The notes under the pieces: model-generated
The model's input: the letters and a program-made list of their open reading frames with translations, nothing else
Told to the model about the DNA's origin: nothing
Databases searched by the model: none
From: Arcobacteraceae bacterium
GTDB lineage: Bacteria; Campylobacterota; Campylobacteria; Campylobacterales; Arcobacteraceae
Direction of reading: 5' to 3'
Assembly: GCA_048268245.1 (NCBI GenBank)
Contig: JBLWVX010000003.1
Location: 94,530-158,529, forward strand
Length of the DNA stretch: 64,000 nt
Shown here: positions 1-64,000 of the stretch, in pieces
How the letters are laid out: each line of letters starts with the position of its first letter
Numbering within the stretch: the stretch's first letter is position 1
Position numbers and translations under genes: made by a program

Positions 1-690
1 AGCTCCAAAAACTATAGATAAAACTGAACCTATAAATAGCTCTTCAAGTCTTGCTTTTGTTGAAAATTGCAGTAGCCAATTTACAATCTTTTTACCAATT
101 GTAAACATAAAAATAATAATAGCAATAGCTGCTAAGGTTGTTTTCAAAATAATATCTTGTAATTCTAAAGTATCATTTGATAAAAAGCTTATAAGTAAAA
201 GTATTGGAATTACTGCTAAGTCTTGGAAAATCAATATAGCAGTTGTTTTTTCTCCATATGGAGTATAAATATCTTTTGATTGTTTTAAGTATGTTAAAAC
301 AATTGCAGTTGAAGATAAAGAAAATGCAAGGGATACTATAATAGCTGATACTGTATCAATAGAAAATACTAACTTGGCTATTGCGAATATTAAAACGGCA
401 CTAATTGCTACTTGAAAAAAACCATTTACAAATAAAAGCTCTTTTATTTTTTTTAGTTTATTTACAGACATTTCAAGTCCAATAGTAAACATTAAAAATA
501 CTATACCAAACTCTGCTATTAGGTTTAGTGCGTCTAAATTATGGTTTTTGCTTAGGTTAAAAATAGAGGTAATTATTATACCTGTGATTATATATCCAAT
601 AATATGAGAAATTTCATATTTCTTTAAAATAATATTCAATATTGATGATATTGCTAGTGATAAAAATAGTATAAATAGTATTGATTCCAT
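1..690 (-). CDS. Cation:proton antiporter, CPA2/KefB-KefC-like (runs off the window's left edge)
   Basis: Manual translation from ATG at 690: MESILFILFLSLAISS...AEFGIVFLMFTIGLE...AFSLSSTAIVL...AILIFQDLAVIP, which are CPA2 motifs; not in the ORF track. Confidence 0.9.
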   Translation of the reverse strand, partial: MESILFILFLSLAISSILNIILKKYEISHIIGYIITGIIITSIFNLSKNHNLDALNLIAEFGIVFLMFTIGLEMSVNKLKKIKELLFVNGFFQVAISAVLIFAIAKLVFSIDTVSAIIVSLAFSLSSTAIVLTYLKQSKDIYTPYGEKTTAILIFQDLAVIPILLLISFLSNDTLELQDIILKTTLAAIAIIIFMFTIGKKIVNWLLQFSTKARLEELFIGSVLSIVFGA

Positions 691-745
691 GTATATATTT
701 TATCCTAAAGTATATTTTTTAACAAGATAAAACTGTTTATTTATT

Positions 746-1078
746 TTACAAAGTAATATTTTCTAGATGTTCTATTTGCTCATCACAAACTATTATTGCA
801 TCTATACAAAATATAGGATTTATTTTTTTTGTTTGTATATAGTAATCTATACTTCTTTTTAATTTTGAGAGTTTATTTTTGTGTATATTATTTATAGCAG
901 TTTCATAATCAGGGGCTGATTTTACTTCACAGAAGTGATAAACATTATCTTTTTTACAAATAATATCTATCTCTCCTAGTTTTTTTGCATAGAAGTTTTG
1001 CTCAACTATTTTAAAACCTCTATCTTCAAGGAAACTAAGTGCTTTTTTTTCAGCAAAATCTCCTTTTTGTTTACTCAT
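746..1078 (-). CDS. yraN: YraN/UPF0102 family putative endonuclease
   Basis: G..AE..A..FL...G, GEIDII, FCEVK motifs. Confidence 0.9.
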   Translation of the reverse strand: MSKQKGDFAEKKALSFLEDRGFKIVEQNFYAKKLGEIDIICKKDNVYHFCEVKSAPDYETAINNIHKNKLSKLKRSIDYYIQTKKINPIFCIDAIIVCDEQIEHLENITL

Positions 1079-1084
1079 AAAAAA

Positions 1085-1285
1085 TCATCCACCACCAACA
1101 AATTGAAGTAATTCAATTTTGTCATCTTCTTTTGGCTTGAAATTACTCCAATTGTCTTTTTTTACAATTTCCATATTTACAGCAGCAGCCATAACTTTGT
1201 CTTCAATTTTTAATGATGTAATAATATCTTGTAAGCTTGAATTTCCATCAAAATTTTTTGTTTCACCATTTACTATTAAATTCAT
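1085..1285 (-). CDS. thiS: Sulfur carrier protein ThiS
   Basis: MNLIVNGE start and C-terminal FVGGG; start moved to ATG at 1285. Confidence 0.92.
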   Translation of the reverse strand: MNLIVNGETKNFDGNSSLQDIITSLKIEDKVMAAAVNMEIVKKDNWSNFKPKEDDKIELLQFVGGG

Positions 1286-1286
1286 A

Positions 1287-1952
1287 TTAAACCTTTTCTT
1301 TCTCATATTCAATCATATATCCAACACCTCTAACATTTGTTATAAAATCTTCTTTTAAAGATTTTTTGACTCTATTAACTTCTGCTCTAATTGTAGCATT
1401 ATCAATTTCATCACTCCAAACAAACTCTCTAAACGTGTCATATTTTACAACTGAGTTTTTAAACTTTGTTAGGAGTTGAATGATTTGTATTTGTCTTTTT
1501 GTCAAACTTTGAACTTCGTTATTATACAAAAGAGTTAGAGTATTTGGATTAAAACTATATGAATCTGACAATTTTTTATCTTTTTGGGGTAGTATCTTAG
1601 CTTGACTAATTTTGTCAATTCTAAGTGATAACTCTTTTAAATGAAAAGGTTTTTTTAAATAGTCATAGCATCCAAGTTCAAATGCCCTTGAAATATCTTC
1701 AATATCAATAAGTGCAGAAATATAAATAGTTGGAACAACTCTACTTCTTTTATGCAAAAACTCTAGAACTTCAAAGCCATTAATATCAGGGACATTAATA
1801 TCTAATATCAATAAATCAAACTCTTCCATATCTAATATTCTAAGACAGTTATTCCCATCTCTAGCACTTCTTACTTCATACTTCTTTGATTGTAAAAATT
1901 GTGTTATTGCTCTATTTAGCATAACATCATCTTCTAGTAATAAAATTTTCAT
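1287..1952 (-). CDS. OmpR/PhoB-family response regulator
   Basis: REC domain (LLEDD, LDINVP, KPF) and winged helix (NVRGVGY). Confidence 0.93.
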   Translation of the reverse strand: MKILLLEDDVMLNRAITQFLQSKKYEVRSARDGNNCLRILDMEEFDLLILDINVPDINGFEVLEFLHKRSRVVPTIYISALIDIEDISRAFELGCYDYLKKPFHLKELSLRIDKISQAKILPQKDKKLSDSYSFNPNTLTLLYNNEVQSLTKRQIQIIQLLTKFKNSVVKYDTFREFVWSDEIDNATIRAEVNRVKKSLKEDFITNVRGVGYMIEYEKEKV

Positions 1953-3856
1953 ATTATTTCTCTTTCATTAAAAAGATATTTAAATGAAGTAAAATACTCA
2001 TTTGAATCTATTTTAATATCTATATTTTCTTCGTCACAAATTCTTTTGACTAAACTTAGTCCTAAACCAAAACCTTTTTTGGTTGAAGTTTCTCTATAAT
2101 ACTCTTTAAATATCTTTTCAGGATATTGAATATATTGTGAACAACTTGAAATTGTTAAAGCATAGGTTTTATTCTCTTTTTTTAATGTTATATAAATATT
2201 AGAGTTTTCTTCTGTGTATTTTATAGCATTAGTTAGATTATTATCTATTATTCTTTGAAGTTTAGTTTCATTAAATTCAAAAATTAATGACTCTTTTTGG
2301 CTAAAGAATTTAATTGTTGAACCTATTTGTTTAGCTGACTGCCAAAAAAAGTCTATTCTTGATCTTATAAAATCTACAAAATCAATTTTTTTCTTTGGGT
2401 ATAGTATTTGGTCTTTTTTTACTAAGTAACTTAAATCATCATAAATATTAAAAACATTTTTTAGAGCTACTTCAATTGTAGATAAATAGGAGTTTTTACC
2501 ATACTCCATTTCAAAAAGTTCAATATTACTCATTATTACGGATAATGGAGTATTTGTTTCATGTACTGCATGTCTTAAAAAAATCTTTTGAGATGCTAAT
2601 AGCATTTGAGAATTAAATTTTTCTGTTTCTAGTTTATTTGATTGTTCATTATAATCTTTAGAAGATTCTTCTATTAAATGGGTTAGAGTTTTTATATTTC
2701 TTGTATAGAAATCATCTAAACTTTTTTGTTCAACCTCTGAAATAAACTCTTTTTTTGTATTTTTAATATTTTCACTTAATGATACTACTGTAAAAGTCTG
2801 ATTTAGAAGTTCAGCTTCTCCATCTTTATAAAAAAACTCTCCATTTCCAAAAAAACCACTTGTTGTAGCTATTTCTGAATAGTCTTTACTTTCATTAAAA
2901 ATAAGATTTGGCATATATCTTCTTCTTGCTAAACAAGAGTAAATAAAAAAGGTCTCACTATTTGTAAACTTCTTTTTATCTGTAATTATTTGTTTTTTTA
3001 AAATTATTTCAGCATTTCCAAAACCAAATTTAATTTTATCTTTATTTTTTAGATTTCCTGTATATTGAAAACTTCCATCTTTATGTATTTTCATTAAGGC
3101 TCTTGCTAGGAAACTTTTATTTCTTTTTACAAGTAAAGGAAATGTGGTAGCACTTTCAGGTAAACTATCAAGAATATCATCACCTAAGTACCTTTTATAA
3201 AAATCAGTAATTTTTAAATTGTTTATTTCATATACTTTATTATTGATTGATTTTGTGATTTCATGTTCAATCCCAATACTAGACCAATTGAATCTAAAAT
3301 CATTTTTTACTTCAAGAACATCTGAATTTATAGATACTCCCACTGCGCTATTTTGATATAGTTTGTCATCTAGTGATACATAGGTATTTTTATAGTTACC
3401 ATTATCTGCAGCCATTGCACCACAGATAGGTATATTTTTAGAAATACTATTTATACCTTTTAAAAACTCTTCAGCATTAATATTTAAAGAATTTGTAAAA
3501 AGTATTAAAAGTTTGCTATTTTCATCTACTAAATCTTTTGCTAAACTTACACCTTTTTTATATGAATCTTCAATTTCACTAAAACTACTTTTTAATGAAC
3601 TCTTTTCAAATATACTAATAGATACTACAATTGATTCTGTTAAAACTTCTTTTTCTAGAATTTCACCATCTGAACTACTTCCTATACAAGTAGCTTTTGG
3701 TAGGTTAGTTTTTAAGTATTTAATTACTTCTTCAAATTGTTTTTTGTTTTGTCCACAAAAAACTTGTACTAAAATATTGCTGTGATTTTTAAATTGCTCA
3801 AAGTCAATATTTTCTTTGGAAAAGTTCTTATCTATTTTATAGTTGTAGGTTTTCAT
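1949..3856 (-). CDS. Cytoplasmic FIST-domain sensor histidine kinase
   Basis: FIST motifs (IGSSSDGEI, CGAMAAD, YSCLARR, GFFGNGEF), H-box HETNTPL, NLTNAIKY, GFGLGL; overlaps the response regulator by 4 nt. Confidence 0.88.
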   Translation of the reverse strand: MKTYNYKIDKNFSKENIDFEQFKNHSNILVQVFCGQNKKQFEEVIKYLKTNLPKATCIGSSSDGEILEKEVLTESIVVSISIFEKSSLKSSFSEIEDSYKKGVSLAKDLVDENSKLLILFTNSLNINAEEFLKGINSISKNIPICGAMAADNGNYKNTYVSLDDKLYQNSAVGVSINSDVLEVKNDFRFNWSSIGIEHEITKSINNKVYEINNLKITDFYKRYLGDDILDSLPESATTFPLLVKRNKSFLARALMKIHKDGSFQYTGNLKNKDKIKFGFGNAEIILKKQIITDKKKFTNSETFFIYSCLARRRYMPNLIFNESKDYSEIATTSGFFGNGEFFYKDGEAELLNQTFTVVSLSENIKNTKKEFISEVEQKSLDDFYTRNIKTLTHLIEESSKDYNEQSNKLETEKFNSQMLLASQKIFLRHAVHETNTPLSVIMSNIELFEMEYGKNSYLSTIEVALKNVFNIYDDLSYLVKKDQILYPKKKIDFVDFIRSRIDFFWQSAKQIGSTIKFFSQKESLIFEFNETKLQRIIDNNLTNAIKYTEENSNIYITLKKENKTYALTISSCSQYIQYPEKIFKEYYRETSTKKGFGLGLSLVKRICDEENIDIKIDSNEYFTSFKYLFNEREII

Positions 3857-3960
3857 GCAAAATTATAACAAATTAAAATTTTACAAGATTTGAAAAGTGA
3901 GAAAAAAAGTATCAATGAATAAAATTTGTAACTTATTGACATAATAAAGTATAATATAAT

Positions 3961-4968
3961 CTACTTTATTATGTTTAGTGTTTTAAATCTATCACCCATT
4001 CCTGTTGGTTCAAGTAATATTTTAACTTTTTGAGTTTCTCTTAAATAGGTGTTTTCATCAACATTTGCTTTTAGAATTTCTAGTAAATCTAAAATACCAA
4101 AGTCAACAAGTGATTTCAATTGAGTATTAAACTTTATACTTTTTACATTTTCTTGTAAAAATAGGTCTTTTAAATAGTTGAAATGTACATCATAAGTAAT
4201 GTCACTTTTTTTAAATAATTTTTTTAGTTGAATTTCTTCATCAAAGATAGGATGAACATTATGATTTTCATATACTCTTGTTGAAAAATCATTTCTTGGG
4301 TATCTATCTCCATAATCAAATGTTAAAAATTCAAAAGAGTTTATGTTTTTACAAATAGTTTGAACAAACTCTTTATAGTCTAGACAAACTTCACCTTTTT
4401 CAATACTGTATTTTTTACAATGTTCAATTAACTCAATATCTTGGCAGTCTTCAAATTGAATTTTATGGTCATTTACATAGGCATTTTGTAAAATACCATC
4501 TTTATTTGTATAAACTAAATCACATCCAAAGGCATCAAAAATTTCGTTTGCTACAATAAAAGCATTAGCTAGTTTTACTTCACTAATATCATTGTAGTGC
4601 TTAATTTTGATTATTTCTCCAAAGGATTCTTTTAGGTAGTTTTTTTGTTGTTTTTGTAGATTTTCAAATCTCTCAACAATAGCAAAGTTTAGTGTGTCTA
4701 AAAGCTTTGGTTTTAAAGTATAAATAAACTGAATTATGTCAGCTAGTAAGTAACCATGATGGGCACCAACTTCAACTAAAGTTGTATTTTTAGGAAGAAT
4801 GTCTTTTTCAATAGAATCAATTAACTTTTTAGCAATTGTTCCTCCAAAAAAAGAACTTGTTGAAACAGAAGTATAAAAATCACCTTCTTTTCCTATTTCT
4901 TTATAGTTTGCATAGTATCCATTGTTTCCATATAACCAGTCGTTAAAATATTTATTAAATCTTATCAT
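3961..4968 (-). CDS. SAM-dependent methyltransferase, MidA/NDUFAF7 family
   Basis: GYY...GDFYTS, VEVGAHHG, ANEIFDAF, FDYG, DITYDVHF, GMGDRFK. Confidence 0.9.
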   Translation of the reverse strand: MIRFNKYFNDWLYGNNGYYANYKEIGKEGDFYTSVSTSSFFGGTIAKKLIDSIEKDILPKNTTLVEVGAHHGYLLADIIQFIYTLKPKLLDTLNFAIVERFENLQKQQKNYLKESFGEIIKIKHYNDISEVKLANAFIVANEIFDAFGCDLVYTNKDGILQNAYVNDHKIQFEDCQDIELIEHCKKYSIEKGEVCLDYKEFVQTICKNINSFEFLTFDYGDRYPRNDFSTRVYENHNVHPIFDEEIQLKKLFKKSDITYDVHFNYLKDLFLQENVKSIKFNTQLKSLVDFGILDLLEILKANVDENTYLRETQKVKILLEPTGMGDRFKTLNIIK

Positions 4969-5043
4969 GAAAGAATTGTATCTAAAAGTTTATTTGAAGA
5001 AGAAATGGAAGATAAAATGATTATAAATAGAAGAAAAAATCTT

Positions 5044-5772
5044 CTATTTACAAGTATCAATTACTGCATTTGCATTTGCATATAAGTATACTTCTACTCT
5101 TCTATTTAAACCCATATTTGTTTCATTTGTATTCGGTGCAACTGGTTTATCGTAAGAGCAACCTTTTGAGAAAATTTGATTTTTAATTCCAGAGTTATAA
5201 ATACTATTTCCTACATTTGAAGCTCTTTTCTCTGAAAGTGTTTTGTTATACTCATAGCTTCCTCTACTATCTGTATGTCCTACTACTTGAACTATAGTAT
5301 TTGGATATTTTTGTAAAACACCATTTACTTTTGTAATTTTATTAGTTGCACTTGGTGTTGGAATTGATGAGTTTGTAGCAAACATCATATCATCTCTAAA
5401 CATGATTTTTACATACTTATCTGTATATGATACAATTAAGTCTTGATTTGGATCAAGGGCTGCATTTGGGTCATTATTAACTGTGGTATTTAAACTATCA
5501 GCTACTTCTTTTGCTTGTTGGTCCATTCTATATCCAATATATCCACCAAGAGCAGCCCCTGCAAGTGCACCAACAGTTTTATTTCTACTTTTACTTCCTC
5601 CACCAATATTATTTCCTAAAGCAATACCAGCTATTGCTCCTATTGTTGTACCAATTATAGCTCTTTGATTATTGTCAATTGTTTGATTTCCTGTTGAACC
5701 TGATGTACATCCAGTAAGAACAGCAACTGCTGCAATAGATGATACAAAAGTTTTTAAGTTAAAATATCTCAT
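5044..5772 (-). CDS. OmpA-family lipoprotein with glycine zipper (YiaD-like)
   Basis: Lipobox LTGC, glycine zipper, GHTDSRG, LSEKRA, NRRVE. Confidence 0.9.
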   Translation of the reverse strand: MRYFNLKTFVSSIAAVAVLTGCTSGSTGNQTIDNNQRAIIGTTIGAIAGIALGNNIGGGSKSRNKTVGALAGAALGGYIGYRMDQQAKEVADSLNTTVNNDPNAALDPNQDLIVSYTDKYVKIMFRDDMMFATNSSIPTPSATNKITKVNGVLQKYPNTIVQVVGHTDSRGSYEYNKTLSEKRASNVGNSIYNSGIKNQIFSKGCSYDKPVAPNTNETNMGLNRRVEVYLYANANAVIDTCK

Positions 5773-5864
5773 TTTGAAACCTTTAATTTTTAGTCTATAT
5801 TATTTTAACATAAGTAGTGTGAAATAATTGTGTTAAAAATCGTAATTAATATGTAATATATTTG

Positions 5865-5873
5865 TGCTATAAT
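5865..5873 (+). promoter_or_regulatory. Extended -10 promoter for pyk (TGcTATAAT)
   Basis: Consensus match about 25 nt upstream of the GTG start, followed by an AAGGAG RBS. Confidence 0.65.
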
Positions 5874-5898
5874 ATTTTTAAGAAAAAAAGGAGAAACT

Positions 5899-7341
5899 GT
5901 GGAAAAAAGAACAAAAATTTTGGCAACATTAGGGCCATCAAGCCATAGTATAGAAGTGATAGAAGGTTTAATAAAAGCAGGTGCAAACATGTTTAGATTA
6001 AACTTTTCTCATGGAAGTCATGAGTATCACAAACAAACACTTGATAATATCAGAAAAGCAATGAAAAACTTAAATAAAACAGTTGGTGTTTTACAAGATA
6101 TCTCTGGACCAAAAGTTAGAATTGGAGATTTAAAAGAGCCTTTTGAATTACATAGAGGTGATGTAATCACTTTTTTAAAAGATGAGATAGTAGGATATAA
6201 ACAAGCTGATAAGAAATATGTTGTATCTATTAATTATCCAGATATTTTAAGTAAAGTAAAAATAGATGAATATATCTATTTATATGATGGAACAATTAGA
6301 GCAAAAGTTATTCAAACTGGTGATGAGGTTCAAGCAAAGATTGAAAACCATGGTATTTTATCATCAAGAAAAGGTGTAAACTTTCCTAATACAGTTATTG
6401 ATATTGATGTAATTACAAAAAAAGATGAAAAAGATATTGCATGGGGTGTTGAGAATCAAGTTGATTACTTTGCAATTTCATTTGTTCAAAATGCTAAAGA
6501 TATGAAAAAAGCAAGAAAGCTTCTACAAGGCTATAAAGGTAAATTAATAGCGAAAATTGAGAAGTTTGATGCAGTTGAAAATATTGATGAGATTATTGAA
6601 GAATCAGATGGTCTTATGGTTGCAAGGGGAGATTTAGGTATTGAAGTTCCTTATTATGATGTACCAACTATTCAAAAAATGCTTATTAAAAAAGCAAATA
6701 ATGTTGGTATGCCTGTAATTACAGCAACACAAATGCTTTTATCTATGACACATAACGAAAGAGCAACAAGAGCAGAGATCTCAGATGTAGCAAATGCAGT
6801 TCTAGATGGAACTGATGTTGTTATGTTAAGTGAAGAGAGTGCTGTTGGAGAAGACCCTATTAATGTTGTAGATACAATGAGTAATATTATTGCAAAAACA
6901 GAAGATATTTATAACTTTAATAAACAATCAAAATTTGATTATTTAGATCATTTTGATGTAATTCAAGCAACTGTTACAAAACTTGCAGATGATTTGGGAG
7001 CAAAGGGTATTTTAGCACTTACAAGTTCTGGTAAATCAGCAGTGAAAATGTCAAGATATAGACCAAGAACACCTATTTATGCATTTACTCATAAAAAGAA
7101 AATATTATCAGCCTTAACAGCTATTTGGGGTGTAAAACCTATTGGAACTATTAAAGAAGCACAAGCATCAAAAATGTTCCAAAAGATGCTTAAAGAACTT
7201 GATGCAAAAGGTTTCTTAGATAAAAGTGAGACTTACGTAGCAACAGTTGGTTATCCTGTTGGAATGCCAGGAAGTACAAATACTATTAAGATTTTAACTC
7301 CATCAGAAATCGAGTATTATTTAAACTTTAAAAGCAAATAA
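5899..7341 (+). CDS. pyk: Pyruvate kinase
   Basis: RTKILATLGP, RLNFSHG, MVARGDLGIE, ATQML, TRAEISDVANA. Confidence 0.98.
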   Translation: MEKRTKILATLGPSSHSIEVIEGLIKAGANMFRLNFSHGSHEYHKQTLDNIRKAMKNLNKTVGVLQDISGPKVRIGDLKEPFELHRGDVITFLKDEIVGYKQADKKYVVSINYPDILSKVKIDEYIYLYDGTIRAKVIQTGDEVQAKIENHGILSSRKGVNFPNTVIDIDVITKKDEKDIAWGVENQVDYFAISFVQNAKDMKKARKLLQGYKGKLIAKIEKFDAVENIDEIIEESDGLMVARGDLGIEVPYYDVPTIQKMLIKKANNVGMPVITATQMLLSMTHNERATRAEISDVANAVLDGTDVVMLSEESAVGEDPINVVDTMSNIIAKTEDIYNFNKQSKFDYLDHFDVIQATVTKLADDLGAKGILALTSSGKSAVKMSRYRPRTPIYAFTHKKKILSALTAIWGVKPIGTIKEAQASKMFQKMLKELDAKGFLDKSETYVATVGYPVGMPGSTNTIKILTPSEIEYYLNFKSK

Positions 7342-7372
7342 TAAGTAGAAGAGATTAACTCTTTTACTTATT
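7340..7372. terminator. Probable bidirectional terminator between pyk and the Cache kinase
   Basis: aataagtagaagag / ctcttttacttatt inverted repeat between convergent genes. Confidence 0.55.
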
Positions 7373-9319
7373 TAAAATAATTTGTAATAAAGCAGCTTTA
7401 TAATTTTGCCCATGACATTCAATTTGAGTGTTTTTAGCAGTAATTTTACCTTTCATATGACTTACAATAATAGTTCTTGTCATATATAATCCTATCCCTG
7501 TACCTTGCGATTGAAATTTTGTTGTAAAATATGGCTCAAAGACTTTATTAATAATTTCATCTTTTATACCACCTGCATTATCGTAAACTTCAATATATCT
7601 CTCATTGTCTTTTTCAAAAGCTTTTATTTTTATACATTTGATTTCTAATTCTTTTTCTAGTAATGCATCTTTTGAATTATTTAAAATATTTAAGATAGCT
7701 TGTGTTAGTTCATTTTCTAAGGTATAAAGTTCAATATTTTCATCAATTTCAAGTTTTATTTGAATCCCTTTATTTTTTAAACTTGCAGACATTAAGTTTA
7801 TAACTTTTTCAATTGTACTTTTTAGATTGATGCTTGTTTTAATTTTGTCTTTTTTAAAGAAGTTTCTAAAATCTTCAATAGTATTTGATAAGTGCTGTGT
7901 ATTTGATACAATTAAATCAAGGTTTTTATAAAGCTTTTCTTTATTCATAAGATTTAGTTCATCTTCAAATTTAGTACCGGAAGCTATTGTACTTATAGTT
8001 GATAAAGGTTGTCTCCATTGGTGGGCAATATTTCCTATCATTTCACCCATTGAAGCTAGTCTTGATTGTTGATTAAGCATTTCATCGGCTTTTCTCATTT
8101 TTAAAACTTGTTCTTTTACCTGTGATTCTAAAGATTCATTTAGCTTTTTTAGTTGATGGTTGTTTTCTTTTAGTTCATTTTCGTATTTTTTAAATTGTAA
8201 ATCTATTCTTCTAGATATTAATAAAAGCAAGATAATTAATAATAAACTTATAATAGAAGAAATTAAAATAATTTTATACTTTGCATCTTTTACTTCTTCT
8301 TCAAGTTTTAGTTTTTTCTTTTGTATTTCTTCTTGAATTTTAGTTGTGTATTGACCTGTTCCAATAACCCAATTTAACTTTGGTACTTTTTTTACAAAAG
8401 ATATCTTTTTAGATAGTTTTTCTGAAATATTATGACTAGTAGGTGTATATCCTAAGAATGAACCACCTTCAATAGAGGCTTTTTTTAAGATATTTTTGAT
8501 TACATTTTGCTCTATTTTTGAAAGTGTTTCTATTTTTTTACCAATAAAAGATTTATTTATATGAGATAAAGTAGTTCCTTCTTGATTAATTACAAATAAA
8601 TATTCATCTTTTTCATAACTTATTGTATCAATAATTCTTAATATTTGATGCTGTATCTTTTTATCAATATCTTCAATATACTTTGCAGTTCCTATATAAA
8701 TACCCAAAGGTTCAAAAAGTTTTACATATCCAAGTTTTTTCTCAATTCTATTGGTTTTTGGTTTTTGCCAATGCCAAGTTGTAAAACCTTCTTTTTTTGT
8801 TGAGACTATATTATTAAACTCTTGTATAAAATATTTACCTTCTTTATCTTGTAGATTGGAAAGAGTTTTTCCTACATGTGATGGGGTTTGAGGTTGCATA
8901 ATAACTTTATCATTTAAATCTATTATAAAAAAGTAGCCACTAGCATTTGAGTAAAACCTTTGAGGGTTTAAACTTTTTATAATTAGACTAAGGATTTCTT
9001 CTTTTGGTTTTGATTCATTTTGTAAATATATTTGTTTGATTGTTTTATATCCAATATTAACGATATTCTTGATATTGTTTTTTTCTTCAATAGTATTTAA
9101 ATTAGTTTGAGTTTCAATAAGTTTAATAATCCTATTTACTCTATTTTTTATTGTTTTTTTAATTTCTTCTACATAGTTTGTTTGAATATTTTCTATTTCT
9201 TCTTTAAACTCTTTATTTCCATAAGAAATAAATTCATAAGTTAGAATAGTTGAAGTTAAAATTACTGCCATAATAGGAAGGATTATGATCCAATATGTGA
9301 TATTGTTAAGTCGTCTCAT
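7364..9319 (-). CDS. Membrane sensor histidine kinase with tandem Cache domains
   Basis: Two TM helices, two Cache-like units (GYFFI...WHWQKP...KKLGY; YLFVI...WVIGTG), IAHQWRQPL, GTGIGLY. Confidence 0.9.
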   Translation of the reverse strand: MRRLNNITYWIIILPIMAVILTSTILTYEFISYGNKEFKEEIENIQTNYVEEIKKTIKNRVNRIIKLIETQTNLNTIEEKNNIKNIVNIGYKTIKQIYLQNESKPKEEILSLIIKSLNPQRFYSNASGYFFIIDLNDKVIMQPQTPSHVGKTLSNLQDKEGKYFIQEFNNIVSTKKEGFTTWHWQKPKTNRIEKKLGYVKLFEPLGIYIGTAKYIEDIDKKIQHQILRIIDTISYEKDEYLFVINQEGTTLSHINKSFIGKKIETLSKIEQNVIKNILKKASIEGGSFLGYTPTSHNISEKLSKKISFVKKVPKLNWVIGTGQYTTKIQEEIQKKKLKLEEEVKDAKYKIILISSIISLLLIILLLLISRRIDLQFKKYENELKENNHQLKKLNESLESQVKEQVLKMRKADEMLNQQSRLASMGEMIGNIAHQWRQPLSTISTIASGTKFEDELNLMNKEKLYKNLDLIVSNTQHLSNTIEDFRNFFKKDKIKTSINLKSTIEKVINLMSASLKNKGIQIKLEIDENIELYTLENELTQAILNILNNSKDALLEKELEIKCIKIKAFEKDNERYIEVYDNAGGIKDEIINKVFEPYFTTKFQSQGTGIGLYMTRTIIVSHMKGKITAKNTQIECHGQNYKAALLQIILNK

Positions 9320-9335
9320 ACCCTTCCTTTTCTTT

Positions 9336-10529
9336 TTAATAAACTTTTGAGTATAACTCCAATAAAATTATTTGTTTGTCAATTTTATATATTTTTGCAT
9401 CTAAAAGTTTAATATCTCTAGAGTTTTTAAGTGTGTCATAATCACTCTGAGTCTTAATTTGTGCCTCATTTTCTTCTTTAATAATTTTTAGAATAGAGTT
9501 ATAAAGGCTTAAATCTTCACTAGTAATTTTTAATCTGTCTTCTAGCATATTAAGTTTATCTAGTTTTGTTTTAAAAAAACTTTTTTCATCATCAATCTTA
9601 TTTTTTAGGTTTAGCTTTGATTTTAAGTATTCGATTCTTTTACTTTCTATATCATTTAAGGCTCTAGTGTCTAATGGCATAGTAACAGATAAACCATATG
9701 TTTGTTTATTCGTTTGTCCATTTGATTTTGGCTCACCATCTGTAAAATGAGTTTTTGAATAGTTATAATATACATTTACACTAGGTAAATATCTAGCCAT
9801 TGTCATATGTGAATAATTTTTATCTTTTTTTATCGCAGCTTTTGCTTTTTCAAGTTCTATATTCTTTTCTAAATAATCATCTTTAGATATAAGTTCAAAT
9901 TTAGGAAGTTTGAAATCTGAATATTTCCCTGAAGCTATATTTTCAAAGTTATTGATAAGTTCTTGTTTTTGATATTTTAAATCAATTAAAGTGTGTTTTG
10001 AACTATTTAAAGTAAGTAGGGCGTTATCTAAAAATGAACTATCTAAGAAGCCATTTAAAACTTGTTCTTTTTTTCTTTCAACATCTATTTTTGCATTTGC
10101 TAAAGATAGTTTTGTTTTCTCAATAGTTAAATCAAGTTTTTTAATTTGAAAAAGAAGATTATATGCATCTTTTATTAGATTTTTTCTTTGTTGTTGAATT
10201 TGAAGGTTTGCATAATCATGAGTTGAATCAGCATATTTTATAGCTTGATAAATCCCACCACTTTGAAAGATTGGTTGATTTATAGAAATTAGTGAAGTTT
10301 CACCTTTATATTCATCTCCAAGGTTCTTTTTAAACTGCAAAGTTATTGGATTTATCCAATCTTTTTTTAATTTAGAACTATCTTCTTTAGCTTGTTGTGT
10401 TTCTAAATCAAAAGTTTTTTTTCTACTATCTGATAAAATACTTTGGTCTAAATTGTTGTTTGCAAATAGATTTACACCAATTAAACTACATAAAAGTAGT
10501 TTAATTTTATTTGATTTTAGAAAGTGCAT
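9336..10529 (-). CDS. TolC-family outer membrane efflux protein
   Basis: Signal peptide, SINQPIFQSGG, YLPSVNV...GLSVTMPLD, coiled-coil repeats; start uncertain. Confidence 0.75.
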   Translation of the reverse strand: MHFLKSNKIKLLLCSLIGVNLFANNNLDQSILSDSRKKTFDLETQQAKEDSSKLKKDWINPITLQFKKNLGDEYKGETSLISINQPIFQSGGIYQAIKYADSTHDYANLQIQQQRKNLIKDAYNLLFQIKKLDLTIEKTKLSLANAKIDVERKKEQVLNGFLDSSFLDNALLTLNSSKHTLIDLKYQKQELINNFENIASGKYSDFKLPKFELISKDDYLEKNIELEKAKAAIKKDKNYSHMTMARYLPSVNVYYNYSKTHFTDGEPKSNGQTNKQTYGLSVTMPLDTRALNDIESKRIEYLKSKLNLKNKIDDEKSFFKTKLDKLNMLEDRLKITSEDLSLYNSILKIIKEENEAQIKTQSDYDTLKNSRDIKLLDAKIYKIDKQIILLELYSKVY

Positions 10530-11691
10530 TTTCTAGCCTTTTGAAGCCTTCATTTATTTCTTCTTTTGAAATCGTTAAAACAGGTAACATTCTAAGTGTA
10601 TTTTTTCCAGCTCTTAAAATTAATAAACCTTCATTAAATGATTCTTTGATTATTGCTGCTAATGTATCTGCATCTTTTACTCTAAGTCCTCTCATTAATC
10701 CAAGTCCCACGCTATCACTAAATACATCTTTATTTGCTTCATAAACTTTGTTTAACTTGTCTTGGAAATATATTATTGTTTCATCTAGTTTTCCAGAATC
10801 TTTGTAAGTATCTAAAATCTCTAAAACTTTCAGTGATGCAGCTGTACTTAAATAGTTTCCTCCAAAAGTAGAACCATGATCACCATATGTAAATAAGTCT
10901 TTATGTGTTGTAATAACTGCTCCAATTGGAACACCACCACCTAGGCCTTTTGCCATAGTAATAATATCTGGTTCAATTTCATAAAGGTTAGTAGCTAAAA
11001 ATTCACCAGTTCTGTATGCACCTGTTTGTACTTCATCAATTATAAGTAAAATATCTTTTTGTTTTAAGTATTTTGCTAGTTTTTGAATCTCTTCTTTATC
11101 AAAAGGTTGAACTCCACCTTCACCTTGAACAAGTTCAATCATAACAGCAACTGTTTGCTCATCAATTGAGTTATAAATGTCTTCAATTTTATTATCATAT
11201 GAAAAACCATCTGGATAAGGTGAAAAGTTAGGTGAATGCATAGAGCTTTGACCTGTAGCTTTTACCGTAGTAATTGTTCTACCATGGAAAGAGTGCTCTA
11301 AAGTAATAACCTTATATCTTTTGTTTTCAAATTTAGTTTCACCATACTTTCTAGCAAGTTTAATAGCTCCCTCGTTCGCTTCAGCACCACTATTTGCGAA
11401 AAATGTTGCAACATCCATACCTGAAAGTTTTGCAATTTTTTCACCTAATTTTGCTTGTGGTTCAATAGCATAAAGGTTTGATATATGTGTAATATTACTT
11501 ACTTGATTATAAATAGCATCTGCTACTTCTTTATTACCATGTCCAACAGAAACTACTCCAATACCTGATGTGAAATCTATATAATCTTTATTGTTTTCAT
11601 CAAATAAAGTTGCATTTATACCTTTTTTGAAGTTTACATAGTTTCTTGCATAAGTTTGAAGTACATAATCTTTATCTAATTGTTCTAACAT
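10507..11691 (-). CDS. argD: Acetylornithine aminotransferase
   Basis: NSGAEANE, SFHGRT, IDEVQTG, MAKGLGGG, HGSTFGGN. Confidence 0.93.
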   Translation of the reverse strand: MLEQLDKDYVLQTYARNYVNFKKGINATLFDENNKDYIDFTSGIGVVSVGHGNKEVADAIYNQVSNITHISNLYAIEPQAKLGEKIAKLSGMDVATFFANSGAEANEGAIKLARKYGETKFENKRYKVITLEHSFHGRTITTVKATGQSSMHSPNFSPYPDGFSYDNKIEDIYNSIDEQTVAVMIELVQGEGGVQPFDKEEIQKLAKYLKQKDILLIIDEVQTGAYRTGEFLATNLYEIEPDIITMAKGLGGGVPIGAVITTHKDLFTYGDHGSTFGGNYLSTAASLKVLEILDTYKDSGKLDETIIYFQDKLNKVYEANKDVFSDSVGLGLMRGLRVKDADTLAAIIKESFNEGLLILRAGKNTLRMLPVLTISKEEINEGFKRLENALSKIK

Positions 11692-11831
11692 TTCTTTTCC
11701 TAAATACTTTATAAATTAAAAAAGATTATATCTAAAAAATTTAAACCATATATTAACAACTGTTTTTTGAGAAGTTGTTTTTTCTTTAAACTCATTTTGG
11801 GTAAAATAAAAACTAAAATTAAAGGGAAAAA

Positions 11832-12710
11832 ATGCAGCATTTGATTAGAACTTCAGATTTTTCTAAAGAAGAGATAATTAGTTTATTTGACGACGCAAGA
11901 GAGTTTTTAAAGTTTGAATATAATGAGGTTTTAAAAGGGAAGATTATAGTTACTCTATTTTTTGAGAACTCAACTAGAACAAGAAGTTCTTTTGAAATAG
12001 CAGCTAAAAGACTTGGTGCTGAGGTAGTATCACTTGATGTTGGAACTTCATCAACTTCAAAAGGCGAGACTATTTTTGATACAGTTGCAAATATAAATGC
12101 AATGAAACCTGATGCATTAATCATCAGACATTCAGAGTGTGGATTACCTGACAAACTTAAAGACTTTGTTGAATGTCCTATCTTAAATGCAGGTGATGGA
12201 AAACACGCTCACCCAACACAAGCACTACTTGATATGTTTACAATATATGAACATTTTGAAGGTCAAACTGATGGTAAGAAAATAGCTATTGTTGGTGATG
12301 TAAGAACTTCAAGAGTTGCTGGTTCAAACAAAAGATTATTACCTAAATTTGGAATTGATGTATCTTTTGTATCTCCTGAGTGTTTTAGATATGAAGGTGA
12401 TGATTTTAAAACTTATACAAGTTTAAATGATGTGATTGATGATGTTGATATTATTATGAGTTTGAGAACTCAACTTGAAAGACATAATCAAGTATATTTT
12501 GAGTCATTAAATGAATATGCAAAAGACTTTTGTATTACAAGTGAAGTAATGGGAGATAGAGATATTTTATTATTACACCCTGGTCCTGTAAATAGAAACG
12601 TTGATATCTCAGATGAAATGCTAAAAGACCCTAGAAATAAAGTATTAGAACAAGTTACAAATGGTGTTGCTATTAGAATGGCTGCACTTAAAAAACTAGT
12701 TTTACAATAA
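11832..12710 (+). CDS. pyrB: Aspartate carbamoyltransferase catalytic subunit
   Basis: FFENSTRT, HPTQALLD, HPGP. Confidence 0.97.
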   Translation: MQHLIRTSDFSKEEIISLFDDAREFLKFEYNEVLKGKIIVTLFFENSTRTRSSFEIAAKRLGAEVVSLDVGTSSTSKGETIFDTVANINAMKPDALIIRHSECGLPDKLKDFVECPILNAGDGKHAHPTQALLDMFTIYEHFEGQTDGKKIAIVGDVRTSRVAGSNKRLLPKFGIDVSFVSPECFRYEGDDFKTYTSLNDVIDDVDIIMSLRTQLERHNQVYFESLNEYAKDFCITSEVMGDRDILLLHPGPVNRNVDISDEMLKDPRNKVLEQVTNGVAIRMAALKKLVLQ

Positions 12711-12719
12711 AAATACAAA

Positions 12720-13685
12720 TTGAACAAACAATTTATAGAAGAACAACTAAATAAGTATGGCTCGTCAAACGAGCCATTTTTTTTCATAATATCTTATGAT
12801 TTCACAAAATTTTATGTGGAAAAACTATCAAACCTACCTGAAAATATAAAGTTTGAAATTAACCAAAAAACAAGCTCTAAAAATAAACACAAAACTACGG
12901 TTGATAAATCTCCTATTTCTTTTAGAGAATACAAAAAAAAGTTTGACTTTTTGCAAGAACAAATAAAAGAAGGAAATACTTACCTTTTAAATCTAACAGC
13001 AAAAACTCAAATAAAAACTAAATATTCTCTTGATGAAGTATATGAAAAAGTTAATGCAAAATTTAAATTAAGATATAAAAAAGATGATGATAATTTTGTA
13101 TGTTTTTCACCTGAAAGATTTGTAGAAATTAAAAAAAACAAAATTTATACCTATCCTATGAAAGGTACTATTGATGCTAAAATAATAAATGCTTCTGCAA
13201 AAATCTTAGGCGATGTAAAAGAAATGGCTGAACATACAATGGTTGTTGATTTGCTTAGAAATGATTTGGGAATAGTCTCTTCAAAAGTGAGAGTTGATAA
13301 GTTTAGATATATTGATAAAATAAATGCAGGTGAGAAAAAACTACTTCAAGTTAGTTCAAAAATTTCAGGACACTTAGAACATAATTGGAATGAAAAAATT
13401 GGAACAATTTTAACAAAAATGCTCCCAGCAGGTTCTATTACTGGTACTCCAAAGAAAAAAACTGTTGAATTATTAGAACAAATAGAAGAATATAATCGTG
13501 ATTTTTATACTGGAATATTTGGTGTTTATGATGGGGTGTCTTTGGATTCAGCTGTAATGATTAGATTTATTGAAGAAGATGAAAATAAAAACCATTTTTA
13601 TAAAAGTGGAGGGGGAATCACTTGTGATTCTGAGGTTAATGCAGAGTATCAAGAGCTCTTAGATAAAATTTACTTACCTTTTTAA
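12720..13685 (+). CDS. pabB: Aminodeoxychorismate synthase component I
   Basis: SPERF, PMKGT, EHTMVVDLLRNDL, PAGSITGTPK, SGGGIT. Confidence 0.9.
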   Translation: MNKQFIEEQLNKYGSSNEPFFFIISYDFTKFYVEKLSNLPENIKFEINQKTSSKNKHKTTVDKSPISFREYKKKFDFLQEQIKEGNTYLLNLTAKTQIKTKYSLDEVYEKVNAKFKLRYKKDDDNFVCFSPERFVEIKKNKIYTYPMKGTIDAKIINASAKILGDVKEMAEHTMVVDLLRNDLGIVSSKVRVDKFRYIDKINAGEKKLLQVSSKISGHLEHNWNEKIGTILTKMLPAGSITGTPKKKTVELLEQIEEYNRDFYTGIFGVYDGVSLDSAVMIRFIEEDENKNHFYKSGGGITCDSEVNAEYQELLDKIYLPF

Positions 13686-13754
13686 ACTTGTAACTTTAAT
13701 GTAATCAAATAACTTTATTATTCTACGAAATATTTTAAGTAGGATAGTTTAAAA

Positions 13755-14780
13755 ATGAAAAAAGCAAATACAGTTTTTATTATAGAGTATCAAAAGGGAA
13801 GTGATAAAGGATTTGATGGTTTTAGACCAGATACAAAACCAATTTTAAGAGCCATTGAAGAAGAAACATCTTTCAAAACTGAAATTGTATTTTTTAAACC
13901 TAACAAAAAGTATCAATTATTAGAGTATTTAAAAGAGAATGCACATGCTGTTATTTCAAGAATCAACCCAGGTAATTTAAAACAAGTTGATGAGTATTTT
14001 CAGTTCTTAAAAGCATTAGGAGATAGTGGAGTTGAAATTCATACTCATCCTGATGTTATGATAAACCTTGATTTTAAAGATATTCTAGCAAAATTAAAGG
14101 GTACTGTCTTAGGTGATGATGAGTCTTATTTTTATCACAATTTTTCAGATTTTGCTTCAAAATTTCCAATAGATTTAAAAAAACATGGAATTAGAGTTTT
14201 AAAAACAAATTATGGTTCAACAGGAGAGGGTGTTTATCTTGTAAGACAACAAGATGATGGCTCTATTATTTCAACGGAAGCTGTAAATAATGAGAAGTTC
14301 TTCTTTGATGACATTCATGAGTTTATTTCAAAATTTGAGAAAAACTTTGAAGACGATAGTGAATATGCTGAATATTTTCAAGGAAAAGTTGGTTTTGTTG
14401 GGTGTAGGTATTTAGAGAGAATTAATGAAGGCGAAATTAGAGTTTTATTAGTAAATAATAAACCAATTTCAGTAGTTCATAAAAAACCACAAGAAGGACA
14501 GTTCTCAGCTACACTTTTTTCAGGTGCAAAATATAAGTATGAATCACCAGATGAACCTAAATGGAAAGATGTTATTGATTTAACTACAGAAGGCTTAAAA
14601 GTTTTAAAGCCATATTTAAGAGGTCAAAACTATCCATTACTTTGGACTATGGATTATATTTTAGATTATAATGAGGATGGGTCTGATAAGTATGTATTAT
14701 CAGAGATTAATTGTTCATGTGTTGGAATTACAAGTGAACTTCAATATGCAAAAGATGTAGCCCAAGTTTTTGTAAGATAA
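13755..14780 (+). CDS. Cj0069-family ATP-grasp protein
   Basis: SRINPG, VLKTNYGSTGEGV, GEIRV, WTMDYIL, LSEINCSCVG. Confidence 0.8.
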   Translation: MKKANTVFIIEYQKGSDKGFDGFRPDTKPILRAIEEETSFKTEIVFFKPNKKYQLLEYLKENAHAVISRINPGNLKQVDEYFQFLKALGDSGVEIHTHPDVMINLDFKDILAKLKGTVLGDDESYFYHNFSDFASKFPIDLKKHGIRVLKTNYGSTGEGVYLVRQQDDGSIISTEAVNNEKFFFDDIHEFISKFEKNFEDDSEYAEYFQGKVGFVGCRYLERINEGEIRVLLVNNKPISVVHKKPQEGQFSATLFSGAKYKYESPDEPKWKDVIDLTTEGLKVLKPYLRGQNYPLLWTMDYILDYNEDGSDKYVLSEINCSCVGITSELQYAKDVAQVFVR

Positions 14781-14801
14781 AAGAAGCCATTAGGCTTCTT
14801 T
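14780..14801. terminator. Hairpin between convergent genes
   Basis: aaagaagcc-atta-ggcttcttt. Confidence 0.55.
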
Positions 14802-15566
14802 GCTCCAAAGTTTTAAAAAGTTGATTATGTCATCTTTAACATAGATATTTGTTGTAATATCATGTTTTGTTTGAGGTAAAATTATAACTTTTGCATTTTT
14901 ATATTTTCTAAGAGCTTTTGTACAATGACCATCAACTTCATGCTCTTTAGTAGCACTTGCGTCATTTGAAAAGTACTCATCATGTGTTCCAATGATATTT
15001 AAAAATGGTTCATATTTATTAGCACCTATTTCAAAGTTTTTTGAATAGTATGAGTTTTCACAAGAATAAGCTGTTACAATTCTTCCTTTAAACTCTTTAC
15101 CTTTAAAAGAAGCAGCAGCCAACCCACCTTCTGAATTGCCCATTAGAAAGATATTGTTTACATCTATAAAACTTATGTTTTGAAGTTTTTGAAGATTATA
15201 GTGTATCTCTGCTTGTCTAAATTTATGTACTTTTTCATAGTTTTTTAATTTTGTTGGTGTTTCATATGTTGGTCTATTTTTTACTTTAAAAGAGTTAGGG
15301 CAAAAGAAAATAAAGTTTGTATTTTCAACTATCCATTTTCTATAAATTACTCCTTTATTTAAACCAGCAGAGCCATGTAAAAATAAAACAGTTGGTATTT
15401 TATTAGAAGCTTTAAAGTTGGGGTATAATTTTTTAAACTTTTGAAGTGTACCAAAATAGTGTTCTTTTAAGCCTCCAAAACCTTTTGGTATTCCTATATA
15501 TGCATATTTATAAGTATTATCAAAGTCTTTATATTTATCAATAATTTTTTGGTATTTTTTTTGCAT
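14790..15566 (-). CDS. Alpha/beta hydrolase (dienelactone hydrolase-like)
   Basis: FLHGSAG, nucleophile elbow GNSEGG, later Asp and His. Confidence 0.75.
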   Translation of the reverse strand: MQKKYQKIIDKYKDFDNTYKYAYIGIPKGFGGLKEHYFGTLQKFKKLYPNFKASNKIPTVLFLHGSAGLNKGVIYRKWIVENTNFIFFCPNSFKVKNRPTYETPTKLKNYEKVHKFRQAEIHYNLQKLQNISFIDVNNIFLMGNSEGGLAAASFKGKEFKGRIVTAYSCENSYYSKNFEIGANKYEPFLNIIGTHDEYFSNDASATKEHEVDGHCTKALRKYKNAKVIILPQTKHDITTNIYVKDDIINFLKLWSKEA

Positions 15567-15613
15567 GAGAAGCCTTAAAATAAAGTTTTGATATTATATC
15601 TTTTAAATTTAAA

Positions 15614-16195
15614 TTGACTATAAAAGAAGAAAAAGTGTATTTTGAAACTATAAAATGTGATGACTATGAAGTTTTTAATTTAGAATATCATCAAAAACGA
15701 ATTGCAAAAACAGTAGGTTTGAACATAAACTTAAGTGAGTATGTGTATCCTATTTCAAATAAACTATTAAGATGTAAACTTATATATGATGAGACAGGAA
15801 TTCAAGAGGTAAATTATTTCGAGTATAAAAAAAGAGATATAAAAACCTTTAAATTAGTTTATGATGAAAATATAGAGTATTCAAAAAAGTATTTAGATAG
15901 AGGAAATCTAGATGAACTTTATGCTAAAAAAGAAGATTGTGATGATATCATTATCATAAAAGATGGGCTTTTATTAGACACCTCAATAGCAAATATTGCA
16001 ATTTTTTATGAAAATAGATGGCTAACACCTACTAAACCTTTACTTGAGGGTACAACAAGAGCTAGACTTATTAAACATGGGCAGATAATAGAAAAAGATA
16101 TCAGTGTTCAGATGTTAAAAAAGTGTGAAAAGTTTGCTTTAATGAATGCAATGATAGGATTTGATGAGATAGAGAACTACTCATTTTTTTCATAA
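15614..16195 (+). CDS. pabC: Class IV aminotransferase-like protein, probable 4-amino-4-deoxychorismate lyase
   Basis: FETIK, H.KR, DTSIANI, PLLEGTTR; close to pabB. Confidence 0.75.
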   Translation: MTIKEEKVYFETIKCDDYEVFNLEYHQKRIAKTVGLNINLSEYVYPISNKLLRCKLIYDETGIQEVNYFEYKKRDIKTFKLVYDENIEYSKKYLDRGNLDELYAKKEDCDDIIIIKDGLLLDTSIANIAIFYENRWLTPTKPLLEGTTRARLIKHGQIIEKDISVQMLKKCEKFALMNAMIGFDEIENYSFFS

Positions 16196-16818
16196 ACTCT
16201 ATGAAGTAGCTTTTCCCATTTATTTTCTTTCCCCCAGTTGATTTTTACTTTTTTTGTAAAACCATCTTTTGTAAATTTATAAGAATCAATTTCATTAAAA
16301 GCAAATTTTGGAATAAGCTTTTTTCTTTTATTAAAAGGAATAACTTTAAAACTTAGATTATCCAAAACTAAAGGACTTTTCTTCTTATCTTCTACATAAA
16401 GTAAAACCATATGATAGTCTCGTTCACCTTTTACTTTTACAACTGCAAAATATAGATTTTTCTTTTTAATACCAAGTTCTAGTAGTGTGAAATATTTACT
16501 TATAACATAATCTTCACAATCCCCATGACCTTGTATTAGAAACTCTTTAGGTGTTGCCCAATAATCAATTGATGAATTTGCTTTAATATCATGTTGTGGT
16601 AGAATTTTATTAAAGAAAGCATTTATATGTGAAAGTTTTCTAATTAAAGTATAATCCACAACTTTTTCTTTTAAAGCTTTATACTTTTTTAGTCTATTTA
16701 CTATTAATGATTGTTTTTTTGATTGTTGAATATATTTAATATCATTTTTATTTAGCTTAAACTCATAGGCAAAAGTAATATTGTAAAGTATTAAAATAAG
16801 CAAAAATATTCGTTTCAT
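16177..16818 (-). CDS. Transglutaminase-like cysteine peptidase (BTLCP/LapG-like)
   Basis: Signal peptide, DYWATPKEFL, GDCEDY, HMVL, VLDNL. Confidence 0.88.
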   Translation of the reverse strand: MKRIFLLILILYNITFAYEFKLNKNDIKYIQQSKKQSLIVNRLKKYKALKEKVVDYTLIRKLSHINAFFNKILPQHDIKANSSIDYWATPKEFLIQGHGDCEDYVISKYFTLLELGIKKKNLYFAVVKVKGERDYHMVLLYVEDKKKSPLVLDNLSFKVIPFNKRKKLIPKFAFNEIDSYKFTKDGFTKKVKINWGKENKWEKLLHRVYEKNE

Positions 16819-16845
16819 AGGTTATAATACCACTAAATTTTTGAA

Positions 16846-17298
16846 ATGGATATTAATAATATGATAAATAATATAATAGAAGATCTAAATTATAAAAACT
16901 TAGTAAAAAAGCAAGTGTTTGAAACAATAGAGTTTCTTTTAGAAAAAGATCAAGAGTTTTCAATAACAGCAAATATTGAACCAATAGAGTTTACTCCTGC
17001 TTTACCAAATGCTATTAAAGAGCAACTTCAAAAGTTTTCACTTTTTATATTGAGTAACTATACTTATACAACTATTGAAATGACTGAAGATTACTTAAGT
17101 TTTGAAGCAGGTTTTGGAAGTGAAAATTTTGGAGCTGTAGTAAAAGTACCTTTACATAGTGTATTTCAAATTGTAGTTGATGAATCGATTTTATATATAA
17201 ACTCTGTAGCAACAGTAGATAAGTTTAATAAAGACCCAAAAGAAAAATCAATGAATATTTTCAAAAACAATCCAAATAATAAAAAGTTTGATAAGTAG
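16846..17298 (+). CDS. Hypothetical protein, possible SspB-like fold
   Basis: 150-aa ORF; LSFEAGFG...VKVPLHSVFQI resembles the SspB beta-core. Confidence 0.6.
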   Translation: MDINNMINNIIEDLNYKNLVKKQVFETIEFLLEKDQEFSITANIEPIEFTPALPNAIKEQLQKFSLFILSNYTYTTIEMTEDYLSFEAGFGSENFGAVVKVPLHSVFQIVVDESILYINSVATVDKFNKDPKEKSMNIFKNNPNNKKFDK

Positions 17299-17307
17299 GT
17301 ATAGGTA

Positions 17308-17991
17308 TTGAAGTATGAAAAAGAGATAAAAACTGCATTTAAAGTATCAATACCTGTTATGATGGGATATGCAGTTTTAGGTTTTGCTTTTGGTTTACTT
17401 TTAGTTTCATTTGATTACCCTTGGTATTTAGCACCTATAATGTCACTTTTTATTTATGCAGGAGCATTACAGTTTGTTGCAATAAACTTTTTTAATGCTA
17501 AAGCAGGTTTTGTTGATATTGCAATAGCTACATGGTTTATAAATATTAGACAATCTTTTTATGGCTTATCTTTACTGAAAAGGTTTAAAAAAACTGGAAA
17601 ACTAAAACCATATTTGATCTTTGGTCTAACTGATGAAACTTATGCACTTTTAACAACAATAAAAGATGATGAACAATTAAAAAAAAGATGGTACTACTTC
17701 TTTTTAACAGCATTTAATCAATCCTATTGGTTTATAGGATGTACATTAGGAGCTATAATAGGCTCTAATATTAAATTTAATACAGCAGGTTTAGAGTTTT
17801 CCTTAACTGCACTTTTTGTAGTTTTATGTATAGAGCAGTATAAAAATTTACAAAATACTATGCCTTTTATAGTTGGAGCTATAGCTTCATTATTTTCACT
17901 TGTTTTTGTACCGAGTGATAAAATGCTAATTGTCTCAATTATAGTAGCACTTATATTAATGTTTACGTTTAGAAGAAAGATAGAACAATGA
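17308..17991 (+). CDS. azlC: AzlC-family branched-chain amino acid exporter subunit
   Basis: YAGALQF, NIRQSFYG, LTDETYA, FSLTALF. Confidence 0.9.
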   Translation: MKYEKEIKTAFKVSIPVMMGYAVLGFAFGLLLVSFDYPWYLAPIMSLFIYAGALQFVAINFFNAKAGFVDIAIATWFINIRQSFYGLSLLKRFKKTGKLKPYLIFGLTDETYALLTTIKDDEQLKKRWYYFFLTAFNQSYWFIGCTLGAIIGSNIKFNTAGLEFSLTALFVVLCIEQYKNLQNTMPFIVGAIASLFSLVFVPSDKMLIVSIIVALILMFTFRRKIEQ

Positions 17992-18308
17992 GTGGTATTG
18001 AAATATATATAGCAATTGCTATTATGGCAGTAGTTAATTTTTTTACTAGGGTGTTTCCTTTTTTATTTTTTAGAAAAAATGAACTTCCTTCATATGTAGT
18101 TTTTATTGAGAGATTTTTTCCTGCAGTTATTATGACTATATTGATAGTCTATTCTATAAAAGATATAGATTTTTCACTTGCTCCATATGGTATAAAAGAG
18201 ATTGGAGGGATTTTATTTACAGCTATTTTACATATTGTATTTAAAAACTATCTAGTTTCTATTTTTTCAGGAACAATATTTTATATGGTTTTAGTACAGT
18301 ACTTATAG
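17988..18308 (+). CDS. azlD: AzlD-family exporter subunit
   Basis: TRVFPF motif; translationally coupled to azlC. Confidence 0.87.
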   Translation: MSGIEIYIAIAIMAVVNFFTRVFPFLFFRKNELPSYVVFIERFFPAVIMTILIVYSIKDIDFSLAPYGIKEIGGILFTAILHIVFKNYLVSIFSGTIFYMVLVQYL

Positions 18309-18367
18309 TACTAGGGCTTTTTTGTAGTTTATGTGGAGTTTTGAATAAATAAGTAAGTATTTGGTAT

Positions 18368-18403
18368 AAAATAAATAAAAGGCTTAAGCCTTTTATTTAT
18401 TTT
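18368..18403. terminator. 36-bp perfect palindrome, bidirectional terminator between azlD and fabH
   Basis: aaaataaataaaaggctt|aagccttttatttatttt. Confidence 0.7.
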
Positions 18404-19395
18404 TTTGGTGCAAATGGGAAATAAGCACTTCCCCAAGTAAGTCCTGCTCCAAAGGCATCAAATAGGATATTATCACCTTTTTTGATTTTTCCTTGCTCAT
18501 AAGCATAGTTCATAGCCATTGGAATTGATGCTGCTGATGTATTACCATATTTGTCTACAGTAATTACTGTCTGTTCATTATTTAATCCTAAAGCTTTTCC
18601 AACTGCACTTATAATTCTGTAGTTTGCTTGATGAGGAATAAAATGATCAATGTCATCATTTTTAATATTGTGTTTTTTCATCATTACTTCAACATCTGCT
18701 GTTAAAGTTTTAACTGCTAGTTTGAAAGTTTCATTTCCTTTCATTCTAATACACGCCATTTTTTGCTCAACTACTTCTTGTGAACATGGATGTTTACTTC
18801 CTCCACCTGGAGTTTTGATTAAATCATCATAGTTTCCATCACTTGAACAATTAACATCAACGATTGCTTCACTTTTGTCATCTGTTGCTGATATAACTGC
18901 AGCTCCTGCTCCATCTCCAAAGATAAAACAAGTACCTCTATCAGTGTAATCTAAAATTGATGTATATGTTTCTGCACCTATTATTAGTACATTTTTCTTC
19001 ATTCCTGATTCAATAAATGCTTTTGCTATAGATACTGCATATACAAATCCAGTACACGCTGCACTAATATCAAAAGCTTGAACAGGAGGTAAATCTAATT
19101 TTGATGCGATTAAACAAGCCGTAGAAGGCATACATAAATAATCTGGAGTTACAGTAGCACAAACAACCATATCGATGTCTTCTTTTGCAATTCCTGCTCT
19201 TTCAATAGCAACTTCCGCTGCTTTTGCTCCTAAATCAGATGAAGCTTCATTTTCTTCAGAAATTCTTCTCTCTTTAATACCAGTTCTTTTTGTAATCCAC
19301 TCATCACTAGTATCAATAATTTTTTCAAAATCTGCATTTGTCATAATCTTTGGAGGAATATATGCTCCAATAGATCTAAAAGCTGCATATGCCAT
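18397..19395 (-). CDS. fabH: Beta-ketoacyl-ACP synthase III
   Basis: DTSDEWI..RTGI, AACTGF, PHQAN, GNTSAAS. Confidence 0.97.
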   Translation of the reverse strand: MAYAAFRSIGAYIPPKIMTNADFEKIIDTSDEWITKRTGIKERRISEENEASSDLGAKAAEVAIERAGIAKEDIDMVVCATVTPDYLCMPSTACLIASKLDLPPVQAFDISAACTGFVYAVSIAKAFIESGMKKNVLIIGAETYTSILDYTDRGTCFIFGDGAGAAVISATDDKSEAIVDVNCSSDGNYDDLIKTPGGGSKHPCSQEVVEQKMACIRMKGNETFKLAVKTLTADVEVMMKKHNIKNDDIDHFIPHQANYRIISAVGKALGLNNEQTVITVDKYGNTSAASIPMAMNYAYEQGKIKKGDNILFDAFGAGLTWGSAYFPFAPKK

Positions 19396-19435
19396 TTACA
19401 TATCCTTAAATAAAAGTATAACTATTATATCTAAA

Positions 19436-20428
19436 TTAATTGCTATACTGTGATAATCTCTCTTCAATATGACTATTTAAGTTTGAGCTAGCTGCATTGA
19501 TAGCTTGGAATATTGCATTTTGAATTGCTTTTGGATTTGATTTTCCATGAGCAATAATTACAGGTGCTTTTACACCAAGTAAAGGTGCACCACCATATTC
19601 CGCATAGTCAACTCTAACTTTTAAGTTTTTAAATACTTTTCTCATTAGAACTGCACCAGCTATTGAAATTAGAGATCTTTTTAAATTCTTTTTGATGATT
19701 TGTCCGATTGTATCTGCAACACCTTCGGCTGTTTTAAGTAAGATATTTCCTACAAAACCATCACAAACAACAACATCAACTGTTCCTTTGAAGATATCAC
19801 TACCTTCTACATTACCTGCGAAATTTGGAACTTTTGATATAAGTTTATAAGCTTCTTTAGTAACTTCATTACCTTTGCTTTCTTCTTCGCCATTAGATAG
19901 TAAACCAACAATTGGTTCATCAAGTTGTAATACATCTTGTGCATAAACTTGTCCCATAACAGCAAATTCGAATAAGTTTTTTGCATCACTATCAACATTA
20001 GCTCCAACATCTAATACTAAAGTATTTTGGTTTTCACTAGTTGGCATAAGTGTTGCTATAGCAGGTCTTGATACACCTTTTATTCTTCCGATTCTAAGTG
20101 TTGCTAAAGACATTGAGGCACCTGAGTGTCCAGCAGAAACAACAGCATCAGCTTTTTGGTCTCTTACTAATTCAATAGCTTTATAAATTGTAGAATCTTT
20201 TCTTTTAAGTGCATCTGTAGCAGAGTCGTGCATACTAATTACATCATCTGTATCTAATATCTCAACTCTTGATTGAAATTGTTTTGGTAATAAAGCTTCA
20301 ATTTCATCTTTCTTACCAACTGCAACTGCAGTGAAGTTATTATTTTGTTTTAAAGCTGCAACAAGGCCTTGAATAATAGGTTCAGGACCGAAGTCCCCAC
20401 CCATTGCATCTATTGCGATCTTCAACAT
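19436..20428 (-). CDS. plsX: Phosphate acyltransferase PlsX
   Basis: [36 protein letters not shown]. Confidence 0.97.
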
Positions 20429-20580
20429 TAGCTTTTGTATTCACCAGTGTTTGGGTTAACCGAATGAGGCATTTTCCAAGATCCATCACTATCTTTAACT
20501 GGTTTTTTTAAAGTTATTTTGTAGTGAGTTCTTCTTTTCGCTGCTCTAGTATGAGATACTCTTCTCTTTGGTACTGCCAT
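20428..20580 (-). CDS. rpmF: 50S ribosomal protein L32 (form without zinc-binding Cys)
   Basis: [12 protein letters not shown]; start moved to 20580 with AGGAG RBS. Confidence 0.96.
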
Positions 20581-20590
20581 TTTTTTCTCC

Positions 20591-20971
20591 TTAAAATTCT
20601 TTTTGAAATTCACTATCATCATGTGAACAGTTTTCACATAGATAGTAATCACTTTTAATTGATTCTAATTCACTTTGAATTATCTCATCAAAGTCAATTG
20701 TATTATTGTCTATTTCAATTACTAAATCTTCCGATTCAGAATCTTCTTTATAAATACCATCACTTAATAAAAACTTTGCATCTTCATTTAAAGTAATAGT
20801 ATCTGTGATACCACATCTGCAACAATCGATTTGTGTATTACCTTTTAATACTGCATCGATTTTTACTAACGATTGCGATATTTTACAAAAAGTACCTTCA
20901 ATTTCTACTGAATTGAGTGAAGCACTGAATTCACTAGGGTTTTGAGGTACTTTCTTAAATTCTATTTTCAT
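20591..20971 (-). CDS. YceD/DUF177-like protein
   Basis: CCRC and CENC motifs, upstream of rpmF. Confidence 0.8.
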
Positions 20972-20997
20972 GTTAAATTATAAAATTTACTTATTGA

Positions 20998-21411
20998 TTA
21001 ACAAATTTCTCTGTCAGAGAAGAAGAATTTAATTTCATTTGCTGCATTTTCTAATGAATCTGAACCGTGAACTGCATTAGCATCAATTGATTCTGCAAAA
21101 TCTGCTCTGATTGTTCCAGCTGCTGCTTCTTTAGGATTTGTAGCACCCATTAAGTCTCTGTTTTTAGCCATTGCGTCTTCACCTTCTAAAACAGTTACTA
21201 CAACTGGTCCAGAAATCATGAATTCAACTAATTCACCAAAGAATGGTCTTTCAGCGTGTACTGCGTAGAATGCTTCTGCATCAGCTTTGCTTAATTGAAC
21301 TTTTTTAGTTGCTGCAATTCTTAATCCATTTGATTCAAATCTGTCTAAGATTTTACCTACAACATTTTTAGCTACCGCGTCAGGTTTGATGATTGATAGT
21401 GTTTGTTCCAT
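20998..21411 (-). CDS. ndk: Nucleoside diphosphate kinase
   Basis: [18 protein letters not shown]. Confidence 0.98.
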
Positions 21412-21463
21412 ATTTATATATCCCTCAATATTTTTTTAAGTCGCGGATTATACCTAAAAAAAT

Positions 21464-21501
21464 AAAAAAAGGCAAGTAGTTGAAAAAACTACTTACCTTT
21501 T
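21464..21501 (-). terminator. Intrinsic terminator after the ferredoxin gene
   Basis: aaaaggcaagtagtt / aactacttacctttt hairpin followed by a U-run on the minus strand. Confidence 0.65.
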
Positions 21502-21532
21502 ATAGTGTTTGGATACAGTTAAAAACTAAAAA

Positions 21533-21808
21533 TTAGTCTTCTACTACAGGAGTTCCAGCTTCACCTCTGTCTTCTTTTTCAACAGAACCTGAACCAGCTT
21601 CATCCCATACAATACATCCTTCAGTTGGACATGCATCAGCACATGCTGGCTCATCATTGTGACCTACACACTCAACACATTTGTCAGCGTATACATAATA
21701 TACATCTTCACCAGTTGGGTTATCATCGTTATCAACAATTGCTTCTACTGGACACTCATCTAAACATGCGTCACAGCTAATACAAATATCAGTAATTTTT
21801 ACTGCCAT
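21533..21808 (-). CDS. fdxA: 2x[4Fe-4S] ferredoxin
   Basis: CISCDACLDECP and CVECVG...CADACP; divergent from ahpC as in Campylobacter. Confidence 0.9.
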   Translation of the reverse strand: MAVKITDICISCDACLDECPVEAIVDNDDNPTGEDVYYVYADKCVECVGHNDEPACADACPTEGCIVWDEAGSGSVEKEDRGEAGTPVVED

Positions 21809-21943
21809 AGTAAATCTCCTATATAATAAATTTAGTAAAACTTTATCACAGTAAATATAAAATTAACTTTAAAAAATAAAAATTATCAAATGATACTAAA
21901 AATGTAGCATTTATGGTAACACTGGCCATTTATTAAATTAAAA

Positions 21944-21958
21944 TGATAATGATTATTG
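21944..21958. promoter_or_regulatory. Candidate Fur/PerR box
   Basis: TGATAAT-G-ATTATTG, close to the 7-1-7 Fur consensus, in the fdxA/ahpC divergent region. Confidence 0.55.
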
Positions 21959-22118
21959 AGATAAATAAAACATTATAAATATACTCGCATATTAAGGATA
22001 AAAATTATCTTAGGATAAATTTTTACAAATTTTAAAATTTAAGGAAAGTTGTAGCTTAATTTGAAAGTTTTTGGTGTATAATTACATCACAAATAAAAAA
22101 TTAATAAAGGAATTAAAT

Positions 22119-22715
22119 ATGTTAGTAACTAAAAAAGCTCCAGATTTTACAGCTACAGCTGTACTTGCAGACGGACAAATTGTTGAAGATTTTAACCTAT
22201 ATGAGAACATTGGTGAGAATGGTGCGGTATTATTTTTCTACCCATTAGACTTTACTTTTGTATGTCCTTCTGAGATTATTGCATTCTCTAAAAGAATTGA
22301 AGAGTTCTCTTCAAGAGGTATCAATGTAATTGGTGTTTCTGTTGACTCACAATTCTCTCACTTTGCTTGGAGAGAAACTGCAGTTGAAAATGGTGGAATT
22401 GGAAGAATCAAGTACCCATTAGTTGCAGACTTATCTAAACAAATTTCTAGAGATTACGATGTATTATTCGGAGATTCAGTTGCTTTAAGAGGTTCTTTCT
22501 TAATTGATAAAGATGGAACTGTAAGACACGCTGTAATTAATGACTTACCATTAGGAAGAAACATTGATGAAATGATTAGAATGGTTGACACAATGTTATT
22601 TACTAACGAGCATGGTGAAGTTTGTCCTGCAGGATGGAACAAAGGTGATGAAGGTATGAAAGCTTCAACAGAAGGTGTAGCTGAATATTTAGGTAAGCAC
22701 GAGGGTGACTTATAA
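22119..22715 (+). CDS. ahpC: 2-Cys peroxiredoxin AhpC
   Basis: FFYPLDFTFVCPSE, GEVCPAGW; start at ATG 22119 after AAGGA. Confidence 0.97.
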   Translation: MLVTKKAPDFTATAVLADGQIVEDFNLYENIGENGAVLFFYPLDFTFVCPSEIIAFSKRIEEFSSRGINVIGVSVDSQFSHFAWRETAVENGGIGRIKYPLVADLSKQISRDYDVLFGDSVALRGSFLIDKDGTVRHAVINDLPLGRNIDEMIRMVDTMLFTNEHGEVCPAGWNKGDEGMKASTEGVAEYLGKHEGDL

Positions 22716-22736
22716 TATATAATTAAATGTATTTTA

Positions 22737-22762
22737 AATAAAGGTGTTTTTGCACCTTTATT
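22737..22762 (+). terminator. Terminator after ahpC
   Basis: aataaaggtgt-tttt-gcacctttatt. Confidence 0.65.
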
Positions 22763-22783
22763 GTCTAAGAGAAATCAATTTAA

Positions 22784-22812
22784 TTGACTTTTTTTCAAAT
22801 TAACACTACAAT
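22784..22812 (+). promoter_or_regulatory. Sigma70 promoter of rho
   Basis: TTGACT-N17-TACAAT. Confidence 0.65.
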
Positions 22813-22828
22813 TACACTATTACTTTTT

Positions 22829-22860
22829 AAACTACAAAAAAACTACAAAAAAACTACATA
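22829..22860 (+). repeat. Tandem 11-nt repeat (AAACTACAAAA, about 3 copies) in the rho leader
   Basis: aaactacaaaa aaactacaaaa aaactacata. Confidence 0.85.
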
Positions 22861-22893
22861 CTTAATATGTAAAATCAAAGGTTAAGATTACTC

Positions 22894-24216
22894 ATGGAAG
22901 AGTCTAAAACTCAAAGTAAAACAAAAAACACTAGGAAAACTAGAACTCATATACCTGTTGAAGGGTATAAAATTGAACAATTAAGAGAACTTCCTTTAGA
23001 AGATCTTTTAAATATCGCAAAAGAACTAGATGTAGAAAATCCCCAAGAATTAAAAAGACAAGATTTAATGTTCTCGATTTTAAAAAATCAAATTGATGCA
23101 GGTGGATTTATTTTATTCACAGGTATTTTAGAGATTAAAGAGGGTGGATTTGGATTCCTAAGAGCAATTGATGGAAACTTCTCTGATACATCAAATGATT
23201 CTTATGTAAGTGCTACACAAATTAGAAAATTTGCATTAAGAACTGGAGATATTGTAACTGGACAAGTTAGACCTCCAAATAAAGAAAGTGAAAAATATAA
23301 TGCTTTATTAAAAATTGAAGCAATTAATTATTTACCTATAAAAGCATCAAAAAACAGGCCATTATTTGACAACTTAACACCTTTATATTCAACTGAGAAA
23401 TTTAAATTTGAGTATGAATCAACTAGAATGACAGGAAGAATGCTTGATTTATTTGCTCCAATGGGTAAAGGTCAAAGAGGTCTTATCGTTGCACCTCCAA
23501 AAACTGGTAAAACTGAGTTATTAAAAGAGTTAGCTCATGGTATTACAAAAAATCATCCAGAAGTATCTTTAATGGTTCTTTTAATTGATGAAAGACCTGA
23601 AGAAGTTACAGATATGCAAAGAAGTGTAAAAGGTGAAGTTTATAGTTCAACTTTTGATTTACCTGCACATAATCATGTAAGAGTTGCTGAAATTGTTATT
23701 GAAAAAGCAAAAAGACTTGTAGAGATGAAAAAAGATGTAGTTATTTTACTTGATTCTATTACAAGATTAGCTAGAGCTTATAATACAGTAACACCAAGTT
23801 CTGGAAAGGTACTTTCAGGTGGGGTTGATGCAAATGCTTTACATAAACCAAAAAGATTCTTTGGTGCTGCTAGAAATATTGAAGAGGGTGGTTCTTTAAC
23901 AATTATTTCAACTGCATTAATTGAAACTGGTTCAAAAATGGACGAAGTTATTTTTGAAGAGTTCAAAGGAACAGGTAATAGTGAAGTTGTATTAAGTAGA
24001 GATGCAGCTAACAAAAGAGTATATCCAGCTCTTGATATTACTAAATCAGGAACTAGAAAAGAAGAATTACTTCTTACTCCTGAAATTTTACAAAAAACAT
24101 GGATTTTAAGAAATGCTATTGCTTCTATGGATGAAGTTGAAGCACTTAAGTTCTTATATTCAAAAATGAAAAAGACAAAAGACAATGAAGAGTTTTTTGC
24201 AGGAATGAATGAATAG
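22894..24216 (+). CDS. rho: Transcription termination factor Rho
   Basis: [39 protein letters not shown]. Confidence 0.98.
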
Positions 24217-24381
24217 AAGAGATAATCTCTTTTATTCAAAACAATAAACTATACAAAACTAGTCAAAAATAAACTACACAAAATTACAATTAATTTCAAA
24301 AAAATTCTATTTTTATTCTATATTTAACACATATTTTATTCAAATTTCTATACTATTCCATCACTTAATGAAGGATTTATC

Positions 24382-25338
24382 ATGATAACTATAGAGAATT
24401 TAAATAAATACTATGGTGATACAAAAGTTTTAAATGATATTTCTATAGATATTAAAAAAGGTGAGATGTTTGCTATTGTAGGACACAGTGGCGCTGGAAA
24501 ATCTACACTACTTAGATGTATTAATGGACTTGAAGATTATAGTGATGGTTCATTAAAAGTTAATAACAAAGAAATAAAATCTTTAAATAAACAGCAGTTA
24601 AGAGAATTTAGAAAAAATATTGGAATGATATTCCAACATTTTTCACTAGTACAAAGAAAAACTGTTTTTGAAAATGTAGCACTACCAATGCAACTTTGGG
24701 GATACAGTAAAGAAGAGATTTTAAAAAAAGTAAAAGAGTTATTAGCTTTAGTTGGTTTGGAGCAAAAAGTTGATGCGTATCCAAATCAATTAAGTGGAGG
24801 TCAAAAGCAAAGAGTAGCAATTGCTAGAGCTTTGACATTAGACCCTGATGTATTATTAAGTGATGAAGCAACTTCAGCACTTGATCCAAATACAACTACA
24901 TCAATTTTAAATCTATTAAAAGAGATAAATGAAAAACTAAATATTACTATAGTTCTAGTAACTCACGAAATGGAAGTTGTAAAACAAATAGCTCAAAAAG
25001 CTTTACTTTTAGAACATGGAAATATTATAGGTTTTGATGACACAGAAGAGTTATTTTTAAAACCTGATGAAAAAATGAAAGACTTTTTAGGAGAAACTGA
25101 GGTCGTTCCTAATGATGGTGTAAATATAAAATTATATTTCCCAAAAGATAATGCATATCAGTCATTTATAACAAAAATGGCAAGAGAGTTAGATATGGAC
25201 TTTAATATCGTATGGGGAAAACTTGAAGAGATTAATTCTCATATTGTTGGAAATATGGTTATTAATATAAAAGATGAAGATAGACTTGTAGTTACAAACT
25301 ACATTAAAGAGCATGACATTGTATGGGAGGTTTTATAA
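24382..25338 (+). CDS. metN: Methionine ABC transporter ATPase
   Basis: [26 protein letters not shown]-terminal NIL-like domain. Confidence 0.92.
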
Positions 25339-25976
25339 TGGTTGATATTTTATTACCTGCACTTGGTGAAACTGTATATATGTCGTTTGTATCTACTTTT
25401 TTAGCTGTTGTTATTGGATTTTTTTTAGCAATTGTTCTAATTTTCACTTCAAAAGGTGGTTTAAGAGAGAATTTAAAGGTTTATACAGTTTTAGATGTTG
25501 TTATAAATACTTTAAGATCATTTCCTTTTATTATTTTGATGATTGTTCTATTTCCTTTGACAAAGTTTTTAATTGGAAAAAGTATTGGAACAACAGCTGC
25601 AATTATTCCTCTTACAATTGGTGCTGCTCCATTTATTGCAAGATTAATAGAGAGTGCTTTTAAAGAAGTGGATAAGGGAGTGATTGAAGCTGCAAAATCT
25701 TTTGGAGCAAGTGATACTCAAATTATATTTAAAGTGATGCTAGTAGAAGCATTACCAAGTATTATTTCAGCAATCACTTTAACACTTATTACAGTTATTG
25801 GATTTTCTGCTATGGCAGGGGCTGTAGGTGGTGGAGGTTTAGGAGATGTAGCTATTAAATATGGTTATTATAGATTCCAAACTGATACTATGATTTATAC
25901 GGTTATTATTCTTATTGCACTTGTTCAAGTAGTTCAAAGTGCTGGGGATTATTTATACAAAATTACAAAAAAATAA
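25338..25976 (+). CDS. metI: Methionine ABC transporter permease
   Basis: RSFPFIIL, SAMAGAVGGGGLG; start moved to ATG 25338. Confidence 0.92.
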   Translation: MVDILLPALGETVYMSFVSTFLAVVIGFFLAIVLIFTSKGGLRENLKVYTVLDVVINTLRSFPFIILMIVLFPLTKFLIGKSIGTTAAIIPLTIGAAPFIARLIESAFKEVDKGVIEAAKSFGASDTQIIFKVMLVEALPSIISAITLTLITVIGFSAMAGAVGGGGLGDVAIKYGYYRFQTDTMIYTVIILIALVQVVQSAGDYLYKITKK

Positions 25977-25996
25977 AAAAATAGAAAGGAAAATAT

Positions 25997-26803
25997 ATGT
26001 TAAAAAATTTATTAAAAGTACTACTTACTGTAGCAGTTGCTTTAGGATTAGTAGCTTGTACTGATTCAAAAGAAGAGAAAAAAGTTGAGTCAAAAGTTAT
26101 AAAAGTTGGAGCTACTCCTGTTCCTCATTCTGAGATTTTAGAAATAGCACAACCTTTATTAAAAGCTAAAGGTTATGATTTACAAATTGTTGAGTTTACT
26201 GATTATGTAACTCCAAATATTGCTGTTGATGAGGGTGAGTTAGATGCTAACTTCTTCCAACATGAGCCATATTTAATTGAGTTTAATAAAAGTAAAAATA
26301 CAAAATTAGTTAAAACTGTAAATGTTCACTTAGAGCCAATGGGACTTTATTCAAATAAGTTAAAAAACTTAGATGAATTACAAGATGGTGCAACAATTGC
26401 TGTTCCAAATGACCCAACAAATGAGAGTAGAGCTTTAGATATTTTAGAGAAAAAAGGTTTATTAACATTTAATGATGTTCAATTTAAAACAGCTTTAGAT
26501 ATCAAAGATAATCCAAGAAACTTAAAAATCAAAGAGTTAGATGCTCCTCAATTACCAAGAGTTTTAGATGAAGTTGATGGTGCTATTATTAATACAAACT
26601 ATGCTTTAGCAGCTAATTTAAATCCTTTAAAAGATGCTTTAATTATTGAGCCAAAAGATTCTCCATATGCTAATATTTTAGTTGTAAAAGCTGGTAATGA
26701 AAATAGTGAAGCTATTAAAGCTTTAAATGAAGTATTAAACTCAACAGAGATTAAAAACTTTATTGCTGAAAAATATGAAGGTTCTATTGTAGAAGCTTTT
26801 TAA
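25997..26803 (+). CDS. metQ: Methionine-binding lipoprotein
   Basis: Lipobox LVAC, GATPVPH, ANFFQH, PNDPTNESRAL. Confidence 0.92.
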   Translation: MLKNLLKVLLTVAVALGLVACTDSKEEKKVESKVIKVGATPVPHSEILEIAQPLLKAKGYDLQIVEFTDYVTPNIAVDEGELDANFFQHEPYLIEFNKSKNTKLVKTVNVHLEPMGLYSNKLKNLDELQDGATIAVPNDPTNESRALDILEKKGLLTFNDVQFKTALDIKDNPRNLKIKELDAPQLPRVLDEVDGAIINTNYALAANLNPLKDALIIEPKDSPYANILVVKAGNENSEAIKALNEVLNSTEIKNFIAEKYEGSIVEAF

Positions 26804-26814
26804 TAAAATCTTTA

Positions 26815-26848
26815 TATTGAATAGGAAAGTTTTCTTTTCTATTCAATA
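26815..26848. terminator. Bidirectional terminator between metQ and the glycosylase gene
   Basis: tattgaataggaaag / cttttctattcaata. Confidence 0.6.
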
Positions 26849-26853
26849 CTTTT

Positions 26854-27519
26854 TTAAGTTTTATTCTTAAATACTTTTTCATATTGCTCAACTCTAAAAT
26901 CAAAGGTAGTATAGTTTTGATTTTCAAGTTTTCTTTTTTTATATAAAGCATTTGAACCTATATATCTGTTTGCAGCATTTGATGGAGATGTTAGGCTTAT
27001 AGTTTTTATAACTCTATTATCAAAAGAAAAACTATGAACTTTTGGTATTTCTTTTGAGATTAAATTATACTTGATATTTTCTTTTTTTAATAGCTGTCTT
27101 AAAAAATATTCAGGACCATTTTTACTATTTCCACCTGTGAATATTAGAGTTTCTATATTTTTATATTGTTTTAAATAAGCTAGAATATCTCGAAGTTTAA
27201 CTTCACTCATTCCTAAATCACTTGCATCAACTTTTTCTCTTTTACAAGATTGTACAATATCACAAATCCCAATTTGTTTTTTTATCAAAAACTCTTTTCT
27301 TTGATTTACTGCTTCTTTTGTATTATTATAAAGTAAATTTAAATCAAATATTTTATCAAGGCACTTCCATAAAAGACCATCTTGTGAACCATAACAAAAG
27401 TCAACATCATTGATTTTAAAATCTTTTTTGCAAAATCTAGGAGGTGGTAGTGTGCCTATTATTACTTTTTTTGTATCATTATTTAAAAATGGTTCATAAG
27501 GGTGAAAGTGAAAAAACAA
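26854..27519 (-). CDS. Uracil-DNA glycosylase superfamily protein (MUG/HDG-like)
   Basis: HPYEP, IGTLPP, YGS, DASD, LTSPS. Confidence 0.8.
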   Translation of the reverse strand: MFFHFHPYEPFLNNDTKKVIIGTLPPPRFCKKDFKINDVDFCYGSQDGLLWKCLDKIFDLNLLYNNTKEAVNQRKEFLIKKQIGICDIVQSCKREKVDASDLGMSEVKLRDILAYLKQYKNIETLIFTGGNSKNGPEYFLRQLLKKENIKYNLISKEIPKVHSFSFDNRVIKTISLTSPSNAANRYIGSNALYKKRKLENQNYTTFDFRVEQYEKVFKNKT

Positions 27520-27656
27520 AAGTAGCCTTTTAATTAAATATTATTTTACAAAGATTTATTAGTTTTAACATTTTTATTATAAAAATACCCTAATTGTTTT
27601 CATCTACTTTTTTGACCTTTTTAGATATAATCCCTTAAATTTATAAAAGGCAAAAG

Positions 27657-28454
27657 TTGAAAGTAGGTGTATTTGATTCTGGACTTGGTGGTCTTACAGT
27701 TGTAAATGCTATCAAAGATGTTTTTAAAGGTGCTGATATTTTTTATATTGCTGATACAGCCCATGCTCCTTATGGAGTAAAAAGCCATGAACAAATTCTT
27801 CAAAGATGTATAGAGCTTACAAACTATTTTATAAAAGAGTATAAAATAGAGGTTTTAATTGTAGCTTGTAATACGGCAACTTCTGCTGCTATAAAGCATT
27901 TAAGAGAAAACTTTCCTTTTTTAATCGTGATAGGAACAGAACCTGGAATCAAACCAGCTATAGAAAATACAAAAAGTTTAAGTGTTGGTGTTTTAGCAAC
28001 TCCTGCAACTTTGAAGGGTGATAAGTATCAAACTTTAGTTGATAATCTTTCACGCAATAAAGAAGTAAAACTTTTTGAACAAGAGTGCCCTGGTTTAGTA
28101 GAGCAGATTGAAAAAGGAAGAGTTTTACATAATGACACAAATGAGATGTTAGAAAAATGGCTTCTTCCTATGAAAGACAATGGGGTTGATACTATTGTTT
28201 TAGGTTGTACACATTATCCTTTGGTATCCCAAGCTATAAAAGGCATTATGGGTGAGGGTGTAAATCTAATTCAAACAGGAGAAGCTATTGCAAATAGACT
28301 AATTAGTTTAAGTTCACAAAAGGGACATACTAACTTAGGAGATTTAAAAATATCTATTTGTTACACAGGTGAATTAAATAAAAATATGGTGAATATGATT
28401 TTTAAAGAGTATGAAAAACAAGATGAAATAATGGTAAGGAAATGTGAAGTATGA
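27657..28454 (+). CDS. murI: Glutamate racemase
   Basis: FDSGLGG, PYG, ACNTAT, LGCTHY. Confidence 0.97.
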   Translation: MKVGVFDSGLGGLTVVNAIKDVFKGADIFYIADTAHAPYGVKSHEQILQRCIELTNYFIKEYKIEVLIVACNTATSAAIKHLRENFPFLIVIGTEPGIKPAIENTKSLSVGVLATPATLKGDKYQTLVDNLSRNKEVKLFEQECPGLVEQIEKGRVLHNDTNEMLEKWLLPMKDNGVDTIVLGCTHYPLVSQAIKGIMGEGVNLIQTGEAIANRLISLSSQKGHTNLGDLKISICYTGELNKNMVNMIFKEYEKQDEIMVRKCEV

Positions 28455-30760
28455 GTGAATCAGTAGAAAAAAGAGTTTTGGCTTTAAAGTATAGACCACA
28501 TAGATTTGAAGATTTAGTAGGACAAAGCACAGTTTCACAAACACTATCTTTGGCATTGGATTCAAATAGATTATCTCATGCTTACTTATTTAGTGGTCTA
28601 AGAGGAAGTGGTAAAACAAGTACTGCTAGAATTATGGCAAAAGCTTTATTATGTAGCCAAGGTCCTACTTCAAAACCATGTGAAGTTTGTGATAATTGTA
28701 AAAGTGCAAACTCTTCAAGACACTTAGATATTATAGAAATGGATGCAGCTTCAAATAGAGGTATTGATGATATTAAAGATCTAATTGAACATACTAAATA
28801 TAAGCCAAGTAGTGCTAGATTTAAAGTGTTTATTATCGATGAAGTTCATATGCTTACTACACAAGCTTTTAATGCCTTACTTAAGACTTTAGAAGAACCT
28901 CCTGGTTTTGTAAAGTTTATTTTAGCAACAACGGATCCTTTAAAACTTCCTGCTACTATTCTTTCAAGAACTCAGCACTTTAGATTTAATAAAATCTCAA
29001 ACTCTGATGTAATTCATCATTTATCTCATATTTTAAATGAAGAGGGAATTGATTATGAAAGTGAAGCTTTAGAAATTTTAGCTAGAAGTGGACAAGGAAG
29101 TTTAAGAGATACTTTAACTATGCTTGACCAAGCTATTATTTTCTCAAAAGGAAGAGTGTCAACTACAGCTGTTGTTGATATGCTAGGACTTATAGACCCA
29201 GAGGTTATGGATACAATTTTCCAAGTAGTTTTAAATAAAGGTGATATTACAGCTATTGTAAAAGAGCTTGAGAACTATGAAGTATCACAGGTTTGTGATG
29301 AAATGACAATTTATTTAAAGCATAGAATGTTAGAAAAAGATTCAAGATTTGATTTACTTTTATATGATAGATTTTTTAGAATACTAAGTGATGCAAAACA
29401 TCTTTTAGCTATGAACTCTGATGGTGGTTTTGTACTTATTTTAACACTAATGAAAATGATTGAGGCTGTTGATATTAGAACAATTGATGAAATTATTGAT
29501 CAAGTTCAAAAAGTAAAAGAAAAAGAAGACCCACAAGTTAATCAAGTAGCAAAACAAACAGCTCAAACACCTCAAGTGTCTACACCAAAAGTTGAAGAAG
29601 CTCCTAAAACAGTAGTTCAAGAAATAATTGAAACTCCTCAAGTGAAAATTGAAGAAGTAAATCATACTCAAGATATACAAGAAGTTCCAGTTTTAAAACC
29701 ACAAAGTGTAGAAGATGTAGTTCAAAAAGTTGAGGAAACTATTCAATCACAAATAGAACAAAACCAAACACCAAATGATAATCCATTTGAAAATGAACCT
29801 GAAACGAAAATAGAAGAGCCCACAGCACAAGACATAGCTTATGCTAATAGTGTTGGTGATATTGTTGATTTAGGTGTTACTGATGCAATTGAAACTGTAA
29901 CTTATCCTACACCATTTGATGATTTACCAACAACTGCACCTACAGTAAATACACAAGAGCAAAAGCAAAGTGAAAAGTTAACTGCTGATATTCAAGAGCC
30001 ACAAATAAACCAAAATATACAAACTACTATGTCTCAGAATAATGAGTCTTTAGTAAATAATATAGATTCAAATCCTTTTGAGCAAACAATAGTTCAAAAT
30101 GCACAAGAAAATCAACCTACACCTCAAAATGTAGAGCCAACTAGTTCTGATGAAATTCATGTAGAAGCAGTTGAACAACAAGTAGCAGTAAATCCAAATA
30201 TGGAAGTAGAAGCTGTTCCTTTTGAAGAAGAAGTACAAAAAGAGCCAGCTGTAAATGATTTATATAGTAAATTAACTCAAAAGGTTTATGAAAGAGATTA
30301 TACTTTAGGTGAATGTTTTGAGAAGAACTTTATTTTTAATGGTCATGAAAATAATAAGCTATATATAATATCAAGAGCCCAAGGTGATGATAGAAAGTTT
30401 TTATATAAACACTTTGGACTGATAAGAACATTTGCTCAAGATGTTTTTGGAAATGAAATTGAGCTAGATTTTACAAAGGAGCCAGCCCGCAAGGTCTTAG
30501 AAGAAACTAAACCTAGTAAGGAAGAACCAGAAGTAAAAGAAGAGTCTAATTCATTATTACAAAATAATTCAAATGATACAGGTTCTATGCTTGAGGATGT
30601 TGAAGTTGGCTCTGGTTGTGTTGCAGATATGCAAAAAGTTGCATCTCCTAAACCATCACAGAAAGAGTTACAGTTAAACGATATACTAAATTCTCCTATG
30701 CTAAATAGAGCAAAAGAGCTTTTAGATGTAAAGAAAATAACAGTTAAATCAAGAAGTTAA
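28451..30760 (+). CDS. dnaX: DNA polymerase III subunit gamma/tau with a long low-complexity linker
   Basis: LALKYRP, GLRGSGKT, zinc motif, EMDAAS, DEVHML, GSLRD. Confidence 0.96.
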   Translation: MSESVEKRVLALKYRPHRFEDLVGQSTVSQTLSLALDSNRLSHAYLFSGLRGSGKTSTARIMAKALLCSQGPTSKPCEVCDNCKSANSSRHLDIIEMDAASNRGIDDIKDLIEHTKYKPSSARFKVFIIDEVHMLTTQAFNALLKTLEEPPGFVKFILATTDPLKLPATILSRTQHFRFNKISNSDVIHHLSHILNEEGIDYESEALEILARSGQGSLRDTLTMLDQAIIFSKGRVSTTAVVDMLGLIDPEVMDTIFQVVLNKGDITAIVKELENYEVSQVCDEMTIYLKHRMLEKDSRFDLLLYDRFFRILSDAKHLLAMNSDGGFVLILTLMKMIEAVDIRTIDEIIDQVQKVKEKEDPQVNQVAKQTAQTPQVSTPKVEEAPKTVVQEIIETPQVKIEEVNHTQDIQEVPVLKPQSVEDVVQKVEETIQSQIEQNQTPNDNPFENEPETKIEEPTAQDIAYANSVGDIVDLGVTDAIETVTYPTPFDDLPTTAPTVNTQEQKQSEKLTADIQEPQINQNIQTTMSQNNESLVNNIDSNPFEQTIVQNAQENQPTPQNVEPTSSDEIHVEAVEQQVAVNPNMEVEAVPFEEEVQKEPAVNDLYSKLTQKVYERDYTLGECFEKNFIFNGHENNKLYIISRAQGDDRKFLYKHFGLIRTFAQDVFGNEIELDFTKEPARKVLEETKPSKEEPEVKEESNSLLQNNSNDTGSMLEDVEVGSGCVADMQKVASPKPSQKELQLNDILNSPMLNRAKELLDVKKITVKSRS

Positions 30761-30769
30761 AGGAGAGAT

Positions 30770-31609
30770 ATGAAAAAGGCATTAAAAGTTTTAAGTTTAA
30801 CAAGTTTATGTACTACATTACTTTTTGCAAATATTAATGATAAAGAAGTTATAGAATTTGAAAAAAACAGACTTGGATTAAACCCTAATGTAGAAGTTTT
30901 AAATGTAGAAGTTAGTTTAAAAAAACAAATGCCTTTAGAAGATTGGTATGGATATATTTTAAATGTTCAAGCACAAATACCAACTTCTAAAGATACTTCA
31001 AAAATAGTAGATGTTAAAGATATTGTTTTTACAAATGGAGAATATGTATCATTAGATTTATTAGATTTAAAAACAGGTAAATCTTTAAAAAGTTTAGTTA
31101 CTCCAACTTTAACAAAAGAGTATTATAGAGAAGATAGATTAATCGCAGGTAATCATAATGCAAAAGACAAAATAGTGATTTTCTCTGATCCTTTATGTCC
31201 TTTTTGTATGGACTATGTACCAGATGTAATAAACTACGTAAATAAAAATAGTGATAACATAGCTTTATACTATTATCATTTCCCATTACTTAGAATACAT
31301 CCAGCAGCAGGACCATTGTCTCAAATTATGGAAGTAGCAAAACATAAAAACATAAAAGATTTAGAACTAAAAGTTTATGAGATTGATTGGGATAAGTACT
31401 TTGACTCAAAATCAAATAATACAAATAAAATATTAGAAGCTTTTAATAAAGAACTTAAAACAAATATCACGTTAGAAGAACTAAAAAAAGCAAATATCCA
31501 AAAAGATATAAGCATGGGTGAAGATGTGATGGTTCAAGGAACACCAACTATTTTTGTAAATGGTAAAAAAGATAGCACAAGAGAAAAATATAAAACATTA
31601 GGGAAGTAA
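30770..31609 (+). CDS. Exported thioredoxin-fold Dsb protein
   Basis: Signal peptide, FSDPLCPFC, HFPL, GTPT. Confidence 0.85.
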   Translation: MKKALKVLSLTSLCTTLLFANINDKEVIEFEKNRLGLNPNVEVLNVEVSLKKQMPLEDWYGYILNVQAQIPTSKDTSKIVDVKDIVFTNGEYVSLDLLDLKTGKSLKSLVTPTLTKEYYREDRLIAGNHNAKDKIVIFSDPLCPFCMDYVPDVINYVNKNSDNIALYYYHFPLLRIHPAAGPLSQIMEVAKHKNIKDLELKVYEIDWDKYFDSKSNNTNKILEAFNKELKTNITLEELKKANIQKDISMGEDVMVQGTPTIFVNGKKDSTREKYKTLGK

Positions 31610-31611
31610 AT

Positions 31612-32553
31612 ATGGAAAAACTAGTAATCGCAACAAGACAGAGTAAATTAGCATTATGGCAAAGTGAATATATCAAAGCAGAATTAAACAAACACTACCC
31701 AGAGATGCAAATTGAGTTAAAAACATTTTCAACAAAAGCAGACAAGATTTTAGATGTACCATTAGCTAAGATTGGTGGAAAAGGTTTATTTACAAAAGAG
31801 TTAGAAATAGCTTTATTAAATAAAGAAGCAGATATTGCAGTTCACAGTCTAAAAGATGTTCCAGTTGAGTTTGAAGATGGATTTGTATTAGCTGCACTTA
31901 CAAAAAGGTTTGATCCAAGAGATGCTTTTTTAAGCCAAAATTATGAAAGTATTGAAGCTTTACCAAAGGGTGCAGTTATTGGAACAACAAGTCTTAGAAG
32001 AAGAATGGAAATCAAAATGATAAGACCTGATATTGAACTAAAAGATTTAAGAGGAAATATCAATACAAGAATTGCAAAGTTAAAAGCTGGTGAGTATGAT
32101 GCAATTATCTTAGCTGCAACTGGTGTACAAAAACTTCAAATTGAAGATGAGGTAAACTATTTTACACCAATTTCTACAGATTTAATGATTCCATCAATGG
32201 GACAAGCAACTTTAGGTATTGAAACTCTTGATAACAAAGAATTAATAGAGTTATTGTCTGTTTTAAATGATGAAAATGCTTATATTGAATCAACAATTGA
32301 GAGAGATTTTGTAAGAGTATTAGAGGGTGGTTGTCAAGTTCCAATTGGTTCAAAAGCAACAATTTTAGAAGATGGTAAAAAAGTTAAATTTCAAGCAATT
32401 GTTGGAATGCCAGATGCCAGTGAGAGAATAGAAGAAGAAGTAATTGAACCAATAGAAAACTATAAAGAAATTGGTAAAAAAGTTGCACAAAGCTTTATTG
32501 AAAAGGGAGCAAAAGAGCTTCTTAAAAAAGCAGAAGAAATAGCATTTAAATAA
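31612..32553 (+). CDS. hemC: Hydroxymethylbilane synthase
   Basis: ATRQSKLALWQ, GKGLFTKELE, VHSLKD, RGNINTR, GGCQVP. Confidence 0.98.
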   Translation: MEKLVIATRQSKLALWQSEYIKAELNKHYPEMQIELKTFSTKADKILDVPLAKIGGKGLFTKELEIALLNKEADIAVHSLKDVPVEFEDGFVLAALTKRFDPRDAFLSQNYESIEALPKGAVIGTTSLRRRMEIKMIRPDIELKDLRGNINTRIAKLKAGEYDAIILAATGVQKLQIEDEVNYFTPISTDLMIPSMGQATLGIETLDNKELIELLSVLNDENAYIESTIERDFVRVLEGGCQVPIGSKATILEDGKKVKFQAIVGMPDASERIEEEVIEPIENYKEIGKKVAQSFIEKGAKELLKKAEEIAFK

Positions 32554-32581
32554 AAACCCAATTTAACAAGAAAAGGAAAAC

Positions 32582-32929
32582 ATGGAAAATTTACCAAACT
32601 GCCCAAAATGTGGGAGCGAATATACTTACGAAGATATGGATTTATATATATGTCCAGAGTGTGCCTATGAATGGTCAAAAGATGCTTCTTTAGAAGAAGA
32701 TGAAGACAAGCTGATTGTAAAAGATGCTAATGGAGCTATTTTAGAAGATGGGGATGATGTTACTGTTATCAAAGACTTAAAAGTAAAAGGTAGTTCATCT
32801 GGTATTAAAGTTGGTACTAAAGTAAAAGGTATCAGACTAGTTGAGGGTAATGATGGTCATAATATTGACTGTAAGGTTCCAGGTGTTGGGGCTATTAAAC
32901 TTAAACAAGAGTTTGTTAAAAAAGCTTAA
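32582..32929 (+). CDS. PhnA/YjdM zinc-ribbon protein
   Basis: [27 protein letters not shown]. Confidence 0.9.
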
Positions 32930-32942
32930 AAAACTGCGTTAT

Positions 32943-32969
32943 TTGACAAAAGAGTTTCTCTTTTGTCAA
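32943..32969. terminator. Hairpin after the YjdM-like gene
   Basis: ttgacaaaagag-ttt-ctcttttgtcaa. Confidence 0.55.
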
Positions 32970-33062
32970 GACTTCAAAAATTTTCAAAAAAGCAATATTT
33001 TCCAAGAAAATTAAATAATAATTTTAGTATCATATTTACATTAATATATTAAGGAGTGATAT

Positions 33063-33605
33063 ATGAGAATAAATGTAGAAGATACACTATTTTGTTTAGT
33101 AGATGTACAAGAAAAGCTATTTCCTCACGTAACAAATAATGAAGAGATTGAAAAAAAACTAATTACATTAATTAAAGGTTTAAAAGTTCTAGAGGTTCCT
33201 TTTATAGTAAATGAACAGTATAAAAAAGGAATAGGAGAGACAATTCCTTCTTTAAAAGAATTAGTAGTTGATTATCCACATTTTGAAAAAACAACATTTT
33301 CTTGTTGTAAAAATGAACCAACAATGGAAGCTATTAAGAATAGTGGAAAGAAGAATGTAATTGTTGCTGGAATTGAGACACATGTATGTGTATTGCAAAC
33401 TTGTATTGATTTATTAGAAGCTGGACTTCAACCAATACTTGTTACTGATTGTGTAACTTCAAGAAAGCAAAATGATACTGATGTAGCAATTCAAAGATTA
33501 GTTCACGCAGGTGTTATTCCAACTACATATGAATCAATTTTATTTGAATTAACACTAAATGCAAAAAATCCAGTATTTAAAGAAATTTCAAAATTAGTTA
33601 AATAA
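33063..33605 (+). CDS. Isochorismatase-family hydrolase (YcaC/ISOC-like)
   Basis: VDVQEKL, EKTTFSC, GIETHVCVLQT. Confidence 0.9.
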   Translation: MRINVEDTLFCLVDVQEKLFPHVTNNEEIEKKLITLIKGLKVLEVPFIVNEQYKKGIGETIPSLKELVVDYPHFEKTTFSCCKNEPTMEAIKNSGKKNVIVAGIETHVCVLQTCIDLLEAGLQPILVTDCVTSRKQNDTDVAIQRLVHAGVIPTTYESILFELTLNAKNPVFKEISKLVK

Positions 33606-33641
33606 AACCTATTTATTAATATTAAAAGAATTAATTTGTTA

Positions 33642-33650
33642 TGGTATAAT
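33642..33650 (+). promoter_or_regulatory. Extended -10 promoter for the luxP-like operon
   Basis: TGgTATAAT about 35 nt upstream of the ATG. Confidence 0.6.
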
Positions 33651-33685
33651 AATTGTATTTTAAACTTATAAATTAAGGGAAAATA

Positions 33686-34786
33686 ATGAAAAAATCCATT
33701 GTCAAACTGATTCTTTTAATGTGCTCTATCAGTTTTTTAAATGCTGATAACTCAAAATACTTCGATATTGATGAATATATACAATTCACTAGTCAAGAGA
33801 AGATTACAACTGATTTCATAAGCCAAATACAAAAAGATGCTATCAAAATAAAACAGCAAAATAAAAAAATAAAAATAGTTTTAGTATATCCTGGTAAACA
33901 GTTAACTGATTATTGGATGAAAAGTAAAGTTTCATTTGAGAAAAGACTTGATGAATTAGGTATAGATTATGAGTTGGTTCTTCATTTTACAAAGCCCCAT
34001 GTTGAAACAAGAGTTCAGTCTAAATTACTTTTAAAAGCTATAAAAGATAATACAGACTATTTAGTATTTGTATTAGATGCAAGTAAACATGCAAAGTTTA
34101 TTGAGCGAATTATAAGTAGAGAAAAACCAAAATTAATTTTACAAAATATAACTACTCCTTTAAGAAAATGGCAAAAGAGTCAACCCTTTTTATATGTAGG
34201 TTTTGATCATATGATAGGTAGTCAGATGCTTGCAGATTACTATATTAAAAAAACAAAAGGTGAGGGTAAATATGCTGTTTTATATACGGCAAATGGTTAT
34301 GTAAGTTATATGAGAGGAACAAAGTTTATTGATTATGTTTCTAAAAACTCTAATCTAAAAGTTGTCCATGAATACTTCACAAATACTAGTAAAGAAAAAG
34401 CTAGACTGGCAACTCTTGATTTATTAAAGCAAGATAATGATATTAAATTTATATATGCTTGTTCTACTGATATTGCTTTAGGTGTAATTGAAGCACTAAA
34501 GCAAAAAGATTTAGTAGGAAAAGTTTTAGTAAATGGATGGGGTGGAGGAAGTAGTGAACTTCAAGCTATTCAAGATGGTTTTATGGATGTTACAGTTATG
34601 AGAATGAATGATGATAATGGTGTAGCAATGGCTGAAGCAATAAAACTTGATTTAGAAGGTGAAAAAGAAAAAGTACCTACTATTTTTTCAGGAGAGTTTG
34701 CACTTGTAGAAAAAGGAATTGATAAAAATAAGTTAGAGCAACTTAAACAAAGAGCTTTTAGGTATACACAAGATAATGCAAAATAA
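33686..34786 (+). CDS. luxP: LuxP-like autoinducer-2-binding periplasmic protein
   Basis: Motifs match Vibrio LuxP as I recall it: VYPGKQLTDYW, LILQNITTP, QPFLYVGFDH, FIYACSTD, NGWGGGS.EL, VMRMNDD, RAFRY. Confidence 0.88.
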   Translation: MKKSIVKLILLMCSISFLNADNSKYFDIDEYIQFTSQEKITTDFISQIQKDAIKIKQQNKKIKIVLVYPGKQLTDYWMKSKVSFEKRLDELGIDYELVLHFTKPHVETRVQSKLLLKAIKDNTDYLVFVLDASKHAKFIERIISREKPKLILQNITTPLRKWQKSQPFLYVGFDHMIGSQMLADYYIKKTKGEGKYAVLYTANGYVSYMRGTKFIDYVSKNSNLKVVHEYFTNTSKEKARLATLDLLKQDNDIKFIYACSTDIALGVIEALKQKDLVGKVLVNGWGGGSSELQAIQDGFMDVTVMRMNDDNGVAMAEAIKLDLEGEKEKVPTIFSGEFALVEKGIDKNKLEQLKQRAFRYTQDNAK

Positions 34787-36908
34787 AAAACTGTCACTAT
34801 CAATAATAAATAGTTTATTGCTATTACTATTTTTTATTATATTAACTACTGCTGTACTTTTTTCAAGTTATATGAATACACAAAAAGTAGTAGATAAAAA
34901 TATTAGTGACTATTTTAATCAAACATTTAATATTACTAAACTTATTATTGAAAATGAACAAAAGAGTTTACAAGAGATAGTTACAAATGTGACAAATGAG
35001 TTTAAAAGTATATCTAAATTAGATAATCAATATGAAGTTACATATAAATTAGAAACATTGTCTTATGTGGACACTGTAGATTTAGTTTTTTTTGAAATGG
35101 ATGGAGAGTTTTATGATTATAGTACTTCATTATTTGATTCGAAACTGATTATTGAAAAAATCAAACTAATGGACTCATCAATAGATAATAGAATTATTAG
35201 AGTAAAGGTTGAGAATAAAAATATCATTTTGATGATAAATAAAGATAACATTATAGATGAATTAACAGGAAGAGTTAAAGCAAAAGTTTATGGAGCTAAA
35301 GTTTTAAATGATAACTTTAGTTTACTTGAGCATATAAAAACTAGAGCTAAGCTTTTTGATATATATATTTACTTTGATAAAGAACTAATTGCTTCTACAA
35401 ATAATAAAGAGAATATTGATTTAAATGCATTTAGTAAAAAAGGAATATTTGTAGATGAAGATACAATTTATTCTAGTATACCTTATGATATATATGATAG
35501 TAAGAAGTTAGAAGTTGTATATGTGAAAAAAAATAGTACTTTTGAAATACTAAAGAATAATTTTACTCAACAAGCTTTTTTATTAGTACTTTTTGTGATT
35601 TTTTGTTTTATTCTTTTATACTATTTATCTAATAGATTTATCATTAAACCTTTTAGTCAGCTTGCAGATTATGCAAACAAGGTTAAAGACCAAAAAGATA
35701 TAGAGTATAAAAATACAAATGTTCTTGAGTTTGATAGTTTTGCCCATGAGTTAAATGATATTATTTCTGAATTAAGAGATGTAAAAGAACAATACTCAAG
35801 GGCTATTGATGGAGTTCAAGATGGTTTATGGGATGTAGATTTAAAGAATAAAAAAGTATTTTATTCTCCAAGATTTAAAACTATGTTAGGTTATGATTTA
35901 GAAGATAAGATTATATATAAAAGTTTTTGGCAGAGAAGTATTCATAAAAAAGATTATAAAAAGACATTGCTTGAACTAAAAAATCATATAAATAAAAAGT
36001 CAGACTTATTTGAAATGGAATATAGATTTAAATGTAAAAATAGTTCATATAAATGGATAAAAATTAGAGGAAAACTATTCTATGATTCAAATAATAAACC
36101 AAACAGATTTATTGGTTTTCACACTGATATAAATGATTTAGTTTTATTGGAAAAACAAAATCAAGAAAAAGAAAGAATGTTATATCAACAATCAAAACTA
36201 GCCTCAATGGGTGAAATGATTGGTAATATTGCTCATCAGTGGAGACAGCCTCTAACTATTATGAGTGTTATCTCTTCTTCAATGAGTATGCAATTACAAT
36301 TAGATAAATTAAATAAAAAAAAAGCACAAGAAAATTTAGAGAAGCTTTTAAAAAATATTGATTATTTATCATCTATTATAGACAAATTTAGAAACTTTTT
36401 TAATCCTAATAATAAAGTAGAAGAGTTTTATATAGATGAAGTTATTGCAGAAAATTTAGTGATATTTGAGTCTTCATACAAATCAAGTAATATACAGTTA
36501 ATACTAGACTTAAAAAATATAAAAATAGTAGGTTTTAAATTTGAACTTATGCAAGTTGTTATAAACATAATAAACAATGCAAAAGATGCTTTAGTATCTA
36601 AAATGTCTATAAGAGATTTAAATAAATTTATATTTATAAAATCATATATAACTAATAACAATTTGCTATTAGTAATCACTGATAATGCAGGTGGTATACT
36701 TAGTGAAATCTCTGAGAAAATATATGAACCATATTTTACAACAAAACATCAAAGTCAAGGTACTGGACTTGGTCTTTATATGTCAAATGAAATTATAAAA
36801 AAACACTTTAAAGGTACTTTGTCAAATAAAACTATAGAGTATGAATATGAAGGAAATAAATATAAAGGTGAAGAGTTTAAAATAGAAATACCACTTTTAT
36901 GTGAGTAG
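34776..36908 (+). CDS. Sensor histidine kinase: LuxQ-like periplasmic domain, PAS, HisKA/HATPase, no receiver
   Basis: Two TM helices; IIDELTGRV...VLNDNFSLLEHIK resembles LuxQ ILDPSTGEV...VLDNNFALMEKLK; PAS DGLWD...YSPRFKTMLGY; IAHQWRQPL; overlaps luxP by 11 nt. Confidence 0.85.
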   Translation: MQNKKLSLSIINSLLLLLFFIILTTAVLFSSYMNTQKVVDKNISDYFNQTFNITKLIIENEQKSLQEIVTNVTNEFKSISKLDNQYEVTYKLETLSYVDTVDLVFFEMDGEFYDYSTSLFDSKLIIEKIKLMDSSIDNRIIRVKVENKNIILMINKDNIIDELTGRVKAKVYGAKVLNDNFSLLEHIKTRAKLFDIYIYFDKELIASTNNKENIDLNAFSKKGIFVDEDTIYSSIPYDIYDSKKLEVVYVKKNSTFEILKNNFTQQAFLLVLFVIFCFILLYYLSNRFIIKPFSQLADYANKVKDQKDIEYKNTNVLEFDSFAHELNDIISELRDVKEQYSRAIDGVQDGLWDVDLKNKKVFYSPRFKTMLGYDLEDKIIYKSFWQRSIHKKDYKKTLLELKNHINKKSDLFEMEYRFKCKNSSYKWIKIRGKLFYDSNNKPNRFIGFHTDINDLVLLEKQNQEKERMLYQQSKLASMGEMIGNIAHQWRQPLTIMSVISSSMSMQLQLDKLNKKKAQENLEKLLKNIDYLSSIIDKFRNFFNPNNKVEEFYIDEVIAENLVIFESSYKSSNIQLILDLKNIKIVGFKFELMQVVINIINNAKDALVSKMSIRDLNKFIFIKSYITNNNLLLVITDNAGGILSEISEKIYEPYFTTKHQSQGTGLGLYMSNEIIKKHFKGTLSNKTIEYEYEGNKYKGEEFKIEIPLLCE

Positions 36909-36917
36909 TATTTTAGT

Positions 36918-36968
36918 AATAAAAAAGGGGATAGATAGGAATTCTATTCCATCTATCCCCTTTTTATT
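36918..36968. terminator. Strong bidirectional terminator between the kinase and prpF
   Basis: aaaaaggggatagat...atctatcccctttt with flanking A and T runs. Confidence 0.8.
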
Positions 36969-36982
36969 TTAAAGTATTTAGA

Positions 36983-38161
36983 TTATACGTCCATAGTTCC
37001 AGCTGGAACGTGAACATTACCTTCCATAATAATTCTAGCACTTCTACTCATAGAAGCTTTTTGAACTGTAAGTTTATCACCATCTTTAGTAATTGTAGCA
37101 CCAACTTTAATAGCACCACTTGGATGACCAAATGTTACAGTATCTCTTTCCCCTCCACCAGCAGCAAGGTTAACTAAAGTTCCTGGAATAGATCCTGCAA
37201 CACCAATAGCAACAGAAGCAGTTCCCATCATAGCATGGTGTAATTGTTGCATAGATAATGCTCTTACATGTAAATCCATCTCACTTGCCTTTACTTCTTT
37301 ACCAGAAGATGTAATAAAGTCTTGTGCAGGAGATACAAATGCAATTTTCGGAGTGTGTTGTTGAGTTAATGCATCACTTGCATCTTTCATAACACCCATT
37401 TTTAAAGCACCTGCTATTCTGATTTTTTCAAACTTTTCAAGTGCTGCTGTATCAGAGTTAATATCACCTTGAAGCTCAGTTCCTTTATATCCGATTTCAT
37501 CAGCATTTACAAATACTGTTGGAATACCAGCAGTAATCATAGTAGCTTTTAAAGTTCCAATTCCTTCAACTTCTAAATCATCTACTAAGTTTCCAGTAGG
37601 GAATAACTCTTCACTAGGATCAACTGGCTCAACGAACTCTAATACAATCTCTTCAGCAGGGAAAGCAACACCATCAATTTCGTAGTCACCCATTTCTTTA
37701 ACCATTCCATCTTCCATTGTTACATAACAAAGAATAGTTTTTTTGATATTTGCTTGCCAGATTCTTACACAACAAACACCATTTTCAGGTACATTGTCAA
37801 CTAAACCTTCTTTGATAGCAAAAGGACCAACTGCTGAACTTAAGTTACCACAGTTTCCACTCATATCAACAAAATCTTTGTCAATTGCAACTTGACAGAA
37901 GTAGTAATCTACATCATGATTAGGAACATCAGATTTACCAACTAAGATAGCTTTTGAAGTAGATGAAGAAGCTCCACCCATTCCATCCATTTGTTTTTTA
38001 TAAATATCAGGAGAACCTACAATTCTTTGTAATAGTTTGTCTCTTTTTCTTCCATCTTCTTGTGCTTCTTTTGGAAGGTCTGCAATATTAAAGAAAGTAC
38101 CTTTTGAAGTACCACCTCTCATATATGTTGCTTTTACTTTAAATTGTGGTTTGTAAGCCAT
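36983..38161 (-). CDS. prpF: 2-methylaconitate isomerase PrpF
   Basis: YMRGGTSKG, GNCGN, HHAMMGT, GHPSG, SRSAR. Confidence 0.95.
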   Translation of the reverse strand: MAYKPQFKVKATYMRGGTSKGTFFNIADLPKEAQEDGRKRDKLLQRIVGSPDIYKKQMDGMGGASSSTSKAILVGKSDVPNHDVDYYFCQVAIDKDFVDMSGNCGNLSSAVGPFAIKEGLVDNVPENGVCCVRIWQANIKKTILCYVTMEDGMVKEMGDYEIDGVAFPAEEIVLEFVEPVDPSEELFPTGNLVDDLEVEGIGTLKATMITAGIPTVFVNADEIGYKGTELQGDINSDTAALEKFEKIRIAGALKMGVMKDASDALTQQHTPKIAFVSPAQDFITSSGKEVKASEMDLHVRALSMQQLHHAMMGTASVAIGVAGSIPGTLVNLAAGGGERDTVTFGHPSGAIKVGATITKDGDKLTVQKASMSRSARIIMEGNVHVPAGTMDV

Positions 38162-38264
38162 AATAATATTCTCCTTTTAGTTTTAAATAAAATATTTATT
38201 AAAAAAATCTTTGATTTCTTTAACAAATATTTTAAGGGCAAAGCCCCTAAAATATTGAGAGTTA

Positions 38265-40862
38265 TTACTTAGTTTCAGCAACAACGTCTTTAGCGAATTT
38301 TTGTAAAATACCACCATTTTTGTAAACTTCAACTTCAGCAGAAGTATCTAATCTACATAAAACATCGAATTTAACAACTTCACCATTTGCTCTTGTCATA
38401 ACAACTGTTAAGTCACATCTTGGAGTGATTTCACCTTCGATATCAAAAGTTTCAGAACCATCAATCTCGTAAGTAAATCTTGTATCACCTTCTTTGAATT
38501 GTAATGGTAATACACCCATTCCAACTAAGTTAGTTCTGTGAATTCTTTCAATTGATTCAGCAATAAGAACTTCAACACCTGCAAGTCTAACACCTTTAGC
38601 AGCCCAGTCTCTTGATGAACCTTGACCATAGTTAGTACCAGCAACGATAATTAATGGTTGTTTTCTATTGTTATATTCTTCAATAGCTTCCCACATTCTA
38701 GATTCTTTACCTTCTGGCATAATCTTAGTTAATGAACCTTGTTTAACATTTCCATTTTCATCTTTAACCATTTCGTTAAATAGTTTTGGATTTGCTAATG
38801 TAGCTCTTGATGCAGTATTGTGGTCACCTCTATGCGTTGCATAAGAGTTAAGATCAGGAATTGGTAATCCCTTAGAAATACAATACTCACCAGAAGCTGA
38901 ATCTGGTAAAATAGCATTTGATGGTGATAAGTGATCCGTAGTGATGTTATCAGGGAATACACCTAATGGTCTCATACCTTTTAATGCTGGCATTTGCATA
39001 TATTCATCTTCCCAATATGGAGGTTTGTTAATATATGTAGAGTTAGTATTCCATTTGTAGAATGGATCTACTTTAACACCTGATAATCCATCTCTTGCGA
39101 ACATTGGATCATAAATATTGTTATACATTTCAGGTCTAACGAACTCTTTTTCAACAGCGTCAATCTCTTCATCAGATGGCCATAAATCAGCTAATTTAAT
39201 GTCATTACCATTTGCATCTTTACCTAAAGAGTCATTTTCAATATCAAATCTAACAGTACCAGCTAATGCATATGCAATAACTAATGCAGGAGATGCTAAG
39301 AATGCTTCTTTTACGTATGGGTGAATTCTTCCATCAAAGTTTCTGTTCCCAGATAATACAGCAGTAGAGTAAATATCTCTATCTACAACTTCTTGTTGGA
39401 TTTTTGGATCTAAAGCACCTGACATACCATTACAAGTAGTACAAGCAAAACCAACTACACCAAATCCTAATTTTTCCATCTCAGGTAATAATCCAGCTTC
39501 TTTTAAATAAACTTCAATTACTTTTGAACCTGGTGCTAATGAAGACTTAACCCATGGTTTTCTTTGAAGACCAAGCTCGTTTGCTTTCTTAGCTAATAAA
39601 CCAGCAGCAATAACGTTTCTTGGGTTTGAAGTATTTGTACATGAAGTAATAGCTGCAATTAAGATACCACCATCAGGAATTAAATCACCTTCTTGAGTCC
39701 ACTCTTTTACGATACCTTCTTCTTTTAAAGTAGAAGTTGGAACTAATTTATGAGGTTTAGATGGACCTGCTAATGATCTAGTAACTTTAGATAAATCAAA
39801 TTGAATAGTTCTAGCGTATGTAGCATTTTCGAATTGGTCAGCCCATAATCCATTTGCTTTAGCGTAAGCTTCAACTAATTCACATTGTTTCTCTTCTCTA
39901 CCTGTTACTCTTAAGTAAGAAATTGTTTGCTCATCAATAGCGAACATACCAGCAGATGCACCATATTCTGGAGTCATATTTGCAATAGTAGCTCTATCAC
40001 CTAAGTTTAGGTATTTAATACCTTCACCGAAGAACTCTAAGTAAGCAGAGATAACATTGTTTTCTCTTAAGAATGAAGTCATAGATAATGCAATATCAGT
40101 TGCAGTAATTCCAGGAGCTCTTTTACCTACAATTTCAACACCAATGATTTCAGGAACTCTCATGTATGATGGGTTACCTAACATTACGTTTTCAGCTTCT
40201 AATCCACCAACACCAACAGCAATAACACCAAGTGCATCAACGTGTGGAGTATGTGAGTCTGTACCAACTAATGTATCAGGTGAAGCGATACCATCATCTA
40301 AGTGAACAACTGGAGACATTTTCTCTAAGTTGATTTGGTGCATAATACCATTTCCTGGAGGGATAACATCAACATTGTTAAATGCTTCTTTAGTCCAGTT
40401 AATAAAGTGGAATCTATCAGCATTTCTTCTATCTTCAATATCTCTATTTTTTTGGAAAGCATCTGGATCATATCCACCACACTCTACTGCTAATGAGTGG
40501 TCAACGATTAATTGAGTTGGAACAACTGGGTTAACTTTATCTGGGTTACCACCTTTAGAAGCTACTGCTTCTCTAAGTCCTGCTAAATCAACAAATGCAG
40601 TTAATCCTAAGATATCGTGACAGATAACTCTTGATGGGAACCAAGGGAAATCTTTATCTGTTCTTTTTTCAATTAATTGTACTAATGAATCTTTTAAATC
40701 TTCACTAGGACACTTTCTAATTAAGTTTTCAGCTAAAACTCTTGAAGTATAGTTTAGTTTTTCAAATGAACCTGGAGTGATATCTTCTACAGCTGCTTTA
40801 ACATCGTAGTATTTAACACCATCTACACCATCAAGGTTTTTAAGATATTTTTCGTTTGTCAT
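38265..40862 (-). CDS. acnD: Fe/S-dependent 2-methylcitrate dehydratase AcnD
   Basis: RVICHDILG, AAITSCTNTSNPRN, FACTTCNGMSG, GQGSSRDWAAKG; next to prpF. Confidence 0.93.
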   Translation of the reverse strand: MTNEKYLKNLDGVDGVKYYDVKAAVEDITPGSFEKLNYTSRVLAENLIRKCPSEDLKDSLVQLIEKRTDKDFPWFPSRVICHDILGLTAFVDLAGLREAVASKGGNPDKVNPVVPTQLIVDHSLAVECGGYDPDAFQKNRDIEDRRNADRFHFINWTKEAFNNVDVIPPGNGIMHQINLEKMSPVVHLDDGIASPDTLVGTDSHTPHVDALGVIAVGVGGLEAENVMLGNPSYMRVPEIIGVEIVGKRAPGITATDIALSMTSFLRENNVISAYLEFFGEGIKYLNLGDRATIANMTPEYGASAGMFAIDEQTISYLRVTGREEKQCELVEAYAKANGLWADQFENATYARTIQFDLSKVTRSLAGPSKPHKLVPTSTLKEEGIVKEWTQEGDLIPDGGILIAAITSCTNTSNPRNVIAAGLLAKKANELGLQRKPWVKSSLAPGSKVIEVYLKEAGLLPEMEKLGFGVVGFACTTCNGMSGALDPKIQQEVVDRDIYSTAVLSGNRNFDGRIHPYVKEAFLASPALVIAYALAGTVRFDIENDSLGKDANGNDIKLADLWPSDEEIDAVEKEFVRPEMYNNIYDPMFARDGLSGVKVDPFYKWNTNSTYINKPPYWEDEYMQMPALKGMRPLGVFPDNITTDHLSPSNAILPDSASGEYCISKGLPIPDLNSYATHRGDHNTASRATLANPKLFNEMVKDENGNVKQGSLTKIMPEGKESRMWEAIEEYNNRKQPLIIVAGTNYGQGSSRDWAAKGVRLAGVEVLIAESIERIHRTNLVGMGVLPLQFKEGDTRFTYEIDGSETFDIEGEITPRCDLTVVMTRANGEVVKFDVLCRLDTSAEVEVYKNGGILQKFAKDVVAETK

Positions 40863-41052
40863 TATTTATATCCATTTTTAAATTTTGTTAAGAACCTTAG
40901 TTCTATTTATGTTTCCAAACAGTGCTAAATTTTTTATTGTAATTTATCCACTGTATGTGGCACTTGTGTTGTGATAGCCTCTAAAAAGAGGCTATTTTAT
41001 TTTTTATGTAAGTTTTTTATGTTTCTTGTGCTTTTTAAAAAAGAAGAAAGAA

Positions 41053-42162
41053 TTAAGATCTATCTTCTAATGCTACGAATTCTCTTGGCTCAGGTCCAGT
41101 ATACTCTGAACTTGGTCTGATAATTCTGTTGTTCGCTCTTTGTTCAAATGCGTGAGCAGCCCATCCAGCAGCTCTTGACATAATGAATAATGGAGTGTAG
41201 TATAATCTTTCGATTTCCATGTAGTGGTAAATTAATCCACCGAAGAAGTCGATATTATCTGGTAAACCTTTTTCAGCTTTTACTTTGTCTCTAATTGCTT
41301 TTGCAATATCAAATAATTTCGGGTCAGAAGTTTCTAATTCTTTTAACTCTTTAGCTAATTCGAATCCGATAGGAGATCTTGGATCTACTTCTCTATATAC
41401 TCTATGTCCGAATCCCATAATTTTTTCTTTTTTAGCGAATAATTCATCTACAGATTTTAATGCGTGATCAACATCGTCAAACTCTAATACAAATTTAATT
41501 GCTACTTCATTAGCTCCACCATGTAAGTGACCTTTTAATGTACCAATACCAGTAGTCATACAAGAGTAGATGTCTGATAATGTAGAAGCAGTAATTCTGT
41601 TTGCAAATGTAGATGCGTTGAACTCATGCTCAGCATATAAAGTTAACATTGCATTCATAGCTTTAACTTCAACTGGTAATGGAGTAGTTTCTTTTAATCT
41701 TTCTACAATGTAACCAGCAATTGTATTTTCTTCAGATGCTAATTCAATTTCTTTTCCATTTACATGCCAGTGGTGCCAGTAAACTAAGAATGATGGGAAT
41801 GCACCTAATAATCTAGTGATTTTGTCCATTTGATCAGAGAAATCTTCTGCTTCTGGTTCAATACAACCTAAAGCTGAAGTTGCAGTCTTCATAACGTCCA
41901 TTGGGTGAGATGAAGCTGGAATTGCTTTTAAAACTTCTTTAACAGAAGCTGGTAATTGTCTACCTGCAATAATTTTTCTTCTGAACATTTTAAGTTCTTT
42001 TGCGTTTGGTAATTCTCCAACTAATAATAAATATGCTACCTCTTCAAAATCAGCTTTTAAAGCTAAATCTGCAATATCATAACCTCTATAGTTAAGACCA
42101 TTACCTAATCCACAAGTACAAATTGATGATTGACCTGCTGTAACACCTGCTAAACCACTCAT
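41053..42162 (-). CDS. prpC: 2-methylcitrate synthase
   Basis: YRGY, AEHEFNASTF, LHGGANE, MGFGHRVY; within the prp operon. Confidence 0.92.
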   Translation of the reverse strand: MSGLAGVTAGQSSICTCGLGNGLNYRGYDIADLALKADFEEVAYLLLVGELPNAKELKMFRRKIIAGRQLPASVKEVLKAIPASSHPMDVMKTATSALGCIEPEAEDFSDQMDKITRLLGAFPSFLVYWHHWHVNGKEIELASEENTIAGYIVERLKETTPLPVEVKAMNAMLTLYAEHEFNASTFANRITASTLSDIYSCMTTGIGTLKGHLHGGANEVAIKFVLEFDDVDHALKSVDELFAKKEKIMGFGHRVYREVDPRSPIGFELAKELKELETSDPKLFDIAKAIRDKVKAEKGLPDNIDFFGGLIYHYMEIERLYYTPLFIMSRAAGWAAHAFEQRANNRIIRPSSEYTGPEPREFVALEDRS

Positions 42163-42232
42163 TTCTCTCTCCTTAAATTTTGTGTTTTAATTAAAATTTT
42201 ATATTCGTGCTTTTGTTTTAAGGCGAAGCTAA

Positions 42233-43117
42233 TTACTTAGCTTTACCTTTTGAAAACAATTCGTCCATTTTTTGCTCATAATCATGGTACCCTAACATAT
42301 CGTAAAGTTCCATTCTTGTTTGCATAGTATCTAATACACCTTCTTGAGTTCCTTTATCTTTTAACTCTTGGTATACGTTTAATGCAGCTTTATTCATTGC
42401 TCTGAATGCTGATAATGGGTAAAGAACCATATCAATACCAACTTCTGCTAATTCTTCAGTTGTGAACATTGGAGTTGCACCAAATTCAGTAATGTTTGCT
42501 AATACAGGTACAGACATTTTGTCTGTAAACTCTTTGTATTCTTTTAATGTGTGAATTGCTTCAGCGAAGATTGCATCTGCTCCAGCTTCAACGTAAGCTA
42601 ATGCTCTGTCGATTGCAGCTTGTTGCCCTTCAGAAGCGTGTGCATCAGTTCTAGCGATGATATAGAAATCTGGGTCTAATTGCATTTTTGCATCAACCGC
42701 AGCTCTAATTCTGTCACACATTTCTTCTGTAGATACTAACTCTTTATTAGGTCTGTGTCCACATCTTTTTGCAGCAACTTGATCTTCAATGTGAAGTCCA
42801 GCTGCACCAGATCTAATAAATTCTTTAACAGTTCTAGCAACGTTGAATGCGTGTCCCCAACCAGTATCAGCATCTACGATAACAGGAGTATCACAAATAG
42901 AAGTAATTCTTCTAATATCAATACATACATCCTCAATCATAGTCATACCTAAATCTGGTAAACCATAAGATGCATTTGCAATTCCTCCACCTGAAAGGTA
43001 AATTGCCTTATGTCCTACTTTTGTAGCTTGTAATGCTTGGTATGCATTAATTGTTCCTACGATTTGTAAAGGAGACTCTTCCTTAAGTGCTTCTCTAAAT
43101 TTTTTTCCTGCGCTCAT
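42233..43117 (-). CDS. prpB: Methylisocitrate lyase
   Basis: [26 protein letters not shown]; start moved to MSAGKK. Confidence 0.96.
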
Positions 43118-43292
43118 ACACATCCTTTAATTTGAATTGAGTACTATTATACATGATTTAGATATATGTACAGTGTATGATTTTTGTAAGAGAAAACACA
43201 ACTTTTTTTTAAAAATATAGTAAATGTACAATATTTGTTCTTATGTTTTAAAATGGTACAATATTTGATAAAGTAAATTTTAAGGAATGTAA

Positions 43293-44270
43293 GTGAATTA
43301 TAAGAACTCAATCGATAAGTTTATAGAGATATTCAAAAGATCAAACCTAAGTATATCAAAGTTTGCATCTTTAATCAACAAGGACAGAAGAACTGTAACA
43401 TCGTGGATTGACAATCTAACAGAAGTTGAACCAAGTAATGATGTTAAAGAAAAGATTTGTCAAATTTTTAGGTACCCAGATTATATATGGGAGGATGGTT
43501 GTATAGATGAAGAGTTTTTGAAATCGATAACACAAATACCTCAAAAGGAAGTTAGGATAATAGATGAAGACTATCATGGTAGATTAAAGTATATCATGGA
43601 TGTTGAAAAAAATAGAAGATTTGTTATTCAAGCACAATTTCCTGGACCTATGTATAGAGATACAGCCGTACAAAAAGTATACAGAACTAAAACATCAAAA
43701 GATATAGAAGATTTAAAACAAAAAAGAATTGAGCAGATGTTAAGATATGATTATGATACTACTGAGTGGTATTCTATAAAATCTGTTTTATCATTTTGTT
43801 TTGCAAGTATTGGAAACTTCTATACAAAAGAAGAAAAAATCAAAATATTAGAACTTATATATGAACTGTTTAACAATAACTATAATAAAAAGCTTTTCTT
43901 ATTTGATAGTTTTTCAAGAAAGATTTATGGAATGGAAACAACATATATATCTATAAATGTAAAGCAAAAGATACTTTTCTTTAAATCACCAATTGAGTCT
44001 GTTTTTATAGAAATCAGAAATAAGAATTTAGTTGAAAGAATGCATAAGTATTATAGTTCACCTATTGAAGCACCATCTCATGTGAACTTTTTAGAATCTG
44101 TTAAGATTATAAAGATTTTACAAGAAGCCTTAATATATAACAATGATATTAAACAAGCATATGAGACTATAAATAGAACTACAGACTATGGGGAACTTTT
44201 CTATCATAATCTAAGTTTGGATTTACAAAAAGAAGTTAGTGATCCAAAATCAGGTCAAAGAAGGAATTAA
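43293..44270 (+). CDS. Uncharacterised protein with N-terminal XRE-type HTH, putative regulator
   Basis: LSISKFASLINKDRRTVTSW...P...KICQIF HTH pattern; divergent from prpB. Confidence 0.65.
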   Translation: MNYKNSIDKFIEIFKRSNLSISKFASLINKDRRTVTSWIDNLTEVEPSNDVKEKICQIFRYPDYIWEDGCIDEEFLKSITQIPQKEVRIIDEDYHGRLKYIMDVEKNRRFVIQAQFPGPMYRDTAVQKVYRTKTSKDIEDLKQKRIEQMLRYDYDTTEWYSIKSVLSFCFASIGNFYTKEEKIKILELIYELFNNNYNKKLFLFDSFSRKIYGMETTYISINVKQKILFFKSPIESVFIEIRNKNLVERMHKYYSSPIEAPSHVNFLESVKIIKILQEALIYNNDIKQAYETINRTTDYGELFYHNLSLDLQKEVSDPKSGQRRN

Positions 44271-44271
44271 A

Positions 44272-44907
44272 TTGTTTGATTATTCTTTATATATAAATGA
44301 GTTTTTAATATTAGCTGGTGCTTTATTTATTGCATTGTTATCTCCTGGTCCTGATTTTGCAATGATTTTAAAACAAAGTGTTAGTTATGGTAAAAGAGCA
44401 TCTATTTTTTCAAGTATAGGTATAGGACTTGGTGTTTCTGTTCATGTTGTTTATACTCTTTTGGGAATAGGTCTTATTATTTCAAAGTCAATAGTTTTAT
44501 TTAATATTGTGAAGTATTTAGGTGCTGCTTATCTAATTTATCTTGGCATTATGAGTTTAAAATCAAAAGGAATGAGTTTACAAAGTGATAACTCAAAACA
44601 AAAAGAGAATATAAGTGATTTTAAATCTTTTAGCATAGGATTTTTATGTAATGCTTTAAATCCTAAAGCAACGCTATTTTTCTTATCAATGTTTACAGTA
44701 GTTATAAGTATAGATACTCCTATGTATATACAAGCTATATATGGAATATTTTGTATGATGGCAACTATTGTTTGGTTTGTGTTCCTTTCTCTATTTTTAA
44801 GTCATAAAAAAGTAAGAACTTTCTTTAATTCATTTGGTGTATGGTTTGATAGAGTTGTAGGTGTGGTATTGATAAGTTTAGGTGTAAAAGTAGCCTTAAG
44901 TAAATAA
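44272..44907 (+). CDS. LysE/RhtB-family exporter
   Basis: SPGPDF, GAAYL.YLG, NPKA; probable TTG start at 44272. Confidence 0.9.
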   Translation: MFDYSLYINEFLILAGALFIALLSPGPDFAMILKQSVSYGKRASIFSSIGIGLGVSVHVVYTLLGIGLIISKSIVLFNIVKYLGAAYLIYLGIMSLKSKGMSLQSDNSKQKENISDFKSFSIGFLCNALNPKATLFFLSMFTVVISIDTPMYIQAIYGIFCMMATIVWFVFLSLFLSHKKVRTFFNSFGVWFDRVVGVVLISLGVKVALSK

Positions 44908-44916
44908 AGGAAAAAG

Positions 44917-45486
44917 ATGAATAGTAGAGATAAGTTATTAAAAGTAGCCTTTGAAGAGATATTTCAAAATGGGTATCATGCAACTTCTGTTGATAAGATA
45001 CTGAAAAAAGCTTCAATGAACAAGGGAAGCATGTATCACTTTTTTAAATCTAAAAAAGAGTTGATTTTAGCAATTATAGAAGTTCATGTTGATGAGTATA
45101 TTCAAAAGAAATATGGGGTTATTTTAGACTCAAAAGAGAACATGATAGAAGCTATTATGTCTGTATTAAGAAATAAACCTTTATATAATTTCATTTATGG
45201 ATGTAGATTAAATAATCTTGTACATGAATTATCAAATCAAGATAAAGATTTTAAGAAAGCTTTAGAAAAATCATACTTTAAATTTGAGGCAATCTTTCAA
45301 GAAGCTTTAGATAGAGCAGTACAAAATGGTGAAATAAAAAAAGATACAGATACAAAAGCTGTTGGAATGTTTATCCTAGCCACAATACAAGGTGGACTAA
45401 CAACTGCCAAAAAATCATCTGATTCTAAGTATTATGATATATGTATAGAGCAATTACATAATTATCTTAATCTTTTAAAGAATTAG
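44917..45486 (+). CDS. TetR-family regulator (NemR/LmrA-like)
   Basis: N-terminal HTH GYHATSV...KGSMYHFFKSK, GCRLNNL. Confidence 0.92.
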   Translation: MNSRDKLLKVAFEEIFQNGYHATSVDKILKKASMNKGSMYHFFKSKKELILAIIEVHVDEYIQKKYGVILDSKENMIEAIMSVLRNKPLYNFIYGCRLNNLVHELSNQDKDFKKALEKSYFKFEAIFQEALDRAVQNGEIKKDTDTKAVGMFILATIQGGLTTAKKSSDSKYYDICIEQLHNYLNLLKN

Positions 45487-45533
45487 AAAAACAAAAAGTA
45501 AATCATAGTTTCTAAATAAAGAAAAGTTTGAAT

Positions 45534-45562
45534 ATAGGAAATCACAAATTGTGACTTCCTAT
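45534..45562. repeat. Imperfect palindrome ATAGGAAaTCACAAaTTGTGAcTTCCTAT
   Basis: Inverted repeat read directly from the sequence. Confidence 0.75.
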
Positions 45563-45831
45563 TCAGATTATATTAAATTTCAACTTTTTACTAATATCTT
45601 TGCTTAAAATCAAGTTTAACAATTTCTTTTAAATTAGATAGTTGATTTATCTATAAATGTTAATAATGCCATTATAGAATATCCTATCTCATTATTTTGA
45701 TTATCCATTATTTCAATAATATATTAGTTTTTAGCAGCTTTAAATTCACAGAAGTGGTTTTAAATATGTTTCATTTTATAGCTGAGGTTAATATAATAGT
45801 AAGAAATTTATTTCTGGGTATGCTTAATGAA

Positions 45832-46218
45832 TTAAAATAAATTTCCCATCTTAACATTCATGTATTGCTTTGAAGCTTCAATCAAAAAATCCATACTTAA
45901 AGCTTTTGTTGCATTTTTTAATCTATAGATTTCAGTGTCATTAGATAACATATCATAAAATTTATGTCCTTTATCATGAAGTCTCAATTCTAAACCAATG
46001 TTAGTTTTATAAAACCCTATTCCAGACGTGAAAAATACTCCTGGTTTTCCAGATTTATTTATAATAAAATTATTGTCCAGTAATAGTTCCCAATGAAATG
46101 TAAACTTTTCAAAATTATTGTTAATCATTTCTTTAAATTCACCACTTCTAATATAATTAGTTTCACTAACTATAAACTTCTCTAAAATTAGTTTTACATA
46201 TTCTATATCTATTGTCAT
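45832..46218 (-). CDS. Hypothetical protein, possibly DUF2513-like winged helix
   Basis: IDIEYVKLIL...FHWELLLDNNFI...LRLHDKGHKFYDML; AAGG RBS. Confidence 0.6.
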   Translation of the reverse strand: MTIDIEYVKLILEKFIVSETNYIRSGEFKEMINNNFEKFTFHWELLLDNNFIINKSGKPGVFFTSGIGFYKTNIGLELRLHDKGHKFYDMLSNDTEIYRLKNATKALSMDFLIEASKQYMNVKMGNLF

Positions 46219-46269
46219 GTTATTGCCTTTTTAATATATTTTATAAATTATACATTAAAAAATTAGCAC

Positions 46270-46460
46270 CATTTTCCACTTTTATTCTATCAACAAAGCA
46301 GTGATATTTATGTTCTAAAAAAAACTAGCATGATTTCGTTTTCATCAATAGTTAATTCATTTTTTTCTTCATCATACTCACACCTAAACCTAAGAAAAAA
46401 GTTAAAATCTTGTCTTTTTATATTTTTATACTCTTCTATACATACATAAAGCAATTCCAT
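46270..46460 (-). pseudogene. Degenerate 5' remnant of an ABC/AAA_21-type ATPase gene
   Basis: MELLYVCIEEYKNIKRQDFNF..RFRCEYDEEKNELTIDEN then a stop at 46308; shifted frames give NINITA and KSGK, a broken Walker A. Confidence 0.65.
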
Positions 46461-46577
46461 AATAAATCTTTAAATATAATTTTTGAAACATATTACAAAA
46501 TATTATTAAAAAATTGTAACTTTATTTTATTATATCTATTCATCCACACATAACCCAAGCTATGATACTATCACAAT

Positions 46578-48686
46578 ATGAATACAAAATATAAAATACT
46601 AAAAGATATATTTGGACATGAGAAGTTTAGGTCATTTCAAGAAGATGTAGTTGATACGATTATTGGTAGGCAAGATGTTTTAACTATTTTGCCAACAGGT
46701 GGTGGAAAATCACTTTGCTATCAACTTCCAACACTACTTATGCCTGGAGTTACAGTTGTAATATCTCCACTTATTGCTCTTATGCAAGACCAAGTAAAAG
46801 CTCTTAATGATTTAAATATAGAAGCAGATATGATTAGTTCACTTCAAAGCAGTGATGAAAATAGTTTCACTCTTCAAAAGCTTTTGCAAGGTGAACTAAA
46901 GTTTTTATATGTAGCTCCTGAGAGATTTACTTCAAATGAGTTTGTAGGTGTACTTCAAAGAATAAATATAAACTACTTTGTAATAGATGAAGCTCACTGT
47001 GTATCTGCTTGGGGTCATGAGTTTAGAGCTGAGTATAGAAATCTCGATAGATTAAAGCAGTTTTTTCCTCAGACTCCTATATGTGCGTTTACAGCAACTG
47101 CTACAAAAAAAGTAGAAGCTGATATAGCAAATAGTCTAAGACTAAATAATCCAAAACATTTTAGAGCAAAAACAAAAAGAGATAATCTAGATATAAAAGT
47201 TGAACCAAGAGTTTCAAATGGAAAAAGACAAATACTAAATTTCTTAAAAACTCATAGAGGAATGTGTGGAATAATTTATACTTTTACAAGAAAAGAGGCT
47301 GAGAGTATTGCTAAGTTTTTATGTGATGAAAACTATAAAGCAGCAGCTTATCACGCAGGACTTAGTGTAGATGTAAAAAACAGAGTTTTTGAAGACTTTG
47401 TATATGAGAGAGTTGATATAGTTGTTGCTACTATTGCCTTTGGTATGGGGATTGATAAATCGAATATTAGATTTGTAGTACATACTTCTATGCCTAAAAC
47501 TTTAGAAAACTACTATCAAGAAATAGGTCGAGCAGGGCGTGATGGTGAGATGTCTTATGTATATTTACTTTATTCAAAAGCTGATGAGGTAAAAAGAAAA
47601 ATACAAATAGAAGAAGCCATAGATGATGGATATAAATCAACATCTTTAGAAAAGCTTGAATTCATGTATAGATATTGTGTTTCAAATAACTGTAGGCATA
47701 AAATCATAGCTTCATATTTTGAAGATGAAATACCTAATTGTGAAACTTTATGTGATAACTGTACTAAAGGAGAGGTTGAGCAAGTAGATGTAAGTGTAGA
47801 TGCTCAAAAACTTCTTTCAGCTATTTTTAGATGTGAACAAAGATTTGGAATAAATCACATAGTTGATGTTTTAAGAGGCTCAAAAAATCAAAAGCTTTTA
47901 GAATTTGGTCATGATAAGTTAAGTGTTTATAATATAGGCGCTCAAAAAAGTAAAAATGAGTGGATAGCTATTTGTGATAAGCTTATAGACATACAAGCCT
48001 TAGAATTAGGTGAGTTTAGAGCTTTGAAAATCACTGATTTAGGAATGAAAATATTAAAAGGAAAAGAGAAACTTTTCATAGATAGTGATAAACTTGGACT
48101 TTTAGTAAAACAAGAAGAGGAAGAATTGGAACTTAGTTTTGATGATAAAATATTTGAAGAGTTTAAAACTTTACGAAGAGAAATAGCAAATGAAAATGAA
48201 GTTCCTGCATATGTAATCTTTGGGGATAAAACTCTAAAAGAGTTAAGTCAAAAACTTCCTATTACAAAAGAAGAGTTTCTTGAAATAAATGGAGTTGGAA
48301 AAGTAAGATTTGAAAAATATGGAAATTCTTTTTTAGAACTTTGTCAAAAAATAAAAGAAGAAAATAAAGAAGAGATAGAAAATAAAGCTCCTTCAAAAAA
48401 ATTAACAAAGACATATTTAGATACTTTAGAGTTAATTGAAAATGAAAAAACACTAGAAGAAATAGCACAAATTCGTGATTTAGGGATTAGTTCGATATTA
48501 AGCCATTTAACACTATTATACGAACATAAAAAGCTTTCAAAAAACAAAAAACAAGAGTTATTAGAGCCTATTAAAATTCCAGATGAAATAAGACAATGGA
48601 TAGAAGAAGGTTTAAAGTATGAAAGTTTAAAAGAACTAAGACAATATTTGTACTTGTATGAGTATTTAAAGAAGGAAAGTAATTGA
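46578..48686 (+). CDS. recQ: DNA helicase RecQ
   Basis: [32 protein letters not shown], zinc/RQC and HRDC domains. Confidence 0.96.
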
Positions 48687-49546
48687 AACAGTATTTAGAT
48701 TTATTGCAACATATTTTAGATAAAGGTGTGAAAAAAGAGGATAGAACAGGTACAGGAACCACTTCTGTATTTGGTTATCAAATGAGATTTGATCTAAGTG
48801 AGGGCTTTCCACTTGTAACTACTAAAAAGACATTTTTAAAAGCAATTATTTCTGAGCTTTTATGGTTTATAGAAGGTAGTACTGATGAGAGAAGACTTGC
48901 TGAGATTCATTATGGAGATAAAGCTTCTAATTTAATAGGTAAAAAAACAGTATGGACAGCAAATGCAGATGCTCAAGGTAAAGACCTAGGATATGTGAAT
49001 ACTGACACTATTAAAGAGCTTGGACCTGTATATGGAGCTCAATGGAGATCATGGATGGGTACTGATGGAAAGGCAATTGATCAGTTAGCTGAACTTATAA
49101 ATCAAATCAAAACAAACCCTGATTCAAGAAGAATGATTCTATCAGCTTGGAATGTAGGAGAATTAGAAAAAATGGCTTTACCACCATGCCATACATTTTT
49201 TCAATTTTATGTAGCAAATGGAAAACTATCTTGTCAGTTATATCAAAGAAGTGCAGATGTGTTTTTAGGAGTACCTTTTAATATTGCATCTTATGCTTTA
49301 CTTACTATGATGATTGCACAAGTTTGTGATTTAGAAGTAGGGGATTTTGTACATACTTTTGGAGATGCGCATATATACTCTAATCACTATGAGCAAGTGA
49401 ACTTACAGTTAAGTAGAGAACCTTATGAAAAACCTACTATGAAAATCAATCCAGCTGTAAAAAATATTGAAGATTTTAAAATGGAAGACTTTGAGTTAGT
49501 TGGGTATAAATATCATGAATCAATAAAAGCTGTAATGGCTGTATAA
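48683..49546 (+). CDS. thyA: Thymidylate synthase
   Basis: [35 protein letters not shown]. Confidence 0.97.
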
Positions 49547-49555
49547 GGATAAAAG

Positions 49556-50062
49556 ATGAAAATTTCAATGATTGTAGCATATGGTAAAAACTGGGAAATT
49601 GGTCTTGATAATCAAATGTTATGGCATATAAGTGAAGATTTTAAAAACTTTAAAGCTATTACATCAGGTCATCATATCTTAATGGGAAGAAAAACTTTTG
49701 AGAGTATTGGAAAACCACTTCCAAATAGAACTTCACTTGTTTTAACAAGAGGTGATTTCTGTCATGATGGAGTTGAAACTTTCAATGACGTACAAAAAGC
49801 TTTTGATTTTGCAAGAGCAAATGGAGAAGAGGAACTATTTGTAATTGGTGGAGCAAATATCTATGAAACACTATTTGATTATGTGGATAAGATGTATTTA
49901 TCAGAAGTAGACTTTGATGGAAAAGCTGATGCTTTTTTAAAGCCTATTGATTTTTCAACATGGGATTTACAAGAACAAAGAGAGTATGAAGCTATAAAAG
50001 ATGAAAAGGGAGATATTATCTCACCTGCTTGGAACTTCAAGGTTTGGGTTAAAAAAGATTGA
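49556..50062 (+). CDS. folA: Dihydrofolate reductase
   Basis: MGRKTFESI..PLPNR, VIGG, DAF. Confidence 0.95.
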   Translation: MKISMIVAYGKNWEIGLDNQMLWHISEDFKNFKAITSGHHILMGRKTFESIGKPLPNRTSLVLTRGDFCHDGVETFNDVQKAFDFARANGEEELFVIGGANIYETLFDYVDKMYLSEVDFDGKADAFLKPIDFSTWDLQEQREYEAIKDEKGDIISPAWNFKVWVKKD

Positions 50063-50064
50063 TT

Positions 50065-50094
50065 AAAAGCTTGACTTTGAGGTCAAGCTTTTTT
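50065..50094 (+). terminator. Intrinsic terminator after folA
   Basis: aaaagcttgact-ttga-ggtcaagctttt plus T-run. Confidence 0.8.
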
Positions 50095-50107
50095 ATTATA
50101 AATCTAC

Positions 50108-50136
50108 TTGACTAGTCGGTCAAAAAAAGATAAGAT
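50108..50136 (+). promoter_or_regulatory. Promoter TTGACT-N17-TAAGAT overlapped by the palindrome TTGACTAGTCGGTCAA
   Basis: Palindrome 50108-50123 covers the -35 element. Confidence 0.6.
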
Positions 50137-50160
50137 TTATAAAAATTATAAAGGAAAAAC

Positions 50161-51087
50161 ATGAAAATAGCAATTTTAGATAGAGCAACACTTGGAAATG
50201 ATGTAGATGTATCTATTTTCGAGAAGTTTGGTGAACTAATAATTTATGATATGACAAGTGAAGAACAAACACAAGATAGAGTAAAAGATGTAGATATTGT
50301 TCTTACTAATAAAGTAGTAATAAATAGTTCTCATATGGATAACTCATATATGAAACTTATTTGTATTACAGCAACTGGTATGAATAATGTAGATTTACAA
50401 TATGCAAAACAAAAAAATATAGCTGTTAAAAATGTAGCAGGATATTCAAGTTCTTCTGTTGCACAAGTTGCTTTTTCTATGATTTTTCATTTTGTTACAA
50501 AACTTGATTATTATAAATCTTATGTTGATAATGGCAACTGGCAAAAGTCACCAATCTTTACTCATATAGATAAGCCTTTTTATGAGCTTGATAATAAAAG
50601 AGTAGGTGTTATAGGTCTTGGGGATATAGGAAGAAACTTTGCTAAAAAAGCAAAAGCTTTTGATTGTGAAGTAGTTTATTATTCAACTTCTGGAAAAAAC
50701 TCAAATAGTGACTATAAAAGAGTTGAGTTAGATGAGCTTTTAAGTACTAGTGATATTATCTCTGTTCATTGTCCTTTAAATGAAAACACACAAGATTTAT
50801 TAAATTATGAAAATATGTCAAAGATGAAAGATAAAGCTATATTATTAAACCTTGGAAGAGGTGGTATCATAAATGAAGAAGATTTAGCAAAAATCTTAGA
50901 TGAAAAAGAGATTTATGCAGGAATAGATGTAGTTTCAAAAGAGCCAATACTTGAAAGCAACCCACTTTTAAAAGTAGAAAATAAACAAAGACTATTACTT
51001 ACTCCTCATATTGGATGGGCAAGTATTGAAGCTAGAACTAGACTACTTGAAATGGTAGCAGATAATATAAAAGAGTTTTTAAAATGA
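50161..51087 (+). CDS. D-2-hydroxyacid dehydrogenase
   Basis: TNKV, GVIGLGDIG, VHCPL, NLGRG, TPHIGW. Confidence 0.93.
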   Translation: MKIAILDRATLGNDVDVSIFEKFGELIIYDMTSEEQTQDRVKDVDIVLTNKVVINSSHMDNSYMKLICITATGMNNVDLQYAKQKNIAVKNVAGYSSSSVAQVAFSMIFHFVTKLDYYKSYVDNGNWQKSPIFTHIDKPFYELDNKRVGVIGLGDIGRNFAKKAKAFDCEVVYYSTSGKNSNSDYKRVELDELLSTSDIISVHCPLNENTQDLLNYENMSKMKDKAILLNLGRGGIINEEDLAKILDEKEIYAGIDVVSKEPILESNPLLKVENKQRLLLTPHIGWASIEARTRLLEMVADNIKEFLK

Positions 51088-51872
51088 ATTATGAAGATAT
51101 AGATTTTAATGAATTATATATAAAACAAAAAGAGCTTACATCTTTTAAAGCAAAAGGTAAAGAAGCATGGGATGAAAAAGCACCTTCTATGAACAAAAGA
51201 GTACATAAGTCTATTTATAATGAACAGTTTTTAGAAAAGTTAGATTTAGAAGGAATAAACAGCTTACTTGATGTGGGTTGTGGTGTTGGAAACTTATCTT
51301 TAAGACTTGCAGATAAACTTGATGAGGTTTATTGTTTAGATTACTCATCAGGTATGCTTGATATTTTAAAACAAAATGCAAAAGAGAAAAATATATCAAA
51401 TATCAAAACAATAAACAAGTCTTGGTATGATTCTTGGGATGATGTGCCAAATGCAGATTTAGTAATAGCCTCTAGGTCTATGGAAGTAAAAGATATGAAA
51501 GAAGCTCTTACGAAGTTAACTAATAAAGCCAATAAAAAAGTAATAATTTCTTATAAAAAAGGTGGCTCTTTTGTATCAGATGAAATACTTGATGTTATGA
51601 AACGAAAAATAATCAAAAAACCAGATTATATTTATGTACTAAATGTCTTATATCAAATGGGAATAAATGCCTCAGTAAACTTCATACAAAGTGAAGGAAG
51701 AAACACTATATATACATCAAAAGAAAAGTTTATACAATCAATTTCATGGAGTATAGATGGACTAAGTGAAGATGAAATAAAAAGACTTGAAAACTACTAT
51801 GATACTTTAGATTTAGAAAAGAAACAAAAAGAAGAGTTTGTACAGTGGGCTTTGATTTCTTGGGAGAAGTAA
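51084..51872 (+). CDS. Class I SAM-dependent methyltransferase
   Basis: LLDVGCGVG, LDYSSGML. Confidence 0.88.
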   Translation: MNYEDIDFNELYIKQKELTSFKAKGKEAWDEKAPSMNKRVHKSIYNEQFLEKLDLEGINSLLDVGCGVGNLSLRLADKLDEVYCLDYSSGMLDILKQNAKEKNISNIKTINKSWYDSWDDVPNADLVIASRSMEVKDMKEALTKLTNKANKKVIISYKKGGSFVSDEILDVMKRKIIKKPDYIYVLNVLYQMGINASVNFIQSEGRNTIYTSKEKFIQSISWSIDGLSEDEIKRLENYYDTLDLEKKQKEEFVQWALISWEK

Positions 51873-51900
51873 GAAGAAAGAGTTTAACTCTTGCTTCTTC

Positions 51901-53013
51901 TTATAATATATTTAGTTGGTGTGCGAAATCAGCTGCGATTCTTTCATAATTTCTTACATCAAGTAATCTTTTTTGACCATTTATTCCAACTTGTGCTACT
52001 TCATCTTTATTTAATCCTAAAATATAATCAAGTTTTTCTTTTATCTCTTTTTTATTAAAGTTACTAAACCAAGCACTTTTATCATCTTCAAAAATAGAGC
52101 TGTTGTTTTCATTTTTTGACATGATACAAGGTACTGCTGATGAATAGTAATCAAGTACTTTCATAGGTGTTGATGAATTAAATAGTGAAATATCAGGAAG
52201 TAATCCTATTCCTATATCTGCTTTTGCGATTAACTCTAAAAGTTCACCTTTTGTTTTAGCATTGTAAATTTCAATATGATCTTCAATATCTTTATATCTT
52301 GATACTAAATCTTTTGCATATTCTGGGTCTTTTGTAGAAATCATAAGTTTATATGTACCATCACTTAACTCACTAAAAGCATCTAAAATAGTTTCAAACT
52401 CTCTTAGTTTATCTAGTGTTCCTGCATAGAAAAATCTCTTTTCAATACCTTCATGTTGAATATTTTCTCTAAGAACATCAGGGTCTATTGCTGATGGAAT
52501 TACAAAAGTTCTTGTTTTTACATCTTTGAAATAGTCATTTTTCATTTGAATTGATGTAGGTAGGAAGATGTCACATTCATTTATAAGTGCTGTTTCTGTA
52601 AATGTTTTGATTTTATTGTTTATTACATCTAGGAAACTTACTTTTTTATTTGCTTCATCAGTTTGAATTTTAGCAATTCTTTTTGGAAATGATAATCTAA
52701 ATGCCAATTTAAAATCGCCAGTTTTTTTATATTTTAGTGCATCTTTTAGTATTTCTGTATCATTTCTTACAGCTACAACTTCATATTGCTCTAATTTGTA
52801 GCCATTTTTTTCTAACTCTTCTATAGGATTCTTTTTGAATTTTTCTGGAAGAATTAATTTATTTTCATTTTTTACTTCAAACTCTGAAGAAAACTTTGAA
52901 AAATAAACAATATCAATTTCAAAGTGTTTATTTAAATATTTTTCAAATAAAGGGCCAATAAAACTATGTTCGTGATACTCTTCTTGGTCAGTAATATATA
53001 AGAACTTACTCAC
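51901..53013 (-). CDS. GT4-family glycosyltransferase
   Basis: YAGTLDKLR, ADIG, STPMKVLDY. Confidence 0.8.
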   Translation of the reverse strand: MSKFLYITDQEEYHEHSFIGPLFEKYLNKHFEIDIVYFSKFSSEFEVKNENKLILPEKFKKNPIEELEKNGYKLEQYEVVAVRNDTEILKDALKYKKTGDFKLAFRLSFPKRIAKIQTDEANKKVSFLDVINNKIKTFTETALINECDIFLPTSIQMKNDYFKDVKTRTFVIPSAIDPDVLRENIQHEGIEKRFFYAGTLDKLREFETILDAFSELSDGTYKLMISTKDPEYAKDLVSRYKDIEDHIEIYNAKTKGELLELIAKADIGIGLLPDISLFNSSTPMKVLDYYSSAVPCIMSKNENNSSIFEDDKSAWFSNFNKKEIKEKLDYILGLNKDEVAQVGINGQKRLLDVRNYERIAADFAHQLNIL

Positions 53014-53081
53014 TTGCTACTCCTTAAATTTTTATTTTTAAGATAGTAGCAAATAAGTATCGCATTAAAAGAGCATAAATG

Positions 53082-53963
53082 TTATTTGTTTATTTTTCCA
53101 AATCGTAACTCTGCAATTAAAGTTGCTACCAAAATTAACACTGCTCCAAAGATTTGTATTTGAGTTAGTATCTCTCCACCAGCAAAATATCCATAAATAG
53201 CAGCACTTACAGGTTCCATAGTAAAAATCACAGCTGTTTTTGTAGCTGTTGTAAATTGTTGCATATATGTTTGAATTAAAAAAGCATAAACTGTTGCAAA
53301 CACAGCTGTTACAATTACAGCTTTAAAAAAGTTATAGTCATATGGTAGATCAAATGTTTTATCATCTAAGTATAATGAGAATATAAGTGATAAAATAGCA
53401 ACTGTTATAAACTGCACTAGTACTAAAACAAATACATTTACTTTAACTGAGAACTTTCCAGTAAATATGATATGTAAAGCAAATAAAACTGCACAAATTA
53501 AAGTAAGAAGTTCACCAATTCCAAGAGTTAGAGTTCCACTCATTGTAAGTAAATATAAACCTACAACTGCTATTAAAGAAGCTATAAACACATTTTTTCT
53601 TACATGATCTTTAAATATAAAATAAGCTAAAAAAGGAACACATATTACATTAAGTCCTGTAATAAAAGCTACAATTGAACTTTTTGTGAAACTAAGACCA
53701 AAAGTTTGTGTTGCAAAGGCTGAAAAAAGTATAAGTCCCAAGGTCATACCATAGGCTATTGTTTGTGTGTTTGTTTCTTTTAAATATTTATAAGCAATAA
53801 TAAACATTAATAATGAAGCAAGTGCAAATCTAAAAAATAAAAAAGCATAAATAGGTGTAGTATTTATAGCTTCTTGAACCATCAAGAAAGTAACACCCCA
53901 TGCTATTGCTACAGTCAAAAGTAATAAATCTGCTCTATATTCATAAAGTTTTGATTTAGTCAT
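53082..53963 (-). CDS. DMT/EamA-family transporter
   Basis: AWGVTF, RFALA, about 10 TM helices, MEPVSAA. Confidence 0.9.
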   Translation of the reverse strand: MTKSKLYEYRADLLLLTVAIAWGVTFLMVQEAINTTPIYAFLFFRFALASLLMFIIAYKYLKETNTQTIAYGMTLGLILFSAFATQTFGLSFTKSSIVAFITGLNVICVPFLAYFIFKDHVRKNVFIASLIAVVGLYLLTMSGTLTLGIGELLTLICAVLFALHIIFTGKFSVKVNVFVLVLVQFITVAILSLIFSLYLDDKTFDLPYDYNFFKAVIVTAVFATVYAFLIQTYMQQFTTATKTAVIFTMEPVSAAIYGYFAGGEILTQIQIFGAVLILVATLIAELRFGKINK

Positions 53964-54114
53964 AAAATCTCCTGAAAAATAAAAACGGAATTATATCATT
54001 TTATATACAATTTATTTATATAAATGGTATAAAATTTACATATAATAGACAGTTAATGTAACTTTAAAACTATTTTCAGTAATATTTAAGCTTCAATCAA
54101 AAAAGAGAGAGTAT

Positions 54115-54855
54115 ATGAGTGATAATATAATTTCAATGACAAATATCGATAAATACTATGATGATTTTCATGTTTTAAAAAATATTAATTTTAGCGTAAA
54201 ACAAGGTGAAATTGTTGTGGTTTGTGGTCCTTCTGGATCTGGAAAATCAACATTAATTAGATGTATAAATGGACTTGAAGAGATAGATTCAGGTGAAATT
54301 ATCGTTGATGATATTGATATTCATGCAAGTAAAAAAAATCTAAAAGAGATTAGAAGTGAAGTGGGAATGGTATTTCAACACTTCAATTTATTCCCACATT
54401 TAACTATTTTAGAAAATATTACAATTGCACCAACTTTGGTAAAAAATATGTCAAGTGCAGAAGCTTCAAAAGTAGCTATGGGATTACTAGAAAAAGTAAA
54501 ACTTGATCATAAAGCAAGCTCTTATCCTGCTGATTTATCAGGTGGGCAAAAACAAAGAGTTGCTATTGCTAGAAGTTTAGCAATGAAACCAAAAGTAATA
54601 CTATTTGATGAACCTACATCAGCTTTAGACCCTGAGACAATTGGGGATGTTTTATCTGTTATGAAAGATTTAGCAAAAGAGAATTTTACACTTGTTTGTG
54701 TAACTCATGAAATGGGGTTTGCAAAAGAAGTAGGTGATAGAATTGTATTTATGGATGAGGGAATTATAGTAGAAGAGAACACTCCTGAAGAGTTCTTTAA
54801 TAACCCAGAATCACCAAGAGCTAAAAAGTTCTTAAATGAAATCTTAGTTCACTAA
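54115..54855 (+). CDS. Polar amino acid ABC transporter ATPase
   Basis: [35 protein letters not shown]. Confidence 0.95.
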
Positions 54856-54896
54856 AAATATTAAATCAGAAATTAAAAAATAGGAAAGAAAAAAGA

Positions 54897-55715
54897 ATGA
54901 TAAAAAAGATTGTAGCTTTATTTTTATTAGTTGTATCAACATCAGTTTTTGCAGATGATATAAACCTTTGGAAAAAATCAACATTAAACAAAATAGTTCA
55001 AAAAGGTGAATTAGTAGTAGCTTTAGAGCCTGGTTATATGCCTTTTGAAATGAAAGATAAAAGAGGAAGAATTATAGGTTATGATGTTGATATTGCAAAA
55101 GCAATGGCAAAAGCAATGGGTGTAAAACTAAAAATAGAAGAAACTGCATTTGATGGAATTATTGCAGGACTACTTACAAATAAATATGACATTATTATTT
55201 CAGGTATGACTATCACTCAACAAAGAAACTTAAAGATTAACTTTTCAGACCCATATATCATTGTTGGGCAAACTGTTTTATTAAATAAGAACCATCAAAA
55301 TGAGATTAAAACTTCTAAAGATTTAGATAATGAAAAGTATACAATCACTGCTGTTTTAGGACAAACAGGAGAAATTGCTGCTAAAAAGTTTTTCAAAAAT
55401 GCGAAAGTTGTTACATTTGAAACAGAGAGTGAAGCTGTATCAGAAGTGTTAAACGGAAGAGCAACAGCTTTTGTAAATGACCAACCATACAATACAGTAT
55501 TTATGGATGGAAAAGGTAAAGATAAGTTAGTTCATATGGATACACCTTTAACTTATGAGCCTTTAGCCTTTGCTATTAGAAAAGGTGACCCAGACTTTTT
55601 AAATTGGTTAAATAACTTTTTAAGACAAATTAAAGAGGATAAAGTAGTAAATCTACATGAAAAGCTATATCAAAAATGGTTTGTAGATACAAAATGGCTT
55701 CAAAGAGTACAGTAG
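54897..55715 (+). CDS. Amino acid ABC substrate-binding protein (paralog 1)
   Basis: SBP_bac_3 motifs YMPFE, GYDVD, SGMTIT..R. Confidence 0.92.
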   Translation: MIKKIVALFLLVVSTSVFADDINLWKKSTLNKIVQKGELVVALEPGYMPFEMKDKRGRIIGYDVDIAKAMAKAMGVKLKIEETAFDGIIAGLLTNKYDIIISGMTITQQRNLKINFSDPYIIVGQTVLLNKNHQNEIKTSKDLDNEKYTITAVLGQTGEIAAKKFFKNAKVVTFETESEAVSEVLNGRATAFVNDQPYNTVFMDGKGKDKLVHMDTPLTYEPLAFAIRKGDPDFLNWLNNFLRQIKEDKVVNLHEKLYQKWFVDTKWLQRVQ

Positions 55716-55744
55716 GTCAATCTTAAATTAAGGAGAGAGATAAG

Positions 55745-56578
55745 ATGAAAAGTATAAAGAAATTGTTAGTTGCAATGTTTGCAATTAGTGCATTTGCAAG
55801 TGTAAGTTCATTTGCTGATGATATTAACCTATGGAAGAAATCTACGTTAAATCAGATTTTACAAAGAGGTGAGTTACAAGTTTGTTTAGAACCTGGATAT
55901 ATGCCTTTTGAGATGAAAGATAAAAGAGGAAGAATCATAGGTTATGATGTTGATATGGCTAAGAGAATGGCTAAAGAGATGGGTGTTAAATTAAGTCTTA
56001 AGCCAACTGCATGGGATGGTATTATTGCTGCACTTGTAACAGGTAAATGTGATATTATTATGTCTGGTATGACTATTACTCAACAAAGAAACTTAAAAAT
56101 CAACTTTGCTGACCCATACGTTGTTGTAGGTCAAACTATTATGATGAAAAAAGAGTTACAAGGTAAGATCAAATCTGCAAAAGATTTAGATAAACCTGAG
56201 TATACAGTAGTTACTAAACTTGGTGTTACAGGTGAAGTTGCAACTAGAAAGTTCTTTAAAAATGCAAAGATTATTACATTTGAAACAGAAGCAGATGCAG
56301 CTAGTGAAGTTTTAAACGGAAAAGCTGATGCAATTGTTTATGACCAACCATATAATATTTTATTTATGAGTGATAAAGGTAAGGGGAAATTAGTTCACCT
56401 TGATACACCTTTAACTTATGAGCCATTAGGTTGGGCCATTAGAAAAGGTGACCCAGATTTCTTAAACTGGTTAAACAATTTCCTAAGACAAGTTAAAGAA
56501 GATAAAGTAGTAGATTTCTACAACAAATTAAACCAAAAGTGGCTTAAAGACACAGACTGGTTAAAAAGAGTTCAATAA
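55745..56578 (+). CDS. Amino acid ABC substrate-binding protein (paralog 2)
   Basis: Same motifs; collinear with paralog 1. Confidence 0.92.
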   Translation: MKSIKKLLVAMFAISAFASVSSFADDINLWKKSTLNQILQRGELQVCLEPGYMPFEMKDKRGRIIGYDVDMAKRMAKEMGVKLSLKPTAWDGIIAALVTGKCDIIMSGMTITQQRNLKINFADPYVVVGQTIMMKKELQGKIKSAKDLDKPEYTVVTKLGVTGEVATRKFFKNAKIITFETEADAASEVLNGKADAIVYDQPYNILFMSDKGKGKLVHLDTPLTYEPLGWAIRKGDPDFLNWLNNFLRQVKEDKVVDFYNKLNQKWLKDTDWLKRVQ

Positions 56579-56581
56579 TAA

Positions 56582-57547
56582 ATGGCAAGAAAAGAATCGT
56601 GGACACAAAATAAAAACCTAGGGCATTTAATAGCCCTAGCGTTTTACATAGCAGTAGGTTACTTTTTCTATTTAGCAGCTGCTAATATGAATTATGTATG
56701 GAAGTGGAACTCTGTTCCTAAGTATTTTGCTTATGAGCAAACAGTAAATGTTGAAGCTCCTATAGATGGAAAACTAGTATTAGAAGATGGAAAGTACTAC
56801 ATTGATGGTAATGAAAAAGTAGAACTTAAAAACTTAGATAGTAGTTTTTTATTTGATTATGAAGTTGGAAGTGATGTATATCAATATGACTACATTGCTT
56901 CAAAAACTGAAACAAAAGCAGGACCTATTTTAAATGGATTATGGGTAACTTTAAAAATCTCATTTTTATCGGCAATACTTACTTTTATAATTGGTATTAT
57001 TGTAGCAATGATGAAGTTATCCTCTCTTGTATTCTTAAGAGATATTGCGTCCGTTTATATTACTATTGTTAGAGGTACACCTTTACTTGTACAAATATTC
57101 TTATTCTATTTTATAGTTGCGAATATTTTTGAGCTTGATAGATTTGTAGCTGGTGTATTATCTCTTGGTATTTTCTTTGGTGCTTATATGGCTGAGATCT
57201 TAAGAGGTGCAATACAATCAATAGATAAAGGACAGTTAGAAGCTGCAAATTCACTTGGTATTTCTAAGTATCAAGCTATGAGATATATTATTTTACCTCA
57301 AGCTTTTAAAAGAGCATTACCAACATTAGTTGGTGAAATGATTGCACTTATAAAAGACTCATCTTTAGTATCTGTTATTGCTATTACAGATTTAACTAAA
57401 GTAGGTAAAGAAATAGTTGCAAATACCTTCTCTCCATTTGAAACATGGATAGTTATTGCACTTCTTTATTTATGTATAACTTCAACTTTAAGTTATGTAG
57501 GACATAGATTAGAGAAAAAAATGAAAGCTAAAGGCGGGATGAGTTAA
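56582..57547 (+). CDS. Amino acid ABC permease
   Basis: RGTPLLVQ, AEILRGAI, GQLEAA, IKDSSL. Confidence 0.93.
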   Translation: MARKESWTQNKNLGHLIALAFYIAVGYFFYLAAANMNYVWKWNSVPKYFAYEQTVNVEAPIDGKLVLEDGKYYIDGNEKVELKNLDSSFLFDYEVGSDVYQYDYIASKTETKAGPILNGLWVTLKISFLSAILTFIIGIIVAMMKLSSLVFLRDIASVYITIVRGTPLLVQIFLFYFIVANIFELDRFVAGVLSLGIFFGAYMAEILRGAIQSIDKGQLEAANSLGISKYQAMRYIILPQAFKRALPTLVGEMIALIKDSSLVSVIAITDLTKVGKEIVANTFSPFETWIVIALLYLCITSTLSYVGHRLEKKMKAKGGMS

Positions 57548-58183
57548 TTGGAATTCATCTCAACTTTCTTACAACAGTCAATAACATTTTTTGCTATTAT
57601 GGACCCAATAGGGATTAGTGCAATTGCACTATCTTTATTGAGTACAAATATTACTAAAACACAAATCTCAAAAGTAGCATATAAATCAACACTTACTATT
57701 GTAATTGCATTTTTTGTAGTTATTTTATTTGGTGAGGCAATACTTAAACTATTTGGTATTGATGAAAACTCACTTAAAGTTATGGGTGGTTTAGTTCTTA
57801 TACTTATGGCTATTTCAATGGTTAGTGGACCATCAAAACCTAAAAATAATGATAGTAAAGAAGAAGAGAAAAATGATGAAGAATTAGCAATTATTCCTAT
57901 TGGTATTCCAATTGCTTTTGGAACAGGTCTTTTTACTACAATTATCATCTTTAAGCACCAAGCTGAAACTTTTTTAGATTTAGTATCAATAGCATTAGCT
58001 TTTTTAGTAAATGCAATTTTATTTTATATTATTTTAAAAAACTCAATTTATATCAAAAAATATTTAGGTCTTACAGGACAAAATATTATTACTAAACTTA
58101 TGGGTTTAATAGTTGGTGCTATTGCCGTTCAGTTTATAGTAAGTGGTATAGTTAATCTTGCAAAAGGTTATTGGGGTGCTTGA
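57548..58183 (+). CDS. MarC-family membrane protein
   Basis: FAIMDPIG, GGLVL, IPIGIP, KLMGL. Confidence 0.88.
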   Translation: MEFISTFLQQSITFFAIMDPIGISAIALSLLSTNITKTQISKVAYKSTLTIVIAFFVVILFGEAILKLFGIDENSLKVMGGLVLILMAISMVSGPSKPKNNDSKEEEKNDEELAIIPIGIPIAFGTGLFTTIIIFKHQAETFLDLVSIALAFLVNAILFYIILKNSIYIKKYLGLTGQNIITKLMGLIVGAIAVQFIVSGIVNLAKGYWGA

Positions 58184-58790
58184 TATATACCTAAAAGGCT
58201 TTATTGTAACTATCTCTTTAATAGTTGCAATTGGAGCACAAAATGCCTATGTCTTAAAACTTGGACTTTTAAGACAATATGTTTGGGTAGCTGTCTTAAT
58301 TTGTGTAGTTGCTGATTTCTTATTAATTGCAGCAGGTGTTTTAGGACTTGGATTTTTTATAAAAGGAAACCAACTTTTAATCAATTCTATTGCAGTTATA
58401 GGAATAGTTTTTTTAAGTGTTTATGCACTTTTATCTTTTAAATCTGCTTTCAAAAATGAAAGTATGAAAATAGATGATGAAGTAAAAACAAACCCTCTAA
58501 AAAAAGTAATAACTATGCTTTTAGTTTTTACTTTCTTAAATCCACATACTTATCTTGATACAGTACTTTTAATAGGTGGAATTGGAGCAAATGTAGAAGA
58601 TAGTATGAAGCTATATTTTTTACTTGGAGCTGTAAGTGCTTCTGCTTTTTGGTTTACTCTTTTAGGTTTTGGGGCAAGGGCTTTAATACCATTATTTAAA
58701 AAGCCAATTACTTGGAAAATACTTGATATTCTTATTGGTATTTTAATGCTTGTAATTGCATATTCTTTAATAGATTTAATTACATTTTAG
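58176..58790 (+). CDS. LysE/ArgO-family amino acid exporter
   Basis: AIGAQNAYVL, FLNPHTYLDTV; probable GTG start at 58176. Confidence 0.9.
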   Translation: MLDIYLKGFIVTISLIVAIGAQNAYVLKLGLLRQYVWVAVLICVVADFLLIAAGVLGLGFFIKGNQLLINSIAVIGIVFLSVYALLSFKSAFKNESMKIDDEVKTNPLKKVITMLLVFTFLNPHTYLDTVLLIGGIGANVEDSMKLYFLLGAVSASAFWFTLLGFGARALIPLFKKPITWKILDILIGILMLVIAYSLIDLITF

Positions 58791-58820
58791 TTATCATATT
58801 ATCATTGAAAAGGTGATAAT

Positions 58821-59594
58821 ATGAATAACTCTAGCGTTGAAAAAATAGCTTGTTTTACTACTGTTCTTGATCCATATAATGGAATAACAATTGATGCAAA
58901 AGATTTACCAAACTCTAAAGAAGAGTTTGAGTTAAATCTTGATTTTCTAATAGAAGAAACAATAAATAAAAGAAATTTAATTTGGATATATATAGATATA
59001 AAAATATCTGATTTTATTCCAATTGCAACTAAAAGAGGTTTTTATTTTCATTCATGTGATGAAGATTATGTTTTAGTTGTAAAAAGACTCAAAGAAAACG
59101 CAATTGTTCCAACAGCTGCAAATCATACTTTAGGAGTGGGAGCAGTTGTAATAAATGAAAACAATGAACTTCTAGTTATAAAAGAGAAAGTATCAACTAT
59201 AGGATTTAAACTTCCAGGTGGGCATATAGATAACGGTGAGATGATTTCTACTGCTTGTGTAAGAGAGGTTTTAGAAGAGACTGGAATAGATGTAGAGTTT
59301 GAGTCTATAATCTCTCTTGGGCATTTTTATCCCCATCAATTTCATAAATCAAACTTGTATATTTTATGTTTAGCAAAACCACTAACTTTTGAAATAAATA
59401 TACAAGATACAGATGAAATACTAGATGCAAAATGGGTCAAAATAGAAGAATACTTAGAAGATGAAACAGTACTTGCATACTCAAAAGCTGTTGTTATGGC
59501 AGCGTTGGAGTATCGAGGTTTTAAATTAGCAAATCATCAAACCCTTTGTCATATCAAAAGGGATTTTGAGTTGTTTTTCCCAATTGAAAGATAG
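58821..59594 (+). CDS. Nudix hydrolase with N-terminal extension (NUDT6-like)
   Basis: Nudix box GGHIDNGEMISTACVREVLEETG; F.FH...YV and P..ANHTLGVGA. Confidence 0.85.
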   Translation: MNNSSVEKIACFTTVLDPYNGITIDAKDLPNSKEEFELNLDFLIEETINKRNLIWIYIDIKISDFIPIATKRGFYFHSCDEDYVLVVKRLKENAIVPTAANHTLGVGAVVINENNELLVIKEKVSTIGFKLPGGHIDNGEMISTACVREVLEETGIDVEFESIISLGHFYPHQFHKSNLYILCLAKPLTFEINIQDTDEILDAKWVKIEEYLEDETVLAYSKAVVMAALEYRGFKLANHQTLCHIKRDFELFFPIER

Positions 59595-59633
59595 ATATTG
59601 TATAATACTTTTTTTAAATTATAAAGGAAGTAA

Positions 59634-60020
59634 ATGAAAACTATAATATCAACTAATGACGCTCCATCAGCAATTGGACCATATAATCAAGCAACAGCAC
59701 TTGAAAAGCTAGTATTTTTATCAGGACAAATTCCATTAGATCCAAAAACTATGGAATTAGTTGGGGGAGATGATGTTCAGGCTCAAACTAGACAAGTAAT
59801 GGAAAATTTAAAAGCTGTATTAGAAGAAGCAAACTCTTCTTTTGACAATGTTTTAAAAACAACTTGTTATTTATCTGATATGGATAACTTTGTAGCATTT
59901 AATGAAATCTATGCAGAATACTTCGGTGCAGATGATGCACCAGCAAGAGCTACAGTAGCAGTAAAAACTTTACCTAAAAATGTTTTAGTTGAAGTGGATG
60001 CTATTGCATTTAAAAACTAG
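59634..60020 (+). CDS. ridA: RidA-family enamine/imine deaminase
   Basis: APSAIGPY.Q, SGQIP, PAR, LPK..LVE. Confidence 0.92.
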   Translation: MKTIISTNDAPSAIGPYNQATALEKLVFLSGQIPLDPKTMELVGGDDVQAQTRQVMENLKAVLEEANSSFDNVLKTTCYLSDMDNFVAFNEIYAEYFGADDAPARATVAVKTLPKNVLVEVDAIAFKN

Positions 60021-60027
60021 AGATTGT

Positions 60028-60210
60028 CTACTTTTTCTTTTAATAAAGAAAAAGTAGCAAAAAGAAAATCGTGAGCAAAGTTTCAAAATAGCTAAAAAAT
60101 CAAATGAAATCTTAAAATTTGAAAACTCGGCTCGTCCCTCACCTCAAACAGTTCAAATTTCTTTACAGATTTAATTTGATTTTTCTTTACGCTATTTTGA
60201 AAATGCTCAC
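60028..60210. repeat. Structured intergenic element: short hairpin plus a 140-nt bulged inverted repeat
   Basis: ctactttttcttt/aaagaaaaagtag (60028-60057), then nested pairing from gtgagc to gctcac (60071-60210). Confidence 0.75.
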
Positions 60211-60213
60211 TTT

Positions 60214-60966
60214 TTATTTAAATTCAAATTTATCAAAAGCATTTGCAAATGTGATTTTGTTCTGTTTAGTGTAATGATTATTCAATGTCTCATCCAGTAA
60301 ACCTTTTTTTTCTGACTTTTTTGTTAGTAAACTAGCCAAAATTTCAACATAAGATTCTTGTACTTTAGAAAGTTTTTGTATTTCTGATTTAATATCTTGC
60401 AGTTCTAATTCATGAAGTCTCTCAATTTTTTCTGATTCTGGAATATCAATTTTATTAAAAGAAGCAGGTGATGTTAATTCCATTAGTCGTATTAATGAAT
60501 TAATTTCTGATTTGTCATCTTTTTTAGAATATGTTTCATTAAGAGATTTTGTCAATTCTTCTACGGCAAATTTTACTTCTCTATGCTTCATATTTTTATT
60601 ATATGTGACATATCTTAATCCTGATATATCAAATGGAGTACTAGTTGAATTATCTTTTATTAGCACTGTTGGCATATCAAATGCTTGTCTCATACCTAAT
60701 TCGTAAAATACATTTGGGTTTTTTGAACTCATGTCACATATTGCAATTGGAGTTTCAATAATTCTTTTTAAAATATCAAGTTGAATTAAATTAGTATTTT
60801 TAGTTTCATCTGCTCTTATAGGCTTCATATTATTTGCTTCAATTGCAGGTTTTATTATATCTTCATAAACTAATGTAAAGTGACCATCTTCATAATCTTT
60901 TTGGTTTGAAATTGGCATAATTACAAAACATTCAATCTTATCCATTTTAGTGACTTTACTTGACAT
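60214..60966 (-). CDS. Hypothetical protein with nucleoside 2-deoxyribosyltransferase/TIR-like N-terminal domain and helical tail
   Basis: CFVIMP, RADE, ICDMS..NPNVFYELG, PFDI..LRY. Confidence 0.7.
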   Translation of the reverse strand: MSSKVTKMDKIECFVIMPISNQKDYEDGHFTLVYEDIIKPAIEANNMKPIRADETKNTNLIQLDILKRIIETPIAICDMSSKNPNVFYELGMRQAFDMPTVLIKDNSTSTPFDISGLRYVTYNKNMKHREVKFAVEELTKSLNETYSKKDDKSEINSLIRLMELTSPASFNKIDIPESEKIERLHELELQDIKSEIQKLSKVQESYVEILASLLTKKSEKKGLLDETLNNHYTKQNKITFANAFDKFEFK

Positions 60967-61018
60967 ATCTTCCCTAATTCATAATTTTATTAAGTATATA
61001 GTAATAATACTAAAAGTA

Positions 61019-63130
61019 CTATTTCAAACTCAACCCAACCCTTTGTTTCTCTAAATCAACACTTATAACTTTTACTTTCTCTAAGTTTTGATTGATACTT
61101 AAAACTTCGCTTGGGTGATTTATTCTTTTACTACTTATTTGTGAGATATGAAGAAGGGCATCGTTTTTTAGTCCTATATCTACAAAAGCTCCGAAGTCTG
61201 TGATGTTTCTTACTATTCCACTTAAGATAAAGCCTTCTTTTAGCTCTTCTATTGAGCATACATCACTTGCAAACTGTACTTGGTTGAAGTTTTCTCTTAT
61301 ATCAAAACCTGGTTTTTTAAGCTCTTCTATAATATCTTTTAGTTTTAGTGGCGTTGTATTTAGCTCTTTTGATATTTGTTGTATTTGTGTATCTTGTATC
61401 TCTTCTATATTATATGAAGTTTGAAGTTTTTTTGTTAGTTCATAATCTTCTGGGTGAATTGCTGTATTATCTAAGATTGATTTACCATCTTTTATTCTTA
61501 AAAATCCTACTGCTTGGATATATGCCTTCTCCCCTATACCTTTTACTTTTAAAAGCTCTTTTTTTGTAGTGAACTTTTTAATTTTTTCTCTATGTTCTAC
61601 TATGTTTTTTGCTATTTTTTCACTAATCCCTGAGATAAAAGATAGAAGTTTATATGAAGCTGAGTTTAAATCTACTCCTATTTTATTTACTAAGTCAACT
61701 GTAGTATTTTCTAGTTTTACAGCTAACTCTTTTTGATTTACATCGTGTTGATATTGACCAATACCTAGTGATTTTGGGTCGATTTTTACAAGTGCTGCCA
61801 TTGGGTCTCTAAGTCTTTGGGCTATTGAGATAGCTCCTCTTATAGTAACATCAAGATTTGGGTACTCTTCTATTGCTATTTTAGATGCAGAATAAACACT
61901 TGCACCTATTTCACTAACTATTGCATAGTTTATATCTAAGCTATTTTCTTTTATAAGATTAGCTATAAAAGAAGCAGTTTCCCTTGAGGCTGTTCCATTT
62001 CCTATTGCTATTGCTGTAATGTTATGTTTTTTTATTAGTTCAAGTACTACTTTTGAAGAGTTTTTTATATCTTCTTTGGGTTTAGTAGCATAGATTACAT
62101 TTGAGTCTAAATATTGTCCATTTTTATCTATCACTGCTAACTTACAACCTGTTTTAAATCCTGGATCCATTCCTAAGATTACTTGATTTACAAGAGGTGC
62201 TGTTTGAAGTAACTCTTTTAGGTTTTTCCCAAAAAGTTCAATTGCTTCTTTATTAGCTTTTTCTTTTAGGTTTGCTATTGCTTCTCTTTTTAGACTTGGA
62301 AGTAGTAGTCTTTTAAGACCATCTTTATAAGCTTCAAAGACTATTTCTTTTGAACTGCTTGCCCATGATGGAATTTTGTATTTTTTTATGTTCTCTAAAA
62401 TATGTTTTTCATCAATATCAACTTTGATACTAAGTTGTTTTTCACTTACAGCTCTTAAGATAGCAAGGGTTCTATGTGGTTTTATATATTTTATTTTTTC
62501 ATTTTGATCTGCAAAACTTGAATAAACACCATTTTTATCAAACTCTTTTGCTTCTTTTATTTCTAAAATTCCCCAGTTTGAAATGATATTTCTAATAATC
62601 TCTTTTGATTTAAAATCATCTGCGTATCTTTGAGCTATTATGTCTTTTGCTCCTTGTATTGCGTCATCAGTTGAGTTTATGTTTTTATTTAAAAATTGCT
62701 TTGCTTTTTGGTTTACTTCTTCATTTGAGTATTTTAAACACTGGATTATATTTGCTAAAGGTTCCAAGCCATTTTCTATGGCATTACTTGTTCTAGATGA
62801 TTTTTTATCTTTAAAAGGTGTATATATATCTTCTAAAGCTTGAAGTGTTGTAGCTTCTTGTAGTTGTTTTTGAACTTTTTCATTTAAGAAGTTTTTCTCT
62901 TTTAGAAGAGTTGAAATCTCTTCTTTTCTTGTTAGTAGTTTTTGAGAATAGTTATAAACCTCTTCAAAAACTCTTAGTTCTTCATCTGTAGCACCACCTG
63001 TGAAGTCTTTTCTATATCTTGCAATAAATGGAATAGTACAACCTTCTTCAAGAAGGTTGATTATATTTGTAATTGATTTTGAGTTAAGGTTTGTTTTTTC
63101 TTGGATTAAAGTTGTAAGTTGATTAGTCAA
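61019..63130 (-). CDS. tex: Tex-family RNA-binding transcription accessory protein
   Basis: TIPFIARYRK, DPGFKTGCK, IGNGTASRET, GQYQHDV, C-terminal S1; probable TTG start at 63130 after AAGGAAG. Confidence 0.93.
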   Translation of the reverse strand: MTNQLTTLIQEKTNLNSKSITNIINLLEEGCTIPFIARYRKDFTGGATDEELRVFEEVYNYSQKLLTRKEEISTLLKEKNFLNEKVQKQLQEATTLQALEDIYTPFKDKKSSRTSNAIENGLEPLANIIQCLKYSNEEVNQKAKQFLNKNINSTDDAIQGAKDIIAQRYADDFKSKEIIRNIISNWGILEIKEAKEFDKNGVYSSFADQNEKIKYIKPHRTLAILRAVSEKQLSIKVDIDEKHILENIKKYKIPSWASSSKEIVFEAYKDGLKRLLLPSLKREAIANLKEKANKEAIELFGKNLKELLQTAPLVNQVILGMDPGFKTGCKLAVIDKNGQYLDSNVIYATKPKEDIKNSSKVVLELIKKHNITAIAIGNGTASRETASFIANLIKENSLDINYAIVSEIGASVYSASKIAIEEYPNLDVTIRGAISIAQRLRDPMAALVKIDPKSLGIGQYQHDVNQKELAVKLENTTVDLVNKIGVDLNSASYKLLSFISGISEKIAKNIVEHREKIKKFTTKKELLKVKGIGEKAYIQAVGFLRIKDGKSILDNTAIHPEDYELTKKLQTSYNIEEIQDTQIQQISKELNTTPLKLKDIIEELKKPGFDIRENFNQVQFASDVCSIEELKEGFILSGIVRNITDFGAFVDIGLKNDALLHISQISSKRINHPSEVLSINQNLEKVKVISVDLEKQRVGLSLK

Positions 63131-63857
63131 GTACAACTTCCTTGAAGTCACTTCTAGTATCTTTTAAAGGTTTGTTATTTTGAGCTCTTACAGTATAAAC
63201 AAAAGAGATTTTTGCTTCATCTGTTTTATTTTTACTTGCATGGTGTAGTGTTTTACAGTGAAAAAGTACTACATCCCCTTTTTTTAGATTTTTGTGGGTT
63301 TTCTTTGCAATGATTTTTTTATTCTCTTCATGTTCATCTAAAAAGTTTGAGTCTTCATCAAAACAATCTTTACAGAAGTTGATTTTATGACTTCTGGGAA
63401 TAAATTCTAATAAACCATTATCTAAAAACTCATCACCTAAACTCAGCCATACAGATACTAAGTTGTCACCTTCAAAATGCCAATATCTTCTATCTTGATG
63501 CCAATAAGTTCTAGTACTTTCATGGGGAAGTTTCGTCATGATTGAGTTATGATGAGCTAGTGTTAAAACAGGTGTGTCATTTAGTACTTGTTTTAATATA
63601 GGTCTTATTTCTTTGTTTGTCATCCAATCTTTAAAAATATCTTCTCTATCATAAACTTGTCTTAGTCTTCTAACTGTAATATTTTCATCACTTAATTGCA
63701 TGTACTCTTGCTCTGTTTCTATAGGAGCTTGTTTTGCATTTAAGTGTTCTTTTGCTTTTTCTAAGATTTCATCACAAAGTTTTTCATCTGCGAAGTTTTC
63801 AATGATTAAAAAACCATTTTCATTAAACTCTTCTAGTTGTTGTTGTGTTAGTTCCAT
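63123..63857 (-). CDS. PhyH-family Fe(II)/2-oxoglutarate dioxygenase
   Basis: F.ENGF, WHQD, NG.L.FIP.SH, GDVVLFH...LH. Confidence 0.88.
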   Translation of the reverse strand: MELTQQQLEEFNENGFLIIENFADEKLCDEILEKAKEHLNAKQAPIETEQEYMQLSDENITVRRLRQVYDREDIFKDWMTNKEIRPILKQVLNDTPVLTLAHHNSIMTKLPHESTRTYWHQDRRYWHFEGDNLVSVWLSLGDEFLDNGLLEFIPRSHKINFCKDCFDEDSNFLDEHEENKKIIAKKTHKNLKKGDVVLFHCKTLHHASKNKTDEAKISFVYTVRAQNNKPLKDTRSDFKEVVLD

Positions 63858-64000
63858 TTATACTCTTAATAGCTAATTTGTTCGTATTATAGTCAAAAAA
63901 GGATTTCTATTTGTTTATTTATATTAAATTGTATAAATAAACTTTTAATTTTATAACTATAACTTATAATTATAAAATTAATTTTAATTATAAAATAAGC

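Follow-up and report, generated by a model that had tools for sequence, protein, structure and literature searches.

The closest described counterpart of the locus presented here is the LuxP-LuxQ receptor of Vibrio harveyi/campbellii, in which luxP precedes the gene for a membrane kinase and is coupled to it, the kinase having a transmembrane segment (TM), a LuxQ-periplasm domain, a second TM, and PAS, HisKA and HATPase domains. A C-terminal receiver of Vibrio LuxQ feeds LuxU, LuxO and Qrr. Excerpts of a 2008 survey describe LuxPQ as confined to Vibrionales; for Helicobacter and Campylobacter the survey found no lsrB, and it lists C. jejuni without luxP (PMC2561040). The apparent absence of receptors has long been central to the question of whether AI-2 acts as a genuine signal beyond Vibrio. 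Transporter-free periplasmic binding proteins that dock on a kinase sensor are also represented by TorT-TorS, XylFII-LytS and HptA-HptS (PMC8050422); these differ in binding-protein family, ligand and sensor fold, whereas the present pair joins a LuxP-type to a LuxQ-type protein.

We analyzed a 64,000-nt stretch of DNA (the window) from an Arcobacteraceae bacterium (GCA_048268245.1, contig JBLWVX010000003.1, positions 94,530-158,529, forward strand). It contains a gene pair that, judged by sequence, is a real variant of the known LuxPQ system with a predicted function; the homology is already present in database names, and marine bacteria commonly have pairs of this kind. We consider it probable that the pair is a LuxPQ-type AI-2 receptor that belongs to marine Arcobacteraceae and signals via a host-type kinase.

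Layout of the locus and its flanking signals

The two-gene unit proposed in the initial annotation was recovered as two co-directional ORFs with an 11-nt overlap (ATGCAAAATAA). The features of the locus are as follows:

33622..33650, + strand: promoter-like site, TTAAAA, 17 nt, extended -10 TGgTATAAT (33642-33650); sequence scan, conservation
33675..33679, + strand: ribosome-binding site AAGGG, 6 nt upstream of the luxP ATG; direct sequence reading
33686..34786, + strand: luxP orthologue, predicted periplasmic AI-2-binding protein, 366 aa; Peripla_BP_4 93.7 bits, V. harveyi LuxP match
34776..36908, + strand: LuxQ-like non-hybrid sensor histidine kinase, 710 aa; ORF call, Pfam, NCBIfam
34872..35564, + strand: LuxQ-type tandem-PAS (dCache-like) periplasmic sensor, aa 33-263; Pfam, 3C30 match, AF2 and Foldseek
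35781..36140, + strand: cytoplasmic PAS domain, aa 336-455; PAS_3 67.5 bits, PAS 32.8 bits
36207..36896, + strand: transmitter, HisKA aa 478-541 and HATPase_c aa 590-707, without receiver domain; Pfam
36921..36969, no strand assigned: bidirectional intrinsic terminator, A-run, GGGGATAGAT...ATCTATCCCC hairpin, T-run; folding

The GC content of the luxPQ segment (0.25-0.28) is the same as that of its surroundings. An isochorismatase-like gene and the LuxQ-like kinase gene flank luxP, with no ABC-transporter gene (permease or ATPase) beside it, and a reading of LuxP as an ABC-transport binding protein was ruled out on this gene context.

The unit had also been credited with its own TGnTATAAT promoter and a strong terminator. 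The promoter motif is present, and L015, L016 and L017, the three nearest relatives in a seven-sequence alignment, retain the TTAAAA-N17-TG(G/T)TATAAT block, yet promoter-like matches in this AT-rich region show no excess over shuffled sequence (26 found, 30.1 expected), so that the TGgTATAAT match proves nothing by itself. The terminator is borne out by folding of 36905-36975, which yielded a hairpin of -28.5 kcal/mol (z -7.28) that none of 200 shuffles equaled. Situated where the luxQ-like gene and prpF converge, with an A-run before it and a T-run after it, this hairpin is best read as a terminator common to both. A pattern-based terminator scan returned no site by its own criteria and missed the hairpin.

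LuxP orthology and the binding pocket

The first gene product matches solved V. harveyi LuxP (1JX6/1ZHH/2HJ9/4YP9) with an E-value of 9e-97 over residues 25-362, the full mature length. The next match after the LuxP entries is a ribose-binding protein at 1.7e-15, so that the E-values lie some 80 orders of magnitude apart. The N-terminus, read from the translation, is hydrophobic and signal-peptide-like (MKKSIVKLILLMCSISFLNA). The NCBIfam search yielded no LuxP-specific model, its top matches being allose and ribose binders far under their cut-offs. In the tree, the protein groups with LuxPs, and on this homology we assign the gene as a LuxP orthologue, in agreement with the initial annotation, which had also recognized the kept pocket and its Ser79 to Thr change.

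The original V. harveyi LuxP structure paper reportedly gives Gln77, Ser79, Trp82 and Thr266 as AI-2 contacts. Excerpts of a docking paper place the same residues along the pocket (PMC9920117), while Asn159, Arg215 and Arg310 are named as AI-2 contacts in excerpts of two other papers (PMC6452917, PMC3794749). The corresponding residues of the window protein are Q72 (Gln77), T74 (Ser79), W77 (Trp82), N154 (Asn159), R210 (Arg215), T261 (Thr266) and R306 (Arg310), and the aligned motifs read YPGKQLTDYW (Gln, Thr-for-Ser, Trp), QNITTP, MRG, CSTD and MRMNDD. Six of the seven AI-2-borate pocket residues are thus identical, and the seventh change is conservative. Across 68 aligned LuxPs from several phyla, Vibrio included, W77, N154, R210, T261 and R306 are invariant, and Q72 and S74 reach at least 90%, the window protein having T74.

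With all seven positions kept or conservatively changed and five of them invariant, with both arginines named in the excerpted papers as borate/AI-2 contacts in place, and with such a distance to the nearest non-LuxP binder, we find it unlikely that this LuxP-family protein senses another periplasmic ligand (a furanose or diol, borated or not) as a nutrient or environmental sensor. That reading would accommodate the Ser79 to Thr change and the membership in the sugar-binding Peripla_BP_4 superfamily, which brings weak matches to allose, ribose and xylose binders. It also draws on the distribution of luxS: nearly every genome of the family has the gene (181 of 184; the three without it are all outside the 37 with LuxP), against a patchy 37 of 184 for LuxP, and the presence of luxS is therefore no argument for signaling.

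A LuxQ-type sensor on a lineage-specific transmitter

The kinase has the layout TM, LuxQ-periplasm, TM, PAS, HisKA and HATPase, the TM segments predicted by hydropathy (~aa 6-32 and ~264-288) bracketing the periplasmic sensor. The LuxQ-periplasm domain (PF09308) scored a modest 37.0 bits against the Pfam cut-off of 25.7 and is the sole copy in the genome; the sensor matched V. cholerae LuxQ (3C30) with an E-value of 6.4e-6. Its AF2 model (pLDDT 90.1) retrieved LuxQ periplasmic domains as all of the top six Foldseek matches in the PDB (E 1.6e-11 to 1.5e-10, TM-score by target 0.51-0.68), with dCache domains ranking after them at 1e-7 or weaker. Together with the PAS_3 match, these results substantiate the LuxQ-like periplasmic part and PAS domain of the initial annotation. 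Divergence from Vibrio LuxQ is nevertheless large: the periplasmic domain is merely 14-19% identical, and the NCBIfam model LuxQ_Vibrio (NF041947) scored 89.8 bits against an equivalog cut-off of 1200, with a collinear alignment of residues 8-707 to positions 5-696 of 843. With the periplasmic 300 aa as query, a word-index search returned only 14 proteins, the named ones all close relatives, and the wider set of LuxQ-like relatives used here was gathered from LuxP-anchored loci.

In the transmitter, Pfam identified HisKA (28.5 bits) and HATPase_c (47.0 bits) and no Response_reg match, which bears out the earlier claim that the kinase is without the receiver found in Vibrio LuxQ. The H-box IAHQWRQPL begins at residue 485, placing the phosphoacceptor position at His487, and NIINNAKDA, DNAGG, YEPYFTTK and GTGLGL were read in the translation; with the H-box His and the N, G1, F and G2 boxes of a HisKA kinase, gene 2 is predicted to be active. 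Where Vibrio LuxQ has a HELRTPL-like H-box, the window kinase has HQWRQPL, a form found in 14 of 14 Campylobacterota partner kinases and in none of 57 from other phyla, so that its earlier description as a Campylobacterota-style transmitter holds. The genome itself encodes 49 HQWRQPL-type H-boxes. Transmitter scores against own-genome paralogues were 133-233 bits among the 22 matches listed, compared with 20-68 bits against LuxQ-like kinases of other phyla, and these comparisons assign the kinase core to the host lineage. In HisKA kinases, an acidic residue directly after the His and a Thr/Asn four residues on are tied to phosphatase activity. HQWRQPL has neither, and a Vibrio-like kinase-to-phosphatase switch may therefore not apply.

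Prediction of the LuxP-sensor complex lends weak support to contact, with a score of 0.33 against 0.01 for the best of three controls, a pass that may reflect no more than likeness to the complexes already solved (1ZHH, 2HJ9). Of 157 solved complexes, 116 attained the mark used, as did 2 of 215 mismatched pairs; with a score of 0.60 or lower, it was attained by only 18 of the 157 and by both of these mismatched pairs. At the score of 0.33, at least 89% of contacts agreed between runs and partner pLDDT was at least 83.

Beyond the window, a large gene (at least 594 aa) starts no more than 600 nt downstream of luxP in 67 of 79 loci with a called luxP ORF, and 40 of 42 scanned partner genes carry the LuxQ-periplasm domain above cut-off. 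Among the 14 Campylobacterota loci, 13 show an overlap of 1-17 nt between the two ORFs. Desulfobacterota, Stappiaceae, Terasakiella, Oceanospirillaceae and others likewise have luxP followed by a LuxQ-periplasm gene, an arrangement that these scans indicate to be widespread in marine bacteria, with varied outputs. Among the 42 scanned partners, we counted 19 non-hybrid kinases, the commonest class outside Vibrionaceae, 13 hybrid kinases with or without Hpt, six GGDEF-EAL proteins, two SpoIIE phosphatases, one MCP and one with no output. Some of these loci (e.g., L050, L033 and L048) have receiver genes directly after the pair, whereas the syntenic Arcobacteraceae loci have no receiver ORF within 6 kb of luxPQ.

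Downstream route, distribution and inheritance

A genome check for luxS, luxU and luxO returned an intact luxS (191.8 bits), a feature shared with the Vibrio system, and nothing like LuxU or LuxO: the sole Hpt domains were parts of two larger ORFs (715 and 1010 aa), and the best Sigma54_activat match reached 37 bits and lay in AAA-type ORFs. A Qrr search gave no match and is uninformative, its control genomes being silent too. In line with the earlier remark that no response regulator is adjacent, there is no receiver domain within 34 kb of luxPQ, the nearest on the contig lying 34 kb away. The kinase is thus an orphan, as are its closest transmitter paralogues (C20 and C3); the receiver domains counted number 77 in all.

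In the mechanism we favor, secreted LuxP would bind borated AI-2 in the periplasm. The signal could be made by the cell itself, which can produce AI-2 because luxS is present. LuxP would sit on the periplasmic tandem-PAS sensor of the kinase, the product of the overlapping gene, and ligand binding would alter autophosphorylation at His487, most likely lowering kinase activity by analogy with Vibrio. As the kinase has no receiver and LuxU, LuxO and Qrr were not found (the Qrr search being uninformative), the phosphoryl group would have to pass straight to a response regulator whose gene lies elsewhere.

LuxP was found in 37 of 184 Arcobacteraceae genomes, about a fifth, and was absent from 147; luxPQ is dispensable in the family. 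At one Arcobacter locus (L035), luxP is kept and prpF takes the place of luxQ. The patchy distribution, this loss and the kinase's lack of a named partner regulator could point to a decaying or silent remnant, with a LuxP that has ceased to signal and an inactive kinase. The 24 sequencing runs listed include none from RNA, which counts neither for nor against this reading. We regard this as very improbable, given that both ORFs are intact in the aligned relatives (58-88% identity for LuxP, 34-78% for the whole kinase), the pocket residues are invariant, the H-box, NIINNAKDA, DNAGG and GTGLGL are all present, and the nearest relatives retain the promoter block. The nearest named relatives of the window are Arcobacter roscoffensis and Arcobacter sp. 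YIC-464.

The initial annotation had described a sensing module grafted onto the host's own network. As old domain shuffling onto a host-type transmitter this description stands; as a recent graft it does not. The window LuxP and 18 Campylobacterota LuxPs form a separate clade, one side of a branch that excludes Vibrionaceae (SH-aLRT 98, from a quick search with midpoint root only). Loci titled Arcobacter, Poseidonibacter, Halarcobacter and Marinarcus share one slot, dnaX-dsbA-hemC-isochorismatase / luxPQ / prpF-acnD. Owing to this separate clade and the shared slot across genera, we conclude from tree and synteny that luxPQ was inherited vertically in one slot and is old in the family, and a recent transfer from Vibrio was rejected on the same grounds. 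Recent import from Vibrio or another gammaproteobacterium with re-fusion to a local kinase is, more generally, highly unlikely: the segment's GC content fits its surroundings, and the fused HQWRQPL architecture recurs in all 14 Campylobacterota partners. Such an import would be compatible with the differing affinities of sensor parts and transmitter, and with the absence of luxPQ between adjoining isochorismatase and prpF genes in four genomes from the largest genus of the family.

The suggestion that homologs may already be on record proved correct. Halarcobacter bivalviorum AXH11323.1, in the same clade of the first search and 64% identical to the window LuxP, bears the UniRef name 'Autoinducer-2 (AI-2) receptor LuxPQ, periplasmic binding protein LuxP'; the two proteins differ by sequence divergence only, and other Arcobacteraceae loci of this clade have the same slot and a ~705-710-aa PAS/HQWRQPL kinase as in the window. 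With 37 of 184 family genomes, common non-hybrid partners and a homologue already named, luxPQ is less unusual than the initial annotation took it to be. Our literature search found no paper tying LuxP to Arcobacter and no experimental characterization of Arcobacteraceae LuxPQ homologues. Among the matches listed, no receptor was reported for LuxP, LuxQ and Epsilonproteobacteria, and luxPQ or autoinducer-2 was never combined with Arcobacteraceae, Halarcobacter or Poseidonibacter.

Taken together, these results allow a broader reading, which we advance tentatively and with slightly less than even confidence. LuxP-based AI-2 sensing would be old and vertically inherited in marine Arcobacteraceae, and this would be the first canonical AI-2 receptor of Campylobacterota, with a direct kinase-to-regulator route that possibly converges with other orphan HQWRQPL kinases on shared regulators. 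LuxP and the LuxQ-periplasm domain would then constitute a portable AI-2 input cassette, linked in marine bacteria of several phyla to at least five outputs (kinase, hybrid kinase, c-di-GMP turnover, PP2C phosphatase and chemoreceptor). If this holds true, AI-2 would be genuinely sensed far beyond Vibrio. The variety of outputs elsewhere suggests reuse of a single input module in the control of kinases, c-di-GMP, phosphatases and chemotaxis. Roughly one in five species genomes of Arcobacteraceae combines a LuxP with an intact AI-2-borate pocket, luxS and a kinase of the host's own type, which opens AI-2 signaling to direct tests in marine relatives that can be cultivated and are mostly non-pathogenic.

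A LuxP-type receptor and its LuxQ-like partner

The two genes had initially been read as a self-contained unit, and they are indeed co-directional open reading frames (ORFs) with an 11-nt overlap, in an AT-rich window (GC 0.24–0.34):

33622–33650, + strand: promoter-like block TTAAAA-N17-TGgTATAAT, 5' of luxP
upstream of luxP, + strand: ribosome-binding site AAGGG, from the sequence
33686–34786, + strand: luxP ORF (gene 1), 366 aa
34776–36908, + strand: luxQ-like kinase ORF (gene 2), 710 aa

Gene 1 is a Peripla_BP_4 protein (Pfam, 93.7 bits) whose N-terminus, judged by eye, resembles a Sec signal peptide; the mature protein would start near residue 21. The likeness to Vibrio harveyi LuxP extends over its length, as the initial annotation had proposed: residues 25–362 match four solved V. 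harveyi LuxP entries (E ~9e-97), followed by a ribose binder (E 1.7e-15). The proposed pocket was recovered by alignment to V. harveyi LuxP, with identical residues at Gln77, Trp82, Asn159, Arg215, Thr266 and Arg310 and a Thr at the Ser79 position. Gln77, Ser79, Trp82 and Thr266 are reportedly AI-2 contacts in the original V. harveyi LuxP structure. Five of the seven pocket positions are invariant, and two are kept in ≥90%, across 68 LuxPs drawn from Campylobacterota, Desulfobacterota, Alpha- and Gammaproteobacteria and other groups. Passages in two papers name Asn159, Arg215 and Arg310 as AI-2 contacts (PMC6452917, PMC3794749), and a passage in a docking study puts Gln77, Ser79, Trp82 and Thr266 in the pocket (PMC9920117).

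The periplasmic part of gene 2 is LuxQ-like, as had been suggested from its motif. The Pfam LuxQ-periplasm domain scores 37.0 bits (cut-off 25.7), and a model of the first 300 residues, built with a 68-row alignment (pLDDT 90.1, pTM 0.81), has LuxQ periplasmic domains as its top six PDB matches (E 1.6e-11 to 1.5e-10; TM-score by target 0.51–0.68; 14–19% identity); dCache domains rank next (E 1e-7 or weaker). Hydropathy places transmembrane segments at about 6–32 and 264–288. Consistent with the proposed order of a PAS domain and a receiver-less transmitter, Pfam found PAS_3, HisKA and HATPase_c but did not hit a receiver domain, and the kinase motifs are intact in the translation. The NCBIfam model LuxQ_Vibrio (NF041947) is collinear with gene 2 (8–707 against 5–696 of 843), but gene 2 scores 89.8 bits against its cut-off of 1200.

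The predicted complex of LuxP with the kinase's periplasmic part scored 0.33, against 0.01 for the best of three controls, which lends weak support to the contact; a like complex has already been solved, so this score may only reflect that likeness. Contact agreement between runs was ≥89% and partner pLDDT ≥83. In the benchmark, 116 of 157 solved complexes passed, as did 2 of 215 mismatches; only 18 of the 157 solved complexes passed with scores of ≤0.60, along with both of the mismatches that passed.

The proposed TGgTATAAT promoter is present as a promoter-like block; such matches are not in excess in the stretch (26 observed vs 30.1 in shuffles), yet the block is kept in the three closest relatives aligned. 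The terminator was confirmed by folding as a hairpin 3' of luxQ (−28.5 kcal/mol, z −7.3, equalled by 0 of 200 shuffles), flanked by an A-run before and a T-run after; a terminator pattern scan did not pick it up. It lies between the luxPQ pair and convergent prpF- and acnD-like genes, which together with two further same-strand ORFs occupy 36983–43123 (− strand) and were named by inspecting translations. Near-identical DNA to 33600–36970 (0.86–0.94 of sampled words) occurs in oyster and mollusc metagenome contigs from several studies; none of the 24 runs listed is an RNA run.

Kinase origin, output and signal source

The kinase is chimeric in an evolutionary sense, as first supposed. A tblastn search of the same genome with its transmitter (aa 455–710) gives 61 matches, including at least 22 strong paralogues (133–233 bits; 35–47% identity among the matches listed); against LuxQ-like proteins of other phyla the transmitter scores only 20–68 bits. 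The H-box HQWRQPL occurs in 14 of 14 Campylobacterota partner kinases and in 0 of 57 from other phyla, where 31 of 57 carry an HE.RTP-type box; the genome itself holds 49 H.W[RK].PL boxes. On contig C20 of this genome (1400–11200), four HQWRQPL kinases are clustered with no receiver within 32 kb, among them the transmitter most like that of gene 2 (233 bits).

The genome encodes 77 receiver domains. Among its 49 HQWRQPL-class kinases, 21 have a receiver within 3 kb and 28 do not; for the LuxQ-like kinase the nearest lies 34 kb off, in agreement with the reported lack of an adjacent response regulator, and in the syntenic Arcobacteraceae loci the nearest 6 kb contain no receiver ORF. The suggested genome search for luxS, luxU and luxO found neither a LuxO-type sigma-54 activator (top match 37 bits) nor a free-standing Hpt protein. 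The Vibrio relay is therefore absent, and we infer a direct step in which the kinase would pass its phosphoryl group to a regulator. A scan for Qrr RNAs was silent both in this genome and in the control genomes. luxS is present and intact, which makes self-made AI-2 plausible. Of the 184 family genomes, 181 have it, all 37 LuxP carriers among them, so its presence does not mark out the carriers.

Distribution and history in the Campylobacterota

At a threshold of E 1e-60 or better, LuxP was present in 37 of 184 Arcobacteraceae genomes (10 of 22 genera) and in none of the 44 genomes of the largest genus. An even phylum sample contained it in 5 of 401 genomes, with only 2 among the 377 outside Arcobacteraceae. 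In a quick IQ-TREE of 80 LuxPs (midpoint root only, several rows of deviant composition), a branch (SH-aLRT 98) sets the 18 Campylobacterota rows and the window sequence apart from the rest, the Vibrionaceae clade included.

The full order dnaX – dsbA-like – hemC – isochorismatase – luxP – luxQ / prpF – acnD is found at 12 of 18 Campylobacterota loci, and two more (L023, L092) keep it as far as their contigs extend. Cultivable relatives such as Arcobacter roscoffensis and Halarcobacter bivalviorum share the locus. In Arcobacter sp. 31_11_sub10_T18 (L035:6001-8333), luxP sits in the usual slot with prpF ~70 nt downstream; LuxP is an orphan there, luxQ having apparently been lost. In four genomes of the LuxP-free genus, isochorismatase adjoins prpF (gaps of about 70–1130 bp). 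On the tree and the synteny, recent import is rejected: either the pair has long occupied this one place in the chromosome and was later lost from some lineages, or it was acquired once, early on.

Across the family, identity is 80–95% for prpF, versus 58–88% for luxP and 34–78% for luxQ. Among the syntenic loci, only the window and the two relatives nearest to it (L015, L016) have a small PhnA-like zinc-ribbon ORF (32582–32929 in the window) in the gap separating hemC from the isochorismatase-like gene. One Poseidonibacter MAG carries three luxP copies (L018, L027, L060). That at L060 lies outside the slot among receiver genes. A 127-aa receiver is encoded immediately 5' of it and a REC-HATPase protein immediately 3', and a REC-PAS-kinase-CheX protein is encoded there too, an arrangement that looks like a multi-step relay.

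LuxP relatives, their outputs and previous reports

A first search returned 1375 LuxP clusters at E 1e-40 or better, and a pattern scan with one genome per species gave 210 stretches encoding a relative, the best 80 from Arcobacteraceae, Desulfobacterota, Stappiaceae, Terasakiella, Thalassobaculaceae, Oceanospirillaceae, Vibrionaceae and others. At 67 of the 79 loci where a luxP ORF was called, luxP is followed by a large gene, and 40 of 42 partners scanned have LuxQ-periplasm above cut-off. These 42 comprise 19 non-hybrid kinases, 13 hybrid kinases, 6 GGDEF-EAL, 2 SpoIIE, 1 MCP and 1 without output, so a receiver-less partner is the commonest state outside Vibrionaceae.

SpoIIE/PP2C phosphatase outputs occur in two Desulfobacterota, a methyl-accepting chemoreceptor in Candidatus Vecturithrix, and GGDEF-EAL in Stappia, Roseibium, Oceanospirillum, Marinobacterium, Neptuniibacter and a Desulfovibrio (loci of these three kinds include L029, L030, L031, L045 and L049). 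In the L087/L089 pair, a MAG titled Neptunomonas and Vibrio sp. J1-1 have identical LuxPs, and the MAG has an 858-aa Vibrio-type LuxQ; the cause is probably a mis-binned contig or else very recent transfer. A LuxP-like gene with the longest tree branch (1.05) lies on a contig titled Peptostreptococcaceae (L056), with only short ORFs downstream.

Passages of a 2008 survey describe LuxPQ as restricted to Vibrionales with lesser matches in Oceanospirillales, LuxP-like genes in two deltaproteobacteria, lsrB as not found in Helicobacter/Campylobacter, and C. jejuni as without luxP (PMC2561040). A cold-seep preprint places luxP/luxQ in Desulfobacterota and other MAGs. We found no paper linking LuxP to Arcobacteraceae; JGI records already label homologues 'autoinducer 2-binding protein LuxP', and that of Halarcobacter bivalviorum is publicly named 'AI-2 receptor LuxPQ, periplasmic binding protein LuxP'. 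Strong homology argues for a LuxPQ-type sensor function. The window pair is a genuine sensor of the LuxPQ type, inherited within marine Arcobacteraceae, and its output is variant, lineage-specific and non-hybrid.
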